Source: a virus (lineage: Duplodnaviria > Caudoviricetes). From it: 64,000 nt of DNA. The stretch is from positions 160,001 to 224,000 of IMG/VR virus record IMGVR_UViG_3300049144_000095; one strand, given 5' to 3'. Each line of letters begins with the position of its first letter. Position 1 is the stretch's first letter. The position numbers and the translations under genes are program-made. Positions 1-64,000 of the stretch are shown in pieces. The notes under the pieces were generated by a model. That model had not been told where the DNA came from, did not search any database, and saw only the letters and a list, made by a program, of their open reading frames with translations.

Positions 1-38
1 TGCACGACCGGATCCCCGACCGGGACCATCTCTTCGAC

Positions 39-413
39 GTGATGTACGACCCGCACCCCGGGGACATGGTCCTGGAACTGACCACCTCGTTCCGTACCGA
101 CAGGGACTCCCGGGTGCTGGCTTCCGGCATCCTCCTTGTCCATGAACGCAAGGAATGGGCCAGTACGGATGAGGAGTGGGCACAGACCGTCGCCCAGGAA
201 AAGGCCAGCCATGAAGAGGATGGCTACAGCTTCGACGAGGAGCAGTTCGCCAAGGACCGCTTCGCGACGTCGGCCTCCTACGTGCAGTACGGGCCCAGCC
301 CTACCTACGTGTGCCGATGGTCGAACTGCAAGTTCATCGTCATTCCGATGGACCTGGCCGAACCATTCATCCGCCCGTTCCTCCAGGCGTACGCGAAGAG
401 GGTGACCTCGTGA
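39..413 (+). CDS. hypothetical protein (start uncertain, may begin upstream of window)
   Basis: 124-aa ORF whose TGA overlaps the GTG of the next gene (GTGA 410-413). Confidence 0.6.
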   Translation: MMYDPHPGDMVLELTTSFRTDRDSRVLASGILLVHERKEWASTDEEWAQTVAQEKASHEEDGYSFDEEQFAKDRFATSASYVQYGPSPTYVCRWSNCKFIVIPMDLAEPFIRPFLQAYAKRVTS

Positions 414-736
414 CGGAGAAGCTGGTCCGGGACCGCATACCGGAGATCGCCGCTGCGAAGGGGCAGAAGATCAGAGTACGGAGGGCCAGCCCGGCAGAGA
501 TGCCCGCACTGCTGCGGGCGAAGCTGAGCGAGGAGTGCCGCGAAGCGATGGCCGCCAAACCCGACGAACTGCTGAACGAGCTGGCCGATCTGGTCGAGGT
601 GGCGCAGGCGCTTGCGCAGGTTCACGGTCATGATGCCGCCGCTCTGGAGGCGGCGCAGCGCATCAAGCGGCAGCATCGGGGCGGGTTCACCCAGCGCATC
701 GTCCTTGATCTCGGCGCTGTCGGCGCATCGGGCTGA
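410..736 (+). CDS. MazG-like nucleoside triphosphate pyrophosphohydrolase (house-cleaning family)
   Basis: KLVRDRIPEI...KLSEECRE...ELADLVEV...KRQHRGGF motif pattern; GTG at 410 coupled to upstream stop. Confidence 0.8.
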   Translation: MTEKLVRDRIPEIAAAKGQKIRVRRASPAEMPALLRAKLSEECREAMAAKPDELLNELADLVEVAQALAQVHGHDAAALEAAQRIKRQHRGGFTQRIVLDLGAVGASG

Positions 737-754
737 CGCGGTTTCAACACCTCA

Positions 755-792
755 AGCCCGCACCCCGGGTTGGAGAACTCGGGGTGCGGGCT
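755..792. terminator. 13-bp inverted repeat, probable terminator between convergent genes
   Basis: AGCCCGCACCCCG (755-767) / CGGGGTGCGGGCT (780-792). Confidence 0.6.
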
Positions 793-897
793 CTTGGCTG
801 TACGCGTCCACCCTCAACCGTTGACCCGGTCCGTTACGGACTGGGACGATGGACGCGGTTCTCCTCGGGGCGTCTCGACCTGACCCGGACGGCCCTT

Positions 898-943
898 GAG
901 GCCCTGCCAGCAGCGGTTCCCACGACCGTTATGGCAGGGCCTC
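898..943 (-). terminator. 12-bp inverted repeat downstream of 959..1870
   Basis: GAGGCCCTGCCA (898-909) / TGGCAGGGCCTC (932-943). Confidence 0.5.
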
Positions 944-958
944 TTCCATGTCCGCAGA

Positions 959-1870
959 TCAGTCGCCGAGATCCATGTTCGGGTACTTGCGCTTCACGGC
1001 CGCCTTGACCTTGGCCTGATCGCCCGGCGAACCGAACTGCTTCACGCGCGCCAGCGCCGACCGCGCCCGCGCCGGAGTGTCGATCGGATACTTCCGGCCC
1101 GGGAGGGCGAAGTCGCTGGAGTCGAGGTTGTTGCGCTTCTTGGCGTCGAGCGGAGCTTCCGCCATGGGCTTCTGCGCTTCACCCATGTCACCCCAGTCGA
1201 CATCCTCGCCCTCATAGTCGTGGCCCTTCGGCGTGGACGGCATGAACTGGGGTTTTCCGTACTGCGCCACGATCGCGTCCTGCACGGACGTGACCACGTC
1301 GCCGTCCACGAACTGCGCGAGGACTTCCAGCGCCTGACGGGCATCCTCTTCGTCCGGGAAGCCACCGATGTCGTCACAGTCGGCAGCCTCGGCCATGCCC
1401 GGCCTGCGCGACTCCTTCTCCTCGTCGTCCTTGTTCTTGCCCTGGAGCCACGGAGGAAGGGCTTCCTTCTGCTCCTCCTTGTCGTCCTTCTGGAGCCATG
1501 GGGGCAGCGATTCGTTCATCCCGTTGCCCCAGGGGGGCAGCGTGTCCCGGGGCCTGATCTGCGCCGAGGTCGCCTCCTGGGCGGTCTGCCACGGCAGGGC
1601 GGCCTCGTTCACCTCTCCGCGCCTGCGAGTCGCCACGCCGGTCGGGGAGCCGTCGGGGTACACGATGGGCGGCGGAGTCTGTCCGAGCGCCCCCGGGTCG
1701 AGCGTGCTGGCTTCCTGGACCTGGCTGCGCCAGCCGATCCCGTTGCGCGTGTAGCGCTTGTCCCGCACTGCGGTCATGGGCGAAGCGTCGGAGCTGGAAG
1801 CCTCTTTGGCGCCTGTCGCCTTCATGCTGTGCTCGTCGTATCCGTTGGCCACTCGGGTCACCCCATTCAC
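959..1870 (-). CDS. low-complexity protein with C-terminal DUF6582-like module
   Basis: C-terminus KKRNNLDSSDFALPGRKYPIDTPARARSALARV...KYP resembles the phage-associated DUF6582 signature as recalled; acidic LPPWLQ repeats upstream. Confidence 0.6.
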   Translation of the reverse strand: MNGVTRVANGYDEHSMKATGAKEASSSDASPMTAVRDKRYTRNGIGWRSQVQEASTLDPGALGQTPPPIVYPDGSPTGVATRRRGEVNEAALPWQTAQEATSAQIRPRDTLPPWGNGMNESLPPWLQKDDKEEQKEALPPWLQGKNKDDEEKESRRPGMAEAADCDDIGGFPDEEDARQALEVLAQFVDGDVVTSVQDAIVAQYGKPQFMPSTPKGHDYEGEDVDWGDMGEAQKPMAEAPLDAKKRNNLDSSDFALPGRKYPIDTPARARSALARVKQFGSPGDQAKVKAAVKRKYPNMDLGD

Positions 1871-1905
1871 GGGTCCGTTGTCACCCGGAAAGCGTAGTCG
1901 TATAT

Positions 1906-1953
1906 ACGACGGATGGCCCGCCTCCCATTGGTGAGAGGCGGGCCATCCGTCGT
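1906..1953. terminator. perfect 19-bp hairpin, probable terminator
   Basis: ACGACGGATGGCCCGCCTC (1906-1924) / GAGGCGGGCCATCCGTCGT (1935-1953). Confidence 0.65.
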
Positions 1954-2153
1954 TCTTCAGATTTCCAGGTCGGCACCCATTCCAGCGATGCCGTCATACC
2001 GAGCCTCGCTCACGATGGCACGGATACGCCCAGCCAGCTCCTCGGCCAGCTCTCGGTCGCTCGGGCTCCGCTCGAAGTCATCGTCGTCGGACAGAGAGAG
2101 CAGAACGATGATCTTGCCTATCTGGCGCCCCACTGGAGACCCCCTTGTCGATG

Positions 2154-2894
2154 TCAGCGGGCGTTCGCGGCGGCCATGATCAGTTCGTTCTGGTCACCGT
2201 GACGGACCTTCACGCGGGCGCCGCTCTTGCGCAGCTTCCAGCGGACGGTGGGCCGCCCGTCGGCGGTCATCACCCGGTCGAGCACGGCGACGATGACGCA
2301 GTTCTCCGTGCCGATCAACGAGGGCCGGATGCAGAAGGCCGGGTCAACGTTTGCGCCGCCTTCACCGTCGTACACCTTGAAGAGCACGTTGCTGGCGCCC
2401 TGGAAGCCCTTGTCCGCACGGTTCTTGCTCTTGAAGGCGGCCACCTGTACGACGATGCGGTGGTACTCGCCGGGGATCTTGTTCAGCACCAGGCGGATCG
2501 CCTCGTCGTCTCCCTCACCGTCACCGGTGGTGTTGTCGCCGGTGTGCGTGATCGATCCGTCGCCGGGCAAGCCGTGCAGCGGGTTGGTGTGAGGCTCCCA
2601 GCCTGCGACGAGGGTAACCGGGATCTGATCCTGGAAGAGCACCGCCACGGCGTCCAGGTCGGCGCCCATCTTGCGCGAGGCGCGACCGAGCCACTTCGCC
2701 TTGCCGCGAGAAGAGGCGTCCCAGGCGGCACCGATGGTGATCACGTCGCTCACGTCCAGCTCCTGCCCGTCAGGGAGGAGCGGAACGCCGACCGGAGCCA
2801 GCTCTTCGTCACTCAGCGTAGGCATCGCGTCGCCCTGCTGGATGTCGCCCTTGTACATGTCCGTCACTATCGAGGTCCCCGTCCCGCTCGCCAT
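2154..2894 (-). CDS. terD: TerD-family stress protein
   Basis: GAAWD...ADLDAVAV...SITHTGDNTTGDGEGDDEAIRLVLNKIP...GFQGASN matches the TerD calcium-binding core. Confidence 0.85.
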   Translation of the reverse strand: MASGTGTSIVTDMYKGDIQQGDAMPTLSDEELAPVGVPLLPDGQELDVSDVITIGAAWDASSRGKAKWLGRASRKMGADLDAVAVLFQDQIPVTLVAGWEPHTNPLHGLPGDGSITHTGDNTTGDGEGDDEAIRLVLNKIPGEYHRIVVQVAAFKSKNRADKGFQGASNVLFKVYDGEGGANVDPAFCIRPSLIGTENCVIVAVLDRVMTADGRPTVRWKLRKSGARVKVRHGDQNELIMAAANAR

Positions 2895-3241
2895 TCCCTG
2901 ATGGGCTTGCCCTGGTTGGTGTCGGCGCTTTTACGATCGTTCGAGGGTAGGCCCTTCGAGTCTTCCCCGCTACCGTTACTGCGCCCAGTTTCGGGACGTA
3001 ATTCGAGTATCACCCTTCCTCCTTCCCGAAAGCTCCCGTACCGCTTTCTCCTTGCGGCCTAGGCCAGTCTATAACGCTCAACCTCGTTGCGCCAGGCCGA
3101 TCTTGGGCTTTCGGGGAAAATAAAATTGGGGTTTTCCGCTGCGCTCTCCCATGGAAACGGAGCGTGACGGGCGCAGGTCGCGGCGGCTATGATGCCTATC
3201 ATGATCCTCGCCATCGTCGGGGACGAGGAAAGGGGAAGAAG

Positions 3242-3970
3242 ATGGACGGCAACAAGGCTGCCTGGGTGGGGATCGCGCCGTCGCCCAAGGTGCTGGCGGC
3301 GCTGGATCAGGAGGAGACTTCCGTACTGGCACTCCTGGCCTGGTGCAGTGCCACGCGAAACCCCGTGACATCACTCGACGTAGCAGCACTCCCGGACCGC
3401 AACGGCACACCTCTGGGCATCATGGAAGCCCGGCGGATCACGCAGACCCTGCGGGACATGAAGATCGCCTCGGTGCTGGGCATGACCAACGACAAGCCGC
3501 TGAGCATCTTCCTGGGCGGCTTCCGCACATCCGGCGCAGCCCATCGGTCCGACCGGCCGGTCTCGCCCGCACGTACGCCCCAGCCGACGGGCCCTGGGAT
3601 GTTCCAGTCCCCGGCCGCGCCTCGTCCCGTGCGCCGCGAGGCTCCCCCCAAGGCGAAGACGGGACTGCCGATCGAGCACAGCACGGGCAAGCTCGACGCA
3701 CTGAAGACCACCCCGCGAACCCCGGACTTCGTGGCACGCGAGTCGCGCAGGCTCCGCAACGAGCTGAACCGGATCAGCAAGATGAACCGGCCGGTGCAGC
3801 AGGCGCAGGCCCGCAAGGAGATCCTGGAACGGCGCATCCAGCTCTACCGCCGTTGGCTCGCAGTGGAGCCGGACCATCCGTCGCTGAAGTCATGGCTGGA
3901 GCGCAAGGTGAACGCCCTGCCGGAACTGGACCGTGACATCGAGCAGGCGAAGCGCAGAAAGAAGAGCTGA
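3242..3970 (+). CDS. hypothetical protein
   Basis: long ORF with purine-rich RBS before ATG 3242; followed by terminator. Confidence 0.7.
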   Translation: MDGNKAAWVGIAPSPKVLAALDQEETSVLALLAWCSATRNPVTSLDVAALPDRNGTPLGIMEARRITQTLRDMKIASVLGMTNDKPLSIFLGGFRTSGAAHRSDRPVSPARTPQPTGPGMFQSPAAPRPVRREAPPKAKTGLPIEHSTGKLDALKTTPRTPDFVARESRRLRNELNRISKMNRPVQQAQARKEILERRIQLYRRWLAVEPDHPSLKSWLERKVNALPELDRDIEQAKRRKKS

Positions 3971-3986
3971 GGCGCGTCAGAAAGCA

Positions 3987-4022
3987 CAGAGACCGGAACC
4001 TGTGGGCGGGTTCCGGTCTCTG
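3987..4022. terminator. 14-bp hairpin between convergent genes
   Basis: CAGAGACCGGAACC / GGTTCCGGTCTCTG. Confidence 0.65.
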
Positions 4023-4078
4023 CGTGTTTCGCCTTCCGTTGGTCACATCCGTCACGCCAGGTGCGGTTCCGGTGGTCG

Positions 4079-4342
4079 TCAGGCGTGCCTCTCCCCCTCG
4101 ACAACTCGGTTCAGGAGCCGTTCGGTGACTCGGCGCTCGAACCGGGCGACGGTGTTCATGGCTTCGACGCGCGCCTCGGGTTCGCTCAGCCCGCCGTACA
4201 TCAGGCCGGGCACGAGGAGCTTTTCCATCTCCTCGCGGGCCTCCTCCAGCGTCGAGACCCCCGACGGGCGCTGCTGCCGCATCAGGGCCTCCTCCAGGGG
4301 ACCGTCGTCCATCTCGTCCACGCCCTTCTCCTCATCCGTCAT
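4079..4342 (-). CDS. hypothetical protein
   Basis: ATG at 4342 overlaps the stop of 4339..4734. Confidence 0.6.
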   Translation of the reverse strand: MTDEEKGVDEMDDGPLEEALMRQQRPSGVSTLEEAREEMEKLLVPGLMYGGLSEPEARVEAMNTVARFERRVTERLLNRVVEGERHA

Positions 4343-4734
4343 TCCGGCCCACTGGCCAGCAGTCCGTACCGCTTTCGCGCCGACCGCTCCAGCCGGGCCA
4401 CCCGATCCTCCCCGATGCGCTCGACCGCTTCCTTGCGTGAGATGCCGCCCGTGTGGGTCAGCATCAGGTAGGACTCGTCGAGTACAGCGATGGCCCACAA
4501 CCAGGCGACGTCCAGCTCGTACGCCTCCTCGGCCGTCAGGGGACCTTCGAGCACCTGAGGTTCGAGCCCCCTGACGATGATCCGTGCATCCTTGAGGCTG
4601 ACGCCGGATCCCCGCTCCATCTCGATGAGGTTGGCGCGGAACTGTGCCACGGCGTTGCGGCCGTTCGGCGCCTCGTAGAAGTGCGGAACCGAACCGTCGC
4701 AGCCGACCGCCCACCAGTGCATCACCGTCCCCAT
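4339..4734 (-). CDS. hypothetical protein
   Basis: 131-aa ORF in coupled leftward operon. Confidence 0.65.
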   Translation of the reverse strand: MGTVMHWWAVGCDGSVPHFYEAPNGRNAVAQFRANLIEMERGSGVSLKDARIIVRGLEPQVLEGPLTAEEAYELDVAWLWAIAVLDESYLMLTHTGGISRKEAVERIGEDRVARLERSARKRYGLLASGPE

Positions 4735-4736
4735 CG

Positions 4737-5066
4737 TCAGGCCATGTGAGGCATGAAGAGCCAGCCGGGCTGGCGCACGATGGAAAGCTTCAGCTCCTCG
4801 GCCGCCGCTACGAGCAGCCCGTCCCAGGAGATGTACGGTTCATCCGAAGCCGAGTAGGGCTCGATGCAGGTCAGGTCACCCGGATTGACTTTCTTCAGGT
4901 GGCCCTTGATGACAAGGAAGTAGTCGTTGTCGTCGTACCTCCCGGCCGAGAACGGGGTCACTTTGCCATCCTGCGCCCTGGCTTCATTGAAGTCCCACCA
5001 CGGCATCGCTTCGGTCAGCTCGACCTGCACTCCGTAGGCGACGTAGGCACTGACTTCGTAGGACAC
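4737..5066 (-). CDS. hypothetical protein
   Basis: GTG at 5066 after GGAAGGGGAG RBS. Confidence 0.65.
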   Translation of the reverse strand: MSYEVSAYVAYGVQVELTEAMPWWDFNEARAQDGKVTPFSAGRYDDNDYFLVIKGHLKKVNPGDLTCIEPYSASDEPYISWDGLLVAAAEELKLSIVRQPGWLFMPHMA

Positions 5067-5067
5067 G

Positions 5068-5898
5068 TCACTCCCCTTCCTTGAGTCCGGCCAGCACCCT
5101 GCGCAGCTCATCAGCCTGCTGCTGGACTCCCTTGGCCGCCCGGTCCAGTTCGCGGACGATGTACGCCCCGTCCTTCTTCGTGTTCTCGACGGCAGCGAGC
5201 CCCCGCATGAAGACCTTCAATCCCTCAGCGGCCGTCTCCGGGGTCAGTCGCCCTTCCCAGGCGTAATCCTCCAGCTTCATGCCCAGGCGCTCCTCAAGGC
5301 GGTCCAGGAGGGCCAGGCGGGCTCGGTCCTTGGGGCTCAGGTCGCCACGATTGCGGCGCATCTCGTCCATGCGCTCACTGTGCCGCTTCTCCAGCTCCAC
5401 ACGCTGCTGGCGCAGCGCATGGATCTTCGTGGTCTCAGTGTTCGTGAGCAGGGTCCGCAGCAGGCCCACCGTCAGCTCCGGCTTGCGCTCCTCGGGCTTC
5501 ACGATCACCTTGAACCGCCGCCCCCGGCTGCCTGGCACCATCAGGCCCCAGCCCGGCGGCAGTTCACCCTCCTGCACGATGTCCGCGTTCGGAACGACCA
5601 GCCACCAGGCGTTGCAGTACGGCCACCACGCTTCAGCCTTCGCCGGGTTCTCCAGTTCACGGAGCCAGTCGCCGCGCGACGTCTTCAGCTCGCACACGTC
5701 GATCCGGCCGCCGCCCCGGTTCTGCCACAGGCCGATGTGAACGACGTCGGCCCGGCGGGAGCTGTTCGGGGCGGTGACCTCCGTGAGGTAGACGGCGCCC
5801 GCACCGGCCTCGCTGATCCGGTCCTCGGGGCGTATGAAGTGTGTGTGCAGCAGCTCGTTCAGCTCCCGCGTGGTCATCTCGTCGGCCTGGACCGTCAT
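5068..5898 (-). CDS. PD-(D/E)xK nuclease-like protein (MmcB-related)
   Basis: EV...RRADVV...DVCELKTSRGDWLREL...KAEAWWPYCNAWWLVVP...ELPPGWGL restriction-endonuclease-fold motif. Confidence 0.75.
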   Translation of the reverse strand: MTVQADEMTTRELNELLHTHFIRPEDRISEAGAGAVYLTEVTAPNSSRRADVVHIGLWQNRGGGRIDVCELKTSRGDWLRELENPAKAEAWWPYCNAWWLVVPNADIVQEGELPPGWGLMVPGSRGRRFKVIVKPEERKPELTVGLLRTLLTNTETTKIHALRQQRVELEKRHSERMDEMRRNRGDLSPKDRARLALLDRLEERLGMKLEDYAWEGRLTPETAAEGLKVFMRGLAAVENTKKDGAYIVRELDRAAKGVQQQADELRRVLAGLKEGE

Positions 5899-6242
5899 CG
5901 CTTCCCCTCCAGGGCCTCGATCTGAGCGTTGACGCCCCGCGCGAAGGCGAGGAGGTGGGGGGACAGTGCGTGGCGGTAGGACGAGGAGCGGACCTCGGCG
6001 CGCATCATCCGTACGACTTCCGCCATGACCGCTGGCGTGAGGACTCCGGCCAGTTCGCTGCATACGCCGCCGAAGCCGTTGAGGAATCCCTCCTGCCAGG
6101 CCGTCGGTTCGTCGTACGGCTTCCAATACTCGTCGTGGGCGAGATCGTTGGCGGCTCGCTTGACCAGCCGGTCGAGGCGGTCGGCAGCCAGGAGGACTTC
6201 CTTGCGCTGGGCGTCCAGGTTCTCAGTGATGGCGGTTCCCAC
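5895..6242 (-). CDS. hypothetical protein
   Basis: 115-aa ORF coupled to downstream gene. Confidence 0.6.
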   Translation of the reverse strand: MGTAITENLDAQRKEVLLAADRLDRLVKRAANDLAHDEYWKPYDEPTAWQEGFLNGFGGVCSELAGVLTPAVMAEVVRMMRAEVRSSSYRHALSPHLLAFARGVNAQIEALEGKR

Positions 6243-6258
6243 GGCTCTTGCTCCTCGG

Positions 6259-6504
6259 TCAGATCGTGGTGGGATCGAATCGGCGCCGGAGTGCCCACTG
6301 GTGACGGCACTCCGGGTTCGTGCAGCAGGCGCGGACGCGGAGGATGCGAACGACGGCCGTGATTCCCTCGGGGTCCGGGCTCTGCGGCCGGACTGTGCCG
6401 TCCTCGCCGATGAAGGCCAGACCCCAGTCGACGCATCCCTCGGTGTCCTCGGCGACGGCGCAGGGGCTGCCGCAGCGGGTGCAGGCGAGAGGCTGGCTAG
6501 TCAT
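6259..6504 (-). CDS. small zinc-ribbon-like protein
   Basis: CTRC ... CTNPEC cysteine pairs. Confidence 0.55.
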   Translation of the reverse strand: MTSQPLACTRCGSPCAVAEDTEGCVDWGLAFIGEDGTVRPQSPDPEGITAVVRILRVRACCTNPECRHQWALRRRFDPTTI

Positions 6505-7328
6505 GATGCCCGCTCCTTCACCTTCTTGTAGTGAGAGAAGGCCGAGTCGAGATAATCCCTGTGTACTCCCAGTCGCTCCGCTGCGGCCTTTCGCGTGTAG
6601 CCCAATTCGTCGATCAGTTCGGACGCATCTTCAACGAGGGCTACGTACCGAGGCGTGTTGAGGACGGGCTTGCATTCGGGATCGTCTATGTCGGCCCACG
6701 CTTCCGTTGGATACCATCCCCGCTGGCTTGCGTTTTGCCGAGTGCGGGCTACATCTGTTGCCCGAAGTCCGTACTCCACGGGATCCATGTCCCAGAGGCG
6801 ATCGTGTATTCTCCGGATGATTCGATTGCGAGAGATGAGCAATCGAGGCCGACCACCAGAACGGACCTCTCTCACCGTTCTCCGGTTGAGTCCACTTTCC
6901 TCGGCAAGTACCGAAAAGGGAAAGCCTTGCACGGCAAGGGCTTGCAGTCGCCGCATGGCCCCAACAGAGCTGATCATCCCATCAGAGGTCGACACCCACC
7001 CCTCCTCTGGAACCTTCACCCCCAACAGCGCCTCCTCCGTTGTCCAGTGAACCTGGACGCGACTGCCGCTCAGAATCTGAAGGATCGCCGAACGATCCAC
7101 ACCGGAGATGGTTTCAATGTCGACCGGAGACATGTCTGCCAGCATGAGCTGTCGGATATGTTGCAAGGAGCAGTCGGCGGGCACTGTGAACTTGCGGCCC
7201 CCTTTGCGCTCCTGGTAAATCTCACGCTTATAGCGCCGGAAAGCTGCCTTGCAGACCTCCTTCTCGCATCCGTAGCGACCGCATGAAGGATGTCCATGAG
7301 GAATCCGCGACTTAACTGGGCGCTGCAT
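6501..7328 (-). CDS. helix-turn-helix DNA-binding protein (actinophage-type)
   Basis: N-terminal HG..YGC...C cluster, two HTH-like segments (SPVDIETISGVDRSAILQI; VLAEESGLNRRTVREV), AWADIDDP motif, C-terminal HTH; visibly lower GC than flanks. Confidence 0.7.
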   Translation of the reverse strand: MQRPVKSRIPHGHPSCGRYGCEKEVCKAAFRRYKREIYQERKGGRKFTVPADCSLQHIRQLMLADMSPVDIETISGVDRSAILQILSGSRVQVHWTTEEALLGVKVPEEGWVSTSDGMISSVGAMRRLQALAVQGFPFSVLAEESGLNRRTVREVRSGGRPRLLISRNRIIRRIHDRLWDMDPVEYGLRATDVARTRQNASQRGWYPTEAWADIDDPECKPVLNTPRYVALVEDASELIDELGYTRKAAAERLGVHRDYLDSAFSHYKKVKERAS

Positions 7329-7388
7329 CGCTTCTCTCCTTTCCGTTCAGCCTTTGGAAATTCTTCGGCGGCACTCAACGGCGATCAA

Positions 7389-7853
7389 TCACAACTGCTC
7401 GGGTCGGACACCCCCTTCGCACGGCTCCGTGTGGCCGGGCCCCAGCATGCATCCGTCCGCATGCCGGTCCACCTCGACCAATTCGGCCAGGTTCGCCGCG
7501 AGTTCGTTCACGAGGATGTAGATGTACTCCTCATGCTTGCCGTGCGGATCCAGGTACGGCTTGCCGTCCACCTGGAAGTGCTCAAGCGCCTCATGGACGG
7601 CCTCGTTGACGGTCATCGACAGGAAGTGGGCCAGCCAGTGATGCACCGTCGGCACCTCAAGAACTTCGCCGTTCATGGCCCACGGCGGCTGCTGCTCCCA
7701 GCTCCCGGTCTGCCTCTTGTCGTTGTGGGCATTCGGGATGTCCGGCCCGTCGATGCCGTCCTCGCGGAACTGGCGCGACCGGTCCGTCTTTCCGTAGGTC
7801 AACCGGAAGTTGGCTCGACGCAGGGCCGCCTCGAAGGAAGTGCTCTCTGTCAT
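7389..7853 (-). CDS. hypothetical protein
   Basis: 154-aa ORF in coupled operon. Confidence 0.65.
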   Translation of the reverse strand: MTESTSFEAALRRANFRLTYGKTDRSRQFREDGIDGPDIPNAHNDKRQTGSWEQQPPWAMNGEVLEVPTVHHWLAHFLSMTVNEAVHEALEHFQVDGKPYLDPHGKHEEYIYILVNELAANLAELVEVDRHADGCMLGPGHTEPCEGGVRPEQL

Positions 7854-8092
7854 GACTCGTCCCGGTTCTCAGCGGTCTCCGATGCGGCCAGTTCCGTTTC
7901 CATCTCGTCCCGCGCCTCGGTGTACAGGTTCGTTGTGCACCACGGCTTGGAGCACTGCCACGGCTGGATGACCGTGGCCAGCTCGGGCTGCCCTGGCGGA
8001 AAGTCGGCGATCTTCACGCCGTCGGGGCAGTACACACCACGCTCCTCCTCCGTCGGCATGCCAGGGTTCTCGAAGTACACGCCTCGCATCAC
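7850..8092 (-). CDS. hypothetical Cys-containing protein (YCPxGVKI module)
   Basis: shares module with 8488..8931. Confidence 0.6.
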   Translation of the reverse strand: MMRGVYFENPGMPTEEERGVYCPDGVKIADFPPGQPELATVIQPWQCSKPWCTTNLYTEARDEMETELAASETAENRDES

Positions 8093-8469
8093 TCACCCTC
8101 CTTCCGAAGTGACTTGATGGCCGACAGGATCATTTGATCGGCGGCTTCGCCATCCAAGGCTTCTACATAACCATCCCCGTCGAGCCGACCTGGGATGTGA
8201 CCGGCGACAATCAATGCCTTCTGGATGTCAGACTTCCAACCCGACTCCCCGAGCGGCCTCTTCCCGTCAAACCGATCTCCCTTACCCCAAAGGGCCACCA
8301 GCAGGGCGATCAGGTAGTCGCCAATCGTTCCGGCATGGGCATGGTTTTCGTCCGGCATGGGCGTGCTCAGAATCGTTCGCGCATCCGGCGTGCCGTTGCC
8401 GTGGACCGGACAGCCTCTACTCCAGTCACAGGCAGGGATGGCATCGCCAGGAATCCAGGAGCAAGCCAT
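8089..8469 (-). CDS. hypothetical protein
   Basis: 126-aa ORF coupled to downstream gene. Confidence 0.6.
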   Translation of the reverse strand: MACSWIPGDAIPACDWSRGCPVHGNGTPDARTILSTPMPDENHAHAGTIGDYLIALLVALWGKGDRFDGKRPLGESGWKSDIQKALIVAGHIPGRLDGDGYVEALDGEAADQMILSAIKSLRKEGE

Positions 8470-8487
8470 GGAGTACCACCTCCCCTT

Positions 8488-8931
8488 TCACTCGTACTGG
8501 GTGTGCATCAGGTCGTTCATGTCGTTCCAGTACTCCTGGATATCCGCTTCCATGGCCGCCTCGAACCGCTCCCGCGTGCAGTCGGCGACGGTGCACGGCC
8601 AGGGTTCAACCATGCGGCTGACCGGCGCGCAGTCGTTCTGCGTTTCGCTCGAATCCGCCTCGAAGATCTTCACGCCGTGCGGGCAGTAGACCGCACCCTG
8701 TTCCGGCTTGCGCATGGTCGACCCGAGGATCGCGTACTCATTGCCGACGGAAGTGGAGATGAGGGGCACGAAGGGGTCGACCAGCTCTCCCGTCCGTTCC
8801 ACACCGTCCGACATGCCGGTGACCCAGTCCCCCGCCCGAGGCCAGGCGCAGTCGGGGTGTGTGCAGTCCTCCCGGAGTCCCTTGTGCAGCATGTCCCATG
8901 GGTGGTCACCGACCCCGAAGTGCTCGGTCAT
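8488..8931 (-). CDS. hypothetical Cys-containing protein (YCPxGVKI module)
   Basis: 147-aa ORF with RBS; module shared with 7850..8092. Confidence 0.65.
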   Translation of the reverse strand: MTEHFGVGDHPWDMLHKGLREDCTHPDCAWPRAGDWVTGMSDGVERTGELVDPFVPLISTSVGNEYAILGSTMRKPEQGAVYCPHGVKIFEADSSETQNDCAPVSRMVEPWPCTVADCTRERFEAAMEADIQEYWNDMNDLMHTQYE

Positions 8932-8942
8932 CGCTCTTCCTT

Positions 8943-9191
8943 TCAGTACACGGTGAAAACCGGGTGGTCGTCCTCGTACAGCGTCAGCGCCTCCGGGCTT
9001 CCATGGACTTCGTCGACAAGTCGATAAACATCCATGTCGCTGAGAACCACCTGGCCTGTGTCGTTGCGGACGGTGTACCTCGGCACGTAGCCAGGCTGCA
9101 TCACGTGAGGCACGGCGCTGGCCGGAGTCTCGGTCTCGACGTCAACGCCCATCTTCAACTGGGCGAACATCGCGTAATAGTTCAGCGCCAT
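8943..9191 (-). CDS. hypothetical protein
   Basis: 82-aa ORF in operon. Confidence 0.55.
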   Translation of the reverse strand: MALNYYAMFAQLKMGVDVETETPASAVPHVMQPGYVPRYTVRNDTGQVVLSDMDVYRLVDEVHGSPEALTLYEDDHPVFTVY

Positions 9192-9206
9192 TGCCGTGCC
9201 CCTCGC

Positions 9207-9428
9207 TTACGCAGGTACCTCGATCTCCGCCAGGGGCCGCCCCTCGCGGATCTGGTCGAACATCGTGGCGGCCCGCCGGTGGGCCATGCCGTCACGCCGG
9301 GTCAGGGCCTTCCGTACTCCTTGCGGAAGCTGATCCCAGCAGAGAATGCATAAGTAGTCGCCCCGGCGCCGCGTCTGCTGACATCCCGGGCAGCGCGTCA
9401 CCGCCGCCTGAATCACACCGTTCGTCAC
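9207..9428 (-). CDS. small zinc-finger-like protein
   Basis: CPGC...LCILCW; GTG 9428 overlaps upstream stop. Confidence 0.55.
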   Translation of the reverse strand: MTNGVIQAAVTRCPGCQQTRRRGDYLCILCWDQLPQGVRKALTRRDGMAHRRAATMFDQIREGRPLAEIEVPA

Positions 9429-17130: not shown

Positions 17131-17207
17131 TGGTCGGGACGGCGGGATTCGAACCCACGACCTTCCGCTCCCAAAGCGGATGCGCTACCAAGCTGCGCTA
17201 CATCCCG
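17131..17207 (-). tRNA. tRNA-Pro(TGG) with encoded CCA
   Basis: CGGGATGTAGCGCAGCTTGGTAGCGCATCCGCTTTGGGAGCGGAAGGTCGTGGGTTCGAATCCCGCCGTCCCGACCA. Confidence 0.95.
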
Positions 17208-17220
17208 TCGCCACATGGAC

Positions 17221-17505
17221 TTACAGGTAGTTCCCGTTCTCGTCCTGAGGAGGCAGCTCGCTCATGGCGCCCGTACGGTACAGCTCCTCGACGATGTTCC
17301 GATCCTCGGGCCGAGACGCCGGGTGGGGCAGGGCCCAGTCGCAGGTGCCGGGAACGATCACCACGTCCTGAGCTTCCTTGCTGTACTCGATCGCGGTGAA
17401 CGAGTTGCAGAAGAAGTTGCCGTTGTACACCACAATGTCGCTGCACTTCGGGCACTTCACGGTGGTCGGCTTGGCTCCGGAATGCCTCAGTGCGTGCTGA
17501 CTCAT
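17221..17505 (-). CDS. small zinc-finger-like protein
   Basis: CPKC...YNGNFFC...CDWALP; GGAGGAGG RBS. Confidence 0.65.
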   Translation of the reverse strand: MSQHALRHSGAKPTTVKCPKCSDIVVYNGNFFCNSFTAIEYSKEAQDVVIVPGTCDWALPHPASRPEDRNIVEELYRTGAMSELPPQDENGNYL

Positions 17506-17540
17506 GACCCACCTCCTCCGTTCTCGTTTGCCCGGGGTTC

Positions 17541-17584
17541 GGGCCGCTCCCGGGATGACGGGGGTGACATCCCGGGAGCGGCCC
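17541..17584 (-). terminator. 17-bp hairpin downstream of 17695..19470
   Basis: GGGCCGCTCCCGGGATG / CATCCCGGGAGCGGCCC. Confidence 0.6.
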
Positions 17585-17694
17585 TACGCTGAACGAGGTT
17601 CGAAACCGCCGTCCTCACCTCGTCCTGCTCTTATACTCTATCGCGGAACTCTGCTTTTTTGTAGCAGTTTCCAGGACCCAAATGACCGAGAAAT

Positions 17695-19470
17695 CTACTC
17701 GACAGCCGTCTGCCCGCCGCACATCTCGCCGAAGTTCTTGGCGAGCTGCCGCACCGGCTCCGCGAAGTCGGCGTGCTCCTCCCGCCAGGCCCGCGACAAG
17801 TAGGACAGATCCCCGAAGGCGTACGCGACCTTGACCAGCAGGGTCAGCACCTCGTGGTCGTTGAGCACGCCCCCCGACAGGAACTTCTCCACGACTCCCT
17901 TCAGATACGGGGTGCTGCCGCCCAGGTGACGAGCCTTGATCAGTCTCTGCATCTCCTGGACCGCCGCCCGGACGACGCCCCAGGTCGGCGTGTTCTCCAC
18001 AGTGGCGATGAACGTATCCGTCATGAGCTGCCGGTCCTTGCGCTGGCGCAGATACTCCAGCCACTCGGCGGGCTTGAGGTACCGGTTGGCCAGGTAGTGC
18101 GCTGTGCCCGCATCGGTCAGCCCCTCTTCCAGCACAGCGATGAGCTGTTCCGGTGTGAGCCGGACCCGCTTGCTCTCACGTCCGGCGGTCATGGCGTTGG
18201 CCATGTCACCCGTCAGGCCCAGCTCATGCACCCGGATCGCCAGATCTGCGAAGTCCTCTGAAGTCTCAGGCTGCTTGTAGTAGTTCTCCATCAGCCTGCC
18301 GAAGGCGGCCAGATACGACGGGGAAATCCCGGCGCGGGCCAGATCCAGCACCCGGTCAGGGTAGGCATGCACCCAGGGGTACATGACCTGTCGCTCCTTG
18401 CTGGTCGCATGGAACGAACGCCGCGAGTTCTCGTCCTTGACGGGCAAGCTGCTCTTGTCCCAGCGGACGAGAGACACCTTCTCCCGGGCCGCCTCAACGA
18501 GGAGGCGGAAGGGCAGATTTCCCTCGCCCTCGTACTTGAGGTGCTGGATCACCGGAACCTGCGCTCGCCACTCTTCGGGCGCAAGGCCGTCCTGGCGGGC
18601 TCGGGTGACCAACGGCAGGCTGATCCCGGCGTCAAGCAGTTCCTTGACCTCTTCAGCCGTGGTGATCCCGGCGCTGACGAGGGTGATCCCGTCCTTGACC
18701 CTGTCACCCAGGCCAGCTCGGAAGAAAGCCACCGCCTCCCCATGGGGCAGTCCCGCGCCGGTCAGTGCCGTGAACCAGTAGTCGTCGTACTCCTTCATCG
18801 CGGCGACGTCGGCCGGAACGGCGGCTTCTCCGAGAAGGTCGGCCAGTTTGGTCAACGGCACCCCCTGATCCAGGGAACTCACGCCGAACTGGAGCAGGCT
18901 CTGCGGGGTGTGACCCGAGGAAACCGCCAGCTCAACGAAGGTCGGCTGGCTTTCGTCGTAGGCATTCGGCTGAGGCAGGATGGAACCCAGACCCCGTTTG
19001 ACCGCTTCCTCCTGAAGCTTCGCGCAGATGCGGAACCACTCGTAGCCGCCACCGGCGACGGAGCCCGGGTAGTCGTCCCCGAAGTACAGGTGCGCCAGGG
19101 CTTCGTCAACCGTCAGGGGTCCGCCCTCGGGAAGGGCGTGCCCGGGGTACCGGTCGAAGGTGACACCGGAGTCCGTGAACACCTTGTGGCGTGTCGCGAG
19201 TTCGACCAGCGCCTCCAGGGTGTCGACACCGAGCTGGGCGAGCAGGCCGGTGAGTCCGGCATCCAGCCCTTCCAGGTAGCCGAAGGCGTTCAGGACGGCC
19301 TTGGCGTACCGGCGGTCGCCTTCAGGAGTGGCTGAGCGGATCTCAGCGATCGGAGCGCCATGCCTCATCACTCGCACCGGACCGGTCTCGTCGAGCCGGT
19401 CCAGGATCTCAGTGAGATCATTCCGGAATTCCGTCAGCGGCACACGAGTGCCAGGCTGCGTCTGCATCAA
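17695..19470 (-). CDS. 591-aa protein with N-terminal Phd/YefM-like DNA-binding domain
   Basis: N-terminus RVPLTEFRNDLTEILDRLDETGPVRVMRHGAPIAEI fits Phd/YefM pattern; remainder unrecognised. Confidence 0.7.
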   Translation of the reverse strand: MMQTQPGTRVPLTEFRNDLTEILDRLDETGPVRVMRHGAPIAEIRSATPEGDRRYAKAVLNAFGYLEGLDAGLTGLLAQLGVDTLEALVELATRHKVFTDSGVTFDRYPGHALPEGGPLTVDEALAHLYFGDDYPGSVAGGGYEWFRICAKLQEEAVKRGLGSILPQPNAYDESQPTFVELAVSSGHTPQSLLQFGVSSLDQGVPLTKLADLLGEAAVPADVAAMKEYDDYWFTALTGAGLPHGEAVAFFRAGLGDRVKDGITLVSAGITTAEEVKELLDAGISLPLVTRARQDGLAPEEWRAQVPVIQHLKYEGEGNLPFRLLVEAAREKVSLVRWDKSSLPVKDENSRRSFHATSKERQVMYPWVHAYPDRVLDLARAGISPSYLAAFGRLMENYYKQPETSEDFADLAIRVHELGLTGDMANAMTAGRESKRVRLTPEQLIAVLEEGLTDAGTAHYLANRYLKPAEWLEYLRQRKDRQLMTDTFIATVENTPTWGVVRAAVQEMQRLIKARHLGGSTPYLKGVVEKFLSGGVLNDHEVLTLLVKVAYAFGDLSYLSRAWREEHADFAEPVRQLAKNFGEMCGGQTAVE

Positions 19471-19729
19471 CCGTCCCCTTTCCGAGGCCCCTTGGTGGGG
19501 TGCTTCCAGCCTGACACACCTAGACCATGATCACAATTACAACTTTCAGAAATGAAAAAGTTCCAACTTTCTGTGGCGAGCTTTGTAGCACGCACGGAAC
19601 CCCTCCGGCGGTCGAGCCACTGGTGCGCTGCCGGAGGGGTCGTCTACGCTGAAGGTGCCTCGCAGGTGGCAAGCGAGTCCCGCCTCCTGGATGACTCCCC
19701 AGTTGAGGCGGGGCTCGCGGCACTCCCGG

Positions 19730-21364
19730 TTACTCGCCGGGCAGGAACTGCCTCAGTCCCGCACGGTTCAGCGTGGAGTCCGGGTCGGCCACGTCCGTCC
19801 GGACGCTGCGCACCGGCTCCTTGAACGTCTCCACCCTGCGTCCTGGTGCCTTCTGCCGCGCCTTGATCCGCTCGTACCGCGACCACGCCCAGCCGGGCAG
19901 GGACTCCAGCCTGAGAACGTCGGACGGCGGCAGGTCGTCGGCGTCCCGGTCGGCACACACCCGCAGGATGAACCGGCACAGGTCGGTCTCCTGCCACATG
20001 CGCTCCCAGGCGGGCTGGCAGTGCCGGTGAATGCGCGTGTAGTCGGCCAGCGCCTTCATGGCGTCGCGGTAGGCCTTCGGGTCCGTCTCCAGCCATCCGT
20101 TGTCGCCGGTGGCCTTGGACAGGTCCCTCAACTGCTGCCACGACAGCAAGGCCTGACCGGCCATCCGGGTCGCCCGCTCGACAAAGGCCCCAAGGTGGAA
20201 GCCGTCGCCCGTGACCAGGCCTACGTCCGGCGTGGCGTGGTGCTGGCGATGCCAGTCCGCCAGCACCTGCACACCGTGCGCCCAGCCCACGGCAGCCAGC
20301 TCCTCGGCCTGCTTGCCGAGCCGCTTCACCGCGCCGGACGGGTTCGGCAGCATCCACCACTCTTTTCGGATCCGGTGGATCTCGCTGCCGAGCGGACGCC
20401 CGTCCTCGGCCTCGAAGCTGCGCTCCATGTCGAGGTGCCCGTGCTTCAACGCGTACTCCCGCAGCGGCAGAAGGTTGGCGTCCCCCTCCCAGCTCCAGCC
20501 CTCGATGGCCTCCAGGGCCGACTGGAGGACGGGGTCGAGCCTGCCCCTCTCGTACTCCATGATCCAGTGGCGGGCCAGGTTGACGAAGGGCTCTCCGCGC
20601 TGCGGCAGTGCTGACATGCCGTTCTTGCGGATGTACTTGGTGATCTCCTCCAGCCGGTCCCGGTACCGGAAGGCCGGATCCTCGGCAGCTCGTTGCTTGT
20701 CGGTGCGCAGGTCGACGCCGAGCTTGCCGAGCCGGACAAGTTGTTGGCGCAGATGCTCCTTCATGCCGCTGTCGCTGGCATACATGCCGCGTTGCGTGTG
20801 CCACCACTGGTGGATGTCCAGACCGGCGACCGTGTACCCCTCGGGGATCTCGGTGTGCCTGTGCTCCAGGTAGAACTCGCGCACGGCGTTGATGCCGAGC
20901 TTGAAGGCCATCTGGCCCTTGCTGCTCCTGGTGTCCGGCAGCCGCCCGGGGTCCCACAGCGGGTTCCGTTCGAGCAGCATGGCCTCCAAGGCGCCGAGGG
21001 TGCCGATGTGGTGGCGGGAGAGCTTGTCGTTGTACCAGTCCCGCAGCGTCTTGTCCTTGGCCAGCGCCTCATCGAGATCCTGCCCTCGGCGGCCGATCCA
21101 GGTGAGCTGGTCGTAGCGCTGGAGCCACAGACTCCAGGCATGCGCCTTCTTCGGGGCCATGACTCCCCCGATCCTGGTGACGGGGATACCCTTCAGGGCC
21201 TGCCGAACCGGGTGGTCCTGCTCCAGCTCCAGGGCGTCGACCAGCCACCAGGCCAGCGGCATGTCGTCGCCGGGTGAGCGGCCGTCGTGCATGGCCAGAT
21301 GCCGGATCAGTTCCTCGATCCGGTCCAGCTCCTCCGGCGTGACGCCGGACGGCTGACCGGTCAT
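19730..21364 (-). CDS. helicase-associated (HA) domain repeat protein
   Basis: about five to six repeats of the L..Y...HGH..vP..y....g..LG.W...R..Y...L......LE.l.GW.W type; no helicase motor motifs seen. Confidence 0.75.
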   Translation of the reverse strand: MTGQPSGVTPEELDRIEELIRHLAMHDGRSPGDDMPLAWWLVDALELEQDHPVRQALKGIPVTRIGGVMAPKKAHAWSLWLQRYDQLTWIGRRGQDLDEALAKDKTLRDWYNDKLSRHHIGTLGALEAMLLERNPLWDPGRLPDTRSSKGQMAFKLGINAVREFYLEHRHTEIPEGYTVAGLDIHQWWHTQRGMYASDSGMKEHLRQQLVRLGKLGVDLRTDKQRAAEDPAFRYRDRLEEITKYIRKNGMSALPQRGEPFVNLARHWIMEYERGRLDPVLQSALEAIEGWSWEGDANLLPLREYALKHGHLDMERSFEAEDGRPLGSEIHRIRKEWWMLPNPSGAVKRLGKQAEELAAVGWAHGVQVLADWHRQHHATPDVGLVTGDGFHLGAFVERATRMAGQALLSWQQLRDLSKATGDNGWLETDPKAYRDAMKALADYTRIHRHCQPAWERMWQETDLCRFILRVCADRDADDLPPSDVLRLESLPGWAWSRYERIKARQKAPGRRVETFKEPVRSVRTDVADPDSTLNRAGLRQFLPGE

Positions 21365-21885
21365 CGCTGCACCACCCCCGGCTCGGTGAGCCCGGCGTGC
21401 ATCTCGACCACACGCCGGGCGGACATGTAGTGCTTGGGCTCGCCGAGCTTGTTCCGGTCCGCGTCCAGGGGCTGGTACATGCCCTTGAAGCGGATGTCGC
21501 CGGTGTAGCGCTGGATATAGCCGAGGATCTGCTGATGGCGGGTCACCAGCTTCATCCCGTCACCGAACGGCTCCCAGCGGGGCAGGTTCCGGTAGGCGTC
21601 GCGGCGCTCGAAGTAGTCGGCGGGCAGGGCCCACACGTTCTTACCCTCCCACTCGCCGCTCTGCCAGGCGGAGGACTCATGGGTGCCGACGTAGTCCGGC
21701 CAGTCCTGGTCGTAGGAATTGAAGCAGCCCATGTCCAGGTAGACGGGCTTCGCGCCGGGGCGGAGCTGCACCCAGTACCAGCCGTCGCTGCTGTAGAACG
21801 ACTTGCCGTTGTGGGTCACGGGCTTCTGCTGGATACCGCAGTCGTTGCAGGACCAGGGCTCGCCGGTGAACGTCTTCTCAGTCAT
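21361..21885 (-). CDS. hypothetical Zn-binding protein, paralog of 21913..22449
   Basis: W.C.DCG..Q.......Y...GW.W....PG...C...Y..DWP...YQPLDAD shared. Confidence 0.7.
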   Translation of the reverse strand: MTEKTFTGEPWSCNDCGIQQKPVTHNGKSFYSSDGWYWVQLRPGAKPVYLDMGCFNSYDQDWPDYVGTHESSAWQSGEWEGKNVWALPADYFERRDAYRNLPRWEPFGDGMKLVTRHQQILGYIQRYTGDIRFKGMYQPLDADRNKLGEPKHYMSARRVVEMHAGLTEPGVVQR

Positions 21886-21912
21886 CGCTTTCTTCTCCTT
21901 CTCCGTGTCGGG

Positions 21913-22449
21913 TCACACCGGCTGCGTGTCTGCTGGCCAGGTCATTCCGAGGTGCGCCTCGACGGCGTTCTTGGCGTAGACGAAGTGCACCGGCCTGCTG
22001 CCGGGCACGGTCCTCTGGTCGGCATCGAGGGGCTGGTACAGCGCGGCAGAGGTGCCGCCGGAGAAGGTCGCCTTGATGTGGCCGAGGACCCTCCCGCCGC
22101 CGGTCTCCCTCAGCCACCAGTCGTCGCCCGTCGCCTCCCACCGGGCAAGGGTGGCCGGGGACTTCTGGCCGGGAGCGCGGTCGTCCGGCATGACCCAGAG
22201 CCATCGCCCCTCCCCCGCGCCGCTCCGCCACGGCAGCTTCCCGTTCGCGTCGCCAGCACTCGGCCAGTCGTCGCCGTAGCCGATGAAGCAGGGCTGGCAC
22301 AGGAGGACGAGTGCCGCCCCCGGCAGGATCTGCCAGAACCAGCCCTGATTGCCGTAGGGCGAACCGTCTTCGTGGGCGGTGGACACCTGCTCCGCACCGC
22401 AGTCGCGGCAGCGCCACGAACCCTCGGCGGCCGTGCTCTCGTTGCTCAT
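21913..22449 (-). CDS. hypothetical Zn-binding protein, paralog of 21361..21885
   Basis: same shared pattern. Confidence 0.7.
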   Translation of the reverse strand: MSNESTAAEGSWRCRDCGAEQVSTAHEDGSPYGNQGWFWQILPGAALVLLCQPCFIGYGDDWPSAGDANGKLPWRSGAGEGRWLWVMPDDRAPGQKSPATLARWEATGDDWWLRETGGGRVLGHIKATFSGGTSAALYQPLDADQRTVPGSRPVHFVYAKNAVEAHLGMTWPADTQPV

Positions 22450-22505
22450 CTTCTTCTCCCTTCGAAGGGCGGGGCGACCCAGGTCGCCCCGCCAGCGTTA
22501 CCGGG

Positions 22506-24779
22506 TCAGCCCCGGCGCTCCTTGATGTCCGGCAGGCGCAGCACCGGAACGTCCCAGCGCTCGCTCGTCACGGCGCCCTTCTTGCTGTCGGCCGCCTTCT
22601 GGGTTTCCAGGGCGTCGTCGATCTCCTGGATGATGTCGCTGTCCAGTTCCTGGTACATCGCCTCGTCGGCCTGGTCGAACTCCTCGGTCGTGTAGCCGTT
22701 GAAGTCGACCGCCCCGATCAGCTTCCCGACCGGTGCACCGGAGCCGACGTGCTCGAAGTACAGCTCGTCCTTGGTCCCGGCCGGACGGCCTTCCGGGTAC
22801 CAGATGCCGTGACTGCGCGCCGCTTCCCGCTCGTCGCGCCGGTCGAACAGGCGGATCCACACGCTGCCGACCATGACCCCCGTGACCAGCTTGTCCTTCC
22901 AGTCCGTCAGGGTGATTCCGGTCGCGCCGGGGAACCAGCGGCGCACCACCCTGGCGACGGACTCCGGTGTCCCTGCGATGTCCAGCTCCTCCAGCAGAGT
23001 GGTGGGGATGGTGTACACCACACCGTGCTTGAGCGTGAAGGCGTGGCTGGCCTCGTAGGGGTGACTGCTCGACGGCGGCACCATGTACTGAAGGCCGCTC
23101 CAGAGCAGTTTGTTGACCCACTCCGGCTCACCCTGCCCCAAGGTGCGTTCGTCGATGGGGATGACCCGTCCCGCGCCGTCACGGATCTCCGTCCCATCCG
23201 CCTTGGCGAGCACCGGCACCTGACCGTTCGCCCAGGCAAGAGCGACCCGCGACAGCAGGTGCGGGTTGAGGACGTGCTCCGGCACCGGATCCTGCGACGG
23301 CAGGGCGCCGATGAGAGCCAGGTGCGCCAGAGCAATGTGAGCCGCATTGCGCCAGCGCGGGTGAGCCAGCAACTGACCGTTGCCACCATCGCTGAGCGCG
23401 GCCACGCCGACGAGGTTCTTCGCGTCGGCGACCAGCAGAGACAGGGAGTCCGGCCGGACTTCCCGGTCCCGGTAGTCGCCGGGCGGGTAAACAACGTCAA
23501 TGTCCTCCTCCATCATGTGCGAGGCGCAGGACAGCAGCGACCGCGAGATGCGCTGCGGCAGTGGTTCGGTGGCGTGCTGAGCGAAGGCCGCCACGGCGGT
23601 GGCAGGGGCGCCGCCGAGCTGCTTGACGGCCCGCGTCCACCACACGAACTGCGCGGCGGCAGTGCGCGCCTCCACCGGCTGCTCACCGAAGGCGATGATT
23701 TCCTTGGGCACCCCCTGAACCCGGAGCCGCTTGGCAGCGACCTCCATCAGCTCGGTGTCGACCGAGGCCTCGGGCAACAGAAGGCCGTTGTACTCCTGCT
23801 GCCCGGTGACCACCACGCGGGCCGGATTGCCGGAGTGCCAGGCGATGACCCCGAGGGACAGCGTTGAGACGACGCCCGTGTAATGGTCACCCTCGCTGCC
23901 CATCGGACGGACCTCGCTGGTGACCGGATCGACGGTGCCGACCGCGATGTAGGCGGGCAAGCTGAAGATGCTCGCCAGGTAGTGCACGCCGACGTACCGC
24001 TGGTTCTCCTCGCCGTAGCCGACGCTGACGCAGGCGTCCCGGACGGCGTTGATGACCTTCGACAGGGCGCTGCGATCACGCTCCAGGGCGGCACGGAACA
24101 CCTCAGGGGTGACCACTCCGGGCCCGAAGTGGCCGTCCAGCCTCGCCTGATCGAGGTCGGCGTACCGCTCCAGCAGGTCCAGTACGCCGTAGTACCGGTA
24201 GCGGCCGTCGGCGATGCGCAACAGGTTCAGCGGATCGCTTCCGTCCCGGAAGATCTCCGTCTGCGGTGTCAGCACGAGCGGGGTCAGGATGCCCCCCTTC
24301 TCGGGGAAGACGCGCAGCGAGTCGCGGTAGATGTCCTTGCCGTAGAGCTGCCGGTTGTCCTTCACGTGCCAGGCTCGGTCGGCGGTGCTCTCCCAGTTGA
24401 GCGTCAGCCCGTCCTTGGTCTCGTCGGGGTGCGGCGTCCTCGGGACCGACGGATCAGCCACCGGGTAGATCTTCTGCGCCCCGTAGCGGATCATCTCGTC
24501 GGCGGGCGGCATGAGCCACGGCGTCCAGACGCGGGCCGGAATGACCTGAAGGTGCGCCTCACGGTGGGCAGTCAGGCCGGGCAGCGGCTCACTGAGCGCC
24601 GCTCGCACGGCGGTGGGATCGACGACGGCGTGGGCGATGGTGGTGGCGGCCGTCTCGCCGAGACCGGTGACCTCCATCAGGCGGGGAACCAGCTTGCGGA
24701 CTGCGTCCAGCTTGGCCATTTTCGGCGGCAGGACGAACGAGGCGGTGTCGTAGAAGCTGGGACCGTGAAGCGTTGTCAT
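22506..24779 (-). CDS. large hypothetical protein with possible ParB/Srx-like segment
   Basis: 757-aa ORF; GGILTPLVL...LLRIADGRYRY resembles the ParB-fold motif; product call weak. Confidence 0.6.
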   Translation of the reverse strand: MTTLHGPSFYDTASFVLPPKMAKLDAVRKLVPRLMEVTGLGETAATTIAHAVVDPTAVRAALSEPLPGLTAHREAHLQVIPARVWTPWLMPPADEMIRYGAQKIYPVADPSVPRTPHPDETKDGLTLNWESTADRAWHVKDNRQLYGKDIYRDSLRVFPEKGGILTPLVLTPQTEIFRDGSDPLNLLRIADGRYRYYGVLDLLERYADLDQARLDGHFGPGVVTPEVFRAALERDRSALSKVINAVRDACVSVGYGEENQRYVGVHYLASIFSLPAYIAVGTVDPVTSEVRPMGSEGDHYTGVVSTLSLGVIAWHSGNPARVVVTGQQEYNGLLLPEASVDTELMEVAAKRLRVQGVPKEIIAFGEQPVEARTAAAQFVWWTRAVKQLGGAPATAVAAFAQHATEPLPQRISRSLLSCASHMMEEDIDVVYPPGDYRDREVRPDSLSLLVADAKNLVGVAALSDGGNGQLLAHPRWRNAAHIALAHLALIGALPSQDPVPEHVLNPHLLSRVALAWANGQVPVLAKADGTEIRDGAGRVIPIDERTLGQGEPEWVNKLLWSGLQYMVPPSSSHPYEASHAFTLKHGVVYTIPTTLLEELDIAGTPESVARVVRRWFPGATGITLTDWKDKLVTGVMVGSVWIRLFDRRDEREAARSHGIWYPEGRPAGTKDELYFEHVGSGAPVGKLIGAVDFNGYTTEEFDQADEAMYQELDSDIIQEIDDALETQKAADSKKGAVTSERWDVPVLRLPDIKERRG

Positions 24780-25244
24780 GGCGTGTAGCCGTTTCTTCCG
24801 CCGGGCGGCATGCCGACAACGGCGATGCTGGCGCAGGCGGATCAGGTGCGGTCAGGTCTCTCGCGCCGGATAGCCGCTCCGCCGGTCACGTCGGCCCCCG
24901 CCGTGCGGGGTGTAGTTGGTGACCGTGCGTGGAGTGGGTCCGCGCAAGCCTGCCTCAGCTCGCTGATCGATCCCGGCCGGGCCGGGCGTGGACCGCTGAG
25001 CTGGTGCGGTGATTCCACAGTAGCAGATGAACTCTGCGATTTGATAGCGGCTTTGGTGAATTTGATTCCATCTCCTCCGCCTGGGAGCACCGAGGCGGGC
25101 GAGAGGTGGTCCCGGCGGACCGTGGGATCAGCGTAGTCGCACAACTTTGCGATCTAGTAACGGTCCTCGGTGACGAAATGGCCTTTACGACACGCCGCCG
25201 ATCTGACATGCTGAGTTTACGTCACTTAAACCGAAGGAGTCACG

Positions 25245-25829
25245 ATGACCCGGCAGACCGCCGTCCCGCTGGATCACAACAGCCTGAACCCGTCGTTCCA
25301 GGCGGCCCGCTCGCTCGTCGAGAACATCAAGTGCGGTGAACTGATTCTGGATCCGCCATATCAGCGCGGCAGCGTATGGACGCTCGACCAGCGCATCGCC
25401 CTGGTGGAGTCCTGGCTGCGCGGCCTGCCTGCTGGTGTCGTCATCCTCTCCGACCGAGGCGAAGGGCTGTGGAACGGCCCGGATCCCTACGCAACCGGCA
25501 AAGGCATCTGGGCTTGCGTAGACGGCAAGCAGCGGCTGACCACAGCCGTTATGTGGTTCAACAGCGAGTTCGCCATCCCGGCGTCCTGGGTTCCTGTCGA
25601 CTTCACAGAGGCCCCCGAGGACACCGAAGACGGCCCCTACGTCCGGTACAGCGGCATGACGGTCCGGGGTCAGCGGTTCCTTGACCTGCGCTGTCAGCTC
25701 CTGGTCGCCCAGACCAAGGACTGCGCAACCGAAGCCGACGAAGCGGCGTTCTACCTGCTCGTCAACGGCGGCGGCACCGTGCAGACCGAGGCCGACATGG
25801 CCAGGGCGGCGAACGTCGCCGGAGCCTGA
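25245..25829 (+). CDS. stand-alone DUF262 (ParB-like fold) protein
   Basis: LDPPYQRGSVW...LVESWLRGLPAG...VDGKQRLT = DUF262 QR/DGQQR motifs. Confidence 0.85.
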   Translation: MTRQTAVPLDHNSLNPSFQAARSLVENIKCGELILDPPYQRGSVWTLDQRIALVESWLRGLPAGVVILSDRGEGLWNGPDPYATGKGIWACVDGKQRLTTAVMWFNSEFAIPASWVPVDFTEAPEDTEDGPYVRYSGMTVRGQRFLDLRCQLLVAQTKDCATEADEAAFYLLVNGGGTVQTEADMARAANVAGA

Positions 25830-25869
25830 AGGCTTGGATCCCCACCACCTCAACCAAGGAGAGATCAAC

Positions 25870-26184
25870 ATGGCGATCATCGCCTATCGAGCCGTAACCT
25901 CCGACGGCTCACTGCACGCTGAGGTCTTCGAGAGCGAGAAGGCCAAGCGGTTCAGCGGCCCGTTCTGCCCGGTAGGCCGACACACCTCGACCACCGTGAA
26001 GGAGGATTTGTACCTGACCGACAAGGGGGTCTGGGTCAAGAACACGGTGACCCTCAACTCGCGGCGCGGCTCCGAGACTGGAGACGTCAGCGTGTACACC
26101 TCCATCAGCCGGTCCGAAGCTCGCGACTGGCTGAAGGCCCACGACTACATGGGCGCCGCAGAACAGCACTTCACCCAGGTCTGA
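25870..26184 (+). CDS. hypothetical protein, paralog of the N-terminus of 26194..26919
   Basis: IAY...DGS....FES..A.RF.G.....E.LYLTD.G.W......YT.lS..EAR.WL.A shared. Confidence 0.7.
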   Translation: MAIIAYRAVTSDGSLHAEVFESEKAKRFSGPFCPVGRHTSTTVKEDLYLTDKGVWVKNTVTLNSRRGSETGDVSVYTSISRSEARDWLKAHDYMGAAEQHFTQV

Positions 26185-26193
26185 GGAGTCCCA

Positions 26194-26919
26194 ATGGCAC
26201 GCATCGCGTACACCGGCAAGAACGAGGACGGCTCGGAGTTCGGAGGCCTGTTCGAGTCCGACATGGCCGAGAGGTTCGAGGGCAACGAGTCCGACACCGG
26301 CGACGAATACGACTACTCCCTGCCAGAGGAGCTGTACCTGACCGACGCGGGATCCTGGATCCTGAACCAGGCCACGGTCGCGAACCCGGACCGCAACACC
26401 TACACGGCGCTGTCACCCGATGAGGCCCGCGCCTGGCTGGAGGCGAACAATCACCCCGAGGCCGCGAAGCGATACTTCCGACCCCGGGGTGGACGCCCCA
26501 ACATCGGAGAACGGCTGATCACCACCGCCCCTGCACGGATGATCGCCCAGATCGCCGACCTCGCCGAGGAGTACGACGAGGACATCCCCGACACGGTGCG
26601 CCGCCTGCTCCGCGAAGCGCTGACCCACCGGGAGACGATCGGCATTCTGGGCGGCGACGGCCCGACAGCCGGTGAAGTGGACGCCGCATCACGGAAGGCC
26701 CAGCATGACGCGCTGATCGAGCTGGTCCGCGAGTTCGGCGGCACCTGGGATCCGGAGCGCGTCATCACCGGCCTGTTCTCCAAGGGCCACATGTCGGTGA
26801 ACAAGAAGCGGGCTCGCCGGATCCTGCGTGACGTCGCCGAGAGGGGGCTGCTCGTGAAGGTGCAGGACCGGCCGGTTCTGTACAACAGTCCGGGGCTGGA
26901 GCACGTCACCGACAGGTGA
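26194..26919 (+). CDS. putative regulator: duplicated domain + ribbon-helix-helix-like + wHTH-like
   Basis: GGRPNIG...MIAQIADLAEEY...DTVRRLLREAL (RHH-like); C-terminal KKRARRILRDVAERGLL. Confidence 0.65.
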   Translation: MARIAYTGKNEDGSEFGGLFESDMAERFEGNESDTGDEYDYSLPEELYLTDAGSWILNQATVANPDRNTYTALSPDEARAWLEANNHPEAAKRYFRPRGGRPNIGERLITTAPARMIAQIADLAEEYDEDIPDTVRRLLREALTHRETIGILGGDGPTAGEVDAASRKAQHDALIELVREFGGTWDPERVITGLFSKGHMSVNKKRARRILRDVAERGLLVKVQDRPVLYNSPGLEHVTDR

Positions 26920-27094
26920 CTTCGGAACGAAGAGGCCCGCATGGCACCCGACCCCAAATCGGGAACACAGCCATGCGGGCCTCGCGCTGTCCAAAGCGCC
27001 CCCGAGGGGTTCCGCCGTCCACGATAGGGCTCGGCGGGCGCCGGTAACTACCCTTGGCGGCAAACCCGGACAGCCGTGGAACAAAGGGGGGATG

Positions 27095-27790
27095 CTACTT
27101 GCCGCTCTGCGGACGTCGCCTGTCGCGCGGTTCTCGCACTAGAGTCCCTGGGGCCCCCCACTCCTTCACCGCCTTGCGGTGGGCACTTCCACTACCAACG
27201 AACGCAAGGCGAGGCGTGCACCGATAGAACCTGGTCCTGCCTACTCTCTTCGCTTCAATCAAGAGCTGCGCCGCCAACAACACCTTGGTGGCCCGACCGA
27301 TGGCATCGGGATGCATGCCCAGCTCTTCAGCGATTTCCGCTTGCGTTTGCTCAACAGCACCCTGACTCCTCTCCGTGGCGCACCAGTACCAGACCAGCAC
27401 CCGGAACTCCCCGTCCGTCAAGCCGGACGCTGCGGAGGCCAGCTCTCTACCCTGACGGACTCCGATCGCAGCGTGAGGACCGTCGAATGCGTAGGCGCCT
27501 GGACGTCCCCTGCTTGCACCCGACCAACCGCGAACCGCCTCGGAGATCAGCGGCAGTGGATCCTCATCGCCGAAGTCGAACCACTCCCCGTGCACCCGCC
27601 TGGTGGCGAACCCTTCATGGAGGAAGTTCTCTAGATCTTGCGGTCCGGGGTGGGTGTCCAGGAGTTTCAGCCTGTAGGCCGAGCCCGTTTGAAGTTGCCT
27701 GAGCCTCCTTTCGGGCGCATCGCTCCAGCCGATCTTGACTCGGTTGCCCAGCTCGTCGGCCCCCATCACGTACACGAAGCCGTCACCCAT
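27095..27790 (-). CDS. GIY-YIG (T5orf172/MUG113-like) domain fused to Rep-like winged helix
   Basis: GFVYVMG...VKIGWS...RRLRQLQTG...LE..LH..F...R..GEWF; C-terminal LTDGEFRVL...TQAEIAEELGMHPDAIGRATKVL...FYRCTP. Confidence 0.75.
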   Translation of the reverse strand: MGDGFVYVMGADELGNRVKIGWSDAPERRLRQLQTGSAYRLKLLDTHPGPQDLENFLHEGFATRRVHGEWFDFGDEDPLPLISEAVRGWSGASRGRPGAYAFDGPHAAIGVRQGRELASAASGLTDGEFRVLVWYWCATERSQGAVEQTQAEIAEELGMHPDAIGRATKVLLAAQLLIEAKRVGRTRFYRCTPRLAFVGSGSAHRKAVKEWGAPGTLVREPRDRRRPQSGK

Positions 27791-27958
27791 CTCTTCTCCT
27801 CTCCATAAGCGAGAGCGGGAAGCTGGTGGGCTTCCCGCTCTCGCTTCTTCTGCATCAGGCTGCATGACGCTGTTCCTTAGAGGCACAAACGCCATACAGC
27901 CGTTCATCATGCTGTTGCCGTCGGGCACAGTCCCAGGTGGAACCGTGCCCGACGATCT

Positions 27959-28288
27959 CTACGCAGTCCGCCGCAACGGCACCACGTTGTTCAGCTTGGG
28001 CTCCGCCTCCGGGCCGAGTCCGTAGTAGCGAACGTTGCCGTGCCTGGAGGCGACCCGAAGCCAGCCCGCCTCCAGGAGGCGCGGAATCGTCCTGGACAGA
28101 AGGGGCCGGTTCATGCCGATCTCCTCAGCGACCCTCTCGCCCGTCATGACCACGGCGTCGTTGAAGTCGGGGTCTTTCTGGGTCGTGAGGTAGAACAGGG
28201 CGATTCGCATCTGGGGATGCGGCAAGTCCATCACCTTGCGCAGCACCTTGGGCTCGACGCCTTCCGAGACAAGCGGTGCGCTGTTCAT
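27959..28288 (-). CDS. winged-helix (MarR/RepL-like) protein
   Basis: MTGERVAEEIGMNRPLLSRTIPRLLEAGWL...RHGNVRYY. Confidence 0.75.
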   Translation of the reverse strand: MNSAPLVSEGVEPKVLRKVMDLPHPQMRIALFYLTTQKDPDFNDAVVMTGERVAEEIGMNRPLLSRTIPRLLEAGWLRVASRHGNVRYYGLGPEAEPKLNNVVPLRRTA

Positions 28289-28770
28289 GCTGTCCGACCT
28301 TTCTTCTGTGGAGCGCCGGGAACGACGGGGATCCGGTGCGCTGCTGCATCTTGACGCTGCTGCTCACCGCCCACTCGTGAGGCGTGGTGTGGGCTGACCT
28401 TGTAGTAGATGACACGCCCGTGCTTCTCGGCCTCGATCAGGTACCCAGCCTTGGTCAGGCGCTTGATCGCGGTCGCTACGGTGCGGGCGCTGATTCCGAG
28501 GTAATCGGACATCTTCGCGCGAGGCCAGCGGAGCACGTCTCCGCGCCGTTCCGGACCGTGCACGTGAAGCGCGAGCACGTCCCGGTCTGATGGCGTCAGA
28601 CCGCTCTCCTTGGACAGGATTTGCAGGCCGGTTCTGTTGCTTACTGCTGTGAAACCTCCCGGAAAGTTGTAGGCAGGCGGGCGACGGTCACCGTCCAGAT
28701 CGACGTACTCATGGACCTCACCCGTCGCGGGGTCGGCGAAGCGCCGCACCGGAGCGGGGTTTGCTGACAT
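28285..28770 (-). CDS. winged-helix Rep-like protein
   Basis: GLTPSDRDVL...KMSDYLGISARTVATAIKRLTKAGYLIEAEKHGRVIYYKVSP. Confidence 0.75.
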   Translation of the reverse strand: MSANPAPVRRFADPATGEVHEYVDLDGDRRPPAYNFPGGFTAVSNRTGLQILSKESGLTPSDRDVLALHVHGPERRGDVLRWPRAKMSDYLGISARTVATAIKRLTKAGYLIEAEKHGRVIYYKVSPHHASRVGGEQQRQDAAAHRIPVVPGAPQKKGRTA

Positions 28771-29045
28771 GCCAGCAAGCCGGACCTTTCCCCTGGGAAC
28801 AATGGACGTGGCGATGGTTGCACATCACTGTTCCTCACAACAACAGTCCCACGCTGTCGTGCAGTTTTCTCCCCCGCCCGGGTGAGTCCCGGTCACATTT
28901 CGGAGCGCGAGCTGCTTCTGCGGGTGCGCACGGGAAGGGGTGCCCGATGCATCTGATGGGGCACGGCAAAGTGCATCCCAGCGCACAACACTGTGCTTCT
29001 GAGTAACAGTGAAACGCCTCTCGCTGCACTTTGAGACGTCTCCGG

Positions 29046-29122
29046 TTGCATGATGAGCAGCTCCTGATTGCATGATGAGTCATCCCGCGTTGCATGATGA
29101 AACGTCTGCGATTGCATGATCA
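29046..29122 (+). repeat. four direct repeats TTGCATGAT(G/C)A at exact 22-bp period (iteron-like)
   Basis: copies start at 29046, 29068, 29090, 29112. Confidence 0.85.
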
Positions 29123-29718
29123 GTGGGTGCATTTGCGCAGGTCAGAGCCCTGCAAGTCGCTCGCTCCTCTAAGTACACCAAGGAGGACGGCCACCCTCCG
29201 CACCGTACGGGTGACCCTGCGGTCCTCGCGCAAGCGCTGCGGTCCTCGGGGGGACCCCGAGCGGTACTCATTCGCCCGCGCCGCCGTCTTGGCCGGGGTG
29301 AGCAACAACAAGGAGGCGTGGCTGGTGCCGGATGGGGCTGACGTGACATACGCGCGCCCGACCGTTCGGCCCGCCCGCCGTCGTGGCGGGCTTTCGTCGG
29401 CTAAGGTCTCGACGGGGGGACTGAGGTGTCCCACGCCTGTGGAGGCACCCGGAAAGGGCGAAGCCCGATCGGGTAACGCCGACCGGGCTTCCGTGCCCCG
29501 CCTGATGAACGAAGCAACATCCACTGTACCAGCAGGAGTTCGGGTGAACGGGGCATCGCTGGGAAGGCCGTTTGTGCGGGCCGGGCCCGAGGCTGGTGCC
29601 GCCGACTCCTACGGTTACAGCGGCTGACGTGCCAGCTCCGGGCTCGACCCCCACGCTTACGGCGGCGAAGCTCCAGCGGGTAGGACGGTCACTACGGTAT
29701 CGACGGATACCGGTATCG

Positions 29719-30072
29719 CTATCGGACGGTGGTCCACCCGCCGCAGGTACGGCAGGACACGGCGACGGGTACGTCCGCCTGGTCCGCCTCGTCGAGCGTG
29801 CGGGCGATCATGTCCTGCGTGGCGGCGGCCACCGTCCAGCCGGTGCTCTCCGTCGAGGGGAGGCGCGGGCAGCCTTCCTGGTGGACGCTGACGCGCCTCA
29901 CGTGAGTGCCGTTGCGGAGGGTGGCTGCCCGCCGGATCGCCAGAGCGAGGGGCGGGGTTCGGCTTGCCGGGGATCCGGGCCGGGCCGTGACCACCTTGAG
30001 GGGTTCCGGGTTGATCTCCAGGCGCCGGTCGTTGATCATCTGCCTCTCCTCACCCCTGGGCATGGACGTCAT
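29719..30072 (-). CDS. hypothetical protein with C-terminal CxxC
   Basis: 117-aa ORF; overlapping alternatives exist. Confidence 0.45.
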   Translation of the reverse strand: MTSMPRGEERQMINDRRLEINPEPLKVVTARPGSPASRTPPLALAIRRAATLRNGTHVRRVSVHQEGCPRLPSTESTGWTVAAATQDMIARTLDEADQADVPVAVSCRTCGGWTTVR

Positions 30073-30125
30073 TCTCCCACCTCTCCCTCGCTCCCCACCC
30101 GGGATCTTGCTGTGCCATCAGGTGT

Positions 30126-30248
30126 GACTTTAGACAAAAGGAGCCCACCACCCACTAAGGGAGGTCGCGCGCGGCGCCGCCCCGCACGTTCCGCACTACG
30201 TCAACCACCCCGCCTCTTGGGTTGGGGCAGCTCCTTTTGTCTAAAGTC
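30126..30248. repeat. 123-bp element bounded by perfect 19-bp AT-rich inverted repeats
   Basis: GACTTTAGACAAAAGGAGC (30126-30144) / GCTCCTTTTGTCTAAAGTC (30230-30248). Confidence 0.8.
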
Positions 30249-30380
30249 GATGCCGGATAGGATGAAGTCACGGATGAGACAGGCTGGTTGACGGTGAACC
30301 CGGCCTCCTGGCGGCTAGACCGCTCTCTCGTCCGACTTGATCAGCTACCGTGCGATCCCCGCGCAGACAGGACGTCCTTC

Positions 30381-31037
30381 ATGCCCAACGACCGCTTTGA
30401 TCCGCGCTACAAGCCCACTCGTGAGGACGTGTGGATCGCCGTGGGCCTTCCCGACCCCAACCCCCGGAGCGGCCCCGCTGACCCCGACCCCTTCAACATG
30501 AGCCAGCACCCTTCGACCGAGTTCGAGATCGCCAGCCGCATCGCACGGATCCGGACTCTGCCCCCTCATAGCTCGAACGAGGTCGGCCGCGTCCTGCAAC
30601 GGAACCGGCTGCGGGAACTGCTCGACGAGATGGTGACCGAGGGAATGCTGGTCGGCCTCCCCCGCAGCGAATGGGCCGCCATGAGGCGAGAGCCCAAGAG
30701 CCGAGCCAAGGACACCCTGTACGCCCACCCGGTCCTCGTGAAGCTGTGGACGGAAATGGATGAGGCGCGGGCGCTCGCAGCCGCCGCCACCGAGTACCGG
30801 CTCCTCCTTCCTGAAGGCGGCGGAGTCGAGGTGCGAGCAGCCCGACGGCCGCCCGGCCAGGGAAGCGGCTGGGCTGTCTCGGTCATGCGCAGCGGCGGCG
30901 GCCCGGCGTGGACCACCGAAGGGTGGCAGGAACCCGTTAGCGCACTTTCGGTGGACCGGCTGTTCTGCTGGCCCGAAGCCACCACGGCCATCGCCGAGAT
31001 CCGCACTGCACTGTCACAGCCGGACGCGGGATCCTAG
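30381..31037 (+). CDS. hypothetical protein
   Basis: long ORF; start chosen at ATG 30381. Confidence 0.6.
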   Translation: MPNDRFDPRYKPTREDVWIAVGLPDPNPRSGPADPDPFNMSQHPSTEFEIASRIARIRTLPPHSSNEVGRVLQRNRLRELLDEMVTEGMLVGLPRSEWAAMRREPKSRAKDTLYAHPVLVKLWTEMDEARALAAAATEYRLLLPEGGGVEVRAARRPPGQGSGWAVSVMRSGGGPAWTTEGWQEPVSALSVDRLFCWPEATTAIAEIRTALSQPDAGS

Positions 31038-31370
31038 CGGGCGTGCCTGCTCTCCACGCCGCAGCTCCCGCGTCGGTCGAGAGGAAAGCCGCACTGCGAG
31101 CCGTCCACTGTCGGCGAGCTGCACGTGCTGCATCCGAGGGACCAGTAGTCGTCCCCTTCGTAGAGGTCGCCCATCGGCCAATTGGGGTCGTCCTCAGCGT
31201 CTTCCGGGTGGGGGCCGTACAGCTCGGGCTCGTTCGCCCACCTGATCATCTGCTCGCCCACCGACGGGTACTCCCACTCATTCGCTTCCATGTCCCGTTG
31301 GACGTGCGGATCATGGAGGTTGTTACAGGGCACCCGCCGGGAAGTACAGCAAATCCCGGGCAGTGCCAGG

Positions 31371-32231
31371 ATGTCCGCCATGGACTCCCGCGCCGTACTG
31401 AAGAACTGGATCGGCAACCCGGACCCTGAAGCCGTCCCGCCTCCGGACCGCCGGGGCAGGCGCGGCGCGCACCTGCGCGGAACCAGCCCCGAGCGGTACG
31501 CCGACGACGTCGCCGACTGGCTCACCTTCATCGAGGACGTTGTACGGATCGGCGCCTGGCACGCGGAGCCCTCCCACATCAAGACCTGGCTTGACATGAA
31601 GGGCGGCGCACCCCGCTCCCGAGCCCGCCGCGTCTCCGCCGTCGGGGCGTTCTACGCGTACGCCGTGCACTTCGGGCACGCCCTGCACAACCCCGTCGAC
31701 CCCCGCCTGAGCGGCAAGGCGCACCTCTCCACGCCGCGCCCCCGGCTGAGCGAAGGCCAGGTGCACCTGCTGCGCTGGGGCGCAGACCGACTCGACGGGG
31801 ACTACGCCGAGCGCGACCGGCTCCTCGTCTACCTCATGCTGGCCGGATTGCGCCCCCGACAGGTGGTGGAGCTGGACCTGTCGGGGGTCACCTTCGAGCA
31901 GCACCGCATGACCGCCCTGGTCTGGCAGCGCGGCGGAGGCCTGAGGCGCACGGCCTTCCCCGATGAGGTGCGCGACCTGGTGCGTGCCTACCTGCCGGTC
32001 CGAACTCACAGGGGGCCGGACAGTCACGAGGACAGGGGGCCTCTGCTGGTCACCTACCGGGGGCACCGGCTGGACCTGAACAAGACGCCACACGACATCC
32101 TGAAGATCGCCGTCGCACACGCCCGGAGCTGCCCGGACCCGGATGCGCCGGACCTGCCCGCCCGCGTCAATCCGGACATGGTGGCCCTCTCCCCCAGCCC
32201 CTTCGAGCCGCTGCGGGAAGTGCTGTCGTAA
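31371..32231 (+). CDS. truncated Xer/integrase-like tyrosine recombinase (no H-x-x-R or Tyr box)
   Basis: SAM-like N-domain (RSRARRVSAVGAFYAY...HNP), RDRLLVYLMLAGLR box I; ends VNPDMVALS... before box II. Confidence 0.75.
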   Translation: MSAMDSRAVLKNWIGNPDPEAVPPPDRRGRRGAHLRGTSPERYADDVADWLTFIEDVVRIGAWHAEPSHIKTWLDMKGGAPRSRARRVSAVGAFYAYAVHFGHALHNPVDPRLSGKAHLSTPRPRLSEGQVHLLRWGADRLDGDYAERDRLLVYLMLAGLRPRQVVELDLSGVTFEQHRMTALVWQRGGGLRRTAFPDEVRDLVRAYLPVRTHRGPDSHEDRGPLLVTYRGHRLDLNKTPHDILKIAVAHARSCPDPDAPDLPARVNPDMVALSPSPFEPLREVLS

Positions 32232-32529
32232 TGCGGCCAGCCGAACGCCGTCAACGTGCGGGCAGCCGCAGAAGACGACCATCGCCCCGAATGCTCCCCA
32301 GCGCCAACTGGGGTCGGATGTGGCGATGATCGCCTTCTGCTGGTTGGAGCCCCTGTAGCACCCAGGAGTGATTCCATCGTATCTCCGCGTTCCGGCTCGC
32401 GGCATGTACCCGGAATTGCTGGTGCGATTCTGAATCAACTCGCAGCACCCTCGACGGACTGCACGGTCTCGGAGATTCGCGCTACCGTGAAGAACCTGAT
32501 CGATGAAGCCTGTTCACTGGAGGGTGACC

Positions 32530-32760
32530 ATGACTGGCAGGCCGGACCCCGACGAGGCGTTCGATGCCGAGGAGCTGGCAACGCTCCGCGAAGCAGCCGA
32601 GGAGAAGCGCGCTGCTGGTGATGCAGCTCTGGCCGACGTCCTCGATTACTACGCGGAGAACGGGCTCCCTGTCGCCCAGGAGTGCACCCCCTGGGAGGAG
32701 CTGCGCGACGCGCACTACCGGTCCCTCGGAGTGAAGGTGTCGGGGTCGCATGTCGCCTAG
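32530..32760 (+). CDS. putative antitoxin
   Basis: small acidic ORF directly upstream of and overlapping a RelE-like gene. Confidence 0.6.
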   Translation: MTGRPDPDEAFDAEELATLREAAEEKRAAGDAALADVLDYYAENGLPVAQECTPWEELRDAHYRSLGVKVSGSHVA

Positions 32761-33001
32761 GCATGGTCCGCGCCGGTCTCAGGTGGTGTTCACCGAGGTC
32801 GCGGAGAAGCAGATCGAAACGCTGTCCCTGCCGGAGATGGTGGTCCTTGACCGGGTGATTGTCGCCCTGACGGTCAATCCGTGGCTGGGTGACCTGGTCG
32901 GCAGGACCCCGCTGCGCGAGTACCAGGAGGATGGTGCACGCGTGCTCTACACGACGACCGTCATGGGCTCGGTCATCATCGTGGCCTATCTGGAGGCCTG
33001 A
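32750..33001 (+). CDS. RelE/ParE-like toxin
   Basis: VVFTEVAEKQIETL...LDRVIVALTVNPWLG...LREY....RVLY....VIIVAYLEA. Confidence 0.7.
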   Translation: MSPRHGPRRSQVVFTEVAEKQIETLSLPEMVVLDRVIVALTVNPWLGDLVGRTPLREYQEDGARVLYTTTVMGSVIIVAYLEA

Positions 33002-33264
33002 CCGACTTCGGCACCGAGGTCTGCCCACCTCCAGGGGGTGTGAGTGGTGTGCCGTCGATGCCGTCCGCACGGCCTGCAACGAGACGGGGCGTGCCGCTTC
33101 GGTATGAAGCGGTGCAGGGGCAGTAGCCACTGTCCCTCGACTTCAACATGGTCGCCCCGGTGCTGGCCGCAGCCGTTGTAGTCGCAGATCCAGTAGCCGT
33201 CGCTCCCGTCGGGGCGAACCGGCCCCTCGCGGTGCCAGTGATCCGTGATCAGGGGGCTTGTCAT
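32986..33264 (-). CDS. small Cys/His-rich protein
   Basis: 92-aa ORF. Confidence 0.45.
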   Translation of the reverse strand: MTSPLITDHWHREGPVRPDGSDGYWICDYNGCGQHRGDHVEVEGQWLLPLHRFIPKRHAPSRCRPCGRHRRHTTHTPWRWADLGAEVGQASR

Positions 33265-33294
33265 TCGAGCACGCCCTCCTCTCGTCGCTGCCGG

Positions 33295-33648
33295 TCACGC
33301 CCCATCGTTGATGTGTCTGCCTTCGGCCGCAGACCATGTGGAGTCGCGACGCCTGTTCTCTTCGGAGCTGTCCTTCAGTTCGATCGTCGCCTTGCGGAAC
33401 CGAGTGGAGTGGGCGGATCCTCTTGGATCACTTACGAGTACGGACACCTCCATGAACCAGTTCAGCTCGTAACTGCTGCGCTGTCCGACGATCCAGTGAC
33501 CGGCTTCCTCCAGTGCTTCGAATTCGATGTACCACTGATCCCCGGTCCACTCGGCGGAGATCACCTGAACCTCGCACCGTAGAGCGGGGTTCAGGGGCTC
33601 CCAGCACCAGACAGACCCCTTCTCAATGACCAGGGGGAACTCGGGCAT
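33295..33648 (-). CDS. hypothetical protein
   Basis: 118-aa ORF. Confidence 0.55.
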   Translation of the reverse strand: MPEFPLVIEKGSVWCWEPLNPALRCEVQVISAEWTGDQWYIEFEALEEAGHWIVGQRSSYELNWFMEVSVLVSDPRGSAHSTRFRKATIELKDSSEENRRRDSTWSAAEGRHINDGA

Positions 33649-33672
33649 GGGGTCACAGGGGACGATCACTCT

Positions 33673-33993
33673 CTACTCCTCTTTCGGGTCTTTGATCTCT
33701 GACAGGACGGCGAACTCCAGGGTGTACACCCGGCCGCACTTGTCGTGGCAGACCTCCTCGCCCCAGTCGCGCAGTACGAACCAGGCGTCGCACGGCTCGC
33801 AGTAGACGTTGTAGTCGTCCGCCCCGTCGGCCGTGGCGAGGTCGCGCTTGAGCGGAATCCGTACCACTGCTTTGCCCTTGTCGCGCAGGCGGTGCACGAT
33901 GAGCGACCGAAGACCGCTGTTGCGGGCGTCGCTGCGAGAGCGCGGACTCGTGCGCATCGAAAGCTGCCAGTCCCGGTCCGACAGGAACCCCAT
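33673..33993 (-). CDS. small zinc-ribbon-like protein
   Basis: YCEPC...CHDKCGRVY; ATG after GGAAAGGAGAAGG. Confidence 0.6.
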   Translation of the reverse strand: MGFLSDRDWQLSMRTSPRSRSDARNSGLRSLIVHRLRDKGKAVVRIPLKRDLATADGADDYNVYCEPCDAWFVLRDWGEEVCHDKCGRVYTLEFAVLSEIKDPKEE

Positions 33994-34162
33994 CACCTTC
34001 TCCTTTCCGTTCACGATGAAGCCGGGCGGGGGTGCGCAGGTGTAGCCGGTCCGTCCGCTGGCACCGGCGCAGCCGAACTGGTCAGCCCCCAACCCACGGT
34101 CTTGTCCGGCACACTCTTCCCTGCCTGCCCCGCCCGGCGGTCCTTGTCCGCCTACGCAGGCG

Positions 34163-34519
34163 TTACCTTCTGACGTACTTTCGGTCCACCTCGGACCAGA
34201 CGCACTCCGAGAGGAGGCGGTTCAGGTCCAGGATGGCGTTCGGATGGGCCTCTTCGCACGACGCCCACCCCATCCCCTCGCCAACCTCCCAGCGGGGGTA
34301 TGCGAAGAAACCGTACTCGCGGCATTCAGCAGTGCCGGGCGCTTCGCCGGTCCAGACGGTGCGGCAATCCACGTCCGGCACATGGAACACCTCCACGCCC
34401 GACTGACAGTTGCTGACGCGACGTCGCCCGATCACCGCGCACCAGGCAACCCCGCACTCGCCTTCATGCAGCTCGCCCGGCAGCACCTTGCAGTCCGGGC
34501 AGAGCTGCGGCGTGCTCAC
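34163..34519 (-). CDS. Cys-rich phage-type hypothetical protein
   Basis: CPDC.V.PGELH..EC.V..C...DLNRL. Confidence 0.65.
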   Translation of the reverse strand: MSTPQLCPDCKVLPGELHEGECGVAWCAVIGRRRVSNCQSGVEVFHVPDVDCRTVWTGEAPGTAECREYGFFAYPRWEVGEGMGWASCEEAHPNAILDLNRLLSECVWSEVDRKYVRR

Positions 34520-34848
34520 AGCTCCGCTTCCGGGTCGAGCGCGTTGGCCACGGCTTCGAGCTGAAGGCGTGCCTCGGATCCCTCGGGGTGCCTGGGCGCC
34601 CAGCCGGTGCGAAAGAGGTCGGCGTATTCGGCGCGAACACCCCGCCCGGTCTGCATCCGCTCGTCGGCGATCAGCGAGACTGCCCGGTCGAAGGGAATGT
34701 CGGCCGCGAGCAGCGTATCCAGTAGGTCCCGCTGCTCCGATGGAGTCCGTTTCGCCCGATCGATGGTCCTCTGCTCGGAAGCCTTCACTGCGGCCATCGT
34801 GGTCTCCTCACCCGTCGTCCAGGACTGCTTGTCTCCTGCGGCGCTCAC
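34516..34848 (-). CDS. hypothetical protein
   Basis: 110-aa ORF coupled to downstream gene. Confidence 0.55.
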   Translation of the reverse strand: MSAAGDKQSWTTGEETTMAAVKASEQRTIDRAKRTPSEQRDLLDTLLAADIPFDRAVSLIADERMQTGRGVRAEYADLFRTGWAPRHPEGSEARLQLEAVANALDPEAEL

Positions 34849-34860
34849 GCGTCTCCTCTG

Positions 34861-36150
34861 CTAATCCAGCAGGAACACCTTGGCGTTCTTCGACCAGGGC
34901 GCATCCGCCGGTCCCGCCACATACGGTTCGATCTCCCAGATGCCTTCACGGGTTTCACCTGTGGCCGGGACGTACTGCCGTGTGCGGATCACGGGCCCGA
35001 TGACGGTCTTGACCGTCCACTTGCCACCCCCGCCGCTGCTGGCTGAAGCTCGGTGCTTGAGGGGCTGGCCGATCCGGATGACCTGCACACCGTCATTGAT
35101 GCGCTCCTCCGGAACTCCGGCACGGCGCATGCGCTTGACCGCTGGCCGGGGCGCCGGAATCTCCTCTCGCCGGGCGAGCTTCATCCTGCGGATCGCCAGA
35201 GTGGCCACGAAGGTCTTCACCATCTGCGACAGCATGGGGAGGATCTTCTCGTTGGCCTCGATGAAGCGGTCCGCAACTTGCCCACGCTCCGCTTCACGAA
35301 GATAGGAGGGGTCCGAGCGGACTGTCGACTGAAGGCGTTCCGGCTTGTCGCTCTCGAACCAGCCGAGTGTCGTGCCGAGCGGCAGCACCTGCTCCCTCTC
35401 CAGCGGCTGCGGGTCCGAGAGCTGAAGGGCGACGGCGCTCTTGTCGATGATCGCCCCGGGGGGCAGGTCTGCCTTCTGTGCCTCGATGTGACGCTCGTAG
35501 TTCTGCCGGGCCTTGGAGCCGTCGGTGTAGAACACGACCAGCACCTCCTTGGCGCCGGGCAGGATCCGCCACGACAGGGCGTTCACCGGCGTCTCGGAGT
35601 CGCGGAAGCCTTCCATGACGTCATCGATCACCTCGACATCCACCAGCTCGCCGGAGTCCCTGTCGTACTGGGCGGTGAGCTTGCCTCGTGGCTCGGCCTC
35701 CCCGATGGGGGTGTCCCACATCATGAATCCGCAGGTCATCAGCGACTTCTTCTGCACAGGGTCCAGGTAGAAGAGGTCGAGGTCGAGGCGGAACTCCTTC
35801 ATCTCGGTGCGCGCCGCGAGGTAGGAGATGTCCCGTCCGATGTACAGCAGCTTGGCCTGCTCCAGGGTGAAGGCATGGAAGGCGGCCAGCTCTTCGTAGG
35901 AGCGGAGTGTGGCAGCCTGCTGCACGGTGACCATGTGCTCGTGGGCCACCTCGGGGACGCCGGTCCGGCGCAGGGCACGATCGTAGGTCTCTCGCCGCAG
36001 GGCAAGGGCATCCTTCTCCGGGTTTTCGACTCCCGGCGGCCAGTAGAACGGCGATCCCAGGGCGGCCTTGCCGGACCACAGACGGCCAGCGGAGCGGCGT
36101 GTCCAGTCGGCAAGATCATGAACGAATTCGTGAAGCTGTGCCGGTTCCAT
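34861..36150 (-). CDS. hypothetical protein
   Basis: 430-aa ORF, ATG after GGAAAGAGGAAGAA; C-terminal WTVKTVIGPVIR...IEPYVAGP. Confidence 0.75.
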   Translation of the reverse strand: MEPAQLHEFVHDLADWTRRSAGRLWSGKAALGSPFYWPPGVENPEKDALALRRETYDRALRRTGVPEVAHEHMVTVQQAATLRSYEELAAFHAFTLEQAKLLYIGRDISYLAARTEMKEFRLDLDLFYLDPVQKKSLMTCGFMMWDTPIGEAEPRGKLTAQYDRDSGELVDVEVIDDVMEGFRDSETPVNALSWRILPGAKEVLVVFYTDGSKARQNYERHIEAQKADLPPGAIIDKSAVALQLSDPQPLEREQVLPLGTTLGWFESDKPERLQSTVRSDPSYLREAERGQVADRFIEANEKILPMLSQMVKTFVATLAIRRMKLARREEIPAPRPAVKRMRRAGVPEERINDGVQVIRIGQPLKHRASASSGGGGKWTVKTVIGPVIRTRQYVPATGETREGIWEIEPYVAGPADAPWSKNAKVFLLD

Positions 36151-36231
36151 TTCTTCCTCTTTCCGGTATGACTCTGGCGCGGCACCCCTGAGGCCGCCGC
36201 GCCAGTCTGCCATCTGCCACCGACAGTCGCT

Positions 36232-36705
36232 TCAGCCGTCGGGGATGATCTCGTGTTCGTACGGAAGCCTGCGCAGAGTGCGCTCCAGAGTCCGGCCGAC
36301 CACGCCCGCGCCATCCACGTTCGGCACCTTCATCCTGATCACGACAGTCACCTCCCGGGTGTCACCGTTCTCGGTGCCGCCAAGATCCCGGATCCGCTCC
36401 TCCAGGGCCCCTATCAGGGCTTGCCGACGAATCCAGGCGCTCCCCTGCTCGCTACTGCTGGAGGCGTCAGCCAGTTCTTCCAGGATGGAGTCGTAGTCGT
36501 CGCCTGCCACGTCTCCCCGGGGTGCCGGAATGCCCAGCATCTTGTGGTACATGCCTTCAGCGATGCGGGGTGCCGACCGGAGCAGGTAGTCCCGCAGGTT
36601 CGAGCAGTACTGCAAGCTCATTTCGCTGATCCGGTGACGCTCGCCGCTGCCGTCATACCAGAACTCCGTCTGCCCTAGCAGCACGGCATTGCTCGGCCGC
36701 TTCAC
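36232..36705 (-). CDS. hypothetical protein
   Basis: GTG 36705 overlaps upstream stop. Confidence 0.6.
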   Translation of the reverse strand: MKRPSNAVLLGQTEFWYDGSGERHRISEMSLQYCSNLRDYLLRSAPRIAEGMYHKMLGIPAPRGDVAGDDYDSILEELADASSSSEQGSAWIRRQALIGALEERIRDLGGTENGDTREVTVVIRMKVPNVDGAGVVGRTLERTLRRLPYEHEIIPDG

Positions 36706-37061
36706 GGCCGTCCCCCGTTGAGGAGGAGACCGAGTGAACCCCACCCCTGTCCCCCGGCTGCCGGGATATCAGGGGTGTTGTCGCGGAGTTCGAACTCCAC
36801 ACCGTCACCGTCGGCCCGGAGGGCCTGGAGGTGGTACAGCTTCAGCGGCTGGAGCGCTTCGAGGTTGAGCCAGCGATTGGGGTGCAGTCCGTCGCCGATG
36901 AACAGCGGCCCTCGACTGACGGCAGCGAAGCCGAGGTGAACATCCCCGGCGCCTCCGGTGATCACCTGAATGCCGTTCGAGCCGGTGAGGATGGTGATCC
37001 GCTCTCCGTCCTCCAGCTTGTGCAGGTCGAGTCTCCTGGCGCTGACGTGAATCACATCCAC
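36702..37061 (-). CDS. hypothetical protein
   Basis: 119-aa ORF in coupled operon. Confidence 0.6.
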   Translation of the reverse strand: MDVIHVSARRLDLHKLEDGERITILTGSNGIQVITGGAGDVHLGFAAVSRGPLFIGDGLHPNRWLNLEALQPLKLYHLQALRADGDGVEFELRDNTPDIPAAGGQGWGSLGLLLNGGRP

Positions 37062-37279
37062 ACCCCTTCCCTGCTCTGAAGGGCGACTTCTTCGAGTGCG
37101 TCCTCCAGGATGCTGGCGATCCTTTCGTACATCTCATCCTGGAGCCCTTCGGGCAGCTTCGAGACGTCAGCGAGGATCTTGTTCTGAAGGACGGTGACCC
37201 TGCCCTTGGGCGTCTTGGCCCCCTTCAGCTTGTTGTCCCACCACTCGTCGCGGTAGCTGCTGCACTCCGGTCGCGCCAC
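37052..37279 (-). CDS. hypothetical protein
   Basis: 75-aa ORF with RBS downstream of the promoter at 37338-37367. Confidence 0.6.
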   Translation of the reverse strand: MARPECSSYRDEWWDNKLKGAKTPKGRVTVLQNKILADVSKLPEGLQDEMYERIASILEDALEEVALQSREGVWM

Positions 37280-37337
37280 GTCTCTTCTCCTTTCCGGGGT
37301 CCCGGGCGAGCCGGGACTTCCCCCCTTTCCGGAGTCG

Positions 37338-37367
37338 AGCCTATCAGAATGGCCTAGGCCATGTCAG
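37338..37367 (-). promoter_or_regulatory. sigma70-type promoter with operator-like palindrome in the spacer
   Basis: CTGACA-N18-TAGGCT with ATGGCCTAGGCCAT (37349-37362). Confidence 0.6.
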
Positions 37368-38893
37368 CCCCTCTGGGTGGCGGCCTGCCGCTGCTGACGA
37401 GCGGGCGCCGGACGCAGTTCCCGCACGTTGCTGCCGGTGTCGATGCCCTCTTCGCGGGCCACCTCCTCGACCACGTCGCCGGTGAAGACGTCACCGGTGG
37501 GCTCGCAGTACGCGCGGGCCAGCTCTGCGTACTCTGCCGCCTGCGCCTTGGCGATGCCGCCCACGAAGTCGAGCACTTCAGGAATGGTCCGCTGCTCCTT
37601 CATGGCGGCCTCGGCGGCGGCCCGCAACGCCCAGACGATGCCGATGCGGATGCTGCGCTCCCTGAGGACCCGGGCGGCGCGAGTGGGCATGTCCGTACTC
37701 TCGAACGCCTTGGCCTCCAGCTCGCACAGGTACGGCAGCACCTGGCTGTAGGAGCCCTTGCCCATCTGCTCGATCTCGGCCGCCACCGTCTCGGGGGTGA
37801 TCAGCATGAACTCCCCCTGTGCCGCGATCCGGGCGATGGCGCTGACGGCGATGTTCAGCTTGGCGTCATCCTTGATGTCGGCCGGGTTGATGTCGTAGCT
37901 CATCCCGTACCGGAGCATCGAGCCGACCAACTGCTCCTGGACCGCCTGCTGGCTGAAGCCTTCGAAGGCGACCGGCTTCTGGGTGTGCCTGGCTTCGACC
38001 TGGATGACCATCTGCGGGCGCTGGTCGACCGTCTCGAACGGAACGATTTCGAAGTCGTCGAGGCCGAGCCCGTAGGAAACATGGTCCGAGGTGTCGGCCC
38101 CCTTCATGTCGACCGGAGAGCAGACAACCCTCACCTGCGGGCACATGCGGGACACGTCCTCGAAGACCTGCTGCGCATGCTCCAGGCCGGGGTCGTCGCA
38201 GTCGGCGACGATGATGACCTCCACGGCCCCCCTGAAGTACCTGGCGTACTCACGGAGCCAGGACCCGGCGCCCATGGGCGAGGTGGTGGCCGCCTCACCC
38301 ATGGACCACAGGAGGTCGGCATCCTTCTCGCCCTCGACGAACCAGATCCGACGACCCTCTTCGATGGCCTTCAGGATCTCCGGCAGCCGGTAGATGACGC
38401 GCCGGACACCCACCAGGTTCCAGCTCTTGCCGGACTTCTTCGTGGAGTCGGGCTGCCACTGCGAGAACCCTCGCGGGCACCCCTGCCCCTTGCGTGAGCA
38501 GCGGGCCGACGCGAAGAGCAGGACTCCCTTCTCGTCGGTATACCGGTACTCGGCCGCCTTGTGGCCCGAGCACGGCTCGGGGTCGTCCGGCTCTTTCTTC
38601 CTTCGCTGGCACGGCATCCACAGATCGGGCGCCATGCGCCGGTCACCGTCACGTCCGTCGCCGTCGAAGATGGCGGGCCATGGCAACTGGAGCGCTGCGA
38701 GGATGTCCGCGTTCTCGCAGTTGGCGTGGCACTTGAGCAGCGCACCCTTCTCACCCTGGCTGACGCTGAGCGACGCGGTGCCGTCGTCGTGCGCGGGGCA
38801 CTGGGCCGTGTAGTAGCCGCCGTGCGGGCGCACCCTGGAGCCGTGTTGGGCAAGTGCATCGAGCACGTTCTGAAGCCCTGACCCGTGGGTCAC
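37364..38893 (-). CDS. DNA primase (Zn-binding + TOPRIM)
   Basis: AQCPAHDDGTASLSV...KCHANC; WFVEGEKDAD...IIVADCDDPG TOPRIM motifs. Confidence 0.9.
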   Translation of the reverse strand: MTHGSGLQNVLDALAQHGSRVRPHGGYYTAQCPAHDDGTASLSVSQGEKGALLKCHANCENADILAALQLPWPAIFDGDGRDGDRRMAPDLWMPCQRRKKEPDDPEPCSGHKAAEYRYTDEKGVLLFASARCSRKGQGCPRGFSQWQPDSTKKSGKSWNLVGVRRVIYRLPEILKAIEEGRRIWFVEGEKDADLLWSMGEAATTSPMGAGSWLREYARYFRGAVEVIIVADCDDPGLEHAQQVFEDVSRMCPQVRVVCSPVDMKGADTSDHVSYGLGLDDFEIVPFETVDQRPQMVIQVEARHTQKPVAFEGFSQQAVQEQLVGSMLRYGMSYDINPADIKDDAKLNIAVSAIARIAAQGEFMLITPETVAAEIEQMGKGSYSQVLPYLCELEAKAFESTDMPTRAARVLRERSIRIGIVWALRAAAEAAMKEQRTIPEVLDFVGGIAKAQAAEYAELARAYCEPTGDVFTGDVVEEVAREEGIDTGSNVRELRPAPARQQRQAATQRG

Positions 38894-38957
38894 GTCGCAC
38901 TCACCCTTTCGTCTTGACCAAGTTCAGCCCTGCCCATGGCAAACCGTCCCTCGCACA

Positions 38958-39494
38958 TCATGCCGGTCGGTAGATCGGTCCGCTGCTGTCGTACACAACA
39001 GGAACCTCGAATCCCTCACCGTCCACCACAAGCGCATCACAACTCACCCGGATCACCCGGTTGCTGATGTCTCGTGATCCGTCGTCGAAATCCGGATCGA
39101 CCACCAAAACAGGTGGCGCGACCCTTTTCTTGATACGCCGCAGATTCCGAGGAGAGAGACGGGGTACATACACGAGATCAGCTCGTTCGACCTTCTCCCA
39201 GCCGGTGCCGCCGGTGTGCAGTGTGATCGGGAGCCGCCGCAACTCGCGGCTGGCGGACTGGGGGTCCCCACCGGCGAGCAGGGAGACCATCGCCTTCCAC
39301 ACGTCGTCGTCGCTGCGCTGGTAGGGCAGCAGCATCAGGGTCTTGGCGCCGGACACGGCCGCGCTGCACAACATCTGAGCCGCCAGCACCTCGGGGTACC
39401 CCCCCGTACCGTCTGTCACCAGCGTCGTCACGGTGCCCGTTTCCAGCCCCCATCCCGGCCGTGCCAGGGAGATGGGTCCTGCCGTGATCACCAT
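38958..39494 (-). CDS. degenerate DnaB-C-terminal-like protein
   Basis: GLETGTVTTLVTDGTGGYPEVLA aligns by eye with DnaB motif H1 but lacks GKT. Confidence 0.5.
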   Translation of the reverse strand: MVITAGPISLARPGWGLETGTVTTLVTDGTGGYPEVLAAQMLCSAAVSGAKTLMLLPYQRSDDDVWKAMVSLLAGGDPQSASRELRRLPITLHTGGTGWEKVERADLVYVPRLSPRNLRRIKKRVAPPVLVVDPDFDDGSRDISNRVIRVSCDALVVDGEGFEVPVVYDSSGPIYRPA

Positions 39495-39728
39495 TTCTTC
39501 ACCTCTCCGAAGGCGAGCGCAAACCTCAACTCGCGTCTGCCTCAATGTACTACATGGCCTGGGCCACTCGCACCAGTACGACAGTCCGCAGACGCGCGCG
39601 TGCCGGAAAGGGCTTGCTGAATCCCCATCATCCCCGTTGCCCTCACCCCCAATACGCCCCCAGCCGGGGTGAAGTCAGGCCAGGGCGCCTGCCCGTGGGC
39701 AGACCCCTGGCCCGCATGCCTTTCGAGC

Positions 39729-40202
39729 CTACCTGGCCCGAAACGTTGCTCCGTTGATTATCTCAGTGTCGGAAGCATTTATCACCCGTTGAACTACTTC
39801 CTGGATCTGTGGTAGATCCACCCAACGGAACTCCGAGGACGGGTTCATGGGGGCCTGCTTACCCTGCTTGATCAGCCTCTCCACTTGATCAAGCCATTGG
39901 TCACAGAGAGCGAACTTCGCCGCCTCGATGGTCCAGGCCATGAAGGATTCCCGTACCGCATCCCCGTGTTCGGCCAACTTCGCCCCCGCCAGCCGCTTGC
40001 GGAAGGCCTCGGCCTTCGTGAACGCCTTCCGGTACCTGTCGTTGACCCACTTGCGTTCCTCACGGACGCGCGGCAGGTCCCACTCCTCCAGAACCTCCAG
40101 CTCGCCGGGTTTGACCAGGCGCCCCAGGGGGCCCAGGTCGTCGGCTATCAGGAACTCGTCCTCGACCACACCGCACCCCCCGGAACGTGCACTCACCGTC
40201 AC
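39729..40202 (-). CDS. hypothetical protein
   Basis: 157-aa ORF between helicase and primase. Confidence 0.65.
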   Translation of the reverse strand: MTVSARSGGCGVVEDEFLIADDLGPLGRLVKPGELEVLEEWDLPRVREERKWVNDRYRKAFTKAEAFRKRLAGAKLAEHGDAVRESFMAWTIEAAKFALCDQWLDQVERLIKQGKQAPMNPSSEFRWVDLPQIQEVVQRVINASDTEIINGATFRAR

Positions 40203-40241
40203 GTTTCATCTCCTTTCCGATCCTGCCTTAACGGCCGCTTC

Positions 40242-41606
40242 TCACCAAGCGTCCGAAATGCGCACTCCCGGCGGCAGGAACCGCTGGCGCATGCCATCGA
40301 AGATCAGTTCGTCGACCCCGACGGTGCCGTGCCGGTTCTTGATCGTGTGCGCCTCCGCCTCACTCCCCGGCTTGCCCTCCACGAACCTCCGGTGCAGCAG
40401 CATGATCGTGGAGGCCGCGTTCTCGATCTTCGCGCCGTACGAGATGTCGTTGACGTTGGTCGGCGCCTCCTCCTCCCTGCCCGGCATCGGCTTCTTGAGC
40501 TGGGCGAGAAGCAGTAGATGCCGGTTGAGAGTCAGACTCGTGTCATGCAGGCGCGAGACCGTCTCGTCCATCCTGGCGCGCATGTCGTCGGTGTGCCGGT
40601 CGGACGCGACGGACTGGGCGTAGTCGACGATGAACAGCCGGGCACCCATGTCCCGGACCGCCTTGCGGGCGAGCAGGTGGATCTCGCCAGCCGTCGCACC
40701 CGGAACGAACTCCACGCGGAAGTTGCGGTTCTCCGCCTCCCTCTCGGCGAACTTGTACACCCGCTCCCTCTGGTCGGCGGACAGGGTGTTCTCGCGTATG
40801 TCGCTGTAGGGGATGGACAGCTCCGCTGCCGCACGGCGCTGGATGAGGTCGGCGGGCGACATCTCCAGCGAGAAGAACACGACCGGCGTGTCCTGCTTGA
40901 GCGCCACGTTGCGGCCCACGTCTCCGGCAAGAACGGTCTTGCCGATGGCGCTCCGTGCGGCGATGCAGGTCATGTGGCCCGGATGCATGCCCGACGTACG
41001 TTCATCCAGGTTGCCGTACCCGAAGAGCAGTCCCGGCTCCCGCTGGCGCAGCCCGAGGATGACCCCCAGCCCCTCCTCCACCAGACGGTCGCGCTCGTAT
41101 CGCGAGTTGGGCGCCTCCCCGTCCTCGACCGCGCTGGCAACCTGGGAGAAGGCGTCGGAGATCGCGACGTCGGCATCCTTCTCCCCGGAGCGCACCAGCC
41201 GTGCGCCGCCCTCCATGGCCTGGGAGACGACGCGCCTGCGGTACAGGTCCCTGAGGATGCGGGCCCCTTGCACCGCCCCGACCGGTCCCTCGGCATTGCC
41301 GGAGAGCCAGTGGACACGTTCCATGATGTCGGCATCCAGGACGCCCTCCCGGCGGAGAGCGGCGATGATTCCATGGGCGGCCGTCGAACTGCCGCTCACG
41401 AGGCACTGCATGAACGCCTCGTAGATCATCTGATTGTGCTCGACGGTGAAGATCGCCGAGCCCGCCTGCCCGAACGTCTCGATGACGTCCTCGCGCGGGT
41501 CGAGCGGATGCCCTTCACCGTTGAGGAGGGCGCCGAGGACCGCGTTCTCCACGGTCTCGTCCATCAGCAGCGTCGGCCTGCCGGGCAGACCTGACACATT
41601 AGTCAC
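40242..41606 (-). CDS. dnaB: replicative DNA helicase DnaB
   Basis: ENAVLGALL N-domain; GMHPGHMTCIAARSAIGKT, FFSLEM, FIVDYAQ, LLLAQL, IKNRHG. Confidence 0.95.
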   Translation of the reverse strand: MTNVSGLPGRPTLLMDETVENAVLGALLNGEGHPLDPREDVIETFGQAGSAIFTVEHNQMIYEAFMQCLVSGSSTAAHGIIAALRREGVLDADIMERVHWLSGNAEGPVGAVQGARILRDLYRRRVVSQAMEGGARLVRSGEKDADVAISDAFSQVASAVEDGEAPNSRYERDRLVEEGLGVILGLRQREPGLLFGYGNLDERTSGMHPGHMTCIAARSAIGKTVLAGDVGRNVALKQDTPVVFFSLEMSPADLIQRRAAAELSIPYSDIRENTLSADQRERVYKFAEREAENRNFRVEFVPGATAGEIHLLARKAVRDMGARLFIVDYAQSVASDRHTDDMRARMDETVSRLHDTSLTLNRHLLLLAQLKKPMPGREEEAPTNVNDISYGAKIENAASTIMLLHRRFVEGKPGSEAEAHTIKNRHGTVGVDELIFDGMRQRFLPPGVRISDAW

Positions 41607-41630
41607 GAATGTCGCCTTTCTGAGTACCGG

Positions 41631-42692
41631 TCAGAATGTCCGTCGCCGCATCTTGCGACCCAGCACCGCCAGGCGCTCCCGCGTGGCTTCGTCGTCGGCC
41701 GAAGGCGGAAGCTCGACAGGCGTCTTGGGCTCGGTCTTCACGGGGGCCGGACCGTCCCACGGGATGTCTCCGAGGTCCACAACCTTGTCGCCCACCACGA
41801 TGACCCCGTTGTCCTCCTGGTGCGCCGGAGGAGGGGTGCCGAGGTCGGCAGCCTTCTTGCGAAGGAACGACTCAACGCTGAAGATCTTGTCTGTGACCAG
41901 CAGGGAAAGCTTGGAGGCGATATCGGCGGGGCTCCAGCCTTGCTCCATGGCCGGTGCGCAAACTTCGGCCACCCGCTGCGCTTCGCCCCCGAGGAGTCCC
42001 TGACGGTTCATCCCCTTGCCGTGGCAGTTGCGCACCAGCAGGCGTGCCAGCTCGTCGACCTCGGAAGAGGGGCCAGTCTGGACCTCTGCCGCAGGCGACC
42101 CGGCGTCACCCTGCTCCTCCATCACCCCGGAATCAGGGCCCGGCTCATCGTGCACCTCGGGCAGAAGGTTGCGGTCCTCGCGGTGCCCGTCCTCGAAGTT
42201 CTCCTCAGCCTGACGGGAGGCGGCCCTCGCCTCGTTGTTCCGCTGGGAACCGAGACGCACTCCAGTCACCGCCGGGATGCCGGGCATGTCATCCTCCAGG
42301 CGCTGGTAGTACGCCTTGGTGCCGCAGCGCTTGGCGACCTTCTTCGCCTGGTCGTAGCCGTTGGTCGGGCCGCTGATCCGTCCGCGCGGGTCGACGACGA
42401 AGGCGATCACGAACCCGGAGCCGTCCTGGGGTTCGTTCAGGCGGATGAGCACGCCCTTGCTGATCAGCTCGTTGAGCCCGCGCCGGGCGGTGACCGCCGT
42501 CATCGGCTTCTGCCAGTGAGACGTCATCTCGGTGAACCAGCTCGCCGTGACATGCACGGAGTGGGGGACGACGCCGTTGCGCTCGAACGAGGCGTTGCAG
42601 CGCAGCAGCATGTAGACGGTGCGGGCCGCCGGTCCGAGTTCCATCAGGGCGACGTAGTCGTCCGCCAGTGAGAAGGTTGGCTTGGTCCCCAT
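41631..42692 (-). CDS. putative replication initiator (N-terminal wHTH)
   Basis: DDYVALMELGPAARTVYMLLR...TARRGLNELISKGVL; directly upstream of dnaB. Confidence 0.6.
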   Translation of the reverse strand: MGTKPTFSLADDYVALMELGPAARTVYMLLRCNASFERNGVVPHSVHVTASWFTEMTSHWQKPMTAVTARRGLNELISKGVLIRLNEPQDGSGFVIAFVVDPRGRISGPTNGYDQAKKVAKRCGTKAYYQRLEDDMPGIPAVTGVRLGSQRNNEARAASRQAEENFEDGHREDRNLLPEVHDEPGPDSGVMEEQGDAGSPAAEVQTGPSSEVDELARLLVRNCHGKGMNRQGLLGGEAQRVAEVCAPAMEQGWSPADIASKLSLLVTDKIFSVESFLRKKAADLGTPPPAHQEDNGVIVVGDKVVDLGDIPWDGPAPVKTEPKTPVELPPSADDEATRERLAVLGRKMRRRTF

Positions 42693-42780
42693 AGTCTGGT
42701 ATCATCCTTCGTAGGTTGGTTTTGGATCTGGGGCCCTGTGACAGCAGGGCCCTTTTTCTGTGCCCTCAGCCGCTGTGCCG

Positions 42781-43164
42781 TCAGCCGTAGGTGACGACCG
42801 GCTTGCCGTCCACCTGAACGCGCCGGTCGATGAGGGTCTGGACCTTCGGCGGGTAGTCCTGAAGCCGGAACCGGATCCGCCCGTTGGCGTAGTCGGCGAC
42901 CTGCGTGATGGCCCCGACCTCCATCAGCTCCTGGATCGCGGCGTAGCCGTCACCCTTGGCGAAGGCGTTGGCCTGCGGGCGGGTCAGGGTGATCCGCGTG
43001 CCGCCGGACTCGTCGTCCTTGGCGGCGAAGCACATCATCACGTAGAGCCGGATCGTCTCGGGGCGCAGGTCGAGAGCCAGCACCCAGTCGGAGACCCAGG
43101 TGTACTGGCCACCCTCGTGCATCTCGGCCATCTCGTCCATGTCCATGGTCTGCTTGGCGGTCAT
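42781..43164 (-). CDS. small wHTH protein related to initiator N-termini
   Basis: YTWVSDWVLALDLRPETIRLYVMM...AIQELMEVGAI. Confidence 0.6.
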   Translation of the reverse strand: MTAKQTMDMDEMAEMHEGGQYTWVSDWVLALDLRPETIRLYVMMCFAAKDDESGGTRITLTRPQANAFAKGDGYAAIQELMEVGAITQVADYANGRIRFRLQDYPPKVQTLIDRRVQVDGKPVVTYG

Positions 43165-43186
43165 GTCTTCTCCCTTCCAGGGCGGA

Positions 43187-43216
43187 ACACTAGCCGTCGT
43201 ATGGCCTAGGCCGCAA
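43187..43216 (-). promoter_or_regulatory. promoter of the replication operon with GGCCTAGGCC palindrome
   Basis: TTGCGG-N18-TAGTGT; palindrome at 43203-43212. Confidence 0.6.
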
Positions 43217-43977
43217 GGGTGTCCGCGAAAAACCCCAGGAATGAAGGCAAGCCCCCTTGATCATTTCTGTCAACCCCCGTGCAGGCTTCCGCCGGGCAGC
43301 GGGGCGGCTCCCGACCCCCCGTCAGATCGTCATCAATCGAGCAGATTTGTCCAGTGGCAAATTGTCATAGTTCATGCGGGTCTCACGACCGGCCAACGTT
43401 TCACATCCAGAAGAAACCCCTCGGCCACAAAAGTGAGATCTCCTTCGACATCTGTGAACGAACGGCGAGCCCCTGACCTGCGTGGATTGCGTAACCCCCG
43501 GCGCAAGAAGGTAAGAACCTCATCGGTCTACGGCGTGCGCTGGCGACCGTCGTTGACCCGAGGCTGCCCAGTCGGCCCAGCCCGTACCGGGTACCGGTCG
43601 GACGGTCGCCAGCGCACGCCTCCCGCCGGAGTGCAAGCGACTGTCGTCCTCCCTCCGCCATCGCTGCGCGATGGCTCCCTTCTTGACCGCCCGGCTGACG
43701 CCGTCCGGCCTGAGGGGGGAGGACTTGCTCCGCCTCTTCGTTCGTGTTCCTGGCCTGTCCTGCGTGCGCGGCCCCGGGGCTGGGCGAGCGCCATCTGTTG
43801 ACGGTGCACCTGCCGACGGCGGCTGCTGGCTCGCTTGGGTTTCTCTTGGATCGTGATGTACCGAGATTCCCCGTTCGGGTCTTGTGCCGGTTTTACGGCG
43901 TCCATGGCCCAGGCCACTTTGTGCTAGGTTCGTAGCCGGGTTAAAGGACCCCGTCGGAAGGGTGAGAGGGTGATCAT

Positions 43978-44322
43978 GTGGTGACGGCTGTGTGCAGTCA
44001 GTCGACGGATGGGCTGGAGGCCCTGTTCGCTTCAGCCTGGAGCATCTACCAGGAGTTGGCGGCTTCGGAGGCTCCGGAGGCGGCTCGGCCGGTATCGCTG
44101 CGGTGGCGCTTCGACAGCTCCCTGCGGACCCTGGAGGCAGCGCTGGCGGCCGACGGTCGGGTGGGCGTCAGTACCGTACGACCGGAATGCTTCTGGCTGC
44201 CCGTGGAGCGGGAGACGGAGATCCGGCTGGCACAGTGGGCCCTGCGCCACGGAAAGATCGCTCAGGCGGGGTTCGCCGACACGGTGAACCGGAGCCACCG
44301 GCTCCGCCGGTCGGCATCCTGA
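43978..44322 (+). CDS. hypothetical protein
   Basis: 114-aa ORF; TAGGTT -10-like box at 43925. Confidence 0.5.
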   Translation: MVTAVCSQSTDGLEALFASAWSIYQELAASEAPEAARPVSLRWRFDSSLRTLEAALAADGRVGVSTVRPECFWLPVERETEIRLAQWALRHGKIAQAGFADTVNRSHRLRRSAS

Positions 44323-44552
44323 GTCGCCATCTCCGATCAGGGCACCAGGAGGACCCCTGTGAACGCGCAGGGGTCTCCTTTTTGATCACATTTGCCCAAC
44401 TCCCTTGTGGTAGAATGGATTTCACGGAAAGGAGAAGGTGAGCGCCCGTACCTCGCGAGGCTTGCGTGACGTTCACCCGTAAAGGAAGGTGCTTCTGTGA
44501 CTTCCGAACGGAACACCCCCTGCGGTACGCGGATCTCGCAGGAGCGAGGGGC

Positions 44553-44936
44553 ATGACCCTGAACTCGGACAGTTCCGAACCGTGCGTTTTCTGCGACATC
44601 GTGACCGGGCGCTCGCCCGCCGAGTGGGTTGTACTGCCGGACCACTGGGATGATGTGGTTGCTTTCCTGGCGGACCGCCCGATTGCCGACAGGCACACCC
44701 TGATCGTCCCGAAAGCTCACGTCCGTGACTTTGCGTCAGACCCGGACATCTCTGCCCGGGTGATGCGGTGCGCAGCCGAGCTGGTGCACTTCTCTCCGCA
44801 ACCTATGGCCATACTGTCTCTGCGTGGTGAAGCGGCAGGTCAGGAAGTCATGCACTTCCATCTTCACCTGATACCGAGATCCGCTGGCGACGGTTTGCGA
44901 GTCATTTCACGTAAAGGGGGCGGGCGTAAACGATGA
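44553..44936 (+). CDS. HIT-family nucleotide hydrolase
   Basis: CVFCDIV...HTLIVPKAH...GQEVMHFHLHLIPR histidine triad. Confidence 0.92.
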   Translation: MTLNSDSSEPCVFCDIVTGRSPAEWVVLPDHWDDVVAFLADRPIADRHTLIVPKAHVRDFASDPDISARVMRCAAELVHFSPQPMAILSLRGEAAGQEVMHFHLHLIPRSAGDGLRVISRKGGGRKR

Positions 44937-45196
44937 CAGAGTCTGACGTTCTCACCGACCTGGACGAAGAGGTCGAGTACAACGGCAAGTTGATCGCCAT
45001 TCGGGACCTTCCCGTATCCGTCCGCCCTCACTTCGGTTACGGGCACTTTCCCGAGCACGGCGATGAGGTTGTGCCGCATCCGGACGGCGAAGCCTGGCCG
45101 TACACGCCGGAGAAGTGTCTTCGGGCTGACGACATGCGCGGCCTGTGGATCGAAGAGCGTCTGGTGTGCACCGGATGCGGTCTCGACGTCACCTGA
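44933..45196 (+). CDS. small zinc-ribbon protein
   Basis: C-terminal LVCTGCGLDVT; coupled to the HIT gene. Confidence 0.55.
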   Translation: MTESDVLTDLDEEVEYNGKLIAIRDLPVSVRPHFGYGHFPEHGDEVVPHPDGEAWPYTPEKCLRADDMRGLWIEERLVCTGCGLDVT

Positions 45197-45207
45197 GGGA
45201 GGCTGTC

Positions 45208-45813
45208 ATGAATCACACGGCAATTCCGGAACTCATAGCCGACGGCGTGCCCCGGTGGCGCGACCGCATCGGCCGCAGGCGCTTTCCCTGTGAACAGTGG
45301 GGCCTCGACCACTGGTCTCTCCTGGCCTACGTCGAAGTCCGGGTGACCGACCATCAAGGGGCGATCGACTGGAACATGCTCACGCTCTCGCGCCGGAACT
45401 GGCCGGAGCTGTGGGCTGCCCGGAATCCCTACGAGACGGCCCCGGCCCAGGACGCGGCGGATCAGTACGGCCTGCGGGTGAAGAGTGCCGACGGGGAAGA
45501 TGAGCTGGTTCTGGGCCACTGCGAGGCGGACGCCCTGATGGATCTCGTCGACCACGGTCTCGTGACCATCACCATGCCGCCCGTCAGCGCGACGGGCCAG
45601 AGCTACCTTCGCGCCGACGGGCACGCCCTGAGCCACCCGAGTCCGTATGAGCCCGTCACCGGGCTGACCGAGAAGCTGCTGATGCCGTGGGCCACGTTCG
45701 GCCTCACTGAGCGAGGCTGGTTCGTGGCGTCGCAGCTCCGGAAGCACCGGGGAGCCCGCCGGAGCCCGGCTTCGTTTTCGATGCCCGACGGTCTGGAGGC
45801 CGTGGGGCCGTAA
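45208..45813 (+). CDS. hypothetical protein
   Basis: 201-aa ORF with GGAGG RBS. Confidence 0.7.
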   Translation: MNHTAIPELIADGVPRWRDRIGRRRFPCEQWGLDHWSLLAYVEVRVTDHQGAIDWNMLTLSRRNWPELWAARNPYETAPAQDAADQYGLRVKSADGEDELVLGHCEADALMDLVDHGLVTITMPPVSATGQSYLRADGHALSHPSPYEPVTGLTEKLLMPWATFGLTERGWFVASQLRKHRGARRSPASFSMPDGLEAVGP

Positions 45814-45990
45814 GGCCCGGGTGACGTAAAGACGGCAGCGGAAGAAAAGATCTTCCGCTGCCGTTGGCGTACGCCGGAGCAAGCCACGGGGATACCGTGG
45901 GCCACCGGACCGCTGAGGCGATGCGAACGGAACACAGTCCGGCCTGCGTGCCGGTGGAACGGCAAGCGACCGGAAAGGGAAGGAACACGG

Positions 45991-46479
45991 ATGAGGGTGC
46001 AGCGCTCCAGCAACGTCAACGCGGGGCACGGCGTACAGGACTACAGCAACGGCGACAGGGCGGCGCTCCTGTTCATGCGCACGGGTGACGAGGAGGTCTT
46101 CGCCGCCCTGTCCAGGGTGTTCGCACTGCATGAAGCGCCTACCGTCGACCTGTGTCACGCAGCCCCTGACCCTGACAGGACTGCCGGGGGCTGCGTGATC
46201 CGCAACAACGGGATCCTCGTCACCATCCAGTCCGTTGTCCATCCGTCCGCCCGCAGCGGCGGACCGGGCATGTACGGGTTGAGTCTTGACTTGACATGGG
46301 GGGAGACGTCCCCGGTGTGGACCGAAGCGGCCCTGAAGAACGGCTACGTGACGGCCTGCCTGATTTCCGAGAGTCGCTACGAACGGGCCACCTCGCTCAA
46401 CGGCGACGGCCGCAAGGTCGTGGACACGGCGAAGATTCCGTCGGTGCCCGTGCTCAAGCTGGGGGCGTTGCTCGGATGA
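45991..46479 (+). CDS. hypothetical protein
   Basis: 162-aa ORF with RBS. Confidence 0.65.
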   Translation: MRVQRSSNVNAGHGVQDYSNGDRAALLFMRTGDEEVFAALSRVFALHEAPTVDLCHAAPDPDRTAGGCVIRNNGILVTIQSVVHPSARSGGPGMYGLSLDLTWGETSPVWTEAALKNGYVTACLISESRYERATSLNGDGRKVVDTAKIPSVPVLKLGALLG

Positions 46480-46853
46480 CTGCGCCGCGAAGCATGGACA
46501 TCGCCGACTACCAGAACGAGGTCACGGATCGCGCGGGCCCCCCGAGCGGTGGCGCTCCCGTCGACATGAGCGAGCCACGCCGCGTGCTGACCTGGAACGG
46601 CCAAATCCTGGGCGGGGCGTCCAACGGGGAGGGCCGCAACGACTGGACGTCACGTCGCAACGTCACGGTGCATGTGGCAGTGACGGGCTCCGGCTATGCG
46701 TACGGTGCGTCCGTTGCGGCGTGCAACGGATCCGTGGAGCTGGGGTACCAGGCTGAGCTGTGCGATCTCGTGAAGATCTCCGAGGTCGACACCGGCCTGC
46801 TGTGCCGCCGTCCGGCGTGCCGCGCACTGAGGAACCTGTCGACCGAAGAGTGA
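46476..46853 (+). CDS. hypothetical protein
   Basis: ATGA overlap with upstream gene. Confidence 0.6.
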   Translation: MTAPRSMDIADYQNEVTDRAGPPSGGAPVDMSEPRRVLTWNGQILGGASNGEGRNDWTSRRNVTVHVAVTGSGYAYGASVAACNGSVELGYQAELCDLVKISEVDTGLLCRRPACRALRNLSTEE

Positions 46854-46959
46854 CTACCGTCACGGCCGTACCGTCCAGTCCTGGACTCTCAGCGGAGCCG
46901 TTCACGGCGAAGCTGAACTCAATGCGCCGCAGTCCGTGCGGCCTTCGGAAGGAGAAAAG

Positions 46960-47229
46960 ATGCAGCCCACCGTCATTGTTGCGTTCGTCAACACCCGGTC
47001 GACCCCCGAGGAGTCCATTCGGCGCCTGGTCCAGGCGACCAACTACAGCGACACCATGCTGTCCCACAGCGCCCTGCGGACCCTGGTCGCGCTCACTGCC
47101 ATGGCGCACCCCACCCACAAGGAGGGTGACATCGTCTCGCAGACCGTTCCGACGGCGGATCTCGACCAGCTCGAACAGCTCGGCTTCATCGCGAAGCCCG
47201 AGGACTCGATCGGAATCGAGCTGATCTGA
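46960..47229 (+). CDS. small protein, paralog of 47347..47607
   Basis: F.N.....EES..RL.QA......S..ALR.LV..T..AH......L......G.I. Confidence 0.65.
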   Translation: MQPTVIVAFVNTRSTPEESIRRLVQATNYSDTMLSHSALRTLVALTAMAHPTHKEGDIVSQTVPTADLDQLEQLGFIAKPEDSIGIELI

Positions 47230-47346
47230 CGGACCATGTGACGGGAGCCACGGCCCCGGTGCCCACTACTGGGCACTGCTGGAAGCGCGGTGCTGCGAGG
47301 GTGGTGCAGTCGCCGCGAACGGCGCGGCTTCCGGAAGGAGAAGGCG

Positions 47347-47607
47347 ATGGGTGCGGTATCGGTCGAGGTCGCAGGCTTCCTCAACGACGACAGCGTGGAG
47401 GAGTCCCTGGGGCGGCTCGGGCAGGCGGCTCTCGGCAGCGGCATCAGTGATGCCGCCCTGAGGTCCCTGGTCAAGATCACCTGCCGGGCGCACAACGTGC
47501 GGGTCGAAGGCCTCGACACCCACGGCATCGACGAGGAGCACCTGGAAGAGATGCGCAGCGTCGGCCTCATCTACCGGCCGAGCCGCTGCCAGGTGAAGAT
47601 GGTCTGA
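47347..47607 (+). CDS. small protein, paralog of 46960..47229
   Basis: same shared pattern. Confidence 0.65.
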   Translation: MGAVSVEVAGFLNDDSVEESLGRLGQAALGSGISDAALRSLVKITCRAHNVRVEGLDTHGIDEEHLEEMRSVGLIYRPSRCQVKMV

Positions 47608-47679
47608 CGCATCACCACGCGAGGCCGCCCGGTCATCCACTGGGCGGCCTCGCCGCACACCGGAAAAGGAGAAGGAGCG

Positions 47680-48393
47680 ATGGGGATTCACGTACACAAG
47701 GCGATCGGTTACGGCCTGACCGACATGGCCTACAAGGACTACAGGATCACCGACCCCCGCATCAACACTGGCAGTTTCCTGCTCGGCGGACGGGAGGTGC
47801 CTCCCGTCGAGGATTACATCGCCTTCGTCGAACGCACCACCTCCGAGGGTGACTTCGAGGCCCGGCTAGAGGCGGGCATGCTCCGTGAGTACGAGGGTGC
47901 AGACGTCGACAGTCAGGAGCTGTGCATCTGGAAGGCTGAGTACGGCCTGCCGGAGGTGCTGCTGCTCCGGCCCTTCGGCTGCGCTCGATGGTTCAGGCGC
48001 GACGATCCGATCGACGTCGAGGAGGAGGCGATCCGAGGTACGACCATGGAATACCGCGTCGAGCGGACGGTCGGCAACATCCACCCTTACGACGGCATCT
48101 ACATGGACGTCCGGACCGGAGAACGATTCGTCGGTGACCAGGCGACTCGGGTGAGGGCGTGGCGTCGCGTCATCAACGCACCTGTCGGCGAGAAGCTAAC
48201 AGAGGAAGGCCGAGCCGACCTTCTCGACAAGATCGCCAAGGTCATTGGCTACAAGGACCATGCCGAAGCCGAACAGCTTATTGCTCCCCTGGTGCCCGAC
48301 GAGGTCCGGCGCATCTGCGAGTGGGGCGAGCTGTTCACCTCGCCCGACGTCTGGCGCCAGCTCCGGCCCATCCTGTACACGTACTGGGCCTGA
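47680..48393 (+). CDS. hypothetical protein
   Basis: 237-aa ORF with strong RBS. Confidence 0.75.
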   Translation: MGIHVHKAIGYGLTDMAYKDYRITDPRINTGSFLLGGREVPPVEDYIAFVERTTSEGDFEARLEAGMLREYEGADVDSQELCIWKAEYGLPEVLLLRPFGCARWFRRDDPIDVEEEAIRGTTMEYRVERTVGNIHPYDGIYMDVRTGERFVGDQATRVRAWRRVINAPVGEKLTEEGRADLLDKIAKVIGYKDHAEAEQLIAPLVPDEVRRICEWGELFTSPDVWRQLRPILYTYWA

Positions 48394-48987
48394 GGTCAGG
48401 GCCGTCAACTCGCAAGCAGTAAGGGGGAAGTGTGATGAGCGAGTCCAACGAGACTCACAAGTTCAGTCAGCCGCTCACCGATGAGGAGGAGCGACGGCTG
48501 GCGGCTGAGGCGGGGCAGCAGTCGATCGCGGGCTGGTGGAACTCTTCCTGCGGCTTGGGCCGCCGCCTTCCAGTGACGCGGAGGCGTCCGAGTGGTCCAT
48601 CCGTGCAGACAGAAGGGCCCGAACCATCACAGTTCGGGCCCTTCTGCTGTTGATCACACACAAAGGCCCACCCCGGTACCACGGGATGGGCCTTGTTGAC
48701 CTTCACCCATTGCAGGGGCGGCGGTCGGGTAACCCCCCTAGCCGAGGGGTCACCGGCGATTCCTTAGGGGAAATCTGCACCAGCATACCAGTCACGTCCA
48801 CAGACTGGTAGACCGAGAGCACTTTTGCTGTTCCGTCGCGGCTGGTTGTGCATCCGGTCGATACGGCGTTTCTGAAGCAGCATCACCTGGCTGGCGACAC
48901 TGATGAATCCGCAGGTCAGAGGCGTTGTCAGTGGTGCCCTGTAGAGTGGAAACATCACTGAAGGAGTGCCGGAAAAGGGGTAGGAAC

Positions 48988-50142
48988 GTGACCACTGACG
49001 TCCTGAAGAACCACCGTGTGAACCACGTAGCTCTCGTCATCGACAAGTCCGGGTCGATGCGTCAGCACGAACAGACCGTCATCCGCGTCGTGGACGAGTT
49101 CGTGAAGGGCCTCAAGGAGGAGTCCCGGGAGCGCGTCGACCCGTCGACCGGCCGCAAGGTGCCCCGGCAGGAGACGCGCATCTCGCTGTACGCCTTCGAC
49201 CACACGGTGGAGTGCCTGGTCTGGGACATGAGCGTGGAGGATCTTCCCTCCATGCGTGACGTCTACCGGGTCCAGGGCGGCGCCACTTCGCTGATCGAAG
49301 CAACGGTCCTCTCCCTCGACGACCTGGCCAGCGAGGTCTCGCAGAAGTACGGCGAGCACAGCTTCCTCCAGATCACCTGGACCGACGGAATCGAGAACGC
49401 CTCCGGCTGCTCCGAGACCGGCCACATGCACTCCTCGCCGGACGGGTACCGGGTCGAGCGTCCCGACCAGCTCAACCACTGGAAGAAGCGCATCCAGACC
49501 GCCATGGCGGAACTGCCGGACAACTGGACCTCCGCGATCCTGGTGCCGAACGTCCTTTCCAAGCGCAAGGCGCAGGAGTACGGCTTCCCGTCGGGCAACA
49601 TTTCGATGTGGGACGCCGAGACGACTCAGGGTGTCGAGGAGGCCATCGGCACCATGAAGGCGGCTGCCACGAGCTTCTTGCGGGGTCGCGAGCGGGGCGT
49701 ACGCGGTACCAGGAGTCTCTTCGCGGTCGGCCAGGATCTCGACGTGGCCACGGTGAAGTCGGTTCTCACGCCGCTCGACGGCTCGAAGTACAAGCTGCTC
49801 GACATCAAGGACACCGACCACGACCGGGAGATCCGCGATTTCGTCGAAAAGCGGATGCCCGGGGTCACGTACAAGCAGGGCATGGCGTACTACCAGCTCG
49901 GTCCGCGCGTGACCGTGCAATCCAGCAAGGACGTCGTGGTCCTCGACACCGAAACCGACCTGGTCTACGGCGGACCGGACGCCCGTGAGCTGCTCTTCGG
50001 GGGCGCCGGGCGTGACGGCGGCTCCCTGTCGGTGAAGGCGGGGCAGAACTCCAAGCTCAAGGTGTTCGTCCAGTCCAAGAGCGTCAACCGCAAGCTGAAG
50101 AAGCTGACCGGCGACGACACCAAGCTCCTCGTCATGCTGTAG
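48988..50142 (+). CDS. von Willebrand factor A (vWA) domain protein
   Basis: VALVIDKSGSM (MIDAS DxSxS), GGATSL, ITWTDGIEN. Confidence 0.85.
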   Translation: MTTDVLKNHRVNHVALVIDKSGSMRQHEQTVIRVVDEFVKGLKEESRERVDPSTGRKVPRQETRISLYAFDHTVECLVWDMSVEDLPSMRDVYRVQGGATSLIEATVLSLDDLASEVSQKYGEHSFLQITWTDGIENASGCSETGHMHSSPDGYRVERPDQLNHWKKRIQTAMAELPDNWTSAILVPNVLSKRKAQEYGFPSGNISMWDAETTQGVEEAIGTMKAAATSFLRGRERGVRGTRSLFAVGQDLDVATVKSVLTPLDGSKYKLLDIKDTDHDREIRDFVEKRMPGVTYKQGMAYYQLGPRVTVQSSKDVVVLDTETDLVYGGPDARELLFGGAGRDGGSLSVKAGQNSKLKVFVQSKSVNRKLKKLTGDDTKLLVML

Positions 50143-50390
50143 TCCCGCACTCTTGCGTTCGCGCCCTCCCCCTCTTGGTTCGAGAATTGAAGAACAAGCG
50201 AGCTGGATTCCCAGGCACTTGAGGTTCTTCATTACAAATCCAGTGGTGGGTGAAACCTGAGGTAAAGTTGCAACCGGCGAGGGTGACCAGCAGCAGCCGT
50301 CTTTCGAGGGGAAGGCGGCTGCTGCTTTCTCTTTGATCCACATTGCCCCCGGCAGCGTCTACGCTGCTCCTATAGGGAGAGGGGGCTCGA

Positions 50391-53300
50391 ATGCCGCTGC
50401 CTGCTGAGCGCACCGTCACAGGGAAATACGTCAACCCGGTTACCGGCGAGCCGTATGACGGACGAACTGGCGAACACTATGTCATTTTCGAACCCGTTCC
50501 GGACCGGTGGACCGATCAGGCGGGTAACCAGATCCTGCTCGGTGGTGGCCGGGTCAACCTCGACGAGACGGGCTCATTCGCCGAGGATGTGGTGTGCACC
50601 GACGTGGATGACGTGCTCCCCGAAGACGGGCGGCTGTGGCGCCTCAGGCAGTACGTCGGCGGCGCCTGGTCCGTGCAGTACCTCCAGGTCCCCACGGGCA
50701 GCGGACCGATCGACATCACCGACGTCGGATCCGTCGACCTGTGCGGCATCGAGTACGTTCCCGTCCCGGGTCCCCCCGGTCCGGCGACGGAGGTCACGGG
50801 TGTCGCCCCCGTGCAGGTGACGACGCAGGCGCCCGGCAAGGCGCAGGTGTCTCTGGAGCCCGGCGCGGAAGGACAGGTGCTGACGACCGCTGACGGGCAG
50901 GCTCAATGGGTGAATCCTTCCGGGGGTGGCGGAAGTTCGACCTGGGGCGGCATCCTGGGGACACTCAGCAATCAGGCAGACCTCAAGGCCGCCCTCGATG
51001 CAAAGCTGTCGGCCTCACTGGCGGGCGCCGCCAATGGTGTAGCGAGCCTGGATTCCAGCGGCATGGTTCCGCTCCCTCAGCTTCCCAGGGGCGGCCCGCT
51101 CGGGCTGGCCACGCTTGACGCTACGGGCAAACTCTCTCTGGGTCAGCTTTCGTCGGACATTCCTGCTTCTTACGTCAACTCCGGCACCCTGGATTCGGCT
51201 CGCATTCCGGATCTCTCCTCGCTCTACCTGACGGCATCCCAAAAGGGCTCGGCCAACGGCGTGGCCAGTCTTGATTCCTCCGGGAAGGTGCCGAACTCCC
51301 AGCTTCCGGCGGCAACGCCCCTCGGGATGGCAACTCTTGACGCCGACGGCAAACTCGTTCAGACCCAGATTCCGGACACCGACGCAGCCAAGGTCACTTC
51401 GGGGGCTTTCGATCCTGCCCGTATTCCGGACCTTTCGAGTGCTTACGTCGCCGTCACCGAGGTCGGCGCAGCGGACGGAGTGGCCTCACTGGGGTCCGAC
51501 GGCAAGGTCCCGGCGGGCCAACTCGACGTGATCACGGGTGGCCTGGACACGGCGACCCTGTCGGGCGGCAACATCCGCCCGAATACCGTCAACCCCCTCG
51601 CCATCGACATCGACCCACTGACGGGGCGCATTGTCGACTATTCGACAAACCCGCCCACTGTCACCGACGTCCAGACCGATGACGTGATCACGGTCGAGCT
51701 GGACTCCATCGCTCAGGAGCGGGGTATCACCTGGCTCCTCATGGGCGCTGACCACAGTGTCTTCCAGCAGGAAACCCGGCCGTCCCCCGAGGACCGCCGG
51801 AATTTCCTCGTTCTGGGCTTCGTGCTCCAGGACGGCGGTTCCATCGTCCTGGCCCACTCCATACCCACTGTCATCGAGCAGCCCGTCAACCAGCTCTACG
51901 ACCTCCTCGACGCGATCGGGGCCTTCAACCTCTCGGGCAACAGCATCAGCCCGAACGGCAACAACCTGATACTGAACCACGAGCCGGGCCGCGTCTTCTC
52001 GCGGGGATGGAACTACTGGGACGGCTCCTCCCGCACCAACAGCCCGCACATCGTCTCCACGGTCGGCGCCATTCCTGCCTCATGGGTGCACGTCACGCGG
52101 GACGGCGACATCAGTCCGGCATCCGCCACGGCCACCGTTGACGTCGGCCACTACGACCTGGACGGCGTACTGACCCCTGCCACGGAACCCGTGGTGCACC
52201 AGCTCTACGTTTTCCCGACGTCCGACGGCTCCGAGATCCACGTCCTCCAGTACGGCCAGCAGACTTTCGCTTCACTCGACGATGCCGTCCGACAGGCAGC
52301 AGCGGCACCCATTACGGTCAACCCCGCCCTGCCCGGCAACGCGGTTCTGCTGGCCTACCTCGCCGTCTCCCCCACCGCCACCGACCTGTCCGATCCGGCC
52401 CAGGCCCAGGTCATCATCGCGTCCGCATTCGGAGGTTCCGGCGGCAGCGGCGGTGGCGGGGGCGGTGGGTACGCCCAACTCAGTGGCGCCGAGTTCACCG
52501 GCCCGGTCGGCAGCGTGCGCGAGGAGTCCGACTCCATTGCCGAGTACGCCCGCACCACCGCCGACACCTCCCACCGCTTCCGCAGGCTGGTGGACGGAAC
52601 GCAGCAGTGGGGCAGTGGATCTGCCCCCATGGATGCCGAGCTGCGCCGTCTCGCGGCTGGACTGCTGGCCTTCCTGGACACGGACGTCCTGGTGGGGCAG
52701 GACGGTGCGAAGGCTCTCCGTCTGAGGCAGTCCGGAACGAATGTAGGAGTCGACGCCTCGGCGGCCGACCTCTTCGTGTCCGTATGGGAACTGGCCGGGT
52801 TCGCCGGGGCGCAGCGTACGTACCTTCGGCTGGAGGCCACGGCGCAGCTCGCCCACGCCATCGGCACGTGGGCTTTCGCGGCCGACAGCGACGGTTCCGC
52901 CGTGCACACGCTCGATGCGGCCAACAACAAGCTGGGACTTCACGGCGCCACACCTGTCGCCCGGCAGACCGTGAGCGGAGCCCGTTCCACCGGTGCCGCC
53001 CTCCAGAGCCTACTTCAGGCACTCAACCTCGTCGGCCTCATCAACGACACCTCCACCGCCGGGCCGGACATGGTCCAGACGGTCAACGGGGAGAGCGGTC
53101 CGGACGTCACGCTCGACGCGGCAGACGTGGGGGCCGACCCGGCCGGATCGGCGACTGCGGCAGGAAGCGCTGCCGTGTCTGCGGCTGCGGCGGACGCGGC
53201 GACGAAGTACACGCCGCTGACGGACCCCCGCCTGACCGACTCCCGGACGCCCGTTGCTCACGCGGATACCCACGCTTCAGGCGGAACCGATTCGCTGACA

Positions 53301-56300
53301 CCGGGCGCGATCGGTGCCCTCTCGGCAAGCCAGAAGGGCACCGCCTCCGGCGTAGCCAGCCTGGACGCGGGCACGAAGGTGCCGGTCGCCCAGATACCGA
53401 ACCTTCCTGCGTCGCAGATCAACAGCGGAACGCTGGACGTCGCGCGGATACCCGACCTGTCGTCCCTGTACCTGGCCGCCAGCAGGCTGGGTGCGGCCAA
53501 CGGTGTCGCCTCCCTGGGTGCGAACGGCAAGGTGCCCGCAGGGCAGCTTCCCGCGTCGACCGTGGCCAACGTGAGGGACTACGGGGCCGTCGGTGACGGC
53601 ACGGCCGACGACACCACGGCGATCCAGGCGGCGATCAACGCTGCCAACGGCGTGGGCGGCGGCACGGTGTACCTCCCCCGGGGCGAGTACAAGATCTCGT
53701 CCGCCCTGACCATCTACAACCACATCGCCCTCGTCGGTGACGGTGACTACGTCACCAACATCGTCCAGAGCAGCACGACGGCGCACGGCCTCGTCGGCAA
53801 CAACCTGTCCTACGTGACGATCAAGTCGCTCCGCCTCACGGGCCCGAACAGCGGCAACGGCGAGGGCATCGCTTTCATGACCGAGTTCGACTACTGCATC
53901 ATCGAAGACGTCACGGTCACGAACTTCGGCTCTACCGGCATCGACATCGAGCAGCCGATCGTGAGCCATTTCGTCAAGGTGAAAAGCCGACTCAACGGCG
54001 GCGCGGGCTTCTACATCCACGGCACCGGCTCCGGCGCGGGCACCTCACTCTCAATGGACGCCTGCTGGGCCCACGACAACGTGAGCAACGGCTACAGCTT
54101 CTACAACATGACGTACTGCTCGCTCAACGCTTGCGCGGCGGACAACCAGATCAACTCGGGCAAGTCCGGCTACCTGCTCAACACCTGCATCGGCTTCAAC
54201 CTGTCCGGCTGCGGCAGCGAGAACAACAACATCGGCGTCACGTTCACCGGCGGCGGATCGCACGTCGTGAACGGATTCTTCAACTACAGCAACCCCTCCG
54301 GCGGCATGGGGTTCTGGGTCACCGGCGGGGCCAGCGACATTCAGTTGAACGCCATCAACGAGAGCGCCCCGAACGCGAGCGCCCTGAGGTGGGTGCAGGT
54401 CGACACCGGATGCTCGGCGACCGTGCGCGGATCGTCGCACACCACGGCGGATCAGTTCGCCAGCGGCACCACCGTGCGCTACTCGAACGCCTCCGGCACC
54501 GAAGCCGTCGCCGGGTCCCGCGCCGCAGGCCAGAACCTCGTCGTCGGCGCAACGGCACCACTGGGCGACAACGGGGTGGGCGAGATCCAGGTCGCCAACG
54601 CCACGACCGTCCCCACCACGAACCCGACGGGTGGCGCCACGGCTTACGCCCAGGGCGGTGTACTGAAGGTGCGCCAGGCGGACGGAACGGTCGTCACCGT
54701 TCAGAATCCGCCGGTTACCTCGGTCAACGGCAAGACAGGCGCCGCTTCGCTGACCGCTTCGGACGTCTCGGCCGTTCCCACCTCGGCGGTCGGTGCGGCC
54801 TCGGGTGTAGCGTCGCTCGACTCGGGAAGCAAGGTGCCCACCGGGCAGATCCCGGCGCTTCCCGCCTCGCAAATCGGGTCGGGCACGTTCGCCACTGCCC
54901 GGATCCCCGACCTGTCGGCGACGTATGTGGCCGTCAGCCAGAAGGGTGTGGCCAGCGGCGTCGCCACGCTCGATGCGAGCACGAAGATCCCTACCGCCCA
55001 GATCCCGGACCTTCCGGCTTCGCAGATCAACAGCGGTACCTTCGCCGTCGGGCAGATCCCCGATCTCTCCTCGGTCTATCTCGCCATCGGACAGAAGGGC
55101 GCGGCCAGCGGCGTTGCCTCCCTCGACGCGACGACGAAGATACCCGTCGCGCAGATACCGAGTCTTCCCGCCTCACAGATAAACTCCGGAGTCCTCGATC
55201 CTGCCCGCCTCCCGGACCTGTCGGGCACGTACGTGACCACCGGTCGGATCGGCGCCGCCAGCGGCGTCGCCTCACTGGACGCGGGGAGCAAGGTTCCGGC
55301 CGCGCAACTGCCGGATCTGTCGTCGACCTACCTCGCCACCTCCGCCGCCGGAGCCGCCAACGGGGTCGCCTCCCTCGACGCGACGACGAAGATACCCGTC
55401 GCCCAGGTGCCCAGCCTCCCCGCCTCGCAGATCGCGTCGGGGACCTTCGCTGCCGCACGCATCCCCGACCTGTCTGCCGCCTATCTCACCGTGGCACAGC
55501 GAGCAGCGGCCAACGGCGTCGCATCTCTGGACTCCGCATCCCAGGTCCCCGTCGCCCAGATCCCGAGTCTGGCGTACCTGCCCAGCGCTGGCGGCAACCT
55601 CACAGGACCCATCACTTCCACCGGGGCCTCGGCCGCCGCCATTCTTGTGGCCGGAATCGTCTCTGGCGACGGCTTCGATCGTTACCGCCTGACGGCCGAC
55701 GGAGGTCAGGCCTGGGGGTCCGGCGCAGCAGCACGTGACACCACGCTGCGCCGCTCGGCGGCCGGTGTCCTGGCCACCGACAACACGTTCGCTGCTCTGA
55801 CCGGTCTGCAAGTCGGCTCCGTATCCACGGATTTCGGCGGTGGAGCGGGCGTCGTCAGCATCAAGAACGCCACCACCGTACCGACCGCCAACCCCACCAA
55901 CGGTGGCATCCTCTACGCCCAGGGCGGCGTACTGAAGGTGCGGCAGTCCGACGGCACTGTGGTGACGCTGCAAAACCCGCCCGTCACCTCCGTCAACGGA
56001 TCGACCGGCGCGGTCTCCGTCACCCCGGCCAGTATCAGCGCGGTGGCCACTTCCGCCGTCGGCGCCGCCAGCGGCGTGGCATCCCTTGACTCCTCGTCGA
56101 AGGTGCCGGTTGCTCAGATTCCCAGCCTCAGCAGCACTTACCTGACGGTCTCGCAGCGCGGCGCGGCCAACGGTGTCGCCAGCCTCGACGCATCCAGCCT
56201 GGTGCCGACATCCCAGCTCCCCGACCAGAGGGTTCTCGTCGGAGAAACGGGTCGGAAATACCGTCTGCTCAGCGGTGTCATCCGCAACACCGGCAGCGGC

Positions 56301-56891
56301 TGGGCCTTCATCAACGACACCGGTCACCAGCCCTCCGGATTCACCGGCGTTACAGCCACGACGACCTATCTCACGCTCGCTCACGCTGTGGGCGGCCTCA
56401 AAGTCAGTTCGTTCCAGATCACCCCCGACGAGACGTTCGCAAGTCTGGGTATCCGGGTCGGAGCGAGCGTGGGCGTCGATTCGACGAACGTCTACATCTA
56501 CCGAGAGCCGGAGGACCGGATCTCGGATTTCATCCAGTGGGACTCCACTAACGGCTGGACCTCTCAGAACGGTGTTTTTACGGGCCTGTCCTTCGCCAGC
56601 GGCGTCCTGACGGTCACCCACGAAGCCATGGGCACGGACAAGCATCACAGCATCGCCATTGCCAACCGGGGCGGCGTGCTTGCGCAAGCGGCTGCCCTCA
56701 CCGACACCACCTTCCAGGTTGCCTTCTACAGCGGATCCTTCGGCAGCCTCGCATCGGTCACCACGGCAGCGTCCACGATGCGCTTCTATGTCACCCGCTA
56801 TGGACGTCGGGCCACGGTGCCTTCCGAGAACCCGGCCAACGTGGTCAGCGCCAACGGCAACTTCTGGATCACCGGTCTGATCGAGGTATAG
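50391..56891 (+). CDS. tail fibre/tailspike-like protein with beta-helix (pectate-lyase-3-like) domain
   Basis: 2166 aa; NVRDYGAVGDGTADDTTAIQAAINAA...GGTVYLPRGEYKI; about 15 GVASLD-type repeats; TSVNG linkers. Confidence 0.8.
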   Translation: MPLPAERTVTGKYVNPVTGEPYDGRTGEHYVIFEPVPDRWTDQAGNQILLGGGRVNLDETGSFAEDVVCTDVDDVLPEDGRLWRLRQYVGGAWSVQYLQVPTGSGPIDITDVGSVDLCGIEYVPVPGPPGPATEVTGVAPVQVTTQAPGKAQVSLEPGAEGQVLTTADGQAQWVNPSGGGGSSTWGGILGTLSNQADLKAALDAKLSASLAGAANGVASLDSSGMVPLPQLPRGGPLGLATLDATGKLSLGQLSSDIPASYVNSGTLDSARIPDLSSLYLTASQKGSANGVASLDSSGKVPNSQLPAATPLGMATLDADGKLVQTQIPDTDAAKVTSGAFDPARIPDLSSAYVAVTEVGAADGVASLGSDGKVPAGQLDVITGGLDTATLSGGNIRPNTVNPLAIDIDPLTGRIVDYSTNPPTVTDVQTDDVITVELDSIAQERGITWLLMGADHSVFQQETRPSPEDRRNFLVLGFVLQDGGSIVLAHSIPTVIEQPVNQLYDLLDAIGAFNLSGNSISPNGNNLILNHEPGRVFSRGWNYWDGSSRTNSPHIVSTVGAIPASWVHVTRDGDISPASATATVDVGHYDLDGVLTPATEPVVHQLYVFPTSDGSEIHVLQYGQQTFASLDDAVRQAAAAPITVNPALPGNAVLLAYLAVSPTATDLSDPAQAQVIIASAFGGSGGSGGGGGGGYAQLSGAEFTGPVGSVREESDSIAEYARTTADTSHRFRRLVDGTQQWGSGSAPMDAELRRLAAGLLAFLDTDVLVGQDGAKALRLRQSGTNVGVDASAADLFVSVWELAGFAGAQRTYLRLEATAQLAHAIGTWAFAADSDGSAVHTLDAANNKLGLHGATPVARQTVSGARSTGAALQSLLQALNLVGLINDTSTAGPDMVQTVNGESGPDVTLDAADVGADPAGSATAAGSAAVSAAAADAATKYTPLTDPRLTDSRTPVAHADTHASGGTDSLTPGAIGALSASQKGTASGVASLDAGTKVPVAQIPNLPASQINSGTLDVARIPDLSSLYLAASRLGAANGVASLGANGKVPAGQLPASTVANVRDYGAVGDGTADDTTAIQAAINAANGVGGGTVYLPRGEYKISSALTIYNHIALVGDGDYVTNIVQSSTTAHGLVGNNLSYVTIKSLRLTGPNSGNGEGIAFMTEFDYCIIEDVTVTNFGSTGIDIEQPIVSHFVKVKSRLNGGAGFYIHGTGSGAGTSLSMDACWAHDNVSNGYSFYNMTYCSLNACAADNQINSGKSGYLLNTCIGFNLSGCGSENNNIGVTFTGGGSHVVNGFFNYSNPSGGMGFWVTGGASDIQLNAINESAPNASALRWVQVDTGCSATVRGSSHTTADQFASGTTVRYSNASGTEAVAGSRAAGQNLVVGATAPLGDNGVGEIQVANATTVPTTNPTGGATAYAQGGVLKVRQADGTVVTVQNPPVTSVNGKTGAASLTASDVSAVPTSAVGAASGVASLDSGSKVPTGQIPALPASQIGSGTFATARIPDLSATYVAVSQKGVASGVATLDASTKIPTAQIPDLPASQINSGTFAVGQIPDLSSVYLAIGQKGAASGVASLDATTKIPVAQIPSLPASQINSGVLDPARLPDLSGTYVTTGRIGAASGVASLDAGSKVPAAQLPDLSSTYLATSAAGAANGVASLDATTKIPVAQVPSLPASQIASGTFAAARIPDLSAAYLTVAQRAAANGVASLDSASQVPVAQIPSLAYLPSAGGNLTGPITSTGASAAAILVAGIVSGDGFDRYRLTADGGQAWGSGAAARDTTLRRSAAGVLATDNTFAALTGLQVGSVSTDFGGGAGVVSIKNATTVPTANPTNGGILYAQGGVLKVRQSDGTVVTLQNPPVTSVNGSTGAVSVTPASISAVATSAVGAASGVASLDSSSKVPVAQIPSLSSTYLTVSQRGAANGVASLDASSLVPTSQLPDQRVLVGETGRKYRLLSGVIRNTGSGWAFINDTGHQPSGFTGVTATTTYLTLAHAVGGLKVSSFQITPDETFASLGIRVGASVGVDSTNVYIYREPEDRISDFIQWDSTNGWTSQNGVFTGLSFASGVLTVTHEAMGTDKHHSIAIANRGGVLAQAAALTDTTFQVAFYSGSFGSLASVTTAASTMRFYVTRYGRRATVPSENPANVVSANGNFWITGLIEV

Positions 56892-56941
56892 CGGGGGCCT
56901 GTGAGCCGAGAGGCGGCCGTTCATCAGTGCGACGGCCGCCT

Positions 56942-57385
56942 CTACTGCTTCCGTCGCCAGAACCGGTGATACCCGCTCAGCTTGCGACGCGCTCCCGGCC
57001 AGCCCATGGCCTTCTGCGGGGCGTCTACCGCCAGGTAGCTGCGGGCGCCCGCCCGGCTCGTGCCGTCAGCGCTCACGTCCATCAGCAGCCCCTCGTCGAG
57101 GAGGGCGTCGAGGGCTTCTCTCGTCCGGGTCTTGGAGGACGGCTTTCCGTTCACGCCGGGGAGCAGCCAGCAGACCTCGTCCAGGGTCATCGGAGGAATG
57201 CCGAGCCCGTTCTCGAACTGCATGGAGCGCAGGATGCACCACAGGCGGAAAGCCGTCGGGGTGATCCGCTCGCACAGCATGACCCAGTCGGGGATCAGCG
57301 TGAACGAGGGCCGCCTTCGCCGCAGCATTCTGCGTCGAAGGCGCCTTCCAGTCGGAACCGACGGCACATCAGTCTGCTGCCCCAT
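56942..57385 (-). CDS. wHTH protein related to replication-initiator N-termini
   Basis: FTLIPDWVMLCERITPTAFRLWCILR...TREALDALLDEGLL. Confidence 0.65.
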   Translation of the reverse strand: MGQQTDVPSVPTGRRLRRRMLRRRRPSFTLIPDWVMLCERITPTAFRLWCILRSMQFENGLGIPPMTLDEVCWLLPGVNGKPSSKTRTREALDALLDEGLLMDVSADGTSRAGARSYLAVDAPQKAMGWPGARRKLSGYHRFWRRKQ

Positions 57386-57653
57386 CCCCCCTCCCCTCGC
57401 AATCCCCGCATCGGACCCTAGTCGTGTTTTCGGCTGCCACTGCCGACCGGGCGCGTTCATCCGTGCGCCTTGCCCGAAGGGGTGCCGCAAGTGGCTGACC
57501 TTTGAGGGGGCACCCGGTCGGCGCCTGCCTTCACAGAGGCCGTCGCAGCAGCTCAAGTCTACTCTCCAACAGGCTACTTGACGGCCTAGGCCACTCCATG
57601 GAAGAGTACTCCATGTCGCCACAACGGGGCGGCCTCGGAAGGGAGAACCAAAG

Positions 57654-57935
57654 GTGAGCAACGGCCGAAACGGAAAGATCAAGCCGATGGGCTTCGACGC
57701 TGCGGCGACAGTTCTGACTTGCGACTTCTCCCCTGAGGCACGCACCAACTTCACCACTCTGGTGAGGGACGTGGCCCGCCAGTACGACCACAACGACTCC
57801 GTCGCCCTGAACCGCCTCCGCAGCCGCCTGAACCGGGCGGCAGGAGGGCGCAACGCAACGAGGCGACGCTGGGCCGAGGAGGTACTGGCGAAGCTCCCCA
57901 AGCGGGAGCCCCTGGCTGCCGGTTTCGGCCGGTAA
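57654..57935 (+). CDS. hypothetical protein
   Basis: 93-aa ORF downstream of TTGACG and the palindrome at 57578-57592. Confidence 0.55.
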   Translation: MSNGRNGKIKPMGFDAAATVLTCDFSPEARTNFTTLVRDVARQYDHNDSVALNRLRSRLNRAAGGRNATRRRWAEEVLAKLPKREPLAAGFGR

Positions 57936-58259
57936 CCAGAGTCATGAAGCCCTAGGAGGGCCGTGAGAGCCGTAGGTGGCTACCTCGCCGCAGCGGCTGC
58001 ATCCATGACCGCGTGGTCCTGGGCCGTTCTCGAACGCCAGGTTCACGCGGTCATGGCATTTCTGCTCGTCGCTGTTGTCGCAGCAGGTTCCACGGTTAGA
58101 TCGCAGTCAAAACAACGCAGAAGTGGGGAGGGAGAAGATCGTGAAGAAGGTGTGGGCGTGGGTGTGTCTGACGGCGGCGGCGGGCCTGATGCTCGTGGCT
58201 GGTGAGCGCCGGGCGGTCGAGGCTGTCGCGCTCGACTCGGACAACCTGGCGGGCATCCG

Positions 58260-58649
58260 GTGAAGCAGCCCTGGGAGGTCATCACTCGCCTCCCCGAGGG
58301 CAGCCAGTACCTGGAGGCCGTGATCTGGGTGCCCGACGAAACGGAGAGGGCCGACGTCAAGGAAGCCCTCTACAGTCTTGGCGCCCAGTTCTCCAGCTTT
58401 CCCGGCGATGTCGCTACCGGTTACCTGCGGTCCGGCAAAGCGTTTTTCTCCCGTGACTCCGTCGCGGTCGAGGTCCACGGATTCGGCGTACTGGCCCCCC
58501 TGGAGATCTCCAGTGTCCTGCTGGAGGACATCAAGTGGCTCCGCCTGCACGTGGCAGAGGAGTCCCACAACACCAAGGACCGCGCCAGGCGTGAGTGGCT
58601 GACCGCAGCCGTTCCGCTGGAGCGGCTGGAAGAGGAGTCCCATGAGTAG
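58260..58649 (+). CDS. hypothetical protein
   Basis: 129-aa ORF, GTGA coupling. Confidence 0.6.
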   Translation: MKQPWEVITRLPEGSQYLEAVIWVPDETERADVKEALYSLGAQFSSFPGDVATGYLRSGKAFFSRDSVAVEVHGFGVLAPLEISSVLLEDIKWLRLHVAEESHNTKDRARREWLTAAVPLERLEEESHE

Positions 58650-58881
58650 ACGTGACCGACGGCTGGCGGCCGAGAAGTACGCGGGCCAGCCCTCGGCGTC
58701 GGAGACGAGCCGGGCCAAGGAGGCGAAGCGGGGGCGCCCGTCCGCCCCGGCTGCGGGGAGCGTCCAGCAGGCGCTCGCCAACTTCGATCCGAGCAACCCC
58801 AAGGAGACGGCGATACCGCGCGACGAGGAGTCCAAGAGCCGCGCGCGCTCACACCGGCTCGGTCTCCCCCGGCTGCCCTGA
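58642..58881 (+). CDS. small basic hypothetical protein
   Basis: 79-aa ORF with GAGGAG RBS. Confidence 0.45.
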   Translation: MSRRDRRLAAEKYAGQPSASETSRAKEAKRGRPSAPAAGSVQQALANFDPSNPKETAIPRDEESKSRARSHRLGLPRLP

Positions 58882-59160
58882 CGGACCCGTCTTCCGGCTT
58901 TCGGGCGGGAATTCGGACCTCACCCCAGAGGTATTCGGGAGGTAACTGAAACTGCACTCTGAGTGAGAGGGGGACTCGATTCTTCACCGAGTCCCCCTCG
59001 GTGTGTTCCCATATTTATCAATGATGGTGTAACCATGAACCAGCCGACATCGTCGTCCTGTTCTCCCTGAACCCTCTGTAAGCTGCAACTACCCTCGCAA
59101 TCTGGCGATTTGGCTGGCAAGCGGTGGTAGGATAAGCGCAGTTGAGGAAAGGAGCCACAC

Positions 59161-59511
59161 GTGGCCGCAAGCGAAAACGTCCCGCCGAGTCTGAACAAGG
59201 GCAAGCTGGCTGATGCCCTGGCTGAGCGCACGGGATTGGCCCGTCCCGTGGCCAAAGAGGTCGTGGAAAATGTCTTCGAGATCCTCGCTTCGACCGTGGC
59301 GCGAGGCGGCCGGGTTTCCATCTCCAACTTCGGCGGGTTCTCGCGTGCGGAGAAGCGGCCACGGATGGCGCGCAATCCGCACAACGGCGACAAGATCCAG
59401 GTTCCCGCGCGGAAGGGCATCAAGTTCTCCGTTTCCCCACGCCTGCTCGACTACGCAAACTCGGACGACCCGTCTGCCACGACCATCCGCAAGAACCCCG
59501 CTTCCAAGTAG
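59161..59511 (+). CDS. hup: HU/IHF-family histone-like DNA-binding protein
   Basis: LNKGKLADALAERTG...GGRVSISNFGGF....RPRMARNPHNGDKIQVPAR. Confidence 0.92.
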   Translation: MAASENVPPSLNKGKLADALAERTGLARPVAKEVVENVFEILASTVARGGRVSISNFGGFSRAEKRPRMARNPHNGDKIQVPARKGIKFSVSPRLLDYANSDDPSATTIRKNPASK

Positions 59512-59590
59512 TGGCCCAGGCCAGACTGTGGTAAGCTTCTGATGTTCAACGAAGCGAACCCATAAGGCAGTTGACGGAAAGGCAGAAGAG

Positions 59591-60070
59591 ATGTCCCTCG
59601 GTACCACGGCCCGTGCCCTGATGCGCTCGGCCAAGAAGAAGTTCCCCGGCGCCGCCAACACCGACCTCGTCGAGTACGTCACGCTCCAGGTGCGCACGGC
59701 GCTCGCCCACCCCTCCACCACCATCAAGGACGACGAGCTGATCCGGCTCGCCGACGCCGAGTTCGCCAAGGCCGTCGAGCAGGGCGAGACCTGGGCCGTC
59801 GCCCTGACGAACTCGTACCGCGACAACGTCATCGCGCCCCTCGTCGAGAAGGCCCGGGAGAAGGGCGTCGACCCCGTTCCGGCCATCGTCATGCAGACGG
59901 ACCTCACCGAGGCCGAGGCCAGCGCCCTGGTCGCGTCGCTGGACGCGGACGCCGGGGCCGACAGCGACGGTGACTCCGACGACGGCAACCCCTGGTCCTC
60001 GGCGGGCGAGGACGAGGGTGACAACGACGACCGGCAGGCGGCCGGTCTGGCCAACGCCGCGTCCTACTGA
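59591..60070 (+). CDS. hypothetical protein
   Basis: 159-aa ORF with acidic tail; followed by hairpin. Confidence 0.7.
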   Translation: MSLGTTARALMRSAKKKFPGAANTDLVEYVTLQVRTALAHPSTTIKDDELIRLADAEFAKAVEQGETWAVALTNSYRDNVIAPLVEKAREKGVDPVPAIVMQTDLTEAEASALVASLDADAGADSDGDSDDGNPWSSAGEDEGDNDDRQAAGLANAASY

Positions 60071-60168
60071 CCGTCAAGGTCGCACGAGGCCGGTCCCGGT
60101 GCCCCACACCCGGGTCCGGCCTTTCGTGTCCCCAGCTCCAGTCGCCCCGACACTGCATGGAGGAAGCG

Positions 60169-60501
60169 ATGTTCCTGTATTACGTTGCACCTGTCGTGCG
60201 CACCGACGCAGGCATGACCGTCAACCCCCTGAGCGGAGCCTGCGTGCTGGCCGGTTCGCCGCACGAGGGTCATCGATCCCTCGGGCTGCCCGACGCGGGC
60301 GAGATGTTCGCCGTCTGGGTGTTCGGTCAGACCGACTCTGCCGAGCGCCCCGAGCTGACCCTGTGGCGGGCGGGTGAAATCTGCTCACAGATGCCACCCC
60401 ACAGGGTCTACGCCTGTCTCGGCGGTGGCGCCTTGTGTGAACTGAACATCGATCCGCTGCTCGATGTGCGTGTGGAGGCCGGACGTGCTGGTGCCGACTG
60501 A
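60169..60501 (+). CDS. hypothetical protein
   Basis: GGAGG RBS; overlaps the start of the ATPase gene. Confidence 0.55.
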   Translation: MFLYYVAPVVRTDAGMTVNPLSGACVLAGSPHEGHRSLGLPDAGEMFAVWVFGQTDSAERPELTLWRAGEICSQMPPHRVYACLGGGALCELNIDPLLDVRVEAGRAGAD

Positions 60502-61804
60502 CGAAGAGCAGCGCCTACTGGAATGCCTGTCAACGGAGTGGTGGTCGAAGAACGCCACCGCTCCGGTCGTTCGAGATGTTGTCGTGCTCAAATCGGAGAT
60601 GACACGGGCCGGTGTTGAGGCACACCTGAAGATCACCGGAAACAGCACCAACGCGACACGTCAGAAGCTGGAGGACGGTGTCGACTTCTTGCGCGTCCTG
60701 CTGGATGTCGAAGATGACCATCCACTGGTGGTTCTCCCCAACGGCCGAGCCTCACAGGTGAAAATCGCCATCCGTACCCGACGGGTCACTGAGGAGATGG
60801 ACATGTTCTGGCATCCGGGCCGCGTCGGGCTGGGTGTCGACAGCGTGACCGGGGATGTTGTCGACATCCCCTTCCAGAAGCAGCTCCAGGTGTCCGGCGC
60901 CAAGGGGTCCGGCAAGTCCTGGGCCATGCGCCCGATGATGGCGCGTGCCGTCATTCTGCCCGAGATCAGCCCGGTTTTCGCCGACCCCAAGATCGTCGAA
61001 GGTACCTGGTGGGAGGGGCTGATGCCGGTCTACTACCCGGGTGAGTTCGAAGAGATGCTGGACTCGGCGACCGACGACATGCACACCCGCGCCGAGCTGA
61101 TGCGGAAGGAGAGGTCGACCGTCTGGCGCCCCGAGTTCGGCCCCTACCGGATCTACATCGTGGATGAAGGCCGCGAGTTTCTGGGCAACCTCCGGCGAAT
61201 CGACTTGGTCAACCAGAAGCTGGCCCGTGCCAGGCGGCGCAGCGAAGAGGAGAGCGAGGTCGAGCTGTCTCCCGGGGACGGCGAGTGCCTGGACAAGCTG
61301 CTACGCATCTCCAGCATGGGTCGAGCCTGGGGCGTCTTCCTCTGGTGGGCCACGCAGTACCCGATCGTTTCTGGGAAGAATCCCGGCATCGATACCAATG
61401 TCGACGCGAATGCCGACTACCGCTTCTCTCTTCGCGTGAGCAAGCCTGGGCATGCCGCCGTGGCGCTGGGCGAAGATGCGGACTACGGGCCTCACCTGCT
61501 CACGGCGGACGACAGGAACCGTGGCTTCGGTTATCTCGGCGGATACGGACCGTCCCTGATTCAGACTTGGACCGTGACCGACGAGATGATCTCACTTCTG
61601 GGGTATCCCGATCACGGGCGCGGAAAGTGGCCCCGCGACATCGCCCTCAAGGCGATTCAGGAACAGCCGGGCGCCGTATGGACGCCGGATCTCCTGACGT
61701 CGCGAGTCGGCTGCGGCCGAGTACAGGCGAGCAGGTTCCTGCGAACCTTCTCACGTGAGGGGCTGATGACTGCCGACCGAGACGCTTTCCGCCTGGTCGT
61801 GTGA
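60485..61804 (+). CDS. FtsK/SpoIIIE (TraB-like) P-loop ATPase
   Basis: VSGAKGSGKS Walker A, FADPK, IYIVDEG Walker B, SMGRAWG...WATQYP, C-terminal wHTH. Confidence 0.85.
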   Translation: MLVPTDEEQRLLECLSTEWWSKNATAPVVRDVVVLKSEMTRAGVEAHLKITGNSTNATRQKLEDGVDFLRVLLDVEDDHPLVVLPNGRASQVKIAIRTRRVTEEMDMFWHPGRVGLGVDSVTGDVVDIPFQKQLQVSGAKGSGKSWAMRPMMARAVILPEISPVFADPKIVEGTWWEGLMPVYYPGEFEEMLDSATDDMHTRAELMRKERSTVWRPEFGPYRIYIVDEGREFLGNLRRIDLVNQKLARARRRSEEESEVELSPGDGECLDKLLRISSMGRAWGVFLWWATQYPIVSGKNPGIDTNVDANADYRFSLRVSKPGHAAVALGEDADYGPHLLTADDRNRGFGYLGGYGPSLIQTWTVTDEMISLLGYPDHGRGKWPRDIALKAIQEQPGAVWTPDLLTSRVGCGRVQASRFLRTFSREGLMTADRDAFRLVV

Positions 61805-61841
61805 ACTCGCAGCCAGATGAGGGGCACCGTATGAGAACCCC

Positions 61842-61871
61842 TTGACCTAGGCCACTCCGGCTCGATAACGT
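61842..61871 (+). promoter_or_regulatory. promoter of the tRNA-Ile/ncRNA region with palindrome
   Basis: TTGACC-N18-TAACGT; GACCTAGGCC at 61844-61853. Confidence 0.6.
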
Positions 61872-61984
61872 AGTAACCAGTTCGAAGGCGGAAGCCGCAC
61901 TTCGGATCACAACGAGGGTGATGTTACGACCGTCCTCGTTGTCTGTTCGCGCCGAGCGGCCCTCCGAACCGCCCGGCGCGAGAC

Positions 61985-62059
61985 TGGCGAATAGCTCAGC
62001 TCGGTCAGAGCGCGGAACTGATAATTCCGAGGTCGAAGGTTCAAGTCCTTCTTCGCCAA
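61985..62059 (+). tRNA. tRNA-Ile(GAT)
   Basis: TGGCGAA/TTCGCCA acceptor, CGGAA-CTGATAA-TTCCG anticodon arm, TTCAAGT T loop. Confidence 0.9.
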
Positions 62060-62290
62060 CTGAGCCAGGGGGGTAGCGCTGGGCACGGCGCACCTCCTGG
62101 CTCACTCTCTCTCCCCGCTGCACCTGGTACGGGCGGTGCAGCGGGGAGACGCCAAGCGAACGGCGCAAGGAGCAGGTCGCATCGAGATGGGTGGTTCGTC
62201 GGAGCAGGTCAGGGGGTTTCGGCCCGACGGCCAAGCGGTCAACTAACCACCATCGTCCATAGCTTGACGGTCGAACTGAGAGTAAATACC

Positions 62291-62320
62291 TTGCGGCACT
62301 ACCGCAGGATCTTGTACTGT
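62291..62320 (+). promoter_or_regulatory. promoter of the Y RNA array
   Basis: TTGCGG-N18-TACTGT ending 8 nt before the first RNA stem. Confidence 0.6.
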
Positions 62321-62328
62321 TTTTCTTA

Positions 62329-62404
62329 GCACCCGGTGTGAAGGCAACGGTTACTTCTTCTGCAAAAAGAACCCACACCGTAGCCGATTCGGTTAACCGG
62401 GGGC
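62329..62404 (+). ncRNA. short Y RNA-like unit 1 (Ro-binding stem only)
   Basis: GCACCCGG-TGTG...GCAACGGT-TACTTC...ACCGTAGC...GGTTAA-CCGGGGGC. Confidence 0.7.
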
Positions 62405-62421
62405 GTCAACTTCACAGTGGT

Positions 62422-62568
62422 TCTGGAGTCGTTCGGTGTGATAGTGACGGTTACTTCACCTCTGGAGTGAGTAGACCGGTTCAACTCCGGCGACGGCGAA
62501 AGCCCGGTAGTGTAACGGCAGCACGCTAACGTACACCGTTGCGATTTGGTTAACCGGACGACCCCAGA
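62422..62568 (+). ncRNA. YrlA-like Y RNA unit 2 with permuted tRNA domain
   Basis: 15-bp terminal stem, GGTGTG/TTAACC bulged helix, T arm CCGG-TTCAACT-CCGG, GGC-GAAA-GCC, D arm TAGTGTAACGGCAGCAC. Confidence 0.8.
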
Positions 62569-62583
62569 GTCACTGTGATGTGC

Positions 62584-62739
62584 GCAGACAAACCGGCTGG
62601 TGTGTAAGCATCAGTTACTTCCGGTAATCTCTAGGTCGTTGGTTCAAGTCCAACCCGGAGCTTAAACACTTCGGTAGCTCAGTTGGCAGAGCAAGAGACA
62701 AATTGTCACTGGTGCGACTTGGTTAACCAGCCGGTCTGC
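62584..62739 (+). ncRNA. YrlA-like Y RNA unit 3 with permuted tRNA domain
   Basis: CCGGCTGG/CCAGCCGG, TCTCT/AGAGA, AGGTC variable loop, T arm GTTGG-TTCAAGT-CCAAC, closed acceptor CCGGAG/CTTCGG, D arm TAGCTCAGTTGGCAGAGC. Confidence 0.85.
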
Positions 62740-62752
62740 CTGCGTACATGAG

Positions 62753-62781
62753 ATGCCCCCTCCCTGGAGGGGGCATTTTTT
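62753..62781 (+). terminator. intrinsic terminator after the Y RNA array
   Basis: ATGCCCCCTCC-CT-GGAGGGGGCAT followed by a T run. Confidence 0.8.
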
Positions 62782-62802
62782 GTTTGACCGGAAAGGGGAG
62801 AA

Positions 62803-63018
62803 ATGAAAGCAGTCGGTGTCAGATATACGAACATCGACGCCCCCGAGAGTAACGGGTGCGACGGGTGCCTTGCCCTGAAGAACGTAAGGGCCTTCTGTGC
62901 GGATCACCGAGAAGGTCGCCCCTGTCTCTGGTGCCTCGACAGGGGCTACGCCGTGAGGGAAAACCGCTGGTTGCCGTGCGGATGCCGAACGGATCGAGTC
63001 AACGAAGAGGAGAACTGA
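62803..63018 (+). CDS. small Cys-rich (zinc-binding-like) protein
   Basis: CDGC, CLWCLDRG, CGC; GGAAAGGGGAG RBS; directly upstream of the Ro60 gene. Confidence 0.6.
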   Translation: MKAVGVRYTNIDAPESNGCDGCLALKNVRAFCADHREGRPCLWCLDRGYAVRENRWLPCGCRTDRVNEEEN

Positions 63019-63021
63019 ACC

Positions 63022-64000
63022 ATGACCCGTTTCAACATCAAGACAACCCAGCCGAAGGCGAAGGCTCCGGCCATCGGCACCTCTGTGAACCACGAGGGCG
63101 GCACCGGCTACACGCTCCCGGAGAAGGGTGAGCTGTTCAATCTCGCCACCGTCAACTTCGTCGGACAGGACACCTTCTATGAGAAGGGCGTCGACCGGGA
63201 CGCACGCTACAACGGGCTCGTTGAGAGCGTCGCAGTCGACGACTGGTCCTGGTTGCGTGGCATGCTGACATGGCTGCGCTCCGACGCCAACATCCGCACC
63301 GCCTCCCTCACAGGCGCCGCGCACGCCGTGCACCGCCGCCTGGCAGCCGGTCAGTACGACGGCAACGCCGAACTGGTCGACTCCGTGATCCAGCGCGCCG
63401 ATGAGGTCGGCGAGTTCGCCGTGTACTGGCTCGCCACCTTCAAGGGCACCATGCCGAAGCCGGTCAAGAAGGGCCTGGCGATGGCGATGGTGCGCCTCTA
63501 CACGGCCCGCAACGCCCTGAAGTGGGACTCGGGGGCGCGCGGCATGCGTTTCGCCGACGTCATCAACCTCGTCCACCCGAAGCCGCGCGACTCCGAGCAG
63601 GAGGCGCTGTGGAAGTACCTGCTCGACGAGCGCGGGCACAAGGACGGCAGCATCGACACGGTGCCGATGATCGCCGCTCGCAAGCGCTGGTACGACGAGT
63701 TCTCCGACGAGCAGAAGCTGGCCTCGCTCCGCGACGGCTCGGCGTTCCGCGACTGCGGTCTCACGTGGGAGAACGCGTCGTCCGAGCTGAAGGCCCGAGT
63801 CGGCGAGAAGGTGCTATGGGAAGCGATGGCCTCGCACCTGCCCTACATGGCCGCCATACGCAACCTGCGAAACATGGACCAGGCGGGCATCTCGTACACC
63901 ACGGCCAGCAAGCTGGCGGCGCGCATCGCAGACCCGGCGGAGGTGGCCAAGTTCCGGCAGCTTCCGTACCGGTTCCTGTCCGCCTACCTGGCGGCTCCGA
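63022..64000 (+). CDS. rsr: Ro60/Rsr TROVE-domain RNA-binding protein (3' truncated by window)
   Basis: NHEGG.GY...ELF.L...F.G.DTFYE, LR...NIRT, IQRADE, PKPVKKGLA, LKWD...FADVINLVHPKP, LPYMAAIRNLRN. Confidence 0.92.
   Translation, partial: MTRFNIKTTQPKAKAPAIGTSVNHEGGTGYTLPEKGELFNLATVNFVGQDTFYEKGVDRDARYNGLVESVAVDDWSWLRGMLTWLRSDANIRTASLTGAAHAVHRRLAAGQYDGNAELVDSVIQRADEVGEFAVYWLATFKGTMPKPVKKGLAMAMVRLYTARNALKWDSGARGMRFADVINLVHPKPRDSEQEALWKYLLDERGHKDGSIDTVPMIAARKRWYDEFSDEQKLASLRDGSAFRDCGLTWENASSELKARVGEKVLWEAMASHLPYMAAIRNLRNMDQAGISYTTASKLAARIADPAEVAKFRQLPYRFLSAYLAAP

Follow-up and report, generated by a model that had tools for sequence, protein, structure and literature searches.

A region of a Streptomyces-type soil phage genome that lies just 5' of the gene for a TROVE-type Ro60 protein can be read as an array of three YrlA-type Y RNA genes whose products would serve the Ro60 encoded by the phage itself as RNA partners. 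We put the probability of this reading, which draws on sequence comparison, at about 0.85. The array occupies the end of the window, by which we mean the whole 64,000-nucleotide stretch that was analysed (positions 160,001 to 224,000 of the IMG/VR record IMGVR_UViG_3300049144_000095; Caudoviricetes). A promoter-like site (62291-62320) precedes its three stem-closed units, and a strong terminator (62750-62786) follows them. The locus is a well-supported but ordinary addition to the known Ro60/Y-RNA (YrlA-type) system, found here in a large phage.

Layout of the Array and Its Predicted Transcription Signals

Folding of the entire region yielded three separate stem-closed units followed by the terminator, and none of 100 shuffled sequences folded as well (z = -6.75). 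The units span positions 62329-62404, 62412-62578 and 62578-62750 of the plus strand. All three possess a terminal stem, an internal loop formed by GGUGUG and UGGUUAACC, an 8-bp helix and the sequence UACUUC. In the DNA of units 1, 2 and 3, GGTGTG is found at 62335, 62435 and 62599, GGTTAACC at 62391, 62548 and 62721, and TACTTC at 62352, 62452 and 62616, respectively. The 8-bp helix contains one A.A mismatch in unit 1 and is fully paired, G.U pairs included, in units 2 and 3. These two units alone possess a T arm, a closed acceptor stem, a UA dinucleotide and a D arm. Of the RNA sizes proposed in the initial annotation (about 76, 147 and 156 nt), the first is correct, while units 2 and 3 measure about 167 and 172 nt when their terminal stems are taken in full.

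The promoter-like site (plus strand) consists of TTGCGG as the -35 hexamer (62291-62296), an 18-nt spacer and TACTGT as the -10 hexamer (62315-62320), with unit 1 starting 9 nt downstream. A scan of the region with the sigma-70 consensus called no promoter, including at 62291-62320; support for the predicted promoter comes instead from the conservation of its TTGCG / GTAnTnT hexamers in five phages. With the 18-nt spacer, the pattern matches this site alone in the 251-kb genome, and it recurs two to four times in the phages Satis and Frankenweenie as against no match in the reversed control, which lends weak support to a promoter class. The intrinsic terminator (62750-62786, plus strand) is made up of a 13-bp G+C-rich stem (62750-62779) with the loop CTGG and a T tract, and a stem-loop with a T tract stands at the equivalent place in all five phages. 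Promoter motifs, three units and a T-tailed terminator upstream of a TROVE gene, as originally described, are thus all present in the sequence. Among the sequencing runs listed as containing the stretch, none is recorded as RNA; they are of soil metagenome DNA, two of them perhaps from the source sample itself.

The Ro60 gene begins at 63022 on the plus strand and continues past the window end at 64000 to the equivalent of position 64632. Its 536-aa product matches the Pfam family TROVE (PF05731) with 57.1 bits at a cut-off of 23 and phrog_850 ("RNA-binding protein") with an E-value of 2.4e-43 over residues 20-529. VWA_2 scores 19.7 bits, below its cut-off of 27, and a MIDAS-like motif of the DxSxS type (DTSAS) is present at the expected place. 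The nearest solved chains are those of the Ro60 protein from the Thermus phage phiLo (9L5Y/9KOP; E 6.6e-22, residues 18-455), and the gene is annotated as "Ro-like RNA binding protein" in related phages. The three units (62329-62750) lie on the same strand and within about 4 kb of it, the linkage that is expected of YrlA genes.

Terminator and Ro60 gene flank a small Cys-rich ORF of 71 aa with CxxC motifs (62803-63018, plus strand) and a Shine-Dalgarno-like AAGGGGAG. This ORF belongs to no Pfam or PHROG family and is absent at the equivalent position in the relatives Satis and L005; in the relative L004, an RNA ligase gene takes its place. The RNA ligase, in L004, and Thg1-like enzymes are encoded near by. 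Only 16 nt separate the T tract of the terminator from the start of the small ORF, the stop codon of which precedes the Ro60 start by 3 nt, and in the relatives Ro starts about 25-75 nt past the terminator. Given these short gaps, Ro60 most likely depends on read-through from the array promoter. As the gene lacks a separate promoter, the array probably forms the processed leader of the Ro operon. The initial annotation had assigned the RNAs a transcription unit of their own; this is half right, in that the three units do lie between a promoter-like site and a terminator but are probably not transcribed separately from Ro60.

Architecture of the Three Units

Unit 1 (62329-62404, plus strand; 76 nt), a short-type Y-like RNA gene recognized from its fold, is kept in four related phages. 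Its terminal stem P1 pairs 62329-62337 with 62396-62404, the handle loop consists of GUGAAG (62338-62343) and positions 62385-62395, and the 8-bp helix P2, with its single mismatch, joins 62344-62351 to 62377-62384. UACUUC (62352-62357) is followed by a small apical hairpin of 4 bp (62358-62371), and there is no tRNA-like domain. A Ro-binding-type stem with a simple hairpin head in place of a full tRNA-like domain is the design of YrlB/Yrn2-type hairpin Y RNAs, an assignment that is one of likeness in design, there being no curated model or sequence family for comparison. The covariance model R1, which was seeded on unit 3, scores unit 1 at 34 bits (E 8.5e-6). Equivalent short units adjoin Ro in the loci L006-L018, L020, L024 and L027.

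Unit 2 (62412-62578, plus strand; about 167 nt) was delineated by its fold and by the models R1 and R2. Within a long P1, the handle brings GGUGUG together with UGGUUAACC at 62547, and P2 is formed by 62444-62451 and 62535-62542. Behind UACUUC follow an anticodon-arm-like hairpin of 5 bp with the 7-nt loop CUCUGGA (62455-62471), a T arm (62476-62490), a short GAAA-capped acceptor remnant (62491-62507), UA (62508-62509) and a D arm (62510-62524), i.e., the modules of YrlA in their proper order with a shortened acceptor stem. R1 matches this unit with 62.5 bits (E 9e-13, or 1e-12 over the whole genome) and R2 with 35.7 bits, and compensatory changes are found in its P1 among the orthologues. Position 48 is an A, giving A:A at 15:48, where the orthologues have A:U.

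Unit 3 (62578-62750, plus strand; about 172 nt) has the classical YrlA layout, as judged from its fold, from covariation and from the Rfam YrlA model (RF02553). Its handle, again in a long P1, comprises GGUGUG and UGGUUAACC at 62720, and P2 pairs 62608-62615 with 62708-62715. The head shows the complete YrlA order: a T stem-loop (62638-62654), a loop-closed acceptor stem of 6 bp (62655-62674), UA (62675-62676) and a D stem-loop (62677-62692), all enclosed by an anticodon-like stem (62628-62632 / 62694-62698), with AGGUC as the variable loop. Here the tertiary pair 15:48 is G:C, and 28 of 53 pairs have compensatory changes among five orthologues. The Rfam YrlA check that had been suggested for the array gave a divided answer: unit 3 is matched with 39.1 bits (E 8.7e-7), short of the gathering score of 69 and with the first helix of the model laid by cmscan onto the second helix of the unit, while for units 1 and 2 Rfam, including Y_RNA and YrlA, gave no match at E<=10.

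Conservation and Covariation

The whole array, together with promoter hexamers and terminator, is kept in the four related phages L004, L005, Satis and Frankenweenie. We searched with two covariance models, R1 built from unit 3 and R2 built from unit 1. Over the 251-kb genome the only further full-length matches of R1 were units 2 and 1, and R2 recovered units 2 and 3; handle-bearing units, as detected by these models, are thus confined to the Ro locus in the whole genome. Elsewhere, the models detected one to three Ro-strand units next to the Ro60 gene, both in about 20 further phage contigs and in six of seven Streptomyces/Kitasatospora chromosomal loci; a motif scan raised the count to 2-5 units per Ro locus. 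All phage and chromosomal loci were collected via their Ro gene, and nearly all have Ro-strand units within a few hundred bases of it. In L013, units built in this way are located downstream of Ro, and many units at other loci consist of the handle without a tRNA-like part.

Alignment with MAFFT placed the units of Frankenweenie and those of the L006 type out of register. The models were therefore built from well-aligned seeds, and the units were realigned with Infernal. In the R2 alignment the handle is 91.9% paired with compensatory changes in 16 of 20 pairs; the corresponding values for the R1 family alignment (A7) are 94.6% and 35 of 38. Pairing fell to 30-45% when the partners were slid by one to three columns, and none of 500 shuffles reached the observed values. 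The tRNA tertiary signature is present as well, with G18G19, a UUC-type T loop and a covarying Levitt pair 15:48 (G:C in 14 and A:U in 11 of the 28 aligned units); UA precedes the D arm in 27 of these 28. Module layout, covariation and the Pfam TROVE match bear out the view that three Y-RNA-like genes of the YrlA type adjoin a Ro60 gene with a TROVE and a putative vWA domain. Folds and alignments agree with the initial annotation in placing a permuted tRNA-like domain in units 2 and 3 and none in unit 1, the helices co-vary as it had proposed (35/38 and 16/20 compensatory pairs), and their pairing is conserved at homologous Ro loci (92-95% as against 30-45% for slid partners).

The Shared Handle

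Across the units the handle is built from the terminal stem, an internal loop of GGUGYGA and UUGGUUAA, the 8-bp helix and UACUUC. Its internal loop is asymmetric, with GYGNA on the 5' side and about UUGGUUAA on the 3' side. The handle had been drawn at the outset as a bulged helix around GGTGTG, but a simple bulged helix resembling GGUC(C)GA/UUGACC was dropped as a description because no single pairing register is kept across the units; an asymmetric internal loop describes it better. Nor is the G in place of C a peculiarity of this element, as had been supposed. GGUGCGA or GAUGCGA is the consensus in nearly all aligned phage and Streptomyces/Kitasatospora units, so that G is the branch consensus among them, and what is specific to this lineage is the following base, where C has become U (GGUGUG).

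The variants encountered are GGUGUG, GGUGCG, GGAGCG and GGUCCG on the 5' side, the last of these being exactly the sequence in L009, and UGGUUAACC, UGUUGGCC, UUGAUCUC and UUUUUCUA on the 3' side. All units of one genome have the same loop variant, and the variants differ between lineages, a pattern that would arise if the units of each genome were all matched to a single cognate protein. YUAY is present as UUAC in all three units. The 5' motifs of the array (GGUGUGAAG, GGUGUGAUAG and GGUGUGUAAG) and that of Satis (GGUGCGAAG) come close to the published GNCGAA(N0-1)G without being identical to it. We propose that the shared handle may correspond to the module by which known Y RNAs bind Ro.

Relation to Known Ro60/Y RNA Systems

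YrlA and YrlB of Mycobacterium smegmatis are encoded upstream of rsr, cut from one precursor and processed to stable Rsr-bound RNAs; the same study reported YrlA-like RNAs in 22 phages and covariation of 15:48 in YrlA (Chen et al., 2014, PMC4201824). The Ro60 protein of phiLo binds two upstream Y-like RNAs (NAR 2025, PMC12135203; PDB 9KOP, 9L5Y), and these RNAs bind both the phage Ro60 and the host PNPase in vitro (PMC12135203). The novelty that the initial annotation implied is therefore not upheld, precursors with several Y RNAs upstream of rsr and phage-borne Ro60/Y RNAs having already been published (PMC4201824; PMC12135203).

With the YrlA/YrlB RNAs of Salmonella, M. smegmatis and the 22 phages (PMC4201824; Wang et al., 2018, bioRxiv 10.1101/312249; RF02553), the array has in common the position next to Ro60 on the same strand, a stem of the 5' and 3' ends with a Ro-type motif near the 5' end, YUAY, and the occurrence of a tRNA-like and a plain hairpin RNA at one locus; T arm, loop-closed acceptor stem, UA, D arm and 15:48 covariation are further likenesses to YrlA. 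It differs in having three units instead of two, two of them tRNA-like and of differing architecture, in a handle loop conserved on both strands with the 5' motif GGUGYGA, and in that all three units stay below the Rfam YrlA threshold. The phiLo system is likewise a phage-encoded Ro60 with Y-like RNA genes (Yrl1, Yrl2) directly upstream and contains the nearest solved protein relative; it has two RNAs, described as stem-bulge-stem in form with a CGAA motif, and a host of another phylum. Deinococcus radiodurans has a comparable layout, in which tRNA-Asp, Yrn2 and Yrn1 form one polycistronic precursor upstream of rsr, but the T and D arms of Yrn1 are arranged otherwise (PMC4201824). In Yrn1, Yrn2 and the metazoan Y RNAs, as here, both strands of the Ro-binding helix are recognizable, and their 5' strand GGUCCGA (quoted in PMC4201824) is one base apart from GGUGCGA of Satis; the window units have no match to Rfam Y_RNA at E<=10.

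At gathering thresholds, tRNAs were the sole Rfam matches, both in the window and in 20 related loci, and neither Y_RNA nor YrlA matches unit 1 of Satis at E<=10. As the Streptomyces/Kitasatospora chromosomal units likewise reach only 34-44 bits with the YrlA model, its threshold misses the whole Streptomyces/actinophage branch. The GenBank entries of the relatives leave the units unannotated: in the cultured phages Satis, Kradal, Quantum, EhyElimayoE and Frankenweenie the region is blank or partly called as tRNA, and a 91-nt "tRNA-Pro(tgg)" annotated in Frankenweenie extends over the 5' half of unit 3 there.

Proposed Function and Alternative Explanations

A single transcript would start at about 62328 at the conserved promoter-like site, and host RNases may cut and trim it to three stem-closed RNAs. 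Most transcripts would end at the terminator, with a read-through fraction carrying the small ORF and Ro60. Each RNA would offer one common handle to Ro60 and a different head: a small hairpin in unit 1, in unit 2 a permuted tRNA with an anticodon-arm-like hairpin retained, and in unit 3 the classical YrlA domain, whose anticodon stem runs into the handle. By analogy to Deinococcus, Salmonella and phiLo, these heads might couple Ro60 to host factors such as PNPase or tRNA-binding enzymes during infection, or gate it towards them. In the initial annotation, tethering of different effectors or decoying of RNases had been put forward as a hypothetical role.

The region could instead be mainly a cis-acting leader whose folds and terminator set the level of Ro60 and from which no stable trans-acting small RNAs arise. 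Here and in Satis and Frankenweenie the terminator is followed too closely by the next ORF or Ro to accommodate a promoter in between, so that Ro expression must pass through the array region. A leader, however, would have no need of the tRNA tertiary-pair covariation that is kept, and it accounts poorly for the downstream units of L013 and for a unit number that varies between two and five; moreover, the upstream units of M. smegmatis become stable Rsr-bound RNAs (PMC4201824). We regard this explanation as improbable, and note that a leader role and a Y RNA role are not mutually exclusive. It is also improbable that the units are Ro60-independent tRNA mimics, which would, for instance, decoy host tRNA-targeting nucleases or tRNA enzymes or be their substrates, and that their adjacency to Ro60 only reflects a tRNA-rich neighbourhood. 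Phage Ro loci are indeed often embedded in tRNA arrays, unit 2 keeps its anticodon-arm-like hairpin, and permuted tRNA-like modules lacking a handle are found in the genome's tRNA operon (window 15771-15908, minus strand), so that such heads can exist without it. Yet it is the handle that unit 1 and many units elsewhere possess in the absence of any tRNA-like part, a handle that resembles the Ro-binding strand GGUCCGA and is GGUCCG in L009. Its restriction to the Ro locus within the genome, and the nearness of Ro-strand units to Ro in nearly all Ro-fetched loci, also speak against mere tRNA mimicry. Degenerate tRNA genes or chance hairpins without function have a negligible probability: callers of the ARAGORN type can be fooled, as in Frankenweenie, but neither ARAGORN nor the Rfam tRNA model predicts a tRNA at the array, and the massive compensatory covariation across distant loci contradicts this explanation.

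Within the preferred reading of the array as Y RNAs of the phage's Ro60, a more specific role can be imagined. RNAs of the unit 2 type would be complete circularly permuted tRNAs on a Ro60 handle (an anticodon-arm mimic with a YU-NNN-RA loop, T arm, capped acceptor and D arm), and the three heads would couple Ro60 to damaged-tRNA surveillance or repair, for instance by baiting or sensing host anticodon nucleases. We consider this a tentative idea and unlikely to be right; if true, the Ro60/Y RNA array would be a counter-defence module and not a general RNA-decay adaptor.

No new kind of system is revealed by these data. For a family of large Streptomyces phages they bring to light RNA genes that had not been annotated; they also provide a clean and testable definition of the shared Ro handle, and draw a picture of arrays in which two to five Y RNAs carry exchangeable heads, both in phages and in chromosomes of the host genus. 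With the handle defined and this picture at hand, culturable Streptomyces phages become a convenient system for studying the function of viral Ro60 particles.

A Phage Ro60 Gene and Its Neighborhood

The protein encoded downstream of the structured stretch, a Ro60 of 536 amino acids, matches phrog_850 along its full length and contains a TROVE domain scoring far above the Pfam cut-off; a putative C-terminal vWA domain is matched weakly, with a DTSAS MIDAS-like motif present. The best solved relatives are two entries, both representing the Ro60 protein of the Thermus phage phiLo, for which binding to a pair of Y-like RNAs from genes immediately upstream, and complexes with the host PNPase, have been shown (PMC12135203).

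The 251-kb virus record, of which the window comprises bases 160001-224000, was judged complete. Large Streptomyces phages (Satis, Kradal, Quantum, and EhyElimayoE) are its closest cultured relatives, their DNA being about 76% identical across the stretch; Frankenweenie is a more distant cultured Streptomyces phage relative, and the DNA runs containing the stretch are soil metagenomes. All local genes around the array lie on the plus strand: an FtsK-like ORF (60464-61804) and a tRNA-Ile gene (61985-62060) precede the structured stretch with its three units, which is followed by a Cys-rich ORF of 71 amino acids (62803-63018) and by the Ro60 gene, starting at 63022 and continuing beyond the window end. 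tRNA arrays surround many phage Ro loci. Two G+C-rich hairpins without T tracts (62062-62150; one a 14-bp stem at 62111-62148) directly follow tRNA-Ile and may mark the end of the tRNA transcript; 3' of them lies a 19-codon ORF (about 62187-62246) with a Shine-Dalgarno-like AAGGAG.

The 71-amino-acid ORF has zinc-ribbon-like CxxC pairs and is preceded by a good Shine-Dalgarno-like sequence. Its stop codon lies 3 nt upstream of the Ro60 start, and it has no family match in Pfam or PHROG. It is missing from the equivalent position in relatives, with nothing at all there in Satis and the phage contig L005. The close relative L004 (Ro 91% identical) carries an RNA ligase gene (2144-2956; PF09414, 62 bits) between its Y array and Ro60. 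Located 3' of Ro60 in the window's own genome (genome positions 223000-236000; L026) are genes for an ATP-grasp protein of the Ter-operon type, a phage ProQ-C-like protein, an SNF2-family helicase, an HD-domain protein, and a Thg1-like tRNA 5'-end enzyme.

Anatomy of the Three RNA Units

The motifs quoted by the initial annotation were all found in their places. The 471-nt stretch folds (z = -6.75) into three units, each closed by a stem and independent of the others, with a terminator behind them. In unit 1 (62329-62404, plus strand), the terminal stem P1 (2+6 bp) leads through an internal loop into the 8-bp helix P2, which contains a single A.A mismatch; UACUUC and an apical hairpin of 4 bp complete the unit. 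Units 2 (62412-62578, plus strand) and 3 (62578-62750, plus strand), whose directly abutting terminal stems measure about 25 bp each, share the internal loop, P2, and UACUUC with unit 1 and then continue into a tRNA-like head. That of unit 3 has the classical YrlA layout: an anticodon-like stem, a variable loop AGGUC, a T arm (GUUGG-UUCAAGU-CCAAC), a loop-closed 6-bp acceptor stem, UA, and a D arm (GCUC-AGUUGGCA-GAGC). Unit 2 retains just a GAAA-capped stub of the acceptor stem; its D arm reads GUGU-AACGGCA-GCAC, and 5' of its T arm stands a 5-bp hairpin (62455-62471) whose 7-nt loop is CUCUGGA.

Conservation and Covariation

L004, L005, Satis, and Frankenweenie each keep the whole array, with three units in the same order, the terminator, and the promoter-like hexamers TTGCG / GTAnTnT. 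Across only five sequences, those of the window and these four phages, compensatory changes affect 28 of the 53 pairs predicted for unit 3; in unit 2, the long P1 shows such changes too. A covariance model built from the unit 3 orthologues (R1) recognized unit 2 (62.5 bits) and unit 1 (34 bits), and no further full-length match beyond the array was found in the whole 251-kb genome. In almost all of about 20 other viral contigs, which had been fetched via their Ro protein, R1 matched over its full length on the same strand as the Ro gene and no more than a few hundred bases away from it. The resulting alignment of 28 sequences has 94.6% of its cells paired (37-45% with slid partners) and compensatory changes at 35 of 38 pairs, values reached by none of 500 shuffles. 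A second model built from unit 1 (R2) matched units 2 and 3 by the handle (P1, internal loop, P2, and UACUUC), with a large insert between, and also short units near Ro in many loci; here 91.9% of the cells are paired (30-45% when slid), with compensatory changes at 16 of 20 pairs. The co-varying helices proposed initially are supported. The tRNA Levitt pair covaries as well among the 28 units (G15:C48 in 14, A15:U48 in 11), a type of covariation taken by Chen et al. as an argument for a tRNA fold in YrlA (PMC4201824).

A scan for the motif [G/A][G/A/U]UG[C/U]G, helix, UACUUC revealed two to five units in each phage Ro locus, and upon folding, short hairpin-type, T-arm-only, and full tRNA-like units were seen side by side. 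Chromosomal Ro loci of Streptomyces and Kitasatospora, whose Ro is about 41% identical to that of the window, have three units upstream of Ro in five of the seven fetched, ordered long, short, long; the exceptions are L032 (one unit) and L030 (none). Arrays are the rule among Ro loci and no peculiarity of the window's phage. The chromosomal arrays (L027-L033, about 2000-2460), from likely host genera, share the window's handle type. In Frankenweenie (L002), an annotated 91-nt 'tRNA-Pro(tgg)' (3500-3590) spans the 5' half of unit 3 (handle and T arm) and is apparently a Y-like RNA miscalled as a tRNA; in Satis and close relatives, the equivalent 520-nt gap is without any annotation.

The Putative Ro-Binding Handle and the Rfam YrlA Model

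The 5' strand of the handle reads GGUGUGA in the window. Satis and the majority of units from phages and chromosomes have GGUGCGA, Frankenweenie has GGAGCG, and L009 has GGUCCG. In vertebrate Y RNAs, Ro contacts the strand GGUCCGA, and YrlA carries the motif GNCGAA(N0-1)G (both quoted in PMC4201824). The 'G in place of C', initially viewed as a variant bulge, is hence the norm for this branch; particular to the window's phage and its two closest relatives is the change of C to U at the base following that G. The 3' strand varies by lineage (UGGUUAACC, UGUUGGCC, UUGAUCUC, UUUUUCUA, GCGAAUC). Within one genome, the units carry the identical variant of both strands, as would be expected if all of them fit one co-evolving protein.

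Like the window's units, those of the Streptomyces and Kitasatospora chromosomes fall short of the gathering score of the Rfam YrlA model, attaining only 34-44 bits, so that its threshold misses the whole branch and a missed gathering score is no argument against homology. The cmscan alignment laid the model's first helix on P2 of the window RNA and left its second helix unpaired. The YUAY landmark, which reads CUAC in the model and UUAC in the window RNA, suggests that P2 is the counterpart of the second helix, and that the first helix, including GGCGAAUG, matches the inner part of P1 together with the GGUGYGAAG loop.

Proposed Transcription of the Array

The promoter-like site (TTGCGG, 62291-62296; TACTGT, 62315-62320) ends 8 nt upstream of unit 1, so that the primary 5' end would fall at the foot of the unit 1 stem. 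The terminator (62750-62786) is strong, yet the start codon of the 71-amino-acid ORF follows its T tract after just 16 nt; from the terminator to the Ro start, the distance is about 25-35 nt in Satis and Frankenweenie and about 75 nt in L005. Given these short distances, we think that the array belongs to a single operon with Ro60, in which the terminator would act as an internal attenuator, and that the Y-like RNAs would be cut from the leader. Such processing would resemble that of M. smegmatis YrlA/YrlB, reported to be cut from one precursor, and the comparable tRNA-Yrn2-Yrn1 precursor of D. radiodurans (PMC4201824). An inverted repeat, GATCCC-N5-GGGATC, lies within the spacer of the promoter-like site in the relative L001 (2997-3026) and at the equivalent site in the relatives L002 and L004; it is degenerate in the window and is possibly a regulator site.

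Anticodon-Arm-Like Hairpins

Directly after UACUUC, 16 of 33 tRNA-like units form a hairpin whose stem has 4 bp or more and whose loop has 7 nt, the element named V (variable) arm by Chen et al. In 15 of the 16, with stems of 4-5 bp, the loop is of the type [Y/A]U-NNN-R-A, the anticodon-loop signature (0.5% in shuffled controls). Unit 2 of the window has such a hairpin and unit 3 is without it; equivalents occur in L001, L002, L006, L008, L010, L015, L018, L023, L024, L027, L028, L031, and L033. The loop triplets vary among units (CUG, GGA, GUU, GCU, UGU, GAU, UCC, and others). The signature makes RNAs of the unit 2 type nearly complete permuted tRNAs, and it fits the model of a dimeric-tRNA origin to which Wang et al. 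refer (10.1101/312249). Elsewhere in the window (15771-15908, minus strand), two tandem permuted tRNA-like modules without a Ro-type handle lie between tRNA-Phe and tRNA-Asn; each has a T arm, a tetraloop-capped acceptor, a D arm, and a 5-bp closing stem, and R1 matches one of them at 29.8 bits over model positions 38-110, with nothing but its tRNA-like part.

There is published precedent for phage Ro60 proteins accompanied by Y RNAs, for several Y RNAs at one locus, and for polycistronic precursors. Sequence and covariation strongly support the reading of the stretch as a real, previously unannotated array of three YrlA-type Y RNAs adjoining a phage Ro60 gene.
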